From Rhynchobatus australiae (lineage: Eukaryota), in contig JAUZTB010000107.1 of NCBI GenBank assembly GCA_034780895.1, positions 56,238,984 to 56,302,949 of the forward strand: DNA of 63,966 nucleotides, in the 5' to 3' direction. The translations under genes and the position numbers were made by a program. The notes below the pieces were generated by a model. It saw only the letters and a list, made by a program, of their open reading frames with translations, had not been told where the DNA came from and did not search any database. This document shows positions 1 to 63,966 of this stretch, piece after piece (the stretch's first letter is position 1; each line of letters starts with the position of its first letter).

Positions 1-101
1 AGCATTGTGATTTCTAGTGTGATTCAATATAATCTATTTTGTAATTTTTTTTCCTCTTTCATGCATTTTGTACTTATTTGAAATTAATAAAAATATTGAA
101 A

Positions 102-122
102 AGAGAGAGAGAGAGAGAGAGA
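102..122. repeat. (AG)n microsatellite at the end of an A-rich retroposon-like tail
   Basis: agagagagagagagagagaga directly after aataaaaatattgaaa. Confidence 0.9.
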
Positions 123-260
123 CTTGATCTAATGGTGAAACAGGCTCAGGGGCTGTGTGCCCTATTTCAAACATTAGTCTTTGTCAGCGAATATTCAGAA
201 TTGTGCAGAATGCAAGAGATCTCCTGTCTGAAATGTTTCTTTTCCTCCTCTGCCCTACAG

Positions 261-411
261 TAGACCAGCACTGACTATCCAACCTCATCCATCCGCTGCC
301 ACAATTAGTATTCAGCGTACTCAGCAGCCCCGTGATACAACTGCTCGCATCACATTGCCTTCTCACCCTGCAGTGGCTGCCCAGAAACCACAGCTCCATC
401 CCATAACACAG
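261..411 (+). CDS. SAP130: SAP130 internal coding exon (RPALTIQPHPSAATISIQRTQQPRDTTARITLPSHPAVAAQKPQLHPITQ)
   Basis: Pyrimidine tract + tacag| acceptor and CAG|gtaaag donor; phase 2 to 0; matches human SAP130 RPTLSIQHPPSAAISIQRPAQSRDVTTRITLPSHP. Confidence 0.93.
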
Positions 412-2061
412 GTAAAGAGTTCCACCTACTACCCGACAATGTGACTTCGCTCCACAAGTAGCTGTCATTGTTATTAATCATCTTGTCCCAAACCCCCACT
501 CCCCTGTGAAGTTGTTGTACTCTGATCTGTATCAGATAAGTTCTTCCAGAAATTGCCTCTGCAAGATTAGCATATGTATTATAATATGAAACTAGAGAGT
601 CAGCTTGACTGTGATATATTGTTCTGAACCATTTTGGTCTCTTAAATATCCTTACTGTATTTTCTTGGCATTTCTAAGACCTTGGCATTATTGCAAAGAA
701 TTACTGCAGACAGTGTGCATTTGATTGTCCCAAGTTTACATCATTCACCAGTTCTTGAAACATTTCTTCATTGCTTTTCCAAATGGGAAGAAAGTTGTGT
801 AACTGTGACAAAAGTCACTAACTGGATAGCTCTTTGGAAGAGCGTGCTGTATGAATCTATCAATGTCAATTATAACTTCCATACAAAGGGACTGCATCCC
901 ATGCTCATTTGCAGGACATTTTTTTGCAGCACAATAGTCGTGTTTTAACTTCTTGAGCCCAGTACTGCTACCTTCCTGAATGGTGCAAACAGTTTCCAAT
1001 GCTGGAAAATAATTTTGCTGCTAGAAAGGTGTACTTCAATTGCACCTGCTTCACAGTGAGTATTTGCACTACCCTGCTGCCCTTGTTGGCTAAGTTGCAC
1101 CTCTTGGCAAGTCGGCATCCATCAGGAGTTCATGTACCTGAATCCTTGCAAGTGTGTGATCTGGTTAAGATTGTCTGGAAAATTTAACCACTTGTATGTA
1201 GCCTAGAAATTAGATTAGACAAGTTTTTTTTAATGTGTAAATTGTGTATTTAAGGCTCTTTGTGCATGTTCTGGAGTGTTGACACCTATTTCTGGCAGAA
1301 ATCCCATTCATTGAAAGATTGGGCCAAGTGATTGCCGTTGCAATTTACCTTTGTGCTGGTGTCATTTCCCCATCATAATTTGCACAGTGCTTTTTTTTTA
1401 CTGACAGATTGGATCAAAAGGTTGTAACGTGTGACATTTGGTCACCCTCACTAAAATAAGGAAGACAGCATGCAGAAAATCAGGAACCCTAGAAATTAAA
1501 GGGTTCCCACTAGGCCAGTGGTTTTAGTTTCATTGATTCCACATTGTTTTACATGTGCTGCACTTTTGCACGTATGCAGCACTAAGAGAGATCTCAGCAT
1601 TTGTACTCCAATGATTGTTGTGGCAATGGGTCAGTCACACTGCTCCAAAGTGGGGAGGCCACATTACCCATCACTTTGCTGTTTAATCTTTTCCCCCTCT
1701 TCCCTTTTTTTCTCATCTCCATAGTGGCTGAAGTGACCACCGAGAGAGCTCTTCAACAGTGCTGACCACCTTTCCAGTAGGTGAGAAGGCAGCTGTAAGC
1801 CCAAGTATCAGCTCATGTCTGTGAACATACAAATTAGCTTTTGAACAAAAGAAAACACAATTGTGATTTCTTGAAGTAAGAAAGTCCGAGAATACAAAAC
1901 ATTTATCACACGATAATTCAGAACTTCAATTTTTAGGATCTAGTGGTTATCTTAAGGTGACTCTATTCCTATTGTTGGTCAAATGATGGTCATGTAATAG
2001 GTAGCATCAGACCAGTAACTCTGTCAGCTTCCAAAATCAACAAACAATTCTCTTTCAACAG

Positions 2062-2152
2062 AAAGCCATGTTCAGTACTGGCACACCAGTCGCTGCTGCC
2101 ACTGTGGCACCTATACTTTCTACAAACTCAATCCCTTCTACCACGGGTCAGG
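2062..2152 (+). CDS. SAP130: SAP130 coding exon (KAMFSTGTPVAAATVAPILSTNSIPSTTGQ)
   Basis: aacag| acceptor, G|gtgagt donor; phase 0 to 1; matches human KTIFSTGTPVAAATVAPILATN. Confidence 0.95.
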
Positions 2153-3484
2153 GTGAGTACCTGGTTTCTGAAAAATACTTGTATTCATTTTAGACTCAAG
2201 GCAGAAAGCTGTTGACTGCTTTTCAAGTGGAAACACCCTTGATGCAGCAGTGTTAAATATACAACTTTAAAGGCAGTCATTTTGTCCAGCAATGCATGTC
2301 TTTTGAAACATTAAACATTGAAACAGTTAATATTACCTTTCAAATGGAATTAAAGATTCAGCATTTGTAATCTTTACTAGCCTACAAGTTGAGCATCTCT
2401 AATTTCATTCTTTTATTGAAAACAAAACATCATGGGTGAATTGAGTTAATTATTGGAATGCATTGGATAGACATCCCTTGGTTTCAGTTCTGCTGAATTC
2501 TTCTATTTAGGGAAGGGAAAAAAAATGAGATCAGTGTTGGGTGCAGTTTTGCAGGGACTTAATCTTAATATTGCCTACTTAATATTACCCTTCTGAAGTT
2601 CAATATTGTATGGTTTTAATATAATTTTAGATCGNNNNNNNNNNNNNNNNNNNNNNNNNNNNNNNNNNNNNNNNNNNNNNNNNNNNNNNNNNNNNNNNNN
2701 NNNNNNNNNNNNNNNNNNNNNNNNNNNNNNNNNNNNNNNNNNNNNNNNNNNNNNNNNNNNNNNNNNNNNNNNNNNNNNNNNNNNNNNNNNNNNNNNNNNN
2801 NNNNNNNNNNNNNNNNNNNNNNNNNNNNNNNNNNNNNNNNNNNNNNNNNNNNNNNNNNNNNCTCTTGCAAGTAGCAAACTAATAATTCTTAGGCTGAGTC
2901 CATAGATAGAAAATACAGAAATACATGAAAAAATTGCCTAAAATGGTAATGTTTCAAACAATTTTGTGTACCAACTGACCAATTTGCATAGTATTACCAT
3001 ATTTTGCAGCACTTGTGTTGTTTTTATTGTGCTTTTGCTGCAGGTCTTTCTGGATGACACCATTAACTTGTTTTTAGAAATGCATTTTGATAGGGTTGTT
3101 GAAATGGAGAACAACTCTGGGAATACTTGTGAAATGCAGTTACTAGAATTACACTTAATATTCTGCACTGGTTTTTCATAAGTTATCTTTGTGATGAGGG
3201 AAGTATTTGAGATTTCCTGTATTCCAACAAAATCAGCAGAGTGGGTGAAACATTACACTAAGAAAACAGTGAATGCAAAGAAATCAAAATCTTATTGATT
3301 TTTTTTGTTTTAGAAACTAACCTTTGCATTGGGAAAAGTTGAATTCATTTCTCATTTTATGTCATGTTTTTGCCTCTCAGACTCTAATTTCTGTTGCTTT
3401 CATGTGAGCATTTGTCTTTTATGTGATTCGTTATTTGCCAGTTTTTCTGATATTTCTATTCACAAATCCCCTTTTCCTTTACAG

Positions 3485-3589
3485 GTGCTGTTTCCCATGC
3501 TCAGGTAACGAGCAGTACAATTGTTAACATGACAATGGCTTCCCATACACCTCATGCTCCTGTAGTCACCACGTCGACTATTCCTGTTG
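3485..3589 (+). CDS. SAP130: SAP130 coding exon (GAVSHAQVTSSTIVNMTMASHTPHAPVVTTSTIPV)
   Basis: Long pyrimidine tract + tacag|, G|gtgagt donor; phase 1 to 1; matches human GSVSHTQAPTSTIVTMT...TTSNIPV. Confidence 0.94.
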
Positions 3590-3989
3590 GTGAGTGAAAC
3601 CCACTACCATGGCTTTAAACTCAAATGAAATAGGAAGCCTTGACTTTCTTTTGAAAGGTATCTGGGTTCTAATTCAAGTGTAGATATAGTGTTCCGACAT
3701 TGGTGCATTCAGTTGGGAACTTCATAGTCTTGACAGGGCTGCTGACTGCTTTGAGCTATCTGTGGGGAAAGGTGAAATAATGTTCTGGATGACATTGTCA
3801 AAATCCTTTTGCTGCTGTGTGGAAATTAAGTTTCCTTAAGATGGTCTTTGTAATGGGTGGATTTATGATCCTATCAGGGACAAGTTACAATTGCACAGTA
3901 AAGGAAACTGCTCTGCTGATCAATAAGAGTTCTGGTTGCCTCAAAACCCAAAGGGCTAGCTGCAAAATATTGAGTAGGAACCTAGGGTA

Positions 3990-4278
3990 GGCACGGTAGT
4001 GTAGCAGCATAACGCAATTACAGCGCCAGCGACCCGGGTTCAATTCCAGCCACTGTCTGTAAGGAGTTTGTTCGTTCTCCCTGTGTCTGCGTGGGTTTCC
4101 TTCGGGTGCTCTGGTTTCGTCCCACATTCCAAAGATGTACAGGTTAGGAAGTTGTGGGCATGCTCCATTGGTGCCAGAAGTGTGGCGACACTTGTGGGCT
4201 GCCCCAGAACACTCTGTGCAAAAGATGCATTTCACTGTGTTTCAATGTGCATGTGACTAAAAGATATCTTATTTCTTG
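3990..4278 (+). mobile_element. tRNA-derived V-SINE (HE1-like), relatively intact
   Basis: A-box ggcacggtagtgtagc, B-box gggttcaattcc, V-domain ggagtttgttcgttctccctgtgtctgcgtgggtttccttcgggtgctctggtttc, tail aaagatatcttatttctt. Confidence 0.85.
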
Positions 4279-4593
4279 TTCTGAACCAAGCATTGGTTTA
4301 AGAGGCATATTGGACTAATCTTCAGAAACTCTTTTATGTATCTACTAATTGTAGCAGAAAAGCAAATTCTGAAAAGCTGAAGTAAAAACAAGGTGCTAGA
4401 AGTACTCATTAGGTCAAGTTGCATCTATGAAGAGAGCAAGGGGTTAACATTTCTGTTCATGACCTTTCAACAGAACTCTCTCTGCAGCTGCTAACTTTGA
4501 TTACTCGGCCTAAGTTCCTGAAAAAATAATTTGTTGGCAGTCAAGAACGTATTTCCCCATCATTAATGCACACTCTGTTCTATTGTGTTACAG

Positions 4594-4735
4594 CAAAAGT
4601 TGTTCCTCAACAAATCACTCACACTTCTCCACGGATCCAGCCTGATTATACAACAGAAAGGGGAAACCTGATTTCTATACCTGGTCATAGGGCGTCACCT
4701 AACCCTGTTACGATGGAAACACGAACTGAGAATAG
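4594..4735 (+). CDS. SAP130: SAP130 coding exon (AKVVPQQITHTSPRIQPDYTTERGNLISIPGHRASPNPVTMETRTENR)
   Basis: Inside ORF 4566-4769; tacag| and AG|gtatgg; phase 1 to 2; near-identical to human AKVVPQQITHTSPRIQPDY. Confidence 0.96.
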
Positions 4736-5159
4736 GTATGGTGGCTTCCAGTGTTTGAGGAAATGTTAGAAAGACTAATGAAGATTTAGATTTTGCATAT
4801 CCAAGTTTCTCATTGACTTTTCCTGTCAATATTTTCATCTTCTTTTCCTCCTCCTGTGCCCCTGCCTTTCCATGTCCACCAACTTATTGTAGTGTAAGGT
4901 TCCACATGTGTTGGATGATATTTATTCAAGTCCTCTTTGTAGTATAAGAGGGGAAAATAGGCTGGTTTTTCATTTGTGATCAATATCCATTGGCCTGTTG
5001 GAAATTGCACCTGTGTAAATGCAAGAGTCGAGTTGATCGAGGCTCTAATGCATCTTGCAGATGTTGCCTACCAGATCAGATAATAGTTATCATCTCAGCT
5101 TGTAACTAAGGTTGCCTATTTGAGTTGTCAACAAATTTCATTTGAATTAGGTGTTGTTC

Positions 5160-5432
5160 TGAAACCCCCTGCAATATTTGGAGGGTGGGTGGGTGGAGTT
5201 CAGTTCCTAGAAAATGGTCCGTGTCACAATTTTCCGTTGAGGTGAAGCCACATCATCTGCACATAGGTCAAGGAACACAAGTTGAAAAATAAATATTTTC
5301 TGTTNNNNNNNNNNNNNNNNNNNNNTCATGAGTGAATTTTATTCTTTATCTCGAATTTTTGGGTAGTGATTTGTGAATTCTGAAAAGGTGAATTTCCGTA
5401 ACCCGAAAGGCTATAATGCAGGAATTGCCTGT
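5160..5432. mobile_element. Probable Tc1/mariner (Tigger-like) MITE remnant
   Basis: gttcagttcctagaaaa...gaatttccgtaacccgaa...gcaggaattgcctgt ends; similar element at about 54155-54477. Confidence 0.35.
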
Positions 5433-5542
5433 CTATGTAAAGCTGGAAGGTGTAGGCACAATTTTGAGTTACAAAATCTATGTGGTATTTTTATTGACTG
5501 AGATTAATTCAGTGTTCCCAATTTCTTTTCCTCTCCGTCAAG

Positions 5543-5670
5543 GCAAGTACCTGTGCAGTTCCAGTATTACCTACCTTATCCGTCATCAGCTGCCATCCCT
5601 GGCTACCCAACACTGGCACATACCTTTACCCCAATAACCAGCACAGTCTCCACTATTCGGCAATACCCAG
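5543..5670 (+). CDS. SAP130: SAP130 coding exon (QVPVQFQYYLPYPSSAAIPGYPTLAHTFTPITSTVSTIRQYP)
   Basis: Pyrimidine tract + caag|, CAG|gtatga; phase 2 to 1; matches human VPVQFQYFLP...HTYTPITSSVSTIRQYP. Confidence 0.95.
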
Positions 5671-6544
5671 GTATGAATATACTGAATTAATTCACTTGCT
5701 GTTGTGGTAGCACTGGGCAGGATGGGAATATGTGTCATGAAAGATGCAAGTGAAAGGCAGTTGAGAGTTGACTGGATAGGCTACTGACTGGATAAACTAA
5801 GCAACTTGGAGGGCTCCCCTTCAGTCTTTAACAGTATTTTGTAAGTAGCTTACTCAAAAATATGGTTCTCCCTCATACATGTACATGCTGAGAATTATTG
5901 TACTGAGTTCATTAAGATACCCATATCCACCCAGAATGTGGTTGTGGGCATCTGGTTATGAACTTTGCAGTGTCTTTTCAATTAAGAAGCTGGTTAATTC
6001 TTGAAATTCTATATGATGACGTATCTGGGCTGGTTTTCAGTTCACAGATTGCTCTGTATTGATATTTCATATTTGTGCAATAATTTAATCTTCATATGTT
6101 ACCATAATTACAAAATAATCCGATTGTGCATAACACAACAGCCATTAAATTGTTGTCTGCAGCTAGCATAATTCCCAGAATGTCACCTGACTCTTTCTGG
6201 GGTAATGAAGCAGTCTTGCAATTTTCCCCTCTTTAGCTGCTTGGCAAAATTGGTTGAAAGTGTTACTGTTAAATCTAGTCCTGTTTTGTTTTGCATTAAT
6301 GTTTTTGTATTATGCTATATTGCATCAGATTTTAAAATATTTACCCCATCTCCTAAGTATATTTTTCTGAATCTGCAAGCTATTATCTGTTTCTGGAGGC
6401 CATTTCTGTGGCCACAGGCAGCTCTCCAGTGCATTGTATTCATCTGGTTAGGCTTGTCATCCCAAGATCAGTTCTCTTGATAGTTAAATTTGCCCATCTA
6501 GTTGAATTTGCTCAGCAGTGATCACAAGAAGGTACAGTGGCTAG

Positions 6545-7290
6545 TTTGAAAACCACTATGATGCTGGAAGAACTCAGCACGCCAGGCAGCATCCTTGGAG
6601 AAAAGTAGGTGGTCAACAGACCCTTCTTCAGGTTTGAAGATAGGAAAAGGGGAAGCCCAACATATAGGAGGGAAAAGCAGAGTAGTGATAGGTAGACGAA
6701 AGAGTGGAGGTGGAGTGGGCACAAGGTGGTGATAGGTAGATGCAGGTAAGAAATAGTGATAGGCAGGTATGGGGGAGGTGGAGAGAGCAGATCCACTGGG
6801 AGATAGGTCAAAGGTAAGGAGAGAAAGGGGTGGGGGGGGAAGGAGCTGGGGAAAAGAAGAGAGAGGCTAGGAAAAGGAAGAAAAGAAGCATGGTTGGGGA
6901 AGGGGTGTGGGATTACTTAGTGGGAGAATTCAATGTTCATGCCATTAGGCTGCAGGGTTCCAAGACAGAAGATGAGGTGCTGTTCTTCCAGTTTGTGCTT
7001 GGAATTCTCCTGGCAATGGAGGAGGCCGAGGACTGACATATCTCTGGAGTGGGAGGGGGAGTAGTGACAGGCAACTGGGAGGTGCAGATTGCAGTTACGG
7101 ACAGAGTGCAGGAGTTCTGCAAAACGGTCACCTAGTCTGCATTTGGTCTTACCAGTGCAGAGGAGGCCACACTTGGAGCGCCGAATGCAGTAGATGATAT
7201 GAAGGGAGGTGCAGGTGAATCTCTGTCTCACCTGAAAGGACTGTTTTTGTCTCTGGATGAAGGTGGGGCAGGTGTTGGCTGTTGCTGGTA
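6545..7290 (-). mobile_element. Penelope-like element 3' fragment with GIY-YIG endonuclease and pseudo-LTR
   Basis: ORF 6917-7297(-): FTCTSLHIIYCIRRSKCGLLCTGKTKCRLGDRFAE...EEQHLIFCLGTLQPNGMNIEF; pyrimidine-rich spacer; cctgaagaagggtc...gatgctgcctgg terminus. Confidence 0.88.
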
Positions 7291-9365
7291 TGGCCACTGT
7301 TTATTGGCCTTTAGAAAGCGGTGGTAGCCACTTACTTGAACCACTGTAATCCTTTGAAGATACCTGGGAGGGAGTTTGAGGATTTAGACTCAGAAACAAT
7401 GAAGGGTTTTCTCAAGCTTGGATGATGCAAGACTTGGAGGGGACCCTGCAGATAGTTCCCATGGTGGGGAGGGGGGGTTAATGGTGGCATGGCAGTTAAG
7501 TTACCAGAATGGTAATCCAGAGCCCTGGACTAAAATCCAGGTAGTGGAGTTGAAATCTCACTATGGCAGCTGTGGAATTTAAATTCAGTTAATCATCTGG
7601 AAGTAAAAGAAAGTTGTTTGTTACGACGACCATAAAACAACTGGATTTTCATAAAACCAATCCTGTTGTTGATAACAGAGGTTGTGAGGTTTGGAAGGTG
7701 CTATTGCAGTAGTGTCAGTAAGTCATTACAGAGCATTTTGCAGACAACTTCACACACTGCAGCTGATGGAGAGAACGATTTAAGATGGTTAATGAAATGC
7801 CAGTAGCTGCTTTGACCAGGATGGTGTCAAGCTTTTGTTGTTGGAGCTGCATTCATCTGGGCCATTGGAGACTTACTCATCCCATTCCTGATTTATGCCT
7901 TGTGGAAAAGTTTTAGGGTCTCTAGGTGAGTTGCTCGTTGCAGATTACTGGTCTCTGACTTGCTCATGTAACCACAATATTTATGTTTCTGGTCAGCCCC
8001 AGGATGTTGATAGCAGGGGACTTGACAGTAGCAATGTCATTTAATATTAAGGGTATAGGTGGTTGAACTCTCTTGTTGGAGATGGTCAATTCTCGGACTA
8101 TAACCTTGATGTCAGAATACTAGAGGACTCCTAATATTGATTAGAAAAGAAGTGACAGTCCATATAATTACAGCCACTTTGTAGTTGCAGGCCAGCAAGC
8201 CTAGCCTCCGAAGGGCAAATTTAATGAGGGTAATCTGATTATTTTGAAGGTTATTTATGGGAATGAGCATCAATGGCAAGGACAACAATTGTTGACTATC
8301 CCAAATTGAAGTTGTCGGTGAACCAGCTTCCTGAACTACCTTGTGTTAGAGATGTTCCTACATTGGTGTTGCCTGGGTTGTCCACAATGTACCAACAATG
8401 ACATATCTCAGTCTGGATACCATGTGATTTTTGAGAGGAAATAAAGATGGTGGCATTCCCAATGTAAGATGCCCTTGCTCTTCTAGGTGAAGAAATTGTG
8501 TTTTTAGGAGATGCTATCAATGAAGCCTTAGTGAGTTGGTGAACTCTCTGAGGCTTGTACCTGGTAGATGGTGGAAAGGCCTTGTGAAGTCGGGTGTCAT
8601 TTGCCACAGGGCACCAAACTTCAGAATAAAACTGAACACTGAAAGAACCCAGCAAACCCTGATGCAGGATCTCGGCCAGAAATGGCGACTTGTACCTTTT
8701 GTCTCCACGGATGCTGATTGACTCATTGAGTTCTTTCAGCGTTCCCTTGTCTTTTGNNNNNNNNNNNNNNNNNNNNNNNNNNNNNNNNNNNNNNNNNNNN
8801 NNNNNNNNNNNNNNNNNNNNNNNNNNNNNNNNNNNNNNNNNNNNNNNNNNNNNNNNNNNNNNNNNTTGCACCCCCCCCCCCCCACTACTTCACCTGGCAG
8901 GGTGTTGATCGAGGAATTGGCAATGATTCAACTCTGTCAAAGGGACGTGATTAGATATCTCTTGTTGGAAATGATTGTCAGCCATTTATATGGTGCAAAT
9001 ATTACTTGCCAGTTCTCAGCCCATGCATGACTGCTGTCCAAGAGTTTGCTGCATGCTTTTGGAAGCTGCACATAGAATTGCAATTGTTCACAAGTTCCCA
9101 TTTTTGACAGGGTGATTTGAAAGATCATCATTGAAGCAATTGAACATGCTTGGCACTGTAACATTGTCTTATAGAACTCCTGCAGTGATGTCCCAAGCTG
9201 TGGCTCCAGCCATGGGGGAGTTTCCACCTTAATTCCTTTTGACTTTAGTTTTTACTATTTCTTGGTGCTGCACTCTGTCAAACATTGCCTTAATATCAAG
9301 AACTGTCACCCTCTCCTTGCCTCTGGAACTTGGTTCTTTTCTCCATGCTTGGACCAAGGCTGAAA
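7290..9365 (-). mobile_element. Fragmented CR1/L2-clade LINE (RT C-terminal part and 3' tail), interrupted by other insertions
   Basis: ORF 8937-9227(-): AWAENWQVIFAPYKWLTIISNKR; related fragments at about 34610-35130(-) and 52820-53140(-). Confidence 0.6.
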
Positions 9366-9959
9366 GAACTTGAAAAATGTATCCGAGCTTGGAAATTTAA
9401 ATTCAATTAATTAAATAATTGGAATTTAAGAAGTTGTCACTAATGTGACCGTCGATCTTGTACTGTTGTAGAAGCCCATCTCATCTTAAGGTTGCAATTT
9501 GATAAATTGAGTGGCTTGTTAGGCCATTTCAGAGAGTCAGCTGCATTCCTGTGCGTCATTCTAAGAAGAATAGCAATTACTATCCCAAAGGGCATTCACT
9601 TGCTCTCTAAGTGAAATATTAGCATGGCTTTTGACAAAGTCCATCACTGCAGGCTGGCTAAATAAGTAAACTCCTGCAGCAAACAAAGGAAATTTGATGA
9701 ATCCAAACTTAGTTCAGTAACATGAAGCAAAGTTTTTTATGACTGGGAAACTGTACATTGGGATTTTGCACATTCTATACTATTTTCCTTTATCTTTGTA
9801 GTGTCTAATCAATGATTTAGATAACTGTACAGGAACAAGATAAAGAAGTTTGTAGATGGTGCAAAAATTGGTAAGGAGGAAGTTGTAGACTGCAGGAAGA
9901 TGTCAATGGACTGGTCAGGTGGGCAAATGGAATTTAGTATTGAGAACTGAACATGGATT

Positions 9960-11600
9960 CACTGTCTGAAAACCAAGAGATCACCAAGGATGGGAAACTC
10001 TGTGTCTGTGGGAAGAGCACTTAGAAAATCTCCTCAGCCGAGACTCTGCCTTTGATGTGGGTGTCCATCGCTTTGTCCCAAAGTGTGCTGTCCATCACGA
10101 TCACAGCATCACCCTAACCTAAAGGAGGTTGGAAAGATTATTCAAAGGCTGGAAAACAAGACCTCTGGAGAAGACTAAATTCTTGTTGAAACATGAGGGG
10201 AGATGTACTTCTGGCATGAATTCACGACCTTCAGGAAGAGGTCCAATATTTCTGATATGCCACAGTCATGACCACCTTGAAGAATAGTGTTGTCAGATTT
10301 CCAGTAATTAGTTGGCTCCTGCTGTCTGCTGCAGGGAAATTTTATTGGAAAGATTCTCCTTGGCATAATCTTCCAGTTGCTGAAGTGTTGTCCTCTGATT
10401 TCATCAAGATGTCAAATGGGCATGATCTTCACTGCATAAAAAATTCAAGAGAAGGGTAGAGGAAGGCCAACCTTTGACCTCTCAAAATCAGCTGACTGAC
10501 AGCCAAGAGGGATTGTGAAGAATCCTCAAGTTTAACAGCTCTCAGAAATCATTACCATTTAGAGGATGCTACACAATGGTTTGAAAGCTGCGATCCCAAT
10601 ACGAGTGCAGAATTGGGTCAAGCAAGCCTGTGTCATTGCCTTAACTTTCTTCAGGTATCTTGCAGAAATGCTCTCCTCACCTCTAATCTTCCTGCTGAAG
10701 TGGAGTTAATTTCCAAGGCAAATGGGAAATTGTTCCACCTTCTTCATCTCCACTCCAGAACCAAGGTCACCCCAACCTCGGTTGCTAAATTATGGTATGC
10801 AGATAACGCTTGTGTATGTTTGGCAGCTGTGCACAAAGTTATTGTTGACTCTTAAACTGTAGCAGATGAGCCTTATAATAAAAATTGGGATACAATAGCT
10901 GTCTGTCAGACTGGCCTTGCTACAAATGCCCTGCCCACCACCAAACATAAGAACACTCTTTGTATGTTGAGAGCCACCTTTAAGCGAATGCAGAGGTGAT
11001 GAGCTTTGCAACCACCTCCTGTGCAGCCTTCAGTTGACTGAGGGAAAAGTATGTTGAAGTCCAGGATTTCAGACTGAGTATCGAGCTCACAGTCTAATGA
11101 GTAGCATGATGCTCATCCTCCTATGTAGTTCATGGATCTGTCTGGATGGCACACAAAACAAAAGCTTTGCATGTGAACCAATTCATTTCAACAATGGGCA
11201 CCTCAAACCACTGGAGAAGTACCTTCAATGCTGCTACTGTGGTACACACCAAATGCACTAGTTGCGTGGGCAAACTAATGTCAGCAATCTCTCCCAGGAC
11301 ACGATCTCCAGCACCATAGCCCAGATGAGCAGGTCACATCATCTGATGCCTGATAGATTCCTGTAATGAGCACTCTATTCTGAGCTCCTTCACATCAATA
11401 GATTTTTTTTCAAAGTGCCCAGTAAATATTCCAAGGATGTTTTCAAGGTCTCCTTGGGGAAGAAATGCAGCAGCCTCATCAATCTATGGGAATTCCTAGC
11501 CTATTACTGCTCAAAATGGAGAATGAGCATCCAAGAAGACTCCTGGGTGGCTTGGGTCTCTATGACAAGAGCATATGGGGGCCATGTCCAAACAGCTGAT
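9960..11600 (+). mobile_element. Decayed RTE-clade LINE (RT region)
   Basis: LLSAAGK motif in ORF 10268; GKLFHLLHLHSRTKVTPTSVAKLWYADNAC (YADD-equivalent) in ORF 10613; many frameshifts. Confidence 0.75.
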
Positions 11601-12949
11601 GGAGCCAAAGCATTCCAAATAAAAGCAGCACCTGAAGATCCCACAGTGTTTCGCTCAGCTTGGGCCCCATAGAACTGGGGTGGAAGGGCATCATTCACCT
11701 TGAAGGACTGGTCAGGTGGGTAGGACGGTGGCAATGCAACTGAAGAGGACAGGTGAGCAAAGAAAACCAGATAAACTGCAGGATACTGAGGAGTGGAGGG
11801 TCAGATTAATATTAATTATAATCCACACCTGAAAGCAGCCCAACCACCATCAGTCCAACCATGACCCGAATGCTTGTATCGTCTTGACCCAACCTTCACC
11901 ATAAATATAATAATCTCAATCATGTTATTGTTCTGTTTGACAGTGAAGCATCAAATACCAACCAAGAACAGCTGATGTATATGGTAATATTAAACAAAAC
12001 ATTCTAAACTGGATAAAGTACTGAACTGGCATGACATAGCCTGGCCCAACCCAAAAATGAATGGTCTATCACAATATACACCCAGTGGGCTAGGGTTGGC
12101 TGGTCACAGATGAGTGTTGTTGGGCTTCACCTAAACTGATCTTGTTGGTTTTGTTGTGACATTCTCCATTGATGTATTGCAAATTTTTGTATTTGTCAAC
12201 ATGTAGCTCAGCAGATGTGATGCTTGTAGAGAGCTCTTAATTGGATGTACCACAATAGAAGCAATGTTCTTCCAGCTGCTGCATAGTGTTGCTGTTTGAA
12301 TGAATGGATGTTGCAGTGTTGGAAGGAGTGGGAGAATGCATCCATTGGTCAGAATGTCCTGGACAGCCTGCAAGGAGCTGGGGAGACCCTCCAGGTCCCT
12401 GAAGTATTAGAGTACAGTGTATAAATATCTGCAATTTGAGGAAGTCTGCCATGCAGGCAAAGACCATGTTCGCTCTGCTGCTCCTGTGGGCTGAAGGGAA
12501 AGTAGAAGTCTCCTCTTCATTTTAGGTGACCTTCCCAAAGCTGCAGTGAGTGGAAAAACTGAGATTCAGGAGAGATCATTATCAGAAGCTGGGAATAACC
12601 AGGAAACTGAGAGTGACCATGACCCTGAGCTTCATGGGGAAAGTCATCCTGAGGAAGGGTTGTATTTGAGATTAAAGGAAGTGCTGATGTCAGTGAGGAC
12701 AACATTTCAGTTTGAACATTGGTCCTTTAGGTCTTATGATTTTGGTGGAAACTGGATGATTCTGGCCAGTGAGGTTGAAAGCTCACTGCAGATGCATTTT
12801 CAATGTTGCACCACAGTTGTCACTCAGATAAATTTGCACCAGAAAAAAGTGGTTGGATGAGTGCTCACGTGAAAAGGAAGAAATGAATTTCCTCAATGCT
12901 AAAAATGTGCAAAATTGGCCAACTTTCAACGAATGTTAAGCCAACATGG

Positions 12950-13760
12950 TTTTTGTTTGGAATTATGCAAATTAACTTTTACCCAGAGTAACCCACCAAA
13001 GTTGGCTAGTGATACAATGCTAGGTCGACGTAAGTTATGGAGGTGTACAACAGATGAGGGTACAGGATAGTGTGGGGAAAATACAAGTTTATGCAATTAA
13101 TGAGCATAGCAGTGAAGTAAATTGTGGTGTACAGAGGGGTCTTGGTGTGCTGATTCAGCAGATACCAAGAAAGTAAGCAGGCAAGTACTTTACAGCATGC
13201 AAATGATATGTTGGCCCTTATTACATGGGATTTTGAGTACAAATGTAAAGAACACCTGCTGCATTTGCTTAAGTGCTTTGAGTACCCTGTGCTTGCTTTA
13301 TACCCAAAGAAATATTTGCATAGGAGTTGGTGCAGATTAAAAGTTTTATACTACTAGGAGAGATTAAGGAAGATTGGCTCATAATCACTGTAGTTAAATA
13401 GAATGTGAGGTGATTATCTTTTAAGATTCACAAAATATTGAGAGGGAATAGCAAGGTAAATACCAAGAGGCTGTTTCCTCTGGCTGGAGAGTCTAGAACT
13501 ATGGGCATGGTCTAGGATAAAGAGGAGGCTATTTAAAACTGATGAAAAGATACTTATTTGTTCAAAGTTTTGTAAATCTTTTGAATTTTCAAATTCGGCC
13601 CTGTGGATGTTCAGTCATTGAATATATTTCAAGGCTGAGATTTTTGGATACAAAATGAGGACCAGAAAAAAAGAGAGAAATTGAAATACCTGATCAACCA
13701 TGCTTTTATTGGGCAGAGGAGCAAGACTGAAGTGCTTATATGGTCTACTACAGCTAGTGT
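12950..13760 (+). mobile_element. Decayed CR1 LINE 3' fragment
   Basis: gagggatcttggtgtgc-like segment, tttcctctggctggagagtctagaac, and the 3' tail tggtctactacagc. Confidence 0.65.
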
Positions 13761-14428
13761 CAGCGGAGGGGAGATTAACTTGAGATGTTATATATTATGA
13801 AGAACAGGGTAGATATTGTATTTCCCATTGCCAATAGGCCCATAACAAAGAGAAATAAATTTAAAATAATTGGTTCAATAAAGCATTATGGTTAATTTAC
13901 TAGACTAGTATCCAAAGGCCTGGGCTATTGTTCTGGAGGCAAGGGTTCAAATCCCAATAGAGCACGTGGAAATTTAAATTCAAGTAATTAATTAAAATTG
14001 GAATTTAAACTATGGAATTGTTTTCTTAAGAACAAAACAATCTGGTCCATTACTGTACTACAGGGAATGAAATCTGCTGTTCTCATCTGGTTTGGTCTGT
14101 ATATGACTCCTGTCACAAACAATGTGGTTGACTCAAACCTTGCCTCCTGAAGTGGGTTGCAAACTGTTCATTTAATGGGTAATAAATGTTGGCCTTGAAC
14201 AAACTTAAAAATTAGAGTTGGGAATTGATTTTATCCAACCAGAGTTAGGTGAGGTCCTGGAATTGTCTGCCAGAAAGGCAGACTGCCAGCAATGCAATTC
14301 AATGGACAGTGTGATAAGGTTAATAGTTTTCGTTTGCAACACGATTGTTGGAAGGCTACCTATGATGTAAATTTCTATGATTCCGTTTGCCTCTAACTCA
14401 CCGGAGTGGTGGCAAGTGGGGCCATTAG

Positions 14429-14761
14429 TGTTACGAACCAGCAACAAAAGGAACACACCAAGTCATGGTATAAGTGTTTAAAAACTACTTTATTAATAAC
14501 TACTTATGATAATAAGTAAAAATGAAAGTAAATATGTTAGAAGTAAAAAAAAATCCTAAACATTAACTCCAAAATCTAACTAAACTAGTCGTGTGTGTGT
14601 GTGTGGCAAATTTCTAAACTCCACGTCCAGAAATGGTTTTCAAGGTTCAGGTCAGTTCAGCTAGCCATAAGGTGAAATATGAGCAAAGGCTTCTTCAACA
14701 ACCACCATTGACTGAAGACAAAACATAGATGTAGAGAGAAAATAGAGAGTAATTACGAAAT
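14429..14761 (-). mobile_element. Probable LTR of a young retrotransposon, truncated by a gap
   Basis: Abrupt start TGTTACGAACC; tttatt (AATAAA on the minus strand); (GT)n tract; runs into the N-gap. Confidence 0.45.
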
Positions 14762-14768
14762 NNNNNNN

Positions 14769-14977
14769 GACTGTGGATACCACACACACACGTCACATTC
14801 AGGGGCTCCAGCCGGCATCGATCACTGCCCAGGGGATACAGCCTACTTCAATTGGCCCCCAAGGAATTCAGCCAGCTTCACTTGGGGCTCAGGGAATTCA
14901 GTCAACAACTATTGGCACCCAGGCTCTGCAGCCTGCATCACTCGGCCCCCAACAGACCACAGAGAACAAACCACCAG
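14769..14977 (+). CDS. SAP130: SAP130 coding exon, 5' part lost in an assembly gap (TVDTTHTRHIQGLQPASITAQGIQPTSIGP...ENKPP)
   Basis: ORF 14773-15000; QGIQPA repeats as in human SAP130; CAG|gtaaag donor, phase 1; begins directly after N-gap 14762-14768. Confidence 0.93.
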
Positions 14978-16689
14978 GTAAAGGGGAAAATACAGTTTGA
15001 AACCTGGAGGGGGAGAGTTAATTGATTGGCTTGGCCGTATCTCCCAGTAGCCTTGTACTTATTAGCAAGAGCACATCTTGGGTGTCTGTCTGGTGAAGCA
15101 ATTGTGGCTGAATTCTTGAAATTTTGGTCCATTTTATTATATTTTATTCTCAGACTGTAATGAGGTTGAAGTTATTATATCGTGCACTCAGATGTAATGA
15201 GAACAGAGAGGTAGGTTCACATACGGAGATTATTGAGGGTGGTAGGATAAATTTTTAAAGCTTTAAAGCAGAATTCAAGATTCTGGGATTGGTAAATGAA
15301 GGTAGAATTAAGGTGGTTGTAAATTGTTATGAACCTCTGATTGGACTTTGCAAGAGTACTTATTCTGGGTACTAAACTTTTGGAAGGAAGTGGGTGTAGA
15401 GGAACATTACTAGAATGGTGAGAGACTTTGATTACATGAAGAAACAACGAACTGGGATTGTTCTTGGATCAAAAGAGATTTCACAGTAATATAAAAATTT
15501 TGNNNNNNNNNNNNNNNNNNNNNNNNNNNNNNNNNNNNNNNNNNNNNNNNNNNNNNNNNNNNNNNNNNNNNNNNNNNNNNNNNNNNNNNNNNNNNNNNNN
15601 NNCCAGTGACATATCAACTTGACTTGAGAATAATGTGCAATGTTCTCCCAAAGCAATGCCTTGAGCATTTGACAGTGTAAAACAAAAGAGTTATGTGCTG
15701 TTGATGTACAATGCTACGCTGAAGCCCGCTGGAAGATTCTCTCTGAAGATCATGAACCCAAAGAATCGGGAGAGGTCTGATATAGATTTCATCATTATGG
15801 ATCAGTAAAATGTGGTACCTGTATTTGGGAGTAGTCCAGTCCAGCAGATAGAATTGATGAATGTATACCCTTACAAGACCATGAAAATTGATTCAAAGCA
15901 AGGTATCACTTCAACCATACAACTCAAAGATGATTATAAAGTGCCTTTTACCCAACCAGAGAATTAGAAAGCAAGTACCAGATGAGTGGAAAACATCTCC
16001 CATGGTGTGGTCCAGATGGAGAGAGAGAGATCCATCACTTCCTGGATATTTAACATTTGTGTGTGTTGAGAAATCAAGTGTGCTGAGAATTTGCCAAGAC
16101 CCCAAAGATCTTTCATTAAGCCCAGTTTGGTGTTGCACTGGGCACTCTCCTGATCTTCAGTGGTGTAAAGTTCATTGTTCCAAGTTATGAAGAGATCAGA
16201 ACAATTGGCACTTTATGTCTGGGAGTGAACAGTTGTACCTACAGAGTGAGAGGAAGCACTTACAGGCAAGGACTGAATGTGCAGAAATGTGAGAATAATT
16301 GCTTTGTCTGCACCTCAAAGCCTCTTTGACCTGCCTTTTCTAACGTTTTCTTATTTGAAATCTGCATCTGTGAAATCTATTGGGATTTTAAATGAGATTT
16401 CAAATGCAAATTGTTGTTGGCTCAAAGAACTCAAGGAAATGGGTTGAATGGCCTCCTGAGCTTTATGATTTTGATTCTTGTAATTTATGTACTCTTGTAA
16501 TATAGTCATCCCTGATATTTGATTTTATTGTTGGTAAGGGCATATTGTAGCTCAGTTCTGTGATCCTAATGTTGTAATTGTACTCAAGGGTTGGTAACAA
16601 GCTGGATGTAGTTTGTCATGATATGGTACTGGATTAATAATTTGGAGATCAGTTTGCAATTATATAATGTCTTTAATTTTGTAAACTGT

Positions 16690-17200
16690 CCTACGTTGCT
16701 TCATGGGAGGGTAATATGACACCGAGCCAGTAATTCAGGTGACCAATTGCCTCATTAAAGGGGTTGATGGATGACCACAAATTTATAGAGACTGGACAAC
16801 TGGAGGCTAATTAGGAGGACATCATAGTAATATGAAGTAAAGCATTGATGACATCAGTTGAGTTGAGGCAATGGGAAGGACAAGTCTGGAGGTAAAGTTG
16901 GTGGACTGGTGAAGGAACTGAAAGCTCAGTTCTGGTCAGAAACAACACCAGTGATTTGACCTTAGGGTGAGAAATGGACTCATTAGAAAATCAGTGATAT
17001 TTATGATGGGTTATGAAGATAATGGAGCCTTGCTCTGCCCAAAGTTTATTTGAAGGAAGTTTTGGCTCATTCAGGTTTGCATGTTGGACAGGTTGCTTGG
17101 CACAGAGGTTGTGGATGGGATAAAAAGTGGCATTGAGATAGAGCACTGCATTATCAGTGTATGTGGAGAATGTGATGTTATTAAAGAGCACTATCAGAAA
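16690..17200 (-). mobile_element. Decayed L2-like LINE fragment
   Basis: Minus-strand FSTYTDNAVLYL (YADD-like) in ORF 16991-17191; purine-rich plus strand typical of antisense L2. Confidence 0.5.
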
Positions 17201-17269
17201 AATGAGAATTCAAGTCCCCCATCCCCCCCACCCAAAAATCTTGAGCACAGATTCTAATTTGCACTTGAT

Positions 17270-17500
17270 TTTGGTGGTAAGGAAGTGCTGCACCAAGGTC
17301 CTATCTCCGGATGAGGTACTAAACCAAAGTCCCATCTGTTCTCTGATCCAATGATGTGGTTCAGAGAAGAACAGGGAAGTTCCCTCTAGTGACTTGGCCG
17401 ATATTTATCTCCATCTATTCACCACTGTAGGGTATATTGGCTACAATAATAACCACACCTTAAAGTGCTTCATTGGCTATAGCTTGTTTAAGGGCACTAT
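17270..17500 (+). mobile_element. Deu-domain SINE remnant (SacSINE1/AmnSINE-like)
   Basis: gatgaggtactaaaccaaagtcccatctg...gaagaacagggaagttcc...tggccgatatttatc...cttcattggct. Confidence 0.6.
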
Positions 17501-17936
17501 GATCAGATGAATGGAAATGAAATTGTACTTTTGTGCCTTGGGAGCATATGCCAAGAAGCAGCAGGTGGATGAGTGGAGAGTAGATTCTGATCTTGATCCA
17601 GTTATACCATTCACAGTTCTATACATCACTCAGCATACCAACCAGTGTATGAAGTAGTTGGGATTGGGAATAATGAATGGTCCTTTATGTAACAAAAGCA
17701 TCGAGCTAGGTAATAGTAGACTTTTAGTAGACTTTCAGTATTGCTGGTGGGATGTGGATGAACTTTGGTGTTTAAATGAGAAGTTTCACCTTGCAGTTTG
17801 CCTCTGGACCATGCAGACTGATGCTTTGTACTTTTAGTTGAGCCATTGTCTCCAGTCTCTCTTTGATCGTGAATGTGTTTTAAATGTGAATCCATGAGTG
17901 GCATCATAAAGGTGCATACTTTTGCCTGTTTTTCAG

Positions 17937-18111
17937 CAGTGGTGTTGACGGATGGAGCCACCATTGTAGCCAATCCCATCAGCACCTTCAGTGCAACGCC
18001 TGCTGTCACAACTGTGATTCAGACCCACACTCAGAGCAGCAGTACTACCGCTCCAGCACAGGGATCTTCGCCACGACCCAGTATTCTGCGGAAGAAACCA
18101 GCCTCCGATGG
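17937..18111 (+). CDS. SAP130: SAP130 coding exon (AVVLTDGATIVANPISTFSATP...SSPRPSILRKKPASDG)
   Basis: ORF 17873-18115; tttcag|cag acceptor, GG|gtaaga donor; phase 1 to 2; matches human AVVLADGATIVANPIS...SSPRPSILRKKPATDG. Confidence 0.96.
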
Positions 18112-18354
18112 GTAAGAGCATTTAACTGGACTTTGCCCCAGTCAAGCTGCCAAGTATGATAAAAGACAAATTTAGACACCAGCAAATTCTTTTCAGTTGC
18201 TTGGCATATGCAGTGAAATCTGTCTAATCATGTTATCAGGGTTTTCTTGCATTCATCAGATCTGTATTTTTGTGAAAGAAGGGGAAATGATATGAAGGGA
18301 AATAAATCCCATAAACCACTCAATCTGATCTTTACAAGATTCCAGTATTTTTGT

Positions 18355-18596
18355 AGAGACACAGAGCATGTGCCCGTCAGACCACTGAAGCCTGTGTTAT
18401 CATCAAGCTGCCATTGATACTAATCCCATATTCTGCCCCCAACCCCAACCCCATCCCCATCGACTCCCCCCCAGATTCTACCATTGTACACCTACAGCAT
18501 TTGCCATGGTCAGTTGCACATCTTAGTAGCGTGGGAGAAAACCAGAGCACACAGAAACCCATGCAGTCACAAGGAGAACATGCAAATTCCATGTTG
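18355..18596 (-). mobile_element. V-SINE fragment running into a gap
   Basis: gtgggagaaaccagagcacacagaaacccatgcagtcacaaggagaacatgcaaattcca is the reverse complement of the V-domain. Confidence 0.7.
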
Positions 18597-19590
18597 NNNN
18601 NNNNNNNNNNNNNNNNNNNNNNNNNNNNNNNNNNNNNNNNNNNNNNNNNNNNNNNNNNNNNNNNNNNNNNNNNNNNNNNNNNNNNNNNNNNNNNNNNNNN
18701 NNNNNNNNNNNNNNNNNNNNNNNNNNNNNNNNNNNNNNNNNNNNNNNNNNNNNNNNNNNNNNNNNNNNNNNNNNNNNNNNNNNNNNNNNNNNNNNNNNNN
18801 NNNNNNNNNNNNNNNNNNNNNNNNNNNNNNNNNNNNNNNNNNNNNNNNNNNNNNNNNNNNNNNNNNNNNNNNNNNNNNNNNNNNNNNNNNNNNNNNNNNN
18901 NNNNNNNNNNNNNNNNNNNNNNNNNNNNNNNNNNNNNNNNNNNNNNNNNNNNNNNNNNNNNNNNNNNNNNNNNNNNNNNNNNNNNNNNNNNNNNNNNNNN
19001 NNNNNNNNNNNNNNNNNNNNNNNNNNNNNNNNNNNNNNNNNNNNNNNNNNNNNNNNNNNNNNNNNNNNNNNNNNNNNNNNNNNNNNNNNNNNNNNNNNNN
19101 NNNNNNNNNNNNNNNNNNNNNNNNNNNNNNNNNNNNNNNNNNNNNNNNNNNNNNNNNNNNNNNNNNNNNNNNNNNNNNNNNNNNNNNNNNNNNNNNNNNN
19201 NNNNNNNNNNNNNNNNNNNNNNNNNNNNNNNNNGAAAATGCTAGAAACACTTACCAGGTCAGGAACCATCTGTGGAAAGAGAAACCGAGTTAATGCTTCA
19301 GGTCCCAGATCCTGTTCTGGAAGACAGTTCTGAGTGTTTCCAGCATTTTCTGTTTTTATTTTGGATTTCCAATATATGAATTTTGTTTTTCCCTGCTTAA
19401 TCAATATATGTTGGAGCCAGAAATTTGGTTGTTGTCCTTCTGAACTTGTTGCCTGGAACTGTTCAGTTGTTTATTAACTTAAGATACCACTGGGTTATAA
19501 TTATGCTTCCACTCTCCAGATTATTATCTGAAATAAAAATGGCACGTTATTCACCAGCCTAGTTTAAATTTTCATATTCCTTGTTTTCAG

Positions 19591-19637
19591 TATGGCTGTT
19601 CGGAAGAGTCNNNNNNNNNNTCCCCACGGCCAGTTGG
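19591..19637 (+). CDS. SAP130: SAP130 cassette exon (MAVRKS...gap...SPRPVG), middle hidden in an N-gap
   Basis: ttttcag|T ATG GCT GTT CGG AAG AGT ... TCC CCA CGG CCA GTT GG|gtgaga; phase 2 to 2; ends match the insert MAVRKT...SPRPAG of the long human isoform. Confidence 0.85.
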
Positions 19638-21139
19638 GTGAGATTAGAATTTTGCAATTGCTCCTTTTTATTCGGCTTTTGAAGCAAGAAAAGTGACTTG
19701 CTCTGAGGTCTAAATAAATCCTGCCCCATTGCAGATCACCTGCTAATACCCTGAGGGCTCAGGAGGTCTACCCATCAAGTACCCGAGACCAGAAAAATTC
19801 CCCAGGTTTAACCCCTGCTCTGTTAATTGTAGGCAGGTAATTTGGAGTTAACCTTGGAAGTTGATCTCTGAGTTGGGGAGAAATCAACTGTGGGTCTGAC
19901 TCTTGATGGGTATCCATTGCCCTTGTCTGGAAGTGCAGATTTAGGTGAAATCTGATGGTTGGATCCTTAGGCTCATCTAGGAATGTCATTCAAGGGTGAC
20001 TGTTATATTAGTGTATCTCAGTGAACGGAGAGTTCAGTGCCTTCAGGGGTTCATGTTAGACATCGAGCATAAATCCAGGAAGACTCTAGACTTGAAATAT
20101 CAATTGCCCACTTCCCTCCATAGCTACAGCCTGACCTGCTGAGTTCCTCCAGTGCTTTGTGTGTTGCTACAGAGAGAATTTTCTGCTGATCTTTGAGGCA
20201 GTATTAGGGTGAAAGCCAAAGCTGTGACGGTCACCACCTTTTATGGTAAGTAGTTGAAGTATTTTAGTAGCTTGTGGAAGGAGGACACACACGTGACAGG
20301 CTTGCTGCATGCTGTGTTTATTTTTGGAAGAGATGGTTGGTTTATCCTCCTTGCTTATCAGACTCAGTAAAGTCACTAGACATTTGGTTGTACTGTGTGC
20401 AAGTGTGAGTGGGTAGAATCTACCCTAGGCACATCTGTTCATTATCCTTGTGCTGCTCTTCTCTATGCTTTGTGTCTCAGATTCCCTGTCCTTTCTACAT
20501 TGGATCTACAGACTGAAGTGTTACTCTCCAGGAGAACAGCCGGGCATTATTTAATTGCATTTGAGATATTACTCCAGTCCATCTTTATCATTGCTTGTCT
20601 CTGAGTTGCTGATGGCTTTTCATTCTGTAGCAGAAAAATAAGAAAGCAAGTTCCTAATCACAGATGTTGTTCACACATGAAACTTGCCTGCAATATGTAA
20701 GATGATTGGAATATACTGGCCAGTTAACCTGAGACAGCTGTAAATCATGCTGCACTTGACTGCTGATAGAGATTCTTCCTGAACGCATGACCTGTCCTAT
20801 TGTCTCTTGTGTGGTTTTGCCAAGTTTCCCGAGTGATAAAGATGACAGTGAACTAGTATATAGTAAAGCTGCTTTAGCTGTTAATATTGGATTTTTGAAA
20901 ATTTTTATTTTACTCAAAGTAGTAGTAAATTGCTCATTTGCATCCAATAACTTGACTTGCTCAGTTTGGGCCTTTCAGTTGAAAGATAGCAGATTAGTTA
21001 TCGATTCCACACTTGGATATGCCCCCTATATGTGTCGGCCTACGCTCACTTGATGGCATGGCTGTCATAAGGTTCCAGGTTCAAGTCCGAGATAATCAAG
21101 TACAATTCCTAACACGTTACTACAGAACTGTGTGGGTAC

Positions 21140-21362
21140 TTCACAGTTCGAGGAATTGCCTTTTGGATGAGATATTGAACAGGGGTGCTGTCTGCTTTTT
21201 TCAGGTGGATTGATGTAATGATCTCTAGAAACTATCGTTGTTGTTTGTGAGAGCTTGCCATGCACAAATTAGCCACTACTTTCTCCATTACTTTTACTGT
21301 TGTGATTACTCTTTAAAAGTACCTTAGAATGTAGTAAAGGACATGACAGGTGCCATAAAAAT
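21140..21362 (+). mobile_element. Deu-domain SINE remnant
   Basis: ggatgagatattgaacagggg...tcaggtgga...gagcttgccatgcacaaattagc...aggtgccataaaaat. Confidence 0.6.
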
Positions 21363-22029
21363 NNNNNNNNNNNNNNNNNNNNNNNNNNNNNNNNNNNNNN
21401 NNNNNNNNNNNNNNNNNNNNNNNNNNNNNNNNNNNNNNNNNNNNNNNNNNNNNNNNNNNNNNAACTTTTAATTCAATGGTGAATCGTAATCTTAAAGGAC
21501 TATTTCATTTTCTGTAAGAACTGAGTTTTAAAATTACCTGCCTCAGCAAGGCTTCAATATGTTTGTCTTTATATGGCGTACTCCATATAAATTGAAGCTA
21601 AGTGTTAAAGCTTCAGCTTTTGCCCAACATTTTTAACTTGTACCTTGTGAGAAATGGAATCACCTCTTACTGCAGTACTCGAGGTGCCCACTGCACCTGC
21701 CTGTCTGTTTAAAAATTCAGGCTTTTAGTTACGCTTGGATTGATAATCATATGGACTATTTTAGTAGGCTAACTGGTTTAAGGCTGAGCATCTAAACAGA
21801 GTATTTTTATTGCATAAGGTTGTGTGGCTCCTACTGCCCACTGTATAGATCATTGAGTGAGATTAAGTTGAAGTTAATGAATGGATGGGGATTTACTTGG
21901 ATGAAAAGCAGTTCTGACTGAAGATGGAGAGGATAGAAAACTTTCATGTCATCAAATACTGAATTTTGAATCTTCCTATAATGGTGGCCTTGCACTCTTA
22001 AATTGAGCAAACTTAAATTCAAGCTTTGC

Positions 22030-22350
22030 ACAGTTTCAATATCCTGAAGGAACTTTGCAATGAACTAATTATTTTTGAAGTGTAGGAATTATCTCAGGTG
22101 ATTTGCACAGAGTGTGATGGTGACCAGATAATCTGTTTTTGTGGATGTTCGGCTGGGAAATGCTCAGGATCTTTTGCATTCACTTGGGCACACAGAACCC
22201 TCGCCAAAGACTGGCAATTCTACGGTGCAGCATTCCTTTAATACCATGGGAGCAGAATCGCATGATTGCCTGACACTGCTACGTAGGCTAGCTTTGTGTG
22301 TTTGTGCCTTGAGAGTGAAATGTTCAACAACCTCAGACTTAATGCCTTCA
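22030..22350 (-). mobile_element. Deu-domain SINE remnant, antisense
   Basis: ctttgcaatgaacta...tttgcacag...tgaccagataatctgttttt is the reverse complement of the Deu/3' region. Confidence 0.5.
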
Positions 22351-22449
22351 CTGAGCTGTAAATAAACTGACCTATCCTTGTAGGTATTCTTATGGAGCAG
22401 CTGATGGGGTATTTTGATATTTGATTTTGATTGCTTTTAACTTTTTCAG

Positions 22450-22808
22450 AACAAAATCTAAGCCAGAGATCCATGTTTCCATGACCACGCCAGTGGCTGT
22501 TGCAATGGAAGCTGTCAGCAACCAGAGCATGGAATCCATGCCCATATCAGGACAGCCGAATTCTCAGCAGCCTCCGCCACCAATCCCAACACTCATTGCA
22601 GCAGCAGCTCCCCATCCTCAGCCTACAGCTTTGTCAACTGTTACAGCAGCAGTCTCCACCACTCCTCCAATTTCAGTCTCCATGGCTACAGTGGTAGCTC
22701 CTCCATCGCAACCAGTTGCCATCTCTGTACCTGTCTCCATGAGCTCAGCATTACCAGAGGTGAAAATCAAACAAGAGAGCGAGTCTGCAGATGCACTGCC
22801 TGTATCAA
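22450..22808 (+). CDS. SAP130: SAP130 coding exon (TKSKPEIHVSMTTPV...PEVKIKQESESADALPVS), Pro/Ser/Thr-rich
   Basis: ORF 22421; ttttcag| acceptor; A|gtaggt donor gives the phase 1 required by the next exon; matches human KPKSEIHVSMATPV...PEIKVKEE. Confidence 0.93.
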
Positions 22809-25800
22809 GTAGGTATTCTCTCTGCAGAGCATGTGTAAAAATTGACTTTGGTGCATTAAATTCTGTTTTCATCTGNNNNNNNNNNNNNNNNNNNNNNNNN
22901 NNNNNNNNNNNNNNNNNNNNNNNNNNNNNNNNNNNNNNNNNNNNNNNNNNNNNNNNNNNNNNNNNNNNNNNNNNNNNNNNNNNNNNNNNNNNNNNNNNNN
23001 NNNNNNNNNNNNNNNNNNNNNNNNNNNNNNNNNNNNNNNNNNNNNNNNNNNNNNNNNNNNNNNNNNNNNNNNNNNNNNNNNNNNNNNNNNNNNNNNNNNN
23101 NNNNNNNNNNNNNNNNNNNNNNNNNNNNNNNNNNNNNNNNNNNNNNNNNNNNNNNNNNNNNNNNNNNNNNNNNNNNNNNNNNNNNNNNNNNNNNNNNNNN
23201 NNNNNNNNNNNNNNNNNNNNNNNNNNNNNNNNNNNNNNNNNNNNNNNNNNNNNNNNNNNNNNNNNNNNNNNNNNNNNNNNNNNNNNNNNNNNNNNNNNNN
23301 NNNNNNNNNNNNNNNNNNNNNNNNNNNNNNNNNNNNNNNNNNNNNNNNNNNNNNNNNNNNNNNNNNNNNNNNNNNNNNNNNNNNNNNNNNNNNNNNNNNN
23401 NNNNNNNNNNNNNNNNNNNNNNNNNNNNNNNNNNNNNNNNNNNNNNNNNNNNNNNNNNNNNNNAATATGATTAAATTCAGACATGTGATGTATAAACATG
23501 TACATCGATCTCTTGAGCAGCAGAACTAGTTTCTCCCCCCTCTCCGTAATTGTTCTTATGAGTTTCATGTGCTTTTGATGCCATTCATTACAATACTCTG
23601 GCAGTATGGTTATCCTATCAAATGATTTTTTTTTTGTTTTTTGACTTATGGACAAAATCGTCTGTAAAAATGGAACCTGTTTGTAATCCAGGGACAGTCT
23701 TTAGTACCACTCCCAGGAGAGGGGACAATTGGTGAGCCAGTCCTCCCAGATGGCTTACTCATTTATACCCATTAATTAGCAGAGGGTTTGGGTTAGAATT
23801 GGCTAGGATTTTCAACAATATGAAGGTTGTTTGGATGCTATGTCTCTGTTTTTTGGTTTTTCATTTATTTTCTCTTTTTCTGTCCCTCTATGTGAATGTC
23901 TGTCTTTAAATCTCTCTTCTCTTCCTGTTCATCTCCCTCTTTCTCTCTGTTTATTCTCCCTTTCATGTTCTCTCNNNNNNNNNNNNNNNNNNNNNNNNNN
24001 NNNNNNNNNNNNNNNNNNNNNNNNNNNNNNNNNNNNNNNNNNNNNNNNNNNNNNNNNNNNNNNNNNNNNNNNNNCTCCAGCAGCACCTCCAAATCCATGA
24101 TTTTTACCATCAAGAATGACAAGGGCAGAAAACACATGGGAACAAGTTTCCCTGCATGCCTCACACTGTCCTTAGGAAAATAATTGTTCTTCCTTCAATG
24201 TCAACCTACCTAAATTCTGGAACTCACAACCAACAACTCCAGAAGGACTGCCGCTGTCCAAGAAGGGAGCTTACCATTAAATTATGAAGGATTTTAGGGA
24301 TGGGCAATAAGCCAGTAACACCAATCTCATTCAAATAAATTAAAATATCAGAGTTAGGGTTAGAATTGGCTTAATTCTAATCTTTTCATCCCAATTCTGC
24401 AGTTTAAATTTAGCAATGCTTCCAGTACATTCCCCACAGGGTATATTTCTCTCCATATTACCCAAGATACATCATGGCCAAATATTAGCACCAACTCCTT
24501 CTGTAATTCTAAACCCCGCTTTCCTCACACATATTGATTGAATGGTGGCCTCCAAAAGCTATGGAGGTCGTGAGAACCTAAGATTTGCAGTGGCACTAGA
24601 AGGCTCATAAATACCTCATTGGCCATCCCTCTCTCTGCAATTGGAATGGAATAAGACTGCAGATTGTTAGCAACAACCACAACACTTTGCATTTATATAG
24701 TGTCAGTGAAATGGTAATACTCTCAAACTAATTTTAATTCTGAGACAGATATGGCAACAGTAGCACAATGGCTAAAATAGTTAATGCATGCATTTAATAT
24801 TAAAAGGGAAGAGTGAGACTGAGAGATGGAGAGACTTCAGGTGGGAATTCCCCAGCTCATGGACTTGGCAGCCGAGCCACAACTGCCAGCAGTGGAGTAC
24901 TAAAATTAAGAGGTGCACTGTTGGCCAGAATTGGAAGAGCGCTGAGATCTCAGAGGGTTATTTGGCTAAATGAGTTTGCAGAGAAAGAGATGCAGAATTA
25001 AAATTTCAATGTGCTCCCTCCCAAACGACATTAGGCACATCTAGGTAAACCACATTATGCATCATCCAACCTTTATTTTCTACAGTTAAGATGTAAAGGT
25101 TTGAGAAGCCAACATCTAAATTTGGAAAAGCATGTCAATCCTCCATTGATAGAATCATAGTCATACCGCATGGAAACAAGTCCTTTGGCCCAATTCGTCC
25201 ATGCCAGCCAATGTGCGTACCTGAGCTGTTTGCCCACATTTGGCCCATATCCTTCTGAACCTTTCCTATTCATATACTTACCCAAGTATCTTTTCCATTA
25301 AAATTCCCTTTAATGGGAAGCCATTTGAGGGCTGGTGTGTTGACAAGCTGAATTGTCATACCTCGGCATGTCTGAGTCTGTGTAGGTCAAACATTATATT
25401 GCCTCACATCAAATTTTGGATAAAGTTCCAGCTATACAATCAAAAGTCGATTTCAGAGAGAGCTATGTTATAGACTAATCCAGAGACCCATGTGGCTTAT
25501 CTTTTTTCATTTTATTCAAGTATCAACACTTTCCGTTTCACACAGAACCTGTAGTAGTGCCCCATAAATTCTAATCTATTTTAACAGTACATGGAGCTTG
25601 GTGATTATTAATAACTATGAAATGGTTGATACCTGCTGTCTCCATCAAGATAGGCTTGAGAATGAAAGGAGTGATGGTCCTTGCAGCTTGTCTCAGGTAC
25701 TTTGAAGAATTAGTGTTCAGGACTAATTTGAAATTGTTGTCAACCCAGGTGCAACGATCACTGAACAATAGTTCCCCCACAACTCTTCGCTCTGCTTTAT

Positions 25801-25910
25801 GGTTGGGATCTTATGCCTTCTGCAAAATCCATAATTCCTTTAATTTCCACATTATATCTTTTTTTCCCTTTTTCCTCTTTCTCTTGTGCTTTGCCACCAC
25901 CATCTCCCAG

Positions 25911-26168
25911 TTGCAGTATCAACATCACAGAACATCTCAGTGACGTCATCTGCTCTGACCCCAATGGTGAATAACCTCAGCCTTCCTGGGAACGAGCTGC
26001 CGCCGGGTGCATCTCCCCGAAAGAAACCCCGTAAACAGCAGCACATCATCTCCACAGAAGAAAGTGAAATCATGGAAACAAATAGTACGGACGAGGAAAA
26101 GAATAGCAGCAGCAAGCCGGTGCTGCTCAAAGCAGAGAAGAGGAAATCTCCACCAAAGGAATATATAG
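25911..26168 (+). CDS. SAP130: SAP130 coding exon (AVSTSQN...LPPGASPRKKPRKQQHIISTEE...AEKRKSPPKEYI)
   Basis: ORF 25886-26194; cccag| acceptor, G|gtaaaa donor; phase 1 to 1; basic NLS-like PRKKPRK conserved. Confidence 0.96.
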
Positions 26169-26464
26169 GTAAAACAGATTTGCGGCTAAAATGAAGACTG
26201 GTGTTTGTACTTGTGAGGGGGAAGGAAGGTTGCACTCCCAAGGGGAGTGGAGCAATGGTTGTAACCTGGGGTGGGAGGGGGGGGAATGGGACTGGGGTTT
26301 GTAACCCCCATCCCCCCAGAGAGGAGAGGAGGGATGTGGCATGCCCGCCTGTAGAATTGTCACTCAATCCTAACCTAAAGCAGCATCTATATTTTGGCAA
26401 TGCAAATCCATGCTTTCTACACCTTTCCAAAATCTCTCCATCCAACCAAAATCTTGTGTTGCAG

Positions 26465-26590
26465 ATGAAGAGGGTGTCAGATATGTGCCCGTGCGCCCCA
26501 GGCCACCGGTTACGTTACTCCGACATTACAGGAACCCCTGGAAGGCAGCTTATCATCATTTCCAAAGATATAGCGATGTGAAAGTCAAAG
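26465..26590 (+). CDS. SAP130: SAP130 coding exon, conserved C-terminal domain (DEEGVRYVPVRPRPPVTLLRHYRNPWKAAYHHFQRYSDVKVK)
   Basis: gcag| and AAG|gtgaga; phase 1 to 1; almost identical to human. Confidence 0.97.
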
Positions 26591-26842
26591 GTGAGACTTT
26601 GTTTCCATTCCTGCTATATTAGGGATGAAGCTGGTGGCCAGTGAGTATTTTTAAACTGCTTCTAGTCAAAGTCACGAACCTTTTTAACCTGCAATGTTTC
26701 CTTGTGTTTAGAAACATCTCTTTAGTGTGCAACATGGCTTCAACCCAGGTAATCAATATTGGCTTTTTGATGTCTTTTCTACATAAAACAAGGGATATTA
26801 GAAATTGTATCAAAAAGCAGCTTCCAAATAAATTAGTCATAT

Positions 26843-29800
26843 AACACAGAAGCACACTGTGCAGGCCATCAATTACCTATCTACACTAATCCCATTTTCC
26901 AGCACTTGATCCATAGCCTTCTATCCTGTGGAATTCAAGTGCTCATCTACACACTAAAATATGATATTCTCTGCCTCCACCAGCCCCTCAGACATTGCGA
27001 TACAGGTATTAACCTCTCTCTGGGTGAAAAAATTCTTCCTCATATCCTTTTTTAAATCTCTTGTCCCTAACTCTAAACCTGTGCCCTGTGGTTTTAGGCA
27101 CCTCTGCTATGGGGAAATGTTTCTTGCTATGTACCCATATCTCTGCTCCTCATAATGTCATGTACCTTGATAAGGTCTCCCCTCAGTCTGCTCTTCTCCA
27201 AGGAAAAACAAACTCAGCTTATCCAGTCTCTCCTTGTGACTGAACCATTCCATCTGAGGCAATGTCATTATGAATCTCCTCTGCACGCTCTCCTGTGCTA
27301 TACTGTGGTGACCAGAACTGCACACAGTATTCTAGCTGTGGCCTAGCCAATATTTTGTAAAGTTTTAACATGATCTTCCTGCTCATGCATCCTGTGCCCC
27401 AACTAATGAAGGCAAGTATCCTGTATGCCCCCTTCACCATCCAGTCTACCTGTGCTGCCACCTTCGGGGATTCCTGGACTTGTACATCAAGGTCCATAGG
27501 TCCATCTGTTCCTTAATACTCCCTAATGCCCTGGCATTGATTCTGTCCTACCTTTATTAGTCCTGCTCCCACAGTGCATCACCCCACTCCTTGGAATTAG
27601 ATTCCATCTCCTATTACTCTGCCCATTTTTACCAACTGATCAATATTGTCCTGTGATCTAAAACTACCCACCTTGCTGTCAATGTCACCCAGTTTTCATG
27701 TCATCTGTGAACTTGATAATCATACCTCCTTTATTCACAATATAACAAACAGTAAAGATCCCAACACTGATACCTCTGGTACACCTCTAGTCATAGGCTT
27801 CCAGTCACAAAAACAACCCTCAACCTTCACCTCTGCCTCATATTATCAAGTGAATTTTGGGATCAATTTGCCAACTTGCCTTGGATCTCATGGGCTCTAA
27901 CCTTCAGGACCAGTCTCCCATGTCAAACAACGTATTGCAGTCCTTGTAGATTACATCAACTAGTCTGTTCTCATCAATACATTTTGTTAGCTCTCCAAAA
28001 AATCCAACCCAGTTGGTCAAACAGGATGTCCCTCTATCAAAGCCATGCTGGCTATCTTTGATTAATCACGGCTTTTCCAAGTGCGGATTAATGCTTTCTC
28101 ACAGAATTTTTTCCATAACTTGCCTGGCTCTGACATTGGACTTGCCACCATGTAATTATTTGGTTTGTCCCTGCAGCCCTCCTTGCATAAAGGTACTACT
28201 ATAAAAGTCCCCCAGTCATCTGGTACCTCACCTGTAGCAAGCAAAGTTTTAAAAATCTGACAGGGTCCCGGCTATCTCCTCTCATTTGTAGTCTGGGATG
28301 CATCCCATCAGGCACTAAGGAATAATTCACCTTTTAGGCCTGCTTAGACATCTAAAGCTCACAGTTTTTTTAAGAATAACATGTTGTAGAATTTCACTCC
28401 CCTCCTCTCTCCCCCCTGAATACTCCAACTACAATGTCCCTTTTTTTTGTCTGAATACGGATGAGAAGTAATTTAAGACCTCACCTACATTCTTTGGCTC
28501 CACATACAGATTGTCCCTTCAGTCCATAATGTGTCCTACTCTTCACCTGGTTACCCTCTTGCCTTTGACACACAGATACAATGCCTTGGGGCTTTCCTTA
28601 ATCTTGTCCACCAGTGATATTTTGTGCCCCTTTGTCGCCCTCTTTTTTTAAGTACCACCTACACTTTCTATACCCCTGAAGGGCCTCCCACTTTCAGTTC
28701 TCTATACCTGCTATATCCTTTTTTCTTAATTGGTCTTTCTATCTCTTGGCCTTCAGGCTGCCTTGGACTTGCTGTCCTTGCCTTTCACCCTTATGGGAAC
28801 ATGTTCTCCCAATACGTGCATGTAGACTTAACTGCATGTAACTGCTCCCATTCTTTTTTTGCTAGGTCCTGTCTTATGATGATAGAAATGGCCTTTCTCC
28901 AACTTCTGGTCCATCCCTCTCTCTTTGCAGAATTACTTTGAAACTTAGAGTTATGGTCACTATCTCCAAATTGCTTTACCACCAACACTTTAACCATGTG
29001 CCTCTAACATTAGATCTAGTGCACCCCTTCTCTAGTAAGACTGTACCGGCTCCAAAAGTTCTCCTAGATATACCTTAAAGATTCTGCCCCCTATAATCTT
29101 TCTACACTAAGGCAAGCCTTATTAATGATGGAGAAGTTGAAATTCTCTTCTTAATTAACCCTGTAATTCTTGATCTATAGTGATTTGCCTACATATCTGT
29201 CTGTCTGTCACCCAGTGACTCTTGGGTCAGCCAGTAAAGTGATGCACCTTTTTTCTTTCAAAGCTCTGCCCATATGACTTAGTTCGAAGAGTATTCTAGA
29301 ACATCCTTCCTCATTACTGCAGTAACGGACTCCTTAATCAATATTACAATGCACCTCTTGTTTCACATCACATCTGAAGATTCTATACCCTGAACCGTTG
29401 AGTTGCCAGGCCTACTCTTCTTTTAACCAAGTGTCTGTGAAAGCAACAATATCATATTCCTATGTGATAAACAATGCTCTCAATCCATTCTGCCTTGCTA
29501 GTCAGACCTCTTGCATTTCTCCCATGTGTCTTATCATGCCTATGTCTCCTCTGCCTACTCGACTTAGTTTTCCTTCTAGATTTGAATGTACTCCTCCACC
29601 AGCTGGACGTATACTTTACGTCCCACTCCCCTACCAAATTAGCTTAAACCCTCACCAGCAGCACTAGCGAACCTCCCTGAAAGGATGTTGGACCTGTTCT
29701 GGTTTAGTTGCAACTTGTCCAGCTTGTACAGGTCCTACTTTCCCAGATACGATCGCAATAATCCAGAAATCCGAAGCTCTCCCTCCTGCACCCTCTTCAC

Positions 29801-29900
29801 CTACACATTTCATCTAACAATTTCTATACTCAAAGCACAAGGCACCAGAAATAATACAAAGATTACAGCCTTAGAAGTTCTACTTTTTAATCTGCTACCT
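26843..29900 (-). mobile_element. Long (about 3 kb) decayed CR1 LINE spanning endonuclease, RT and 3' UTR
   Basis: ORF fragments NARGLTSK (EN), GDSDHN (EN), LATGEVPDDW...KEGCRDKPNNY (RT), LYKILARPQLEYCVQFWSP (C-terminus). Confidence 0.9.
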
Positions 29901-30749
29901 AAAATTGTTCCCAATAGAATTTGAGACTACTGGCATTTTGCAGTACATTACCTGTATTGTCACTCTGCCATCTCCAAACTAGACTGTATAAATGCTTATC
30001 ATTTTACCTCTACTGTTAGAATGTGAAGTTATTTCATATTATTGGTAATTATAAGATTTTTGTCAGTTGGCAATTGAGCAACAAGGGGTGGTATCACATA
30101 GTTACATAATTTACACTGTAATAGGAAGACGTGTGGCTATTTGCACAGAAAATCCACAAAACATCAAGATGTATGACTAGTTAGGTGTTTTTTGGTGACT
30201 CTAGTAGATGTTTACCAAAACAAGTGCACCTTAAATCCATTTAAACCACTGAAACATATGTTGGAACTTACCTTAATATTTCGTGCATGTGCTCCCTTTT
30301 CCACCATCATTGGTCAGGAGTTTCAGTTTAGGCTAGAAATCTTGGATTGTGACTTAAACACTCAACTTTCTACTAAAATTGCCACTTGAGTCAAGTTCAA
30401 TAAATGTGACAGAGCACTTCCAAAGTAATTTGTTGTTTGTGTAAGCTTTTGGAAAAAATGTAAGTTGCTATTTGAAAATCTTTCAATTTTACATTACTAA
30501 CTTGGAAAGCAATATTGCTTTAATTCTAGGTTTTGAGAGATCTTTTGATTGAAGTTTGGATGGTGCACAGGCCTAGACTGTTCCCTTTCACTCAAGGGTT
30601 CTTGGATTTGAATCCACCCTTCACTGATCAAATGTAATTTTCTTACGTCTGTAAAAGGAAGTAAAATCTCTTGTAACCTTTTGGTTAGTTGATTTGTTCC
30701 TCATTGCACAGTAATCCTGGACTGATGCCTCCTCTCTCTTTAATTGTAG

Positions 30750-30853
30750 AGGAGAAAAAGCCCACACTACAGGAGATAGCCAATCAGAAAGGAATTGTCT
30801 GCAAGGCTCAGGGTTGGAAAGTACATCTCTGTGCTGCGCAACTCATGCAGTTG
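30750..30853 (+). CDS. SAP130: SAP130 coding exon (EEKKPTLQEIANQKGIVCKAQGWKVHLCAAQLMQL)
   Basis: ORF 30689; gtag| and TTG|gtaagt; phase 1 to 0; matches human LQEIANQKGVSCRAQGWKVHLCAAQLLQL. Confidence 0.97.
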
Positions 30854-32509
30854 GTAAGTGAGATGAAGACTAAGTGTTGGTGCATATTGCGAGGAGTTAT
30901 ATATATGCCACTAGGTGTCTTTGGTCCAATTTTACAGTCATTGGTTAAGTATGATGTCTGTCTTTCACAGAAATTTTCAAAAAAATGGCGTCATTTATTG
31001 CCAAAATACCAGTAGCAATCTCCACCCGTGTCTTATGAAGCAGGTGTTGTGACTATCCATGAAGATGTTTTCTATCACGAGAAGTTCTCGTATTTTCCTA
31101 TTTGTACAACATGCAAGGTCATTTGGCTCATCGAGCCCATGCTATCTTTCAAAGCAGCCTCATTTGTTCCATTCCCCTGTAACTTTCTCACTTGTGCTCG
31201 ATGCATCTATCCTTAAGAATGTCAGAACAGAAATCTGGAAATTGTTTTGTGTTTCCTGAAAAAGATTTTTCTAACAAGCAATGTGCACATCCTATTAAAC
31301 TGACCTTTTAAATAAATTGAGATGTGATTCTGCAGGAAGTTTAAAAAAATTTAGAAAATTGAGTGATTTTGTTAACTAGCATTGAAGATTTAGTAAATAA
31401 GGGGCTGGAAATTCACTTGCATAATTTGGAGGCGATCTACTGTCAGGTCAATTTCCAAGTGTTTTCCTTGTTCACTTAACCCCACCCCTAACTGCTTGAT
31501 TCAGATTTTGTTAATGCCCCCAGTCCCATTACTACCCACCATCCCTGTGCCTGATCCCTACGTCTCTTCCCCTGTTGTTGTCCAGTCTTTCCTAACAACC
31601 CCCTTCTCCTGTGATACACAGCCTATCTGATTAGCTGTGCTACATTCTCCATGCTAAAGGCAAATTTTCTGTGTACGCTCTCATATGCAGGGCCTATTCA
31701 TTTGCTCCCATTGCCTTGGTGTACATATGCAATGGAATATCGCTGCTTGGAGGATTTGTATGAAATTGCTGCAAACCCCCTCACATCTACACTTTAAGCA
31801 TTTCCTGGCACCAATGAATTTCTACGCCCTGGTATTTACTCCTCTGAGATGTTTTGGTGTGACTTGTTATCAGAATAAGACTGACATCACTATGACTGTA
31901 GGGATGGTGCTGAGTTTGATTTCATGCTGGAAACACATTCTGAGTATTCTAGTATACTCGATACCAAATAGAGAAGTCATGCTGAAATACATTTGAAACT
32001 GAGTGCTAGCTGAACATAGCTGTAATGGTACTGGATACCCTATACATCATTATCTTCGGGAAGCTCTGGTGCATTGTTCATGCTGACCTCTGAGTCAGTG
32101 GTGTCAGCAAAAGCCAAATTCTACTTGCTTTGTGATGTTAGATGCCTGACTGATGATTACATGAAATCATTTATAGTTGAGATCACAAACCAATCTATAA
32201 AATGTGTGGCAGCAGTTTGCGTATAAGTTCTCGATCTGTGGTGGCGTATGATGGTCGCTCAGGTAATGGAAATGTTCCCTTAAAGAATTCACAAATCGCT
32301 ACCCTAAAAGTTGAGGGTAGCCTACTACTCTAAAATTTTCTCTGGCGGAATTTATGTGGAACAGAAATAAAGTAAATCAGCAATTTTTTTCATCTAGTAT
32401 TTCTTGATGCATACAACGAACAGCGATTATACTGCTTTACATTATGGTCCAAACTCCTGCCCCAGCCCATAATGCATACCTGTTTTTAATTGATTTTAAA
32501 CTAACAAAT

Positions 32510-32990
32510 GAGTTGGAAGCAGGATGAGGCCATTTAACCCCTTAAACAGCATTGCCATTCAATTAGATCATGGCTGATTTGATTGAACCTCAACTCACAT
32601 TCCTGACTGTACCTGGTAACCTTTCATCTTCTTACTCATCAAGAATCTATCTACCTTTGCCTTTAAAAATGCAAAGACAAATTCTACTGCCCTTTGAGGA
32701 AGAGTTCCAAAGACTCGCTGCCCTCCAAGAAAATAAATTTCACTTCATCTTTGTGATAATTGGCTAATATTTTTAAACAGTGACCCACAAGATGAAATGA
32801 CCTCTCCAATTCATCCTGTCAAAACCCCTCAGGATGTAGTAAGTGTCAATCAAGTTGCCTTTCACTTTTGCGCTCCAGCAGATATTGGCCTGGTCTGTCC
32901 AACCTTTCCACTTAAGACAACCTGCCCATTTGTGATATTAGTCCATTAAACCTCTGAATGACTTCCAATGCATTAACATTCTTTGTGAAC
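32510..32990 (-). mobile_element. CR1 3' fragment
   Basis: ggaagcaggatgaggccatttaacccc...gccattcaattagatcatggctgat tail. Confidence 0.7.
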
Positions 32991-33007
32991 AGTATCATTA
33001 TTTAACA

Positions 33008-33230
33008 GAGACACGAGGTTCTGCAGGTGCTGGCATCTGGAGCCACACACCCAAAATGCTGGAGGAACTCAGTGAGTCAGGCAGCATCTATGGAGGGAAA
33101 TAAACAGTCGATGTTTTGGGTCGAGACACGTCATCAGGACTGGAAAGGAAGAGGGCAGAAGGCCCTGATGAAGGGTTCCAACCTGAAATGTTGGCTCTTT
33201 ATTTCCCTCCATAGATGCTGCCTGACCTTC
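33008..33230. mobile_element. Palindromic Penelope pseudo-LTR-derived element (inverted pair)
   Basis: tgctggaggaactcag...gcagcatctatggaggg and its inverse ccctccatagatgctgcctgacc; similar copies at about 4360-4520, 19234-19380, 37495-37570 and 63855-63966. Confidence 0.75.
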
Positions 33231-35234
33231 ATGTGTCGATCGTTATGTAACGGTACTCCAGGTGTGTTCTTAACAGTGCCCTTTATAACATCCTGTCTAC
33301 ATTTGTATTAATTTCCCCTTTGCAATATGATTACTTTTACCAATACACCAACGTCCCTCCTATCTCGGTGCTTTGTAACTTCTCACCATTTAGATGTACT
33401 TTATTTTCCCTGCCACCTGTTGGGGGTGGAACTGTGGTGCAGCAGTTAGTGCTGCTGCCTCACATCAACTTGGGTTTGGTGCTGACCTTTGATGCTGTCT
33501 GTGTGGAGTTTGCACATTACAGTGTCACAGAGTTGTACTGCACAGAAGTAGTCCTTCCAGCCCACCCTCTATGCCCAAGTATCCTAACCCCACCTACCAG
33601 CTTTCTATGCCTTGGTGATTCAAATGTTCATTGACATTTGTTGTGAGAGTCTCTGCTTCCACCACCTATTTGGCCAGTGGTTCCAGATCCCAACCAACTT
33701 CTGGGTGAGGGGGAAGTTTCTTCCTCAGATCCCCTCTAAACCTCCTACTCCTTAAACCTTTGCCCTCTAGTTTTGGACAGCTGTGAGGAAAAGTGTCCAC
33801 TATCTTTCCTATCTGCCCATCCTCTCTATTAGACCCTGTCCCCTGGCTTCCTTTGCTCCAGTGTCCACCCACATCACAATGTTTGCTGGTAGGTTAATCA
33901 GCTGTTATAAATTTTGCCACCTACCTACATTAAGGGCAAGAATCAATTGGGAGTTGATGGGTAGAGGAGGGAAAATAAGTTGCAGGACCACAGGGAACCG
34001 ATGAGAAGGGAAATGGAACTGATGGCATTGCCATGCTGGGAGTTGTCATGGGACCAATGGATTGAATGTTCACCTCTTATGTCTTAATGGGAAAAAAAAT
34101 GGACAATGTCACATTTTTTCACATGATATTCCACTGGCCAGATCATTCCCCACTCACTTAACCCATCTATATCCCTTTGCAGCCTCATGGCCTCTTCGCA
34201 GTGAACTTTCCCACCTCCTTTGTCATTGGGAAATCTAGCAACCGTAACTTTGGTGCCTTCATCCAAGTCATTTATAGTGATGATGGAAGTTTGGAAAGTA
34301 AAGTGTACAATACTAATTCCAGATAGCAAAGAGAGCAGTAGCACAAAAGGAACCATTGCATAATACTCAAAGTTTACTTAAATCAATCAGTATGGGATAA
34401 GAGAGACACTAGAGAAAGATGAAGATTCAGAGCAATGGCAGGAGTGACCTTGAGCCCATGAGCAGGAAGTAGAGGGTGATTCAGGAGCAATGGAATGGAC
34501 AGTTTCAATCTTAGTGTCATGATCAAAGGTGACAGAGGAAGGTCGCAGAAGCTGGTACCTTTGCTCTCTGTGATCCTGAAGTAAATGATAATTTTTGTCA
34601 AAGGAGGGGGAAGACTGTTGGTGGGCGTGTCTCCATGTATTGGCTATGCTTGTCCTTGGTGATGGAGGCTACGGCTTTGGGAGGTACTGTGGTCTCTGAA
34701 ATAACTGCTGTGCAGTTTGTAGATGGTGCTCACTGCATCCACAGTGGTTAAGGTGTGAACATTCAGGGTGGTGGATTCATCCTGATTACTGTTTGACTTT
34801 TGCAGTGTTGAAGCTGCATTAATCCAGACAAGTGAAAAATATTCCATCACACTCCTAACATACCTGCTTAGATGGTGAGAAGGAAGACCCATGCATAACT
34901 GGTCCAGCTGAGTTTCTGCTTGGTGGTGACTCATAAAATGGCAGTTTTATGCTGTTAAATACCAAAGGCTTTTTGGGAAAGACCTTAGCGTTTGTTGGTT
35001 GAATGCTACTTGCCACTTCAAGCCTTTGATTGAATTTTGACAAGGTCTTGGTCATGCAGGCATGGGCTCCATTTCCTGAGGAGATGTGAATACAATTGAA
35101 TGTTATCTGGTCAGTGAATGTCCCCACTTAACAGAAGAAAAATCAGTGGGATGTTTCTTTCCACATTAAAGGCACTATAGAATTATCTGTTGATTTACTT
35201 TCAAGGCTTGTGCCTTAATCATGGAGTTAAGAGT

Positions 35235-35520
35235 TATGGAACATAGAACATTACAGCACAGTACAGGACCTTCGGCTCATGATGTTGTGCTGACATTTTA
35301 TCCTGCTCTTAAAATCTATCTAACCCTTCCCTCCTACATAGCCCTCCATTTTTCTATCATTCATATGGCTATCTGAGCCTCTTAAATATCTCTAATATAT
35401 CTGCTCCCACAACCTCTGCTGGCAGTGCATTCCATGCACCCATCACTGTGTAAAAAAAAACTTGCCTCTGACAACTCTTTATAACGTCTGCCAATCACCT
35501 TAAAATTATGCCCCTAGTTA
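35235..35520 (-). mobile_element. CR1 3' fragment
   Basis: gaacatagaacattacagcacagtacagg...ggcagtgcattccatgcacccatcact. Confidence 0.75.
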
Positions 35521-35738
35521 TACCAGAGGGTTCCTAGAATTCATAGTGCTTAAGAAATAGGGTGGGGCGAGGGCAGGAAATTGAAACCAAAACAAATTCG
35601 GTTCATTTGTCTGCTAACTGGTTATCTTAATGTTCAAGTATTTACTCATTGCAAATTACTAGGAAACATTTTGAAATTTGAGCTCAGTCCTTCACACTTT
35701 TCTGTTTCTTTCCCTAAAACCTTAACTGAACTCTACAG

Positions 35739-35852
35739 ACTAGCTTGGAACATGACGTGTACAACAGATTGGCTTCATTACAGGAAGGGCTGATTCCAAA
35801 GAAGAAAGCAGCTGCAGATGATGACATGCATCGAATCAATGAACTGATCCAG
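35739..35852 (+). CDS. SAP130: SAP130 penultimate exon (TSLEHDVYNRLASLQEGLIPKKKAAADDDMHRINELIQ)
   Basis: tacag| and CAG|gtatgt; phase 0 to 0; matches human TNLEHDVYERLTNLQEGIIPKKKAATDDDLHRINELIQ. Confidence 0.97.
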
Positions 35853-36269
35853 GTATGTGGATGTCCTGTATAAGCAGACAGTGGAGGTGGCATCTCAGCT
35901 ATGTGTTGCTGGGAACAAGCTAAGTACTGAGCCATAATATGTACAAGACCACATCACTTTCTAGTTTCTCTCCAGTTGGTGAGTGAGAATGAGGACTAGA
36001 ATCATGCAAGTTGCTGGCAAGGGAAGAATTTAAATATGTTATTGCAACTGACTGGAGAGCCAGATGTATTTTATTGGAACTGTCTAATTGTAGACAAAGT
36101 CTCCAGATCTGGGATGAATTGGTTGATCTCCCTGTGGTAAAGCATTTGCAAGGTAGGATAATGGACACCAGCAAGGAACCCTACATCTGGGACTTTGTAG
36201 AAGTGAATGAGAATTGTATTTCACTGTGATTACTTCCTGCCCAAGCTAATACATAGGGAATTCTATAAT

Positions 36270-36630
36270 ACTGCTGCTACCCACAATGGTCAAACACTTT
36301 GGCTTGTAATCCAGTGGTTTGGATTGATGGTCCACAGGCAGATGTTCAAATCCTGTCGTGGCAGCTGGAAAACTTAAATGCAATTAATTAATTCTAGAAT
36401 TAAGTAGCTGGAATTGCTAATGGTAAATGCACAAAAAAAAGGCATAGCATGGCTGTTTGAAAACCTAACTGGTTCACTACATCCTTTAGGGAAGGAAATC
36501 TGCCGTCCTCACTTGGCCTGGTCTGTCCTTGGCCCATGAGAATGTGATTGATTCTTAACCATCCTCTGAAGTGGCCAAGCAAACCAAGGCAATGATTTAC
36601 TGTCCTTGCTGATGTTGCCTACATCCCACA
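36270..36630 (+). mobile_element. Chondrichthyan tRNA-derived SINE
   Basis: gttcaaatcc B-box; ctggttcactacatcctttagggaaggaaatctgccgtcc core; gccttgctgatgttgcctacatccc-type tail; related copies at about 7480-7660 and 13890-14200. Confidence 0.65.
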
Positions 36631-36770
36631 AATGTTCAAGTATTTACTCATTGCAAATTACTAGGAAACATTTTGAAATTTGAGCTCAGTCCTTCACACT
36701 TTTCTGTTTCTTTCCCTAAATCCTTAACTGAACTCTACAGACTAGCTTGGAACATGACGTGTACAACAGA
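36631..36770 (+). repeat. 140-bp direct duplicate of 35629-35768 (intron end, acceptor and first 30 nt of the SAP130 penultimate exon)
   Basis: Direct comparison: identical except one A/T difference (35719 vs 36721); offset 1002 bp. Confidence 0.95.
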
Positions 36771-37589
36771 ATGTAGAACAATGTAGTGTACGACAATGTA
36801 GTGGCTGAGTGTGGCAACTAGTTTTAATGACATGGTGGCAAGTTACAAATCGGAATTAAGATTATTTGAGGGAAGAAAAGGGAAATTGCTACAGTTAACT
36901 TCTTCAAAAAAACTTTGGCATCAGATTTTTTGTCAAAACTAAACTGATTCACTGATGTCCTTTAGGGAAAGTGGCTGTTTTCCCCATCTGGCCTATACTA
37001 GATTGCAGTGTTTATCGCCTTTCCTCAGCCATAGCCTAGTGCGATGCTCTGATATGTCAGACCACTAAAGGAGACCTATCTGCAACTTCAAAATGAACAT
37101 TAAATTTTGGGCACCAGGATGAAAAAATATTGAGGGGCTTGTGCCAGGTAGTTGGATAGAATGGAGCAGGGATGTTGCGGTTGGTGGATGAGTATACGTG
37201 CATTCATTCCAGTTCGGGTAAAAGACTGTAACTTTAATAAGATAGTCTTGCACTGTGAACTGGATGCCCTATGGTCCCAAATTTGACAACAGATAATGCT
37301 TCCAATGTATTTTTTTAAAGAAAAGGCAAAATCAAAGTGTGCATTAATTATTATTGCATCTACTATGTACAATTAGTATAAAATGGTGTGTATTCTGGAA
37401 AGGTTCCACTGGATTACAGAGAAAAATTTGGGAGATACAGGCCATTGTGCCAAACATGATTATCCTTTGAATTTTTTTAAAGAAGAGTAAATATGAAACA
37501 AAGCAAAATGATGGAAACGCTCAGCAGGTCAGGCAGCATCTGTAGAAGGAGAAACAGAGTTAATATTTGAGGAGCGAATCAAAAGGCAT

Positions 37590-38410
37590 TCAGTGAGGTG
37601 CCACATAAAAGGTGGCACAAGATGTTGTTGAGGGCAGCACATTGGCAAAGAGAGAGGACTAGCCAGCTGTACTGGTGGGTGCCTGAGGCGGCATAGCTGG
37701 GGCCTCACTACCTATGATTTGAATTGCGGGACTTAAGTGCAGTTTGTCCAAGTATACTAATGACTCAGAAGTGGAAAAGTAAACAAACAGTAAGGTTGAA
37801 TATAGACATGGGCAAAAATACAGCAGATAGAGTAGTAGGGAAATGTATGTACTTTGGGAAGAATAAAAAACAATATTATTTAAATTACATATGAGTGTTC
37901 AGAAACTCATGAAGGAACACAAAAATGGGATGCAAGTAATTAAAGAGACATGCTAGAAGAAAAAGGTTGACTTTTGATGCAAAGTGCTGAGGCATGAACT
38001 CTACTACAGCCATGTGGGGCTTGAGATATCACATCTAGGTAACTTGATTCCTGAGAATTGTTTTATGAAGAACAGATTGAGAATCTAGAAGAATGAGAGG
38101 TTGAGATGGTTTAAAATTTTGAGAAGGTTCTTCAGAGGGTATACTGTGAAGATGTTTCACAGTAGGAGACTATAAAATCTTGGGATAAAAATATTGATGA
38201 GGTATTTCTTACATTTGCAAATCTTTGAAGTTCACTATTCCTAGATGGATGTGGATGCAGTTGTTAAAGATATTCATGGCTGAGATGGAAGCACAAAACA
38301 TACAGGAGAACTGAGGGTTAAGGGGACTAGGTCAAAGATCAGAACCGCTCTGACCTTATCGAATAGAAGAAGGAGCTTGAGGCAGTACAGCGTACTATTG
38401 TTATTTTGTT
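37590..38410 (+). mobile_element. Highly decayed CR1 fragment
   Basis: aaggcattcagtgaggtgccacata (KAFDKVPH-like), tccaagtatactaatgac (SKFADD-like), 3' tail. Confidence 0.6.
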
Positions 38411-39028
38411 TTTAAGTCCTGTATTTATGGTAGTGCACAACATTTTAGTGGGGAGGGACAGAAGGACAATTTGAAATACTTCAGAGGCCCATTCATGAGG
38501 CAATTACCATGGTTAGTTAAGAGAATTTAATTTTTAAATATATGTACAGCTTTACAGATTAAATTGAAGTTTAATTATGCAATAGAATCCCAACTGTTTC
38601 TCGGCTGCTTTCTCTCCCAGCTGTCTCTTCCACTGACCACTTCCAACTTTCTGACAGCCTCTCTCTCCTTTTTGTTTTGAAGCACTTGAGTCAGAAGAAA
38701 CAAATAAGTGAACGATCTAAAACTAATGATAGAGCGGGGCACTAGGACCTTTGTGGAACCCACAGAGCAGACCATGTGTGCCGCAGTGTCACGGTACCGG
38801 AGCCTCTTCCCGATTGGACTATTCAAATAAAACTGTTGCCCCTGACCAATCAACGTGGGAACATTAACCCGTCTAGCATTAGGACCCTACAGAAGCACAG
38901 CGCCCAAAGCAGCCAATGAGTGAGAGCAGGCTGGTTTGGCCAGTCCCGAGTCAGCTGTGAGCCGTTTGGTGTCGGTGAAACAACTAATTTCTCACTTGTA
39001 ACACTATTCTGTGTTGCTCTATTCGCAG

Positions 39029-39187
39029 GGGAACATGCAGCGCTGCAAACTGGTTATAGACCAGATCACCGAGGCCAAAGATACCATGATGAAGGTTCTG
39101 GATCACAAGGATCGAGTTCTAAAACTCCTCAACAAAAACGGCACCGTCAAGAAGGTGTCCAAATTAAAGAGAAAAGAAAAGTCCTAA
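39029..39187 (+). CDS. SAP130: SAP130 terminal coding exon (GNMQRCKLVIDQITEAKDTMMKVLDHKDRVLKLLNKNGTVKKVSKLKRKEKS*)
   Basis: cgcag| acceptor, phase 0, TAA at 39185-39187; matches the human C-terminus. Confidence 0.97.
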   Translation, partial: GNMQRCKLVIDQITEAKDTMMKVLDHKDRVLKLLNKNGTVKKVSKLKRKEKS

Positions 39188-40550
39188 GGTCTCAAAGTTG
39201 GATAGTAACTGTATTTTAAAGCCACTGTATAGATGTTTAGTTTGGTATTTTAATAAAGCCAATGTTTGCAGGTGATGGATAGGTTCCACAAAACGTGAAC
39301 AGTGCTGTGGTGTGGATCGCAGTGAATGGAAGTACCCACCATCCCAACAGCGTTTCCATTGCTGATCAGTTGAATTGTCAGAACATCCCAGTAAAATTGT
39401 AACAACATGCAAAAAACGAGTTAGATTTCTCTTGGACCTGACTACAAACTATTTTGACTTGTCCATCAAGTTAAAAAGCATGGCTTCCACCTCCTTCACT
39501 TTGGTATTCCACACTGTTCTGAAACAAAAGATTGGCAGGCATTTTTCCCGTTCATTTTCTTTTAATCTTTGGGATAGTGATGATCCATTAGTTCTATTTA
39601 GCAGCATCTTATCACTTCTGTTGGTTTACAGTGGTGAGACGGTACAAGAAATCTAGGTGTTCATGATTAGCAACCCAAGCTGGCTGCAGTTAGAGGGGTG
39701 GCTGTAGTTTAGAACGGAAGAACGATCCAAGTCCAGCAGCCAGTGTTGTCTAACGCCAGGGGAAGGAGTCCCTCTGTGAGAGCAGCCAATCTGATTTTGT
39801 ATTTGTCCCCTAAAGAATGTACTTTCCTTTACAATTACACGAGGCATGCAGTTTTTGAGAAGGTGATTTCTGGTGCTTGCAAAACATGACTCGTGACCTT
39901 AAAGGTTTGTCCCTGCAGTGACTGACACGAGTGACTTGAGCTGTTTGAATATTTTCTCAATGAGAAAAAGAAAATCCGTAAAAAAAATTTTAATTCTTCA
40001 TCTTCAGAATAAATGGGGTGTATGCTAATCAAAACCACATACTTGTGGGCCTCACTGTATCATGAGTTTCCAGAAGGAGTGTAAAAGAATTGTAAATTTG
40101 TTGCAGTGTGGCCTTGTCCTGTGCAGAGGAAGCCTGCTCCCGGCCACAGTGAATTGACTGAGCACGGTCCTGTTACAGTGCAGTTGTAGTATCCTTCCGC
40201 TCCAGGTTACTATATTGGTTAAGATTCTAACCATGTGATGATCTATCAGAAATTATTAAAAAAAAGTGGAATAACTAGTTTTTTTATATTTAAAAGGAAG
40301 CTTGCACGATTCTTGGTCAGAGTCTCTGTAAGACATGGCAGTATTTTTTTTGCTCCTCCATCACTTCTTTCCACATATGTGTTGGTGTTTGGACCAGCGG
40401 TGTCTGTAACCGAGAAGGTATTTAAGCCTGGGCTGCTTTTCTTGTGTGTGGTGATCTTGTGTGAGATGTTTGTAGTTTGTGATGCAGTTTCTTGTACATA
40501 CACACTTGAAAATCCATTAATAAACAGTGCAAGCTTTTATACCAATTACA
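39188..40550 (+). other. SAP130: SAP130 3' UTR (approximate end)
   Basis: Repeat-poor sequence after the stop; AATAAA at 39252, 40008 and 40519; GU/U-rich tract near 40600; transposon debris resumes at about 40850. Confidence 0.65.
40519..40524 (+). terminator. Probable distal polyadenylation signal AATAAA
   Basis: Upstream TGTA motifs (tgtacata 40493-40500) and a downstream tgtgtgtttatttt element. Confidence 0.55.
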
Positions 40551-40849
40551 CAAACTTGACTGGAAAATAACAAGCTTTAAGTTAATTTGCATCTCCTTAC
40601 ATATGTGTGTTTATTTTCCAAAGTTGTACTGTGACAAAATGGGGAACATGTCACATGCCTTGTTCCTAACTCTCCATAGAAGTTTGAATTGATCACAGTT
40701 TGACCATACTTGACATTAAAATTGTGATTTATGTGGGGCCTCGCTAAAAACAATCCACTTTTTTCAGCTGTTTTATGTTTTATTAACTAATTGCTGTCTT
40801 GAAAAATATTTAGGATTTGAATTTCTTGGTTTTAACCAACTTAAAAGCT

Positions 40850-41610
40850 CGACCATAAGATATGGGAGCAGAATTGGGCTATTCGGCTTATTGAGTCTGC
40901 TCTGCCATTTAGTCGTGGCTGATTTTTTTTCTCAACCCTATTTTCCCGCCTTCTCCCAGTAACCCTTAACCCCTTTACCAATCAAGAACCTATCAATCTC
41001 TGCCTTAAGTGTACCCAATGGCCTCCACAGCCCTCTGGGGCATCAAATTCCACAGATTCACCACCCTCTGGTTGAAGAAATTTCCACCTCATCTCATTTC
41101 TAAGGGGATGTAGTTTTATTCTGAGGCTGTGCCCTCAGATCCTAGACTCCCTAACTTACGGAAACATCCACTCCACGTCCACTCCATCCAGGCCTTTCAG
41201 TAGCTGGTAGGTTTCAAAGAGNNNNNNNNNNNNNNNNNNNNNNNNNNNNNNNNNNNNNNNNNNNNNNNNNNNNNNNNNNNNNNNNNNNNNNNNNNNNNNN
41301 NNNNNNNNNNNNNNNNNNNNNNNNNNNNNNNNNNNNNNNNNNNNNNNNNNNNNNNNNNNNNNNNNNNNNNNNNNNNNNNNNNNNNNNNNNNNNNNNNNNN
41401 NNNNNNNNNNNNNNNNNNNNNNNNNNNNNNNNNNNNNNNNNNTTCAAAGAGATATTCTTACCACCCCCCCCCCCCCAAAGATCTTTCTGAATTCCATTGA
41501 GTACGGGCCCAGAGCCATCAAATATTCTTCATATGTTAAGCCTTCTGTTCCTGGGATCATTCTTGTGGACCTCTCCTGGACCAGCACGTCTTTCCTTGGA
41601 TACGGGGCGT
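40850..41610 (-). mobile_element. CR1 3' fragment containing a gap
   Basis: gaccataagatatgggagcagaattgggc tail, ttccacagattcaccaccctctgg; a same-family copy lies at about 55515-55810. Confidence 0.8.
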
Positions 41611-44600
41611 AAAACATGCCAAAACATTGGGAAGATCATCTTTAAGCAAATGAAACTGTGTGGACAATAAACCAGCCAGGCAGAATTTGCATTTTCATTC
41701 ATTTTGCTATGAGTTCCTCAGTTTTACAAAGCAAACATACCAGTGACCAATTTCTTTCACATATGGGTTGCACTGGCCAGTGATGTGACCATGTTGACCT
41801 GGGAGACATGGGTAGATTTTAATAAGTTAATATTTTGAATGTGTACATGTTCTTACTACCAAATTCAGTTTAGCTACACCATAGAGACTGAAACTTGACT
41901 TTTTAAAAAAAAAACAAATATTGACTTCTGCAACAATAATCAATAACTATTTCTAAACAAAGAACTCAAAAATGGAAACATTCAAGCCCTAATTATCTTC
42001 AATCCCATGAGCTCCAATCTTAAACATCCCTTTGTATGCCATATTATCAAATGCTTTCTAAAGAAACAAATAAAATAAATCCACAGCCTTGCCTCCCCAC
42101 CATCTTATCTGCCTTGCTGGTTGATATACACCAAATGCTGCAATGCATCATGTAAGTTTCAGGACCTGCTAGTTTGTCAACTCCCAGCAAAACATAATGG
42201 CAGTTAATATGTAAAATGAATTGGGTTGGACTAACATGAATTTCTGCTCCCAGTTCAGCCCCATCCCTGCCTTGTCTCCAGTATTCTCTCAACTGACCTT
42301 GCAGTCCTGTGTCCTTTTTACTCCAGCCCATATGTAACATGTCATTAGATGTCTTGGTTGCCAATCACCCCATTTGTTGCTGACCTACTTGTGGACCCTG
42401 ATACCTCATATTTACAGAGTTGTACAGCATAGAAATATGTATTCAAAAGCTTTGAACCACAAACCTCCCCTTGCAATCTGCCTGGCATTCTTGTGCATAC
42501 TCCATCCTTCATTTCACTATTGGCAACAGTGCTTTGCGTTTTGTAAACTCCAGTCACAGATCTTCCATGCTCTCGTTTCTTCTTTGACTCTTAACTAAAT
42601 CTTGTTCCTTGTCAAACATTTTGTTTGCCACTCCTTGGTGTCAAGTTTCTTTATGCCTTTGAAGTGGGTTGAGACATTTTTCTAGATTAGAAATGCAAGA
42701 TCCGTCAGTTCTGTGTCTCACTGAATGGCTTGAGTTGAGCTCCCACCCTCAAAGTAGAATCATTGAACAAAGGCTATCTTGTGCTGGAAACCTGTACTTG
42801 TGTGCCAATTTATAGGTCTCTCAAACTTCTCAAGTACTTCATGTATAATGAATTGTTTTGAAATGGAGCTTTTATGTTGGAGACAGATCTGGGAGTTTTG
42901 TATAATGCTCGATTAAGCACCAATCCATTTGGTTTTGCTTGTGAATGAAGGATTTTTGACTGAGCTGAGTTATTCCTCCTTTTTAAAATTTAGTGCAATA
43001 GGATCTTTAAAGTTCAGAAATACATAGGTTGAGATTAATGTCTTTTGTTAAGAATTGCACATCTGATGCAGAGTTTTGCTCTTTTTAACAAGAGACAGAA
43101 TGTACTGGCTTAAATCCATAGCCTTAACCTGTGCAGGAGAGGAAGATAAACCAAGATGATATACCTTTATACTTTGTGGTAGTCAGAGGGTTAAAAACAA
43201 CCATCACAGGAGAATGGGCAGCATTTTCAGTTTGAACCGTAATGTAGAGGTTACAAGGATAGTTAATGGTCTGTGAATTTTTCTGAAAATGTAAGCATTT
43301 GATAATGACCATTGAAAGAGTGATTAATCACAGGATAAACTAGTCTGACATGAGGTATTAGCCCAATGTAGCATTCTCTCAGCTTCACCAAGCCGCAATA
43401 GAAGAATAGGGAAGTTAGCCCACATTACTGAGATTTGAGGTCTCGGAGCCCTTAAATTGGAAGCAACACAACAAGCCATCTGATGGTAGTGAGATAAAAA
43501 ACAATAGGCCCATTTTAAGATGTCTCCAATGGCAGTCAAGGCCTCAGCAGCAGACAGAAGAGATTCCTGTTACCGTGGTAATAAGAGAGAACTTGGGGGT
43601 CTAGGTTAAGACAGTAAAACACCCAAGTGATGAGACTTAGTCATGAAACCCACTTGGTCCTTTTATGAACTTCCAGGAGCAATCAATCCCAGGCTCCTCT
43701 GTACCTGATTAGCTTAGTACCAATAGCAAGGATACTACACAGCTAAAGTGGAAGATGGATGTAATACTGTGGCAGCCAGCAGTCCAGCTGCCAAAGGAGG
43801 AAGATGGAGGAAATAGGTCAAACCTGGATTGGCCTATCAGTGTGGTACAGTCTCATTGAACAGGTGGGAGAAGGTCCTTCCCAAATCCTGGAACAACATG
43901 AGAAGCTGGGATTACAGGGGGGCCCTGAGTCTGGTATTCAAAGAAGAGGAAGCCACACCTGACTTGACAGGTAGTGTGGTGTGCAAGGTGTGAGTGTGTG
44001 CATGTTGTCTTGGCTTTATTCAAACACTTAATTGCAGAGTGCACCTTTCACCAGTTGTTAGTGGTGTGTGTCTATTCAAGGTATGAATCCAGCCTAACAT
44101 TTGTGAGTAGCTGCCTCTGGAAATGTCCAGACCATGGTATCTATGTTACCTTTTCACCAGACCAGGTTTTGGAGGCCCTTTTGAGGTTGAAGCCTGGGCT
44201 GAAATTGTTCCAGCACTTCCATACTTGTGACACTCACAGATGGCTGGACATAAATAGTTTAATCAAACATATTCCTTGGTGTTCAGGTAAAATTCTATTC
44301 ACTCCAGATCCTGACTAGAAGATTGGCCCTTGTTCAAGAGCTTGACCTTACTAGGGATGATTCCAGGAGTCCAAGTTTTTTGTCTTATTTCAGGAAGGTG
44401 TCTTAGTAAGTTTCCATTGATCACACAGCAGTCAGCAGCAAGATGACAACACTTGCTATGCGCCTTGAAGAAAGATGCCTACAATGGTCTGCTGGATTCT
44501 GGAGGTGGATTCCCCCTTTACTGATGCACCACACGTTGTGCCCTTGCTATTCTAAGACTGTGTGGAGGTAATTGGATAACTCCACTGCCAATCAAACTTA

Positions 44601-45399
44601 GAAACTGTTATAATTGACTAGCCTGAGGCAATTAATTTATGCATAAGTATCCTTTACAATTGTATGTTTCTAGCAAAAGTATCCTGACTTTATTGAGAGA
44701 AATTGCTATAGTTTCCTAATTTAGTTTTCTCCACTCCTTAAATCAACTTTTTTTTAAAGAATAAATTGACTTTGTTTGCTGCACAATTGACAGTTTGCTG
44801 TGACCTTGAATTTTTGCCCTGCTTCACCTCCAAGTTATTGGCTGATGCAGGATTGTCAGTGGAAATATGTTTCCAAAGTCTGTTGCTGTCAGATGTCAGT
44901 TCAAAGGGATTTGCAGCATCCATCAAGTGATGTCAACAAACTAGGCAGGCAATCACGTCCGTACACGCAAACCTGGAAGAAAAATGTCCAGATTTTAACC
45001 AATAGATTAAACATTTTTAAGAGTGCACAAATTGAAAAGTATATTATTAAAATGAAAGCTGAAATAGAACATTTAAAAAATATATATTATTGCTTTAGAA
45101 GCCAAGGAATTTATTAATGTGCATCTGAGTTAATTTCACAATGAGCAAAGGAGTATCTCCACATGTTGGTCCTGAGTTGCTCAAAGTGGTTCCTGAAGTT
45201 TAATTGTTCATTCTTGGAGGATGTGCAACTGTATTACAACTGATGGGGTCTTAACTCTTCAGATTTTAACTGTTTAAGAGCAGTTTGACTGACATCCTTT
45301 GGGTGAAGTGAGTTGCACTATTCCAGTGTGGATGTAGCTGTGTTCACCGCAGTGAGGAGCTGGGGAGTTTGAGGAAGGCAGCCAATGTGGCTGATAAGA

Positions 45400-46170
45400 C
45401 AGGCTGTGGATTTTGTGGATGAAGACAGAGGTCTGTGAGGAAAATGACGTGACAGCACAGATTTAGGAGAGGACATAAATAGGTAGCATTTCCAGTGGAA
45501 AGAAAAAATTATCTTAATACCAAACTAGACTGAAAGTTCAGCTCGGGAGTGAGAGATTCCCAACTTCGTGCACTGCTTCATTTAAGTTGAGAGGGTTGGG
45601 GCCACAAAGAGGATGCTGGAATCCAGATGTCTTGAATGTTGCAGCCATCAAGCTGAATGAAGTTTTAATTCATCCTGCAGGTGGTAATTTGACAGTGCAG
45701 AAGAGATTCATGAGGCTAATTCCTGGAGTGAGAAGGTTGCCTATCACGTGGCTAAAGAAATTAGATTTGTGTTCTTCAGGGTGGAGAAGAATGAGGGATG
45801 ATCTTATTGAAATACACAACATCCTTGGGCACAACGGGGTAAATGTCGACATGTTCCCACCAGTGGGAGATCTTGAACAGAAACATGGTTACAAGATTAC
45901 GGGGCAGTCGTTTAAAACTGAAGTGTGTACTGAACTTGCAGAGGATGGTGAATCTTTGGATTTCTCTACCCTGGAGGGTTTTGGAGGCCAGAGCATTTGA
46001 AGATGGGGTATATAAATTATGGAAAGTTAAGGGAATTGAGGGCTATGGGGAACTGGCACAGAAAAGGAGAAGATGAGGCCTGGGGCAGATCAACCCTGAT
46101 CATATTGGATAGTAGGGCAGGCATGAGTGGCTGAATGGCCTACTCCTGCTCCTGTTCTCTTATGTTGTTG
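45400..46170 (+). mobile_element. CR1 3' fragment
   Basis: ORF 45587: VQKRFMRLIPGVRRL...LDLCSSGWRRMRDDLIEIHNIL; tail gctgaatggcctactcctgctcct. Confidence 0.85.
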
Positions 46171-47389
46171 TTCTCAGTTGATCAGTAAGTGTTGATCAAT
46201 CACGAATTCGGGTCACTGGGAGGTACAGCCAGCTCTAGGCCTCAAGATACTTGTATATATCTGAAGAAAATATTTTCCAAGAACTGTGTTCAGAATTTTT
46301 TTTCCAAGTATATTTGTGAGTTTTTGCCCATTCACAGCTCCTGTGCTGGCTGATCCCCTATCCATGAGGCACACACTCCGGAATTTTTATAATCTGCTGT
46401 CTTAACAACATCAACTGGAGTGCTGGTTAATTTTGTGGAGAAATGTGAATCTTTTGCTTATCAAGGGATTCCTTATTTCAACAAGTAGAGCCCTTCCTGA
46501 CCTGCAGTCCCAACAACAGATCACTCTTTCATCAGACTGGGTTCTTTTTAAAATGTAGATTTCTTTTTCAAAAGACTATCTGTTCTCAATCCTTCATCGA
46601 GCAGTACAGTGTTTCTGACTGCCTGTGTGGTTGGAATAGATTGATTTTTGTTGTTTTTATGAAGCTGAATGCAAGAACATCTAATAGCATGAATAGTGAA
46701 AAGGCAAATGGTTTTAACACAATAGGAGGAGTTCACTCGGCCCCTCAAGCATGTCCTCGCAGTCAATCGTGGCTACTCTGTCCCTAGATTTCCTTCAAGA
46801 CCACTTCCTCCAGGTAAGATATGTTTGATATATCTCCGGTGTCACTGAGGAAATTCCTGGTGTTTTTTGTATGCTGTCATTTCATACCTCCTCAGTTAAG
46901 TTTTCTTTGCTTTACCCTTCCTATTGTGACTCTATTGCAAACGTATGTCATTCCATTCTGGGTCCCACACCTCCTTCGGAGGTGTGGTGCAGATACACTA
47001 GAATAATGCTGAATATAAGTGTAGATTGTATAGACTAACCTTGCATTCCCTCAGTGTAGAATATTAAGTGTCAGTCTATTCCGGGTCCTAAAGACATTCA
47101 AAGGAGTTATTATGGAAGATGGAGAGAAACAATCTCCCCCAATGGACAGGAAGAGCCATAACATTAAAACGTTGCGTTCAAGGAGGATATCAGGAAGCAC
47201 GTTGCCACATGCAGGGTGGCAACACTCTTTAAACTTGCAGTGTGTGGGACAAATAAAAATAACAAAACTCAAATTGAAAAATCTTGGCAGGTAAGGGGAG
47301 AAAGTTTTATACAATTCAAGGTAGGGATCTGGAGTTCAGAAGCAGACTGTGATCCACTAGTGGAATGGTTTACAATTTGATTTTCTTTA

Positions 47390-47720
47390 GAAGAAAAATA
47401 GAAGCAGGAGTAGCCAACTAGATCCCTTATAGCTGCTCTGCCTTTCTGTATGACCATGGCTGGTCTTTTAGCTCAATATTATTTTCCTACACTTATCCCA
47501 TAGCCTTCGATTCCCTTTATCTAAGAATCTATCATTCTCTGTCTTGAATGTATTCAGCAACTGAGCCTCCACAGCCCTCTTGGGTAGAGATTCACCACCC
47601 TCTGAATACAGAAATTTTTCATTCCTGTCCTGAAAGATTGATTTTGAGATTCTATAATTTAGTTCTAGACAGCTCAGCCATGGGAAATACCATCCATTAT
47701 CTACCCCAGGCAAACCTGCA
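47390..47720 (-). mobile_element. CR1 3' fragment
   Basis: gaagcaggagtagcc...gagcctccacagccctcttgggtagagattcaccaccctctg. Confidence 0.75.
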
Positions 47721-47814
47721 AAAACGTTAAAATGTTTTCAGCCTGCTAATATTTCCCATTTAGGCTCGTACTTGAAGAATAGCTTTTCCTTCTAATTACC
47801 ACACTTACGAGAGT

Positions 47815-48175
47815 AGAGTAATAGTCATAGAGAGAGACAGCACAGAAGCAGGCTCTTTGACCCACCAAGTTCATGCCAAGCATCAACCACCCATTTACAC
47901 TAATCCTACCTTAATTGCACTTTTTATTCTCTCCACATTCCCATCAACTCCCAACAGTTTCTACCACTCACCTACACACTGGAGGTAATTTACAGCAGCC
48001 AATTAACCTACCAACCTACATGTCTTTTGGAATGTGAGAGGAAACCATAACATCCAGGTGAAACTCACAAGGTCATGGAGAATGTGCAAACTCCACATAC
48101 ACAGCACCAGAGGTCAGGATTGGACCTGGGTCATTGGAGTTATAAGACAACAGCTCTACTTGCTGTGCCACCCAG
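47815..48175 (-). mobile_element. V-SINE (HE1-like) with CR1-derived tail, antisense
   Basis: ggagaatgtgcaaactccacatacacagcacc...tgctgtgccacc; tail agtcatagagagagacagcacagaagc. Confidence 0.75.
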
Positions 48176-49015
48176 CTACCCAAAACATAGAGGGTAACTT
48201 AACTGGACAATTAAAATTTGTGACCTTAATTAAAATTGCAATGATGTAAAAAGTACACTAGTGAGGTAGCATCCATGAAACCACTCACTGTTGTCAGAAG
48301 GAGCTGCAATTGTCCACTTGAGGGCTGTCCCGTTCAGGAGTTTCACCAAAAAAAATTGGTTACCTTTAAGAAATTTTTACGAACTAACTGAATCCCAAGA
48401 GTTGGAGGCTCAATTATTTTGAAGAAATCTAAGAGCAGAGATGATTCTTTAATCCATGATCTCCATACGATTTCCTGGCTATCTCTTTGAGGCCACACTA
48501 GAGTAATGTGGAAACTTGTGAATGTTTCACATTAAGAATATGGGATAGCAACTGACGGGGCCAGCCTAATTAAAGCTTTACAACTAAGTGTTTTCAAGGC
48601 TACAATCTGATGTTTCAGCTATGAGCGAGTTGACCTGCTGCCTCTTCATACATATGATTGATGATGTCTCCAAATGCCATTAGATTAATGCATTGGAATC
48701 AGTCCCAGGAATACATTATGCCATAATAATAGCAGATATTGTGTTGCTTACTTTATTATTAAAAATAAAGGCTTGAATTACGTGAGAGATTCTCCTGCCA
48801 TGTGGCTTGAAGTTTTTATATTTGTCAGAAGTCAGCCTGAGGCAGTACTGCCAGGAAACCAGATATCCGTCAAAACTGGTGGTTGCTACGAACCTTAGAC
48901 TTTGCCTATAGCTTTTCTTTTCACCTCTTGCAGTTTCTGAGAATTGTGCTCATAGTTTAAGCACCGGCAAAAGGAAGAAAGAGATGCACAAGGGAAACTG
49001 ATGTATTGATTGCCA

Positions 49016-49249
49016 GGAATCCTTAAGAGATTATTTGAACTTGAAGCCACAGGTACAACATGTAGAGCTAGCTTGGATGCTGGTAGCTCTGTGAGACTGT
49101 TACCATCAAGAACTAAGAACTTCTCTATATTTCCACATTGGTGCAAGATGGAAATGATTGTCGTTATCCAATCTGCCAATTGTAATGGCTCTTGACTATG
49201 GGATCCAAGATGAAGAAATGCTTTTGCTGTTCAAACTTGTGGAAGTGTT
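49016..49249 (-). pseudogene. Decayed leucine-rich-repeat exon (LRRC28/LRRC58/LRRC69-like), probable pseudogene remnant
   Basis: ORF 48895-49179(-): DWITTIISILHQCGNIEKFLVLDGNSLTELPASKLALHVVPVASSSNNLLRIP, with LxLxxNxLxxLP and NxLxxIP 22 aa later; ctacag acceptor at about 49250; frameshift near the 5' end. Confidence 0.5.
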
Positions 49250-49839
49250 CTGTAGCCCACACATAGTATGTGGATGCTTTGTCTAGTACTGAATTCCAGA
49301 ACTGCCAGGTCACAGAGGAAGCCATTTGAATCTGCACCAGCTTCTAGTGGCCTAGTACTATCAGCTCCTTCCCCCTACAAGTAATTCTCTCTCAAGTGCC
49401 TTGAGAGAGGCAGTGAAGGGACAGTGAATTTCAGATCATAACTATTCTCAATAACTTGTGTTTCTCACATCCCCTGTTGATTGTCCTTGAACTAATGGGA
49501 TCTGCTTCCCTCTATTTACCCAATCCAAACCAATCACATTCTTGTGCATTTCAATCAAATATCCTCTTGACTTCCCTTGGTCCAAGGAGAACAAACACTG
49601 TTTTTCTGTTCTAACCTGGCTGAGAAAGGAGATGAAGAGGAAAATAAGATGGACAAAGACAGAATATGAGAAATCAAATGACAGTCAATATAAAAGGAAA
49701 ACCCAGGAGCTTTCTTTAGGCATTTAAATAGTGAGTAGGTTGTAAGAGGAGATTGCAGGTAATTAGGGACCAATGGGATAATCTCGAGGTGGAGGACCTG
49801 ATGAAGTAATTGGTAGCCAGCCTTTCCCATGAAAGAAGT

Positions 49840-50200
49840 TCAAAGTCAAAGTCAAGTTTATTGTCACATGCTCAAGTACACGTATGCACAGGTGCAATGA
49901 AAAACTTACTTGCAGCAGCATCACAGGCACATAGCACCTTATAAGCAGTATTCACAAGAAAAGCATAAATTTAAACATAAAAGATACATTATTTTTACGA
50001 GAAAGAACACAATTAGAACAAAAAAAAACAAAATCCATTTGAGTACAAAGTGACCATAGTGTTGCTAAACTGTAGTGACTTAGCATTTGCCAGTTGGTTC
50101 AAGAACCAAATGATTGAAGGGAACATGGTGGTGTGGGACTTCAGGTAGCGGTGAAAAGATGACATGGCCTGGATGGTGAGCATCTTTGATGATAGAGATT
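49840..50200 (-). mobile_element. Rex1/Babar-type LINE 3' tail
   Basis: aaagtcaaagtcaagtttattgtcacatg tail; ggtggtgtgggacttcagg...tggcctggatggtg. Confidence 0.6.
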
Positions 50201-52156
50201 ACTGGTAGACCTCAGCATATGATGGAAGTAGTGGTAATGGATGAGCTGATAACCGGTATTTGAAAAAAATTGGTTTTGAAAAAAATTTGAAAAAAAAGTT
50301 TAAAGTTATTCAATCTGGAATGGGATGTATCCAAGGCTGCTGAAGGAAGTAGAGATGGTGAAGGTTTGACACAATCTGCCAATCCTCCTTAGATATAGGG
50401 GAGTTGCCAGAGGACTGGAGAATGGTAAATGTGATGCATTTACTAGAAAGGGGTATAAAAACACACCAAGGGAGGAGACAGAAGATAGACTTTCTGGCAG
50501 AGATGTAAAAGTTGTAAAGGAACAGAGGGACTTGGGTGTACATGTTCCACCATAAATAAGCATCAGTGTGGTCATCTCAAGGACAAGCTAGGGAACTACG
50601 GGCCGTTGAGCCTAACATGAGTGGTGGGAAGGTTACCCTTTTGCAGAGTGCATCTTTATAGTCAAGGAGGGCTTTGTGCCCAGTTTGGTCCTGGCAGAAC
50701 AAAGGATTCCACACCTTTGCTGAACTTTCCCACTGTTTTCGAGAGTCTCATCAGTCATTAGTGCAGAATAATTCCACTNNNNNNNNNNNNNNNNNNNNNN
50801 NNNNNNNNNNNNNNNNNNNNNNNNNNNNNNNNNNNNNNNNNNNNNNNNNNNNNNNNNNNNNNNNNNNNNNNNNNNNNNNNNNNNNNNNNNNNNNNNNNNN
50901 NNNNNNNNNNNNNNNNNNNNNNNNNNNNNNNNNNNNNNNNNNNNNNNNNNNNNNNNNNNNNNNNNNNNNNNNNNNNNNNNNNNNNNNNNNNNNNNNNNNN
51001 NNNNNNNNNNNNNNNNNNNNNNNNNNNNNNNNNNNNNNNNNNNNNNNNNNNNNNNNNNNNNNNNNNNNNNNNNNNNNNNNNNNNNNNNNNNNNNNNNNNN
51101 NNNNNNNNNNNNNNNNNNNNNNNNNNNNNNNNNNNNNNNNNNNNNNNNNNNNNNNNNNNNNNNNNNNNNNNNNNNNNNNNNNNNNNNNNNNNNNNNNNNN
51201 NNNNNNNNNNNNNNNNNNNNNNNNNNNNNNNNNNNNNNNNNNNNNNNNNNNNNNNNNNNNNNNNNNNNNNNNNNNNNNNNNNNNNNNNNNNNNNNNNNNN
51301 NNNNNNNNNNNNNNNNNNNNNNNNNNNNNNNNNNNNNNNNNNNNNNNNNNNNNNNNNNNNNNNNNNNNNNNNNNNNNNNNNNNNNNNNNNNNNNNNNNNN
51401 NNNNNNNNNNNNNNNNNNNNNNNNNNNNNNNNNNNNNNNNNNNNNNNNNNNNNNNNNNNNNNNNNNNNNNNNNNNNNNNNNNNNNNNNNNNNNNNNNNNN
51501 NNNNNNNNNNNNNNNNNNNNNNNNNNNNNNNNNNNNNNNNNNNNNNNNNNNNNNNNNNNNNNNNNNNNNNNNNNNNNNNNNNNNNNNNNNNNNNNNNNNN
51601 NNNNNNNNNNNNNNNNNNNNNNNNNNNNNNNNNNNNNNNNNNNNNNNNNNNNNNNNNNNNNNNNNNNNNNNNNNNNNNNNNNNNNNNNNNNNNNNNNNNN
51701 NNNNNNNNNNNNNNNNNNNNNNNNNNNNNGACTTTGCTGAACCTTCCCGTTGTTTTCGAGAGTCTCATCAGTCATTAGTGCAGAATAATTACACTGTTAA
51801 TGAATAGATAAAAATTCCAATCTTCTAGAGGGCGGGTGGTTCAATGACTATGTAGCTGAGAAAAGTTTGTGACGAACTCAAAGCCCTGGGATCGTGTCTG
51901 ATGGGGCAAATTAGCATTCCCCATTGTCTCACTTGGCTGAAACATATCCTGATTGTTTTGCAAAGCTACCCCTTTAACTGTACCTGATTAATGCTTGGGG
52001 CTACCTTCACATTGATGTCTTGCTGTTTCAGTTTCATTAATTCCTGGGGAAAAACAATGGTCTTAACAGATAACCAATAGTCTTAACCCCTTGGTTACAT
52101 CCAGCCATTGGTAGCTGTTGCAACAGGGAAATCATTGATTGCTTTTCATCTTACCA

Positions 52157-52810
52157 CAGACCCTGAAAAGTGTCGTAAAACAGAGAGACCTAGGCATACA
52201 GGTACATAGTTTCCTTAAAGTGGTGACAGGGTGATGAAGAAGGCATTGGGCATGCTTGCCGGCATTGGTCAGGGCATTGTGTACAAGAGCTGGGACATCA
52301 TATTCCAGCTGTACAAGATATTGGGGAGACTGCACTTGGAGTAATGCATGCAGTTCTGATTGCCTAGGTATAGGAAGGATGTAATTAAGCTGAAAGGATG
52401 CAGAAAAGATTCACAAGAATGTTGCTGGGTTTGGATGGCTTAATTTACAAGGAGAGACTGGATAGGCTGGAACTGTTTCCCCTGAAAGAAAGGAGGTTGA
52501 GGGGTGACCATTGCAGAAGTTTATAAAATCATGAGGGGCATAGGTAAGGTGGATGGTCACAGTCTTTCCCCAGGAATAGGGGAGTCTAAAACAAGAGTGT
52601 ATAAGGTGGGTATATGGAATGAGCTGCCACAGGAAGTGGTAGAGGCAGGTACAATTTCATTGTTTAAAGGACACTGAGACAGGTTACATGGATAAGAAAG
52701 GTTTAGATTGATATGGGCCAAACACAGACAAATAGGACTAGCTCGGGTAGGCATCTTTGTCTGCATGGATGAGTTGGGCTGAAGGGCCTGTTTCCACGCT
52801 GTGACTGTAG
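52157..52810 (+). mobile_element. CR1 3' fragment
   Basis: cagagagacctagg, ctgcacttggagtaatgcatgcagttctg (RPHLEYCVQFW-like), tail gggctgaagggcctgtttcc. Confidence 0.88.
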
Positions 52811-53660
52811 GAAACCCAGCTTCTGACCTTCTCTTGTAGTCACTGTACTTGTATAGCTGATTGTTATGTTCCTGATCTGTGGTAACCTCATGCTGATTAT
52901 GGGGAATGTGGCAATGGGAAAGCTATTGAATGTAAAGGAGAGCTGGTGCTCTTGCTGGAGATGGTCATTGCCCTAAATTTGTGTGAAGCAAATGGCATGT
53001 TACTTACCACTTCTCAGGTCCTGCCTGAATGTTGTCCAACTACTGCACATGGGGTGACAGCCTCATTTGTCATGGAGTTGTGAATGGAATTAAACATAAT
53101 GCATCCTAAGCAAATGTACTCTCTCCAAACCACGTAAGGGAGGGAANNNNNNNNNNNNNNNNNNNNNNNNNNNNNNNNNNNNNNNNNNNNNNNNNNNNNN
53201 NNNNNNNNNNNNNNNNNNNNNNNNNNNNNNNNNNNNNNNNNNNNNNNNNNNNNNNNNNNNNNNNNNNNNNNNNNNNNNNNNNNNNNNNNNNNNNNNNNNN
53301 NNNNNNNNNNNNNNNNNNNNNNNNNNNNNNNNNNNNNNNNNNNNNNNNNNNNNNNNNNNNNNNNNNNNNNNNNNNNNNNNNNNNNNNNNNNNNNNNNNNN
53401 NNNNNNNNNNNNNNNNNNNNNNNNNNNNNNNNNNNNNNNNNNNNNNNNNNNNNNNNNNNNNNNNNNNNNNNNNNNNNNNNNNNNNNNNNNNNNNNNNNNN
53501 NNNNNNNNNNNNNNNNNNNNNNNNNNNNNNNNNNNNNNNNNNNNNNNNNNNNNNNNNNNNNNNNNNNNNNNNNNNNNNNNNNNNNNNNNNNNNNNNNNNN
53601 NNNNNNNNNNNNNNNNNNNNNNNNNNNNNNNNNNNNNNNNNNNNNNNNNNNNNNNNNNNN

Positions 53661-54150
53661 TCAGGAGATTTGACAGCTTCAATTTATAATACAGATAAGA
53701 AGGTAGAGGGAGGAAAGTAATAGTGGACAGATTAAAAATACAGGAAGGACAATAGTGAAGGGGAAGGAGGCATGAGGGGTGGGGGGAGAGCTAAACAATG
53801 AATTGGGTCTAGGTGTAACTGGTTGCAGAATGTTTGAGGGAATATGGATCAGGTAATTAAACAATGTTAAATTAAGAACACTGAAATGTTCTCCAGAAAC
53901 ACGAGAAGCTGTTCCTTGAGTTTCACTAGAGCAATGTAGGCCACATCAGTGGAAGAAGAATTAACACAATATGCAAGCTGAAACTTGGGATCATGCTTGT
54001 GGACTGAATATAAATATTCAGTAAATATTCACCCATTAGTTCTCTCAGCTGAGACAATGGAATGCAGTAGACCATTGGAAGACATTTAAGTTGCTGTTTA
54101 CTTGAGTGTTTTGGGTCCTGGATTATGGAAAGTGAGGCAGAACACATTGG
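53661..54150 (-). mobile_element. Decayed Penelope-like GIY-YIG fragment
   Basis: ORF 53926-54207(-): IQDPKHSSKQQLKCLPMVYCI resembles the 6917 element; same purine-rich spacer. Confidence 0.55.
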
Positions 54151-56394
54151 CATAAGCAGCCCTGGATTGTGGAGGGGTTCCGTTCCTGGAAACTGTCTGT
54201 ACGCCAATTTCTCCGCAAGTCAGAAATGTCCATTTTCTATTGCTATCCATATGGTATTGCTCTTAACACACTTGCTATAATTCTTACATTTCACTGAATA
54301 TTCACCCTAATGCTACCCATAATTAAAATGATGGAATATATACTGTATCCACTCATTAATGAATACCACAAAATATTGTATTATTATCTTGAAAAATGTT
54401 TTATAAATGTATGAGAGAATTTGTGTAAAGTCAGATTTCTGTACCTCAGGTCACCTGCAACTGGGGAGCCTCTGTATTTTCAAAATGCTAGTTTTTGCTT
54501 CCCTGTTTGGCTCAACTTTTCTCCATTTTTACTTTAAACTAAAACTCAGTGCCTGCCAATGTGTTACAGTCCAAGTGACAGAAAACAATTACAGGAAGAA
54601 AGATTAAAAGATATGTCAGCAAGTGAGCAATGGTGTGAAATAAAAGAAATATTTCATAATTCTCAAAATACAACCCACTGTAAATCAAGACTCCATGAGC
54701 AAATCAATCGATCTACAGCCAATGAAATAAGTTACTGATAGTATCAGGCTGAAAGAAAAGGCCTGTAGAATTGTAATGAATAGTAAGTGTAAGGATTGGG
54801 AGCATTTTAGAAACCCATAAAGCAAGACTAAAATATTGATTAAAAATAAATACAAAAACAGTTCTACTTTGGAAAGATTCCAGCAGATTGGAATAGCTAT
54901 TCAAGAAAGGAGGTTGAGAAGTGATTTCAACGATATAATCATGAAGGGCCTCAGTAAAGTGAACGAAGAAAATCTTCATGGAGCAGCAGATTTAAACTGG
55001 ATGATTTTCAGAGATGGGGCTGATGTGACGAGAAACCTTGCCACCCTGTGAGTTGTCGTATTCAGAAATCACTGCCTGAACATGCAACGAAAGCAGATCC
55101 GATAGTTACTTTAAGGAGAATAACCTGCAGGGATTTACAAAAGAACTGGGAAATGGAAGTGATCAAATTACATTTCCAGAGTGTCTGTGCAAACTCTGGG
55201 CCAAATGGTTGAATCTTTTCAACTCTGTAATATCCTACAACCCTCCAAGATCTTTGCAATCATCCAATTCTGACTTCAGATTTTCTTTTCTCCCCACCAC
55301 TGGAGGCTGTGCCTCGAGCTGTGACTGCCAGTACACAAACTCCTCTAACAAAACATTATTTATTTAATTATACTTGATCTTTTTAGATTCTTGCCCTGAT
55401 TCTCACCATGCTTTAAGTGAGGCTCAGTCACTTGTTTTTAATCCCACTATTTTTGATCTGATATTCGGAGCCATTACCATCATTTTCACTCACATGAAGA
55501 TCAAGGCTCCTGTCATAAGACCACAAGGTATAGAGGCAGAATTAGGCCATTACATTCATCAAGTCTACTCCACCATTCAATCATGGCTGATTTTTTAAAC
55601 TCTATTGTCCCACCTTTTTCCGTGTAACCCTCAACCCCTTACCAATTCAGAACCTATCAATCTCTGCCTTAAATGACTTGACCTCCAGTCTTCTGTGACA
55701 ATGAATTGCACAGATTCACCACACTCTGGCTGAAGAAATTCCTCCTTATTCTCAGTTTTAAAGGAATGCCCCTTTATTCTGAGGCTTTGCCCTCATATTC
55801 TGGATGCTCATGCCCTCATGTCCTTTATGCTGCACTATGCCATCCCACTGATATGGCTGCTCTTTGCTTCTGAACTTGGCTTCATTCCTGTTGCTACTCA
55901 CCAACAACTACAATGTACATATTTTTATAAAAAAAAGTCACCAGACAGTGTCTAGCCAGTACCATTGCTAGTTTCACCCCTGAACAACACAGGTTCCTGA
56001 GGCTAGGATAACAGTGGGGACCAGGACTGAAACTGGTTTATAAGACTTCCTTCTTACAGGTCCACATTTTTCTTCCAGTGCTCTGGCTACTTAGGAGTGC
56101 CCAGACCATTCTTGTGATGGTGCAATGAGCCACACTTTGATTTGAATCCCCACTCTGCTGACACCTTCACCTCTTATGAGCATTTTGGTCCACATCTGGC
56201 CTCAGTTGAAATCTTCGTTCTCCATGGCCAACACTAATTTTTTTCTTAGTGAGGTAGCTTTAATGCTTTCCTCCCTCAGACTGTGGTTCTGAATCTCAAT
56301 GATTGGAGGCACTGTCTTAATTCAAAATCCTGGTGGGACAGTTTACACTGGAACTGGGAATGGTAGCTGTGCCCTCACAATAAGGGTAAGTGGG

Positions 56395-56958
56395 GAGATT
56401 GGAATTGGAATATTATTGTCATGTATACCAAGATGCAGTGAAAAACTTTGTTTTGCAGATCATTCATACAGATCATTTCAAAACATAAGTACATCAAGGT
56501 ACTATGAGGGAAAAGTAATAACAATGCAGAATATAGTGTTACAGTTACAGAGAAAGTGCAGTGCAGGCAGACAGTAAGGTGCAAGGGCCATGTCAAGGTA
56601 GATTGTGTGGTCAAGAGTACATATTTAATGCACAAGATGTCCGTTCAATGGATAACATCAGATAGAAGCTGTCCTTGACCTGGTGGTGTGCATTTTCAAG
56701 CTTTTGTGTCTTCTGCCCGACGGAAGGGGCAAGAAGAGAGAATGTCTGGGGTGGGAGGGGTCCTAGATTATGCTGGCTGCTTTTCCAAGACAGCGGGAAG
56801 TGTAGACAGAGTCTATGGTTGGGAGGCTGGTTTTCATGATGGACTGAGGTTTGTCCACAACTCTCTGCAGTTTCTTGTGGTCTCGGGCAGAGCAGTTGCC
56901 ACGTCAAGCTGTGATGCATCTGGATAAGGTGCTTTCTTTGGTACATCAATAAAAATTG
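56395..56958 (-). mobile_element. Rex1/Babar LINE 3' fragment
   Basis: attggaattggaatattattgtc tail; ctctctgcagtttcttgtggtc...gcagttgcc...gctgtgatgcatctggataagg. Confidence 0.8.
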
Positions 56959-56979
56959 GAGATAGTAAAGATTTTGCAT

Positions 56980-59900
56980 TTGCAAGGGAAGGAACGAATC
57001 TGCAAGAAAGGCAAGCAGCTTAAATATGAACAAAAAAATAGGGAACCCAGGTATAAAGTGAGGGCATTGACAGCAAGGGTTATAGACCAGGAATCCAGAT
57101 GGTTAACTATAAAGTGAGAGGAAATCCTTTTTAAAAATGACTTTAAGTCTCAGTAGAGAAGTGAATACTGTCTATAATAAAACAGAGGATTAGAAATAAC
57201 TGGGTATAGTAGGAATTACTTAGAGAGAAGGTATCAAACTGGGAATTAAACTTTGCAGGGTATAAAATATTTCGAATAGATGGAGAGGAATAAAGGGGGA
57301 AGTGGGGTTGCACTATGTATAAAATAATGGCAATAGAAAGCAAAATGGAGCTATATGAAGATAAAAATGGAACCACTTAGAAATAAAAGGATTGATCATA
57401 CTAATGGTGGAAGGAAGGTGGAGGAAAATATATGCAGACAAACTAGGGAAATGAGTAGAGAAAAAACAATAAAGTCATGGGAGATTTCAATTACCCTGAT
57501 ATTAATTGGACAGAAGAGGTCAGCAGAGAAGGGAATGTCAACCTATAATGTATACAACACTCCTTTCTAGCCTAATATGTAAAACCCAAATAAAGGATGA
57601 TTCATTGTTGGATCTAGCAATGAGTAGCAGATAAGTAGGGGAACAATTGGGCAATAGTGACCATGATGTGCCTTATGATAATTGAGGCCTAAGTATGACA
57701 AAAAAAACTCATTAACAGATTGGAGAGATTTTATGTGTCTGAGCGTGGCATTTGGGTAGATAAGATGAACAATATTGGCAAAAAATGTAGAATAATAATG
57801 GGAAACTTTTAAAATGGGGCTCTGAGTGCAGGAAATATATATTCCGCAAAAGGGAATGAACAAACTAGATACTCATGGATGAATAAGGACATAAGGGAAC
57901 GATTGAGACTGAGAGAGACATACATTATGTACACAGCAGAGGAATACACAATAAGCAAGAACATGAAACGATTCAAACATGTGAAAAACTAATTAGGAAT
58001 TGTGTAATTAAATTATCAAGGAGCATTAAAAATATTTTACAGACATATGAATAGAAAAATAAGTTGATTGGTGTGGAAGCAACCAATAGAGGAGACAGGA
58101 TATTATCACAGGAAATGATNNNNNNNNNNCAGAGATAGAATAGGTGGACATGACATTGGATGAGGTGAGTAATCTGATAAATGCATTTAAAATAGAAGGG
58201 AATAAATTACATAAACAAATCAAACTGAAGGAGATGAAACCACTGGTTCTGATGCATTAAATTCATGTATCTAAGTCCTAATGGATTACATTCATTTTTA
58301 AAAAAAGATTCTAGGGAAGAGATACAAGGCGCCTTGCTTCACTTCACCTACTTAATTCATTAGAAGGGTGTAGTCCAGAGGATGAGTGGATAAACAATGT
58401 AAAAACTACATTTAAGAAGGGAGACAGAATATAACCAGGGAATTATAGATGTGTCAGCTTATTATCAGTGGTATGAAAGATAATGGAATTCCTACTAGAG
58501 AGATTTGAACAAATGGCAATGATGTGAATAAGCAGTAAAAGAAAATTCCTGCTTGACCAGTCTTATTAAATTTTTAAAGAGGTAACTGGCAGTATAGATG
58601 ATGCTAATACAATAGACATAATTTATCAAAAGGGGCTTCAATTGGGTACTCCATAAGAAAGCAACAAATAAAGTCAGAAGAAGTGGAGTAAGGCGACAAG
58701 TAGCAGAATAGATTGCAAGCTGCCTTCTGGAGAGAAAGAAGAAAGTTGGGGTAAAGGATAACTATACTCCAACCATTCATTTTAAGATCTGCCCGGACCA
58801 CTCAAAGCACTCAGGCCTTGCATTCATCTGCCAAAACTCCTCACTAAACCAGGTTCATCCTGGTATGCAGTAGAACAAGAGTCAGTAATGGGTTTACAGT
58901 GTTAGTACTTTAATAATTTAGACTCTGGAAACAGAAACATGGTGTCTAAATTCACTGATGATCTCAACACACTTGCAAGAATGGGCAAGTAGCTGGCAGA
59001 TGAAGTTTAATGTGGATAAATGCAAGTTAGAACACTTTGTAGGAAGGTTACTTGTTAATTAGAAGGTGCAAGTCTGTTAATAATGCCAGAAATGGTATTG
59101 GTTTATTATTGTCACTTGTACTGAGGTACAGTGAAAAACTTGTCTTGCATACTGTTCATACAGATCAATNNNNNNNNNNNNNNNNNNNNNNNNNNNNNNN
59201 NNNNNNNNNNNNNNNNNNNNNNNNNNNNNNNNNNNNNNNNNNNNNNNNNNNNNNNNNNNNNNNNNNNNNNNNNNNNNNNNNNNNNNNNNNNNNNNNNNNN
59301 NNNNNNNNNNNNNNNNNNNNNNNNNNNNNNNNNNNNNNNNNNNNNNNNNNNNNNNNNNNNNNNNNNNNNNNNNNNNNNNNNNNNNNNNNNNNNNNNNNNN
59401 NNNNNNNNNNNNNNNNNNNNNNNNNNNNNNNNNNNNNNNNNNNNNNNNNNNNNNNNNNNNNNNNNNNNNNNNNNNNNNNNNNNNNNNNNNNNNNNNNNNN
59501 NNNNNNNNNNNNNNNNNNNNNNNNNNNNNNNNNNNNNNNNNNNNNNNNNNNNNNNNNNNNNNNNNNNNNNNNNNNNNNNNNNNNNNNNNNNNNNNNNNNN
59601 NNNNNNNNNNCCAGATACGATGCTTTCTATGGTGAGTCGATAAAAGTTGGTGAGTGTCAAAGGGGACACGCCAAATTTCTTTAGCCTCCTGAGAAAGTAG
59701 AGGTGCTGGTGAGCTTTCTTGGCCATGGCATCTATGTGTCTGGACCAGGACAGACTATTGGTGATGCTCACTCCTTGGAACTTGAAGCTCTCAGCCCTCT
59801 TGACCTCAGCACCATTGATGTAGACAGGTGCATGTACACCACCCCCTTTCCTAAAGTCTATGAGCAGCTCTTTTGTTTTGCTTACATTGAGGGAAAGGTT

Positions 59901-60365
59901 GTTGTCATGACACCATTCCACCAAGCTCTCTATCTCTTTCCTGTACTCCGACTCATCATTATTTGAGATACGGCCTACTATGGTGGTATCATCTGCAAGC
60001 TTGTGAGTAAAGGTGCCTGATGGGTAACTTCAAGAGAAATCTTTAAAATAATGAAGGGCTTTGCAAGAGCTGATAAAGAGACAATGCTTACACTAATGAA
60101 GAAGAGCATAACCAGAGGACAACAGTGTAAGACAGTTGGCAAGAAATCCAATAGGGAATTCAGAACAAATTCATTATCCAAATGGTACTAAGGATGTGGA
60201 ACCAGCTCCCTTGGAATGGTTAAATAGCATAGATTAAGAGGAGGTTGGACAAGCATGTGTGGGAGAAAAGATACAAGGCTTATGTTGTTAGATTTAGACT
60301 AGAAAAGACAGGAGGCAAATCGAGTGGAGAATGAACACTGGGCTAACCAGCCTGCTTTTACACCA
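56980..60365 (+). mobile_element. Long decayed CR1 LINE (EN through RT to the 3' end), split by a Rex1 insertion
   Basis: gtcatgggagatttcaattaccc (MGDFNYP), ccagggaattatagatgtgtcagctta (PGNYRPVSL), tctaaattcactgatgat (SKFADD), tggcagatgaagtttaatgtggataaatgc (WQMKFNVDKC). Confidence 0.85.
59090..60000 (-). mobile_element. Rex1/Babar LINE RT 3' fragment nested in CR1
   Basis: ORF 59112-59924(-): WCHDNNLSLNVSKTKELLIDFRK...KKAHQHLYFLRRLKKFGVSPLTLTNFYR. Confidence 0.92.
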
Positions 60366-62400
60366 TATCGTACGTCACACTCTCCAATTCAAACCCCTCC
60401 ATATAAACTCCCCAGTCTGTATTCACAATGAAACCCTTGATATTTCAATTTCACACACCCTCTTCTTCCAGAAAAGACTGATTCTGACCACTTCCTTGTA
60501 TTTCACTTCACTCTCGTACCTCTTCCCAACCTGACTTCCTTCTATCACCCTCTCCAATAAAAATCCTTCATCATTGCACTACTACACTTTGAAAACTCAG
60601 CCTTGATTCATCACATCATCGGTGCTGCTACAAACCTCCGAAACCACAACTTCACCCTCACCTCCAGCTTTAATGAACTAGTCTCCAATAAAACCATTTC
60701 CTCCTCTTACCCCTACCTGACGTCAGTCCCTTTGGCATAGCTTTTCTCTCCACTACCTTAACTCCAAAGGTTGCAGATGTGAAGAGAATGGATGGACAAT
60801 TGATTCAGCCATGCATTGTCATCTGTCTGGACCACTTAAAGCACTATCAGGCCCATCATTCATCTGCCCAAACTCCTCACTTAAGGGAGATTCACCCTGG
60901 TCCCCTGCTACCTTTCTTTTTCCCTAGACTTGAACAAAATATTCTTAATTTATACAGAAGGTCATGAGATTATCTGATTAGCTTTCCTTCCTTTCCTAAC
61001 CCATTTTGCTAAACTTCCTCCAGGTTTCTCACCATTTCCCCTGATCTAGAATTTTTAGTTTTTCTCCTGTCTCCCTCACGTTCTTCCCAAGGTCACCTTT
61101 TCCATAAAGCCCAATTCTGCTCTCTAAAACCTATTCCCATTAAATTGCTGACCATCCAACATCCCTTCCAGTCTAATTAGTAGCTCTCCCCTCCCATGCA
61201 GAGTCACATGGCACAGAAACAGACCCTTCAGTCTGAGTCCACAATGACCATCAAACACCCAGCTCCACTAATCCCACTCCACCATACAAGTGCTCTCACC
61301 CTTTACTTAATTTCTGTCATCATTGCTCCAACCCCTCAAAAATCCAACACTTAAACCTTTCAGTTTCATAAACCATAGTTCCATCTCCAAAGGCCTTGAG
61401 CATGCTGCCACTTTCCAAATCCACACACGTTTCCCAGAGCATGTGTGAACCTCCAATTTGATTTATACCCTTGCCAAAGTACCAAAACAACTCAGCAACC
61501 AACACTCTTTGAAACCAACAGAGATAAACTATTTTCCTCAGCTATCTTGAGCTGCCAGCAGGCTTTGACATAGCTAACCAAACTATCCTCCTCCAAACCT
61601 TCTTCACTGCTGTCCAGTTGGATGGAACGGCACTTGCCTAATTTAATTATCCTGCCATGGCCAGAGAATGAATTGCAAGGACTCCCCACCCCTCCTGCAC
61701 CATCACTGCTGCTGTCCCCTAAGGTGTGATACTAGTCAACCCCCTGACCTCAACTATGTATTGAGCTTCAACAACATCATCCAAAAGCATGGCAATTGCC
61801 AGGTGGAAATGAGGTCAACCCATCACTTTTGTCTACAATGTCACATTGATGATGGACATACAGCACTTGATGACTAGCATTTTTCTCTGATTAAATAGTG
61901 AAAACTGAAGCCACAGGCATTCATCCCTGCCACAAATCCACCCTCTAATCAAGCCCATCTCTTCCCTTGCAAACTACGTGAAACTGAAGAACACTCTTGG
62001 CCAACTTTCATTTCTCCCACCTTCCATAAACTTGCATCCCAAACTTTGTTACCCATTTTCTACTGTACAATGTCGTGTCCAACAATCTACATGTAAAGAT
62101 TCCCGCTTAAGTGACAACAGGTTTTTAAAATTTTGATCTTTGACTTCTATTCCCTTACACTATTCCACTATCCCTCCAACCTGATGTCCACTTAGCTAAC
62201 AGCAATCTTGTGTATTCCCAAAATTAACTGGCAGTTATGATTTCAACTGTCTCGGGCCTAAGCTTTGGAATTCTTTCCCTAATCTCCCCACCTTCTTTAA
62301 AGCATTCCTTAAAATCTATGTCTTTAACCAAGTTTTTGATTACCTGTTTCCTTAAATTGCTCATAGTCAAATTGCATTTATTATTACAAGCAGAGAAATG
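60365..62400 (+). mobile_element. Highly decayed L2 LINE
   Basis: C/T-rich plus strand; aaactgaagcca (KTEA), aaacttgcatcc, and the 3' end gggcctaagctttggaattctttccctaa...ttaaaatctatgtctttaaccaag. Confidence 0.6.
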
Positions 62401-62762
62401 GGGAACTCTGCTCACCAACCCTATGTTTGGTCTCTGCAGGTACAAATTCAGTCGCCCTTCCTCTTTCTCCGTGGTCTCACAGTTTCTCTCTCTCTCAGAC
62501 TGTGATGATGTTGGCTAACATTGCTGTCAGACACCATGGGCCACCTCACTGTAACGAAGACAACACGTGGATGTTGGTATCTAGCAGGCAGGCACGGCCG
62601 GACCCCAACAGTTATCGACTGAATTATCCAAAAGCCAGCTTAGAGAGAGAAACGACTGGGCAGCAGTGTGGTTACCCCGGCACACCAGACCATCTCAGTA
62701 CTGTTCAAGTTACTGATGTTCCCAACCCGAAATAAAGGTTTCTTAATGAGTTCCGACATTAG

Positions 62763-62958
62763 TCTCCCCAGGCCCTCCGGTCTCCGAGGTCACGGTGGCC
62801 GCCGGGATACCGGCGCCTCCCGAGGTCCTCCGAGCTCGGAAATCACGGATGGCCGCCGGGATACCGGCGCCTCCCCAGGTCCTCCAAACTCGGAAATCAC
62901 CGGTGGCCGCCGGGATACCAGCGCCTCCCCAGGTCCTCCAAGCTCGGAAATCACGGCG
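62763..62958. repeat. GC-rich 54-bp tandem repeat (3 full units plus a partial one)
   Basis: ggccgccgggatacc[ga]gcgcctccc...ggtcctcc...ctcggaaatcac; units start at 62797, 62851 and 62905. Confidence 0.92.
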
Positions 62959-63189
62959 AACAACCTACCGGTTCCAGCGTGTCTTGATGCGTGCCGACGC
63001 ATGATGTCAGCGCGCCCCGATGCACGCTGGGATACCGGAGGCTATCTCGGTCCTCCAACCCCTCCAGTCTCTCCGCTGGGTTTAAGTGGCCGGTGCTCCA
63101 CCGCCTCTCTCCTCTCCGTCGCTGCCGGTTGCCTGCAGCCGTTTGCTTGGGCGGGGTTTCGGGTCAGATTGCTGCCGTGACATGGCTAC

Positions 63190-63295
63190 ATGATCGGGGG
63201 AATGTGTACCAGGGAAGAGGCCGGCCTCCTCCTGCTGCTGCTGCTGCCCTTGTCTGAGGCTGAGGGAGCGCCCCGAGCACTCGCCACTTTACAAG
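63190..63295 (+). CDS. Candidate first coding exon encoding a signal peptide (MIGGMCTREEAGLLLLLLLPLSEAEGAPRALATLQ)
   Basis: Inside the CpG island; poly-Leu hydrophobic core; small-residue cleavage region; AAG|gtttga phase-1 donor. Confidence 0.35.
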
Positions 63296-63966
63296 GTTTG
63301 ACGTTTACTACTTGCTCACTGGTACCGTGTGTGTCCCAGCCGCAGCAGGGGCGGTGTGCTTCCTTTCTGACCCCTGTGTGGGGGGGGGGGGGGCCGCGGG
63401 AAGATGCTGGCTCGGGGATGGGCAGCAGATTATACCTACATCAGCCCTGGCCGGTACCCTTGGCCCCGGCTCCACCGTGCCCATGCATTGCAACAAAAGA
63501 AGAGCCTATCCCCGGAGGGCTCCTCATTGCGGCGCTCTCCTGACACCCCAGCCAGTCGGAGTCAGCCCTGGCAACAAATCAGGGGAACCCTGGCGTCCCG
63601 CACTCCTCCCAGAACCAACACACGCCCCGCAAAACGTGCAACCTCTACCCACGATCCTGCACGTTCATAACCCAATTCTCAGACTTTATTCTTAAATGCT
63701 TTCTTTCAAATTATTCAATCCATCCTCACTATATTGGTGGAATTCTAATACAACGCCATAGCCTGTAGTTGCAAAATAGTCTGAACAATTAAAACAAAAA
63801 AACCTCGACGTTAAGCAGCAGAAATGGTTTGTCTCCTTCACCCCCTTTCACAGTTCTGACGAAAGGTCTTTGACCTGAACCGTTGACTGTTTCTCCCTCC
63901 ACAGATGCTGCCTGCCCTGCTGAGCGTAACCAGCGTTTTCTGTTTTTGTTTCACGTTTCCAGCATC

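Follow-up and report, generated by a model that had tools for sequence, protein, structure and literature searches.

A recent 152-nt insertion in SAP130 of Rhynchobatus australiae carries a second splice acceptor and is probably a relic of templated repair

Partial and intronic exon duplications are reported in more genes than are duplications of full exons (4-7% of vertebrate genes; Exonize, PMC12343006). In the templated insertions (TINS) attributed to polymerase theta, reiterated copying of the flank is the described scar (PMC7165422, PMC5068794); the first tracts of pure Pol-theta insertions are reported rarely to pass 10 bp (PMC7165422), and only 2-3% of the worm insertions reported were templated from more than 1000 bp away (PMC5068794). 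Germline template-switch insertions of less than 2 kb, and extended break ends joined by TMEJ, have been reported from human hotspots and worm mutants, mostly as side-by-side duplications (PMC7615360, PMC7368036). Finally, cryptic last exons and pseudoexons are defined from transcripts as intronic, lineage-restricted acceptors followed by a stop, and such last exons are reported to be common in vertebrates (bioRxiv 10.64898/2026.01.30.702498; PMC8819188). Here, we describe an insertion in the SAP130 gene of a cartilaginous fish that shares features with each of these classes and departs from each of them.

The insertion lies in a window of 63,966 nucleotides, the whole stretch of Rhynchobatus australiae DNA that was analysed (assembly GCA_034780895.1, contig JAUZTB010000107.1, positions 56,238,984 to 56,302,949); coordinates below are window positions, and all features of the gene and the insertion lie on the forward strand. 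Exons at 30750-30853, 35739-35852 (the penultimate coding exon, 38 codons) and 39029-39187 (the last coding exon, 52 codons and the stop) encode consecutive parts of the Pfam SAP130_C domain (profile positions 300-333, 334-371 and 372-406, respectively), and the best named homologues of the encoded protein, among the matches listed, are SAP130 proteins of rays and sharks. The donors at 30854 and 35853 are both phase 0 and of the U2 type, and join in frame; an exon of about 350 nt is apparently also present in the gene. The last two exons match Narcine SAP130 at 100% identity, and the same 90-residue tail is kept in 98 of the 100 proteins with the penultimate-exon motif among the matches listed; judged from these alignments, the tail is strongly constrained. 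It overlaps the part of human SAP130, residues 836-1047, that is reported to bind mSin3A and HDAC1 (PMC10765799, citing earlier work). Two further features of the window were observed in passing. Three CCAAT/ATTGG words fall within 105 nt of the last intron (38813-38917), about 110 nt before the last exon, a cluster seen after the fact at a window density of 3 per kb that could reflect chance or a promoter-like element; downstream of SAP130, a GC-rich imperfect tandem repeat (62764-62956; 87% over 86 nt) lies in long stop-free frames.

In the intron between the last two exons, 36631-36770 is a copy of 35629-35768 that differs at one position (A at 35719, T at 36721), as the 140-bp duplication was first annotated; no N lies between the two. 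The template consists of the last 110 nt of the preceding intron and the first 30 nt of the penultimate exon, so that the copy contains 110 nt of intron, an acceptor AG at 36739-36740 and 10 codons, followed by ATG TAG at 36771-36776. It is displaced from its template by 1002 nt, with 862 nt between the two segments, and a search of the whole assembly with 35629-35853 matched only these two places. Directly upstream lies an old interspersed repeat (36460-36586; at least 39 genomic matches elsewhere at 71-91% identity). The locus is an intronic partial exon duplication, exon sequence having been copied into an intron of the gene to which it belongs. It resembles the class catalogued by Exonize in that part of a coding exon has been duplicated into the gene's own intron, but differs from the class as reported in that just 30 of 114 exon bases were copied, the acceptor is included and the donor left out, the copy is very young, and the empty site is resolved (PMC12343006). 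The literature on SAP130, on duplicated acceptors and on partial exon duplication, searched without combining SAP130 with shark or ray, yielded no publication on this locus.

Relatives and further individuals, to which the initial annotation had pointed as informative, both bear on the age of the insertion. An empty site is joined across in all three of the other species covering it (organisms B, C and E; coverage of organism D and of run X10 does not reach the site). Organism B (run X2) joins 36633 to 36786 and hence is without the 152 nt at 36634-36785, a joint that can slide by 2, while in organisms C and E (runs X8 and X11) the joint runs from 36635 to 36795, with 9 different letters in between. 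Within the carrier species, organism A, two sequencing runs (X1 and X3) derive from different samples and studies, X1 possibly being the source sample of the assembly, and X3, a second sample, carries the insertion. Across this intron, organism B diverges from the carrier by about 3% (38 differences over 1286 nt), and the copy differs from its template at 1 position in 140 (95% range 0.02-4%). Because organisms B, C, D and E all have A at the mismatch position in their single copy, the T at 36721, which is common to the assembly and the second sample of organism A, is derived in the new copy. On these sequence comparisons the insertion is species-restricted and recent, and arose on the branch to organism A after its split from B. 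Loss in the relatives instead of gain in A was also considered and is rejected by parsimony, since the empty sites of B, C and E can be aligned with one another.

Comparison with the empty site accounts for both ends of the copied segment. At the left, 5 nt (36631-36635) are common to the empty site and the start of the template, a 5-mer found at about 0.2% of window positions. At the right, the flank of the empty site (36786-36795) is identical at 9 of 10 positions with the template at 35757-35766, a match that ends 2 nt before the template's end; of 119,572 window positions on both strands, just 3 unrelated ones match this flank at 9/10 or better, and when the letters of C and E at the site are used, the match with the template end rises to 11/12 in a hand comparison. 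Between the copy and the right flank lies a 15-nt filler (36771-36785) that is re-copied from that flank: an exact 11-nt direct repeat of the flank extends into it (36778-36788 is identical with 36793-36803), and the 15 nt, which include the stop codon, derive from one word of the flank. The final joint has a microhomology of 2 nt. The initial annotation had stated that the repeat continues into ATG TAG; those letters do stand at 36771-36776, but they belong to the filler and not to copied exon. Because the ends and the filler mark microhomology-guided template switching, the boundaries of the insert were likely set by DNA homology rather than by splice function, and DNA homology together with re-copying of the flank suffices to explain both the choice of the copied segment and the stop that follows it.

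These features suggest a series of steps by which the insertion could have formed. A DNA end at about 36633 would have used the 5-nt match 1 kb upstream for priming and copied a further 135 bases, up to the point at which the template resembles the other end; there the copying strand would have returned to the right flank, one further slip on that flank would have generated the filler, and the ends would have been joined through 2 nt in a Pol-theta-like finish. The assignment to a class of repair, microhomology-guided templated insertion, is well supported, whereas the participation of a Pol-theta-like enzyme is uncertain, because pure Pol-theta insertions do not typically contain a 140-nt tract drawn from a template 1 kb away. 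With TINS the locus has in common the junction microhomology (5 nt at the left, 2 nt at the final joint and 9/10 at the return point), the repeated re-copying of short tracts of flank, and a mismatch in the copied tract; typical TINS tracts, however, are far shorter and nearer than the main tract here, and the insertion resembles TINS at its right junction only. The long first tract better fits an end extended by another synthesis step and then joined by TMEJ (PMC7368036, PMC7615360). The germline insertions reported in those sources resemble the present one in their resection-range size, their several templates and the microhomology at their ends, and differ in being mostly side-by-side duplications, where the SAP130 copy is dispersed by 862 nt. 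Some 350 nt upstream (36282-36285), about 37 nt of B and C are missing in A, with a 4-nt overlap at the B join; this loss looks like a microhomology-mediated deletion and may have arisen either independently of the insertion or together with it.

How the spliceosome would treat the copy was assessed with a crude splice matrix built from this gene's own 10 junctions, two of them possibly misassigned, in which AG-free zones and branch sites are not scored. On that scale the original acceptor core scores 1.0, the lowest of the 10, and the donor of the same exon 9.1, the highest, which suggests that the penultimate exon leans on its donor. In exon definition, recognition of an exon is helped by the exon's own donor. 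The copy has left that donor behind: the best GT within 300 nt of it scores 4.0 on the crude matrix, below 9 of the 10 true donors, and only at 407-645 nt downstream do GT sites reach 5.7-7.4, inside the true-donor range. Nor does its acceptor score stand out, as 37 of the 241 other AG sites of the same intron score at least as highly. The copy nevertheless duplicates a working acceptor, including the AG-free zone of 49 nt, the candidate branch sites and a pyrimidine tract that stands back from the AG as in 35629-35738, and the stretch is more conserved than its flank: organism C differs at 2 of the 110 copied intron bases vs 13 of 131 in the upstream flank, among the differences listed (p=0.014), and regulatory sequence may have been copied along within these 110 bases. 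Some leaky use is therefore plausible. Weighing these signals, we infer that the copied acceptor, deprived of the original exon's donor, would serve fewer than about 5% of transcripts; selection would probably act against heavy use, and the persistence of the insertion in two samples is consistent with use being low. The mismatch T also creates a U12-like branch motif, TCCTTAAC, at 36721, close to the AG. The end of a U12-type intron is characterised by such a branch motif close to its AG. A U12-type intron was considered and rejected, none of 13 RTATCCT matches lying at a mapped exon end and both upstream donors being of the U2 type. Overall, it is probable that one germline repair event with template switching gave rise to the 152-nt insertion and that the spliceosome skips it in nearly all transcripts; the copy is most likely an inert intronic relic.

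Were the copy used, the consequences would be those drawn in the initial annotation, since both upstream donors are phase 0 and ATG TAG follows the 10 codons, so that splicing would be in frame and end at 36776. Joining 35852 to 36741 is predicted to replace the last 52 residues by 11, and joining 30853 to 36741 the last 80 residues by a single Met; the last coding exon would be lost in either case. We regard as unlikely, yet deserving of real weight, the reading in which the same repair scar carries an acceptor that is used measurably but without regulation, slightly lowering full-length SAP130 to a tolerated degree. Nonsense-mediated decay (NMD) requires a stop more than 50-55 nt before an exon junction. 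Candidate donors at 37148 and 37218 would define pseudoexons of 407 and 477 nt, placing the stop 371 and 441 nt upstream of the junction, and would lead to NMD, while a donor at 36809 would leave 32 nt and give a 68-nt pseudoexon that escapes it; alternatively, an intronic poly(A) signal (candidate hexamers ATTAAA at 37099 and AATAAA at 37862) would turn the copy into a cryptic last exon. That the copied acceptor is complete and in frame with both donors, and that lineage-restricted cryptic last exons are reported to be frequent among vertebrates (bioRxiv 10.64898/2026.01.30.702498), speaks for such use. The scarcity of partners speaks against it, in that no donor within 300 nt scores well on the crude matrix and the hexamers are near background (5 AWTAAA between the copy and the last exon vs about 3 expected from the window density by hand estimate). 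Additionally, the human pseudoexon catalogue reports only two terminal cases, in both of which the normal last exon had been displaced (PMC8819188), whereas here it lies 2.3 kb downstream. The copy shares with cryptic last exons and pseudoexons an intronic, lineage-restricted acceptor followed by a stop, but it is described here from DNA, where those are defined by transcripts, and it reproduces a real acceptor where those reported derive from latent or transposon-derived sites.

The initial annotation went further and proposed a decoy, poison or alternative terminal exon, possibly one being born. It is quite improbable that the copy has been recruited into regulated use, be it as a poison, decoy or alternative last exon, and now adjusts SAP130 dosage or trims 52 or 80 C-terminal residues. 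In that account a repair accident would have supplied a ready-made second acceptor that already serves a regulated exon trimming the Sin3/HDAC-binding tail, an exon caught at birth, which we likewise give little credence. Truncation would matter, as the lost region lies in the reported mSin3A/HDAC1-binding part (PMC10765799), and the sole mismatch is derived in the copy, falls inside the acceptor region and is common to the second sample; one substitution, however, cannot show selection, and 1 in 140 fits neutral drift or copying error within the 3% divergence between A and B. The ends and the stop, which originates from the flank filler, are already explained by DNA microhomology and re-copying, and the copy offers no donor within 300 nt that scores well on the crude matrix, while the poly(A) hexamers downstream are near the background density. 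It does present the functional type of acceptor followed by a stop that a last exon calls for, but its absence from B, C and E runs counter to the cross-species conservation by which poison exons are recognised. None of the 100 motif-bearing SAP130 proteins among the matches listed, none of which is from this species, ends at or repeats the motif, and no annotated truncated isoform was found among the best 120 of 684 matches (100 with the motif and 20 without, again none from this species).

Two further explanations concern the origin of the letters themselves. Reverse transcription of the insertion from SAP130 pre-mRNA, by retroelement machinery or RNA-templated repair in place of copying from DNA, would account for the sense orientation, the location in the same gene and the adjoining interspersed repeat, and an unspliced template would include intron; this origin is nonetheless very improbable, as neither a poly(A) tail nor a clean target-site duplication was found at the insertion, and microhomology at two ends together with a cis template 1 kb away suffices. 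The physical reality of the insertion, and with it the initial view that the copy is not a simple assembly echo, can be judged from the two runs of organism A. In run X3 (depth 2.9), one 466-nt contig (36446-36911) crosses both junctions with 0 differences; in run X1, contigs are present at both junctions and break off where the repeat begins and ends, on either side of each copy, and depth is 16.8 over the 140-nt repeat vs 4.5-8.4 in its four flanks. X3 does not cover the original exon. X1 collapsed both copies, so that in the carrier species the A at 35719 is documented by the assembly together with the four relatives. Because X1 and X3 cannot both be the source sample, the insertion is genuinely present in the DNA. 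An assembly artefact has a negligible probability: the assembly does echo, since the 329 kb of non-N DNA sampled contains 5 local pairs that are nearly identical, but all 5 straddle 100-N gaps, whereas the SAP130 pair has no gap, has both junctions in independently assembled contigs of two samples, and faces a clean empty site in relatives. Those five pairs, of 54-85 nt (in sampled stretches L015, L022, L027 and L042), are assembly echoes that could mislead, and a pair in the present window (50715-50778 and 51732-51795; 94%, across an N block) may be a similar echo. Across the 40 stretches of 10 kb that were sampled (329 kb non-N), no gap-free local pair of at least 50 nt at 95% identity or more was found; young copies of this kind are therefore not dense, although the sample is too small for a rate.

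The probable repair scar in SAP130 is thus a clean and well-resolved germline templated insertion in a cartilaginous fish, of a kind already known and part of ordinary genome turnover. It illustrates that a duplicated acceptor can exist within an essential gene, and it provides a small natural test of exon definition, with two near-identical acceptors 1 kb apart, one with a donor and one without. Regulated use of the copy, if true, would matter more, since the tail it would remove overlaps the Sin3A/HDAC1-binding region and loss of Sap130 is reported to be lethal early in mice (PMC10607600, review).
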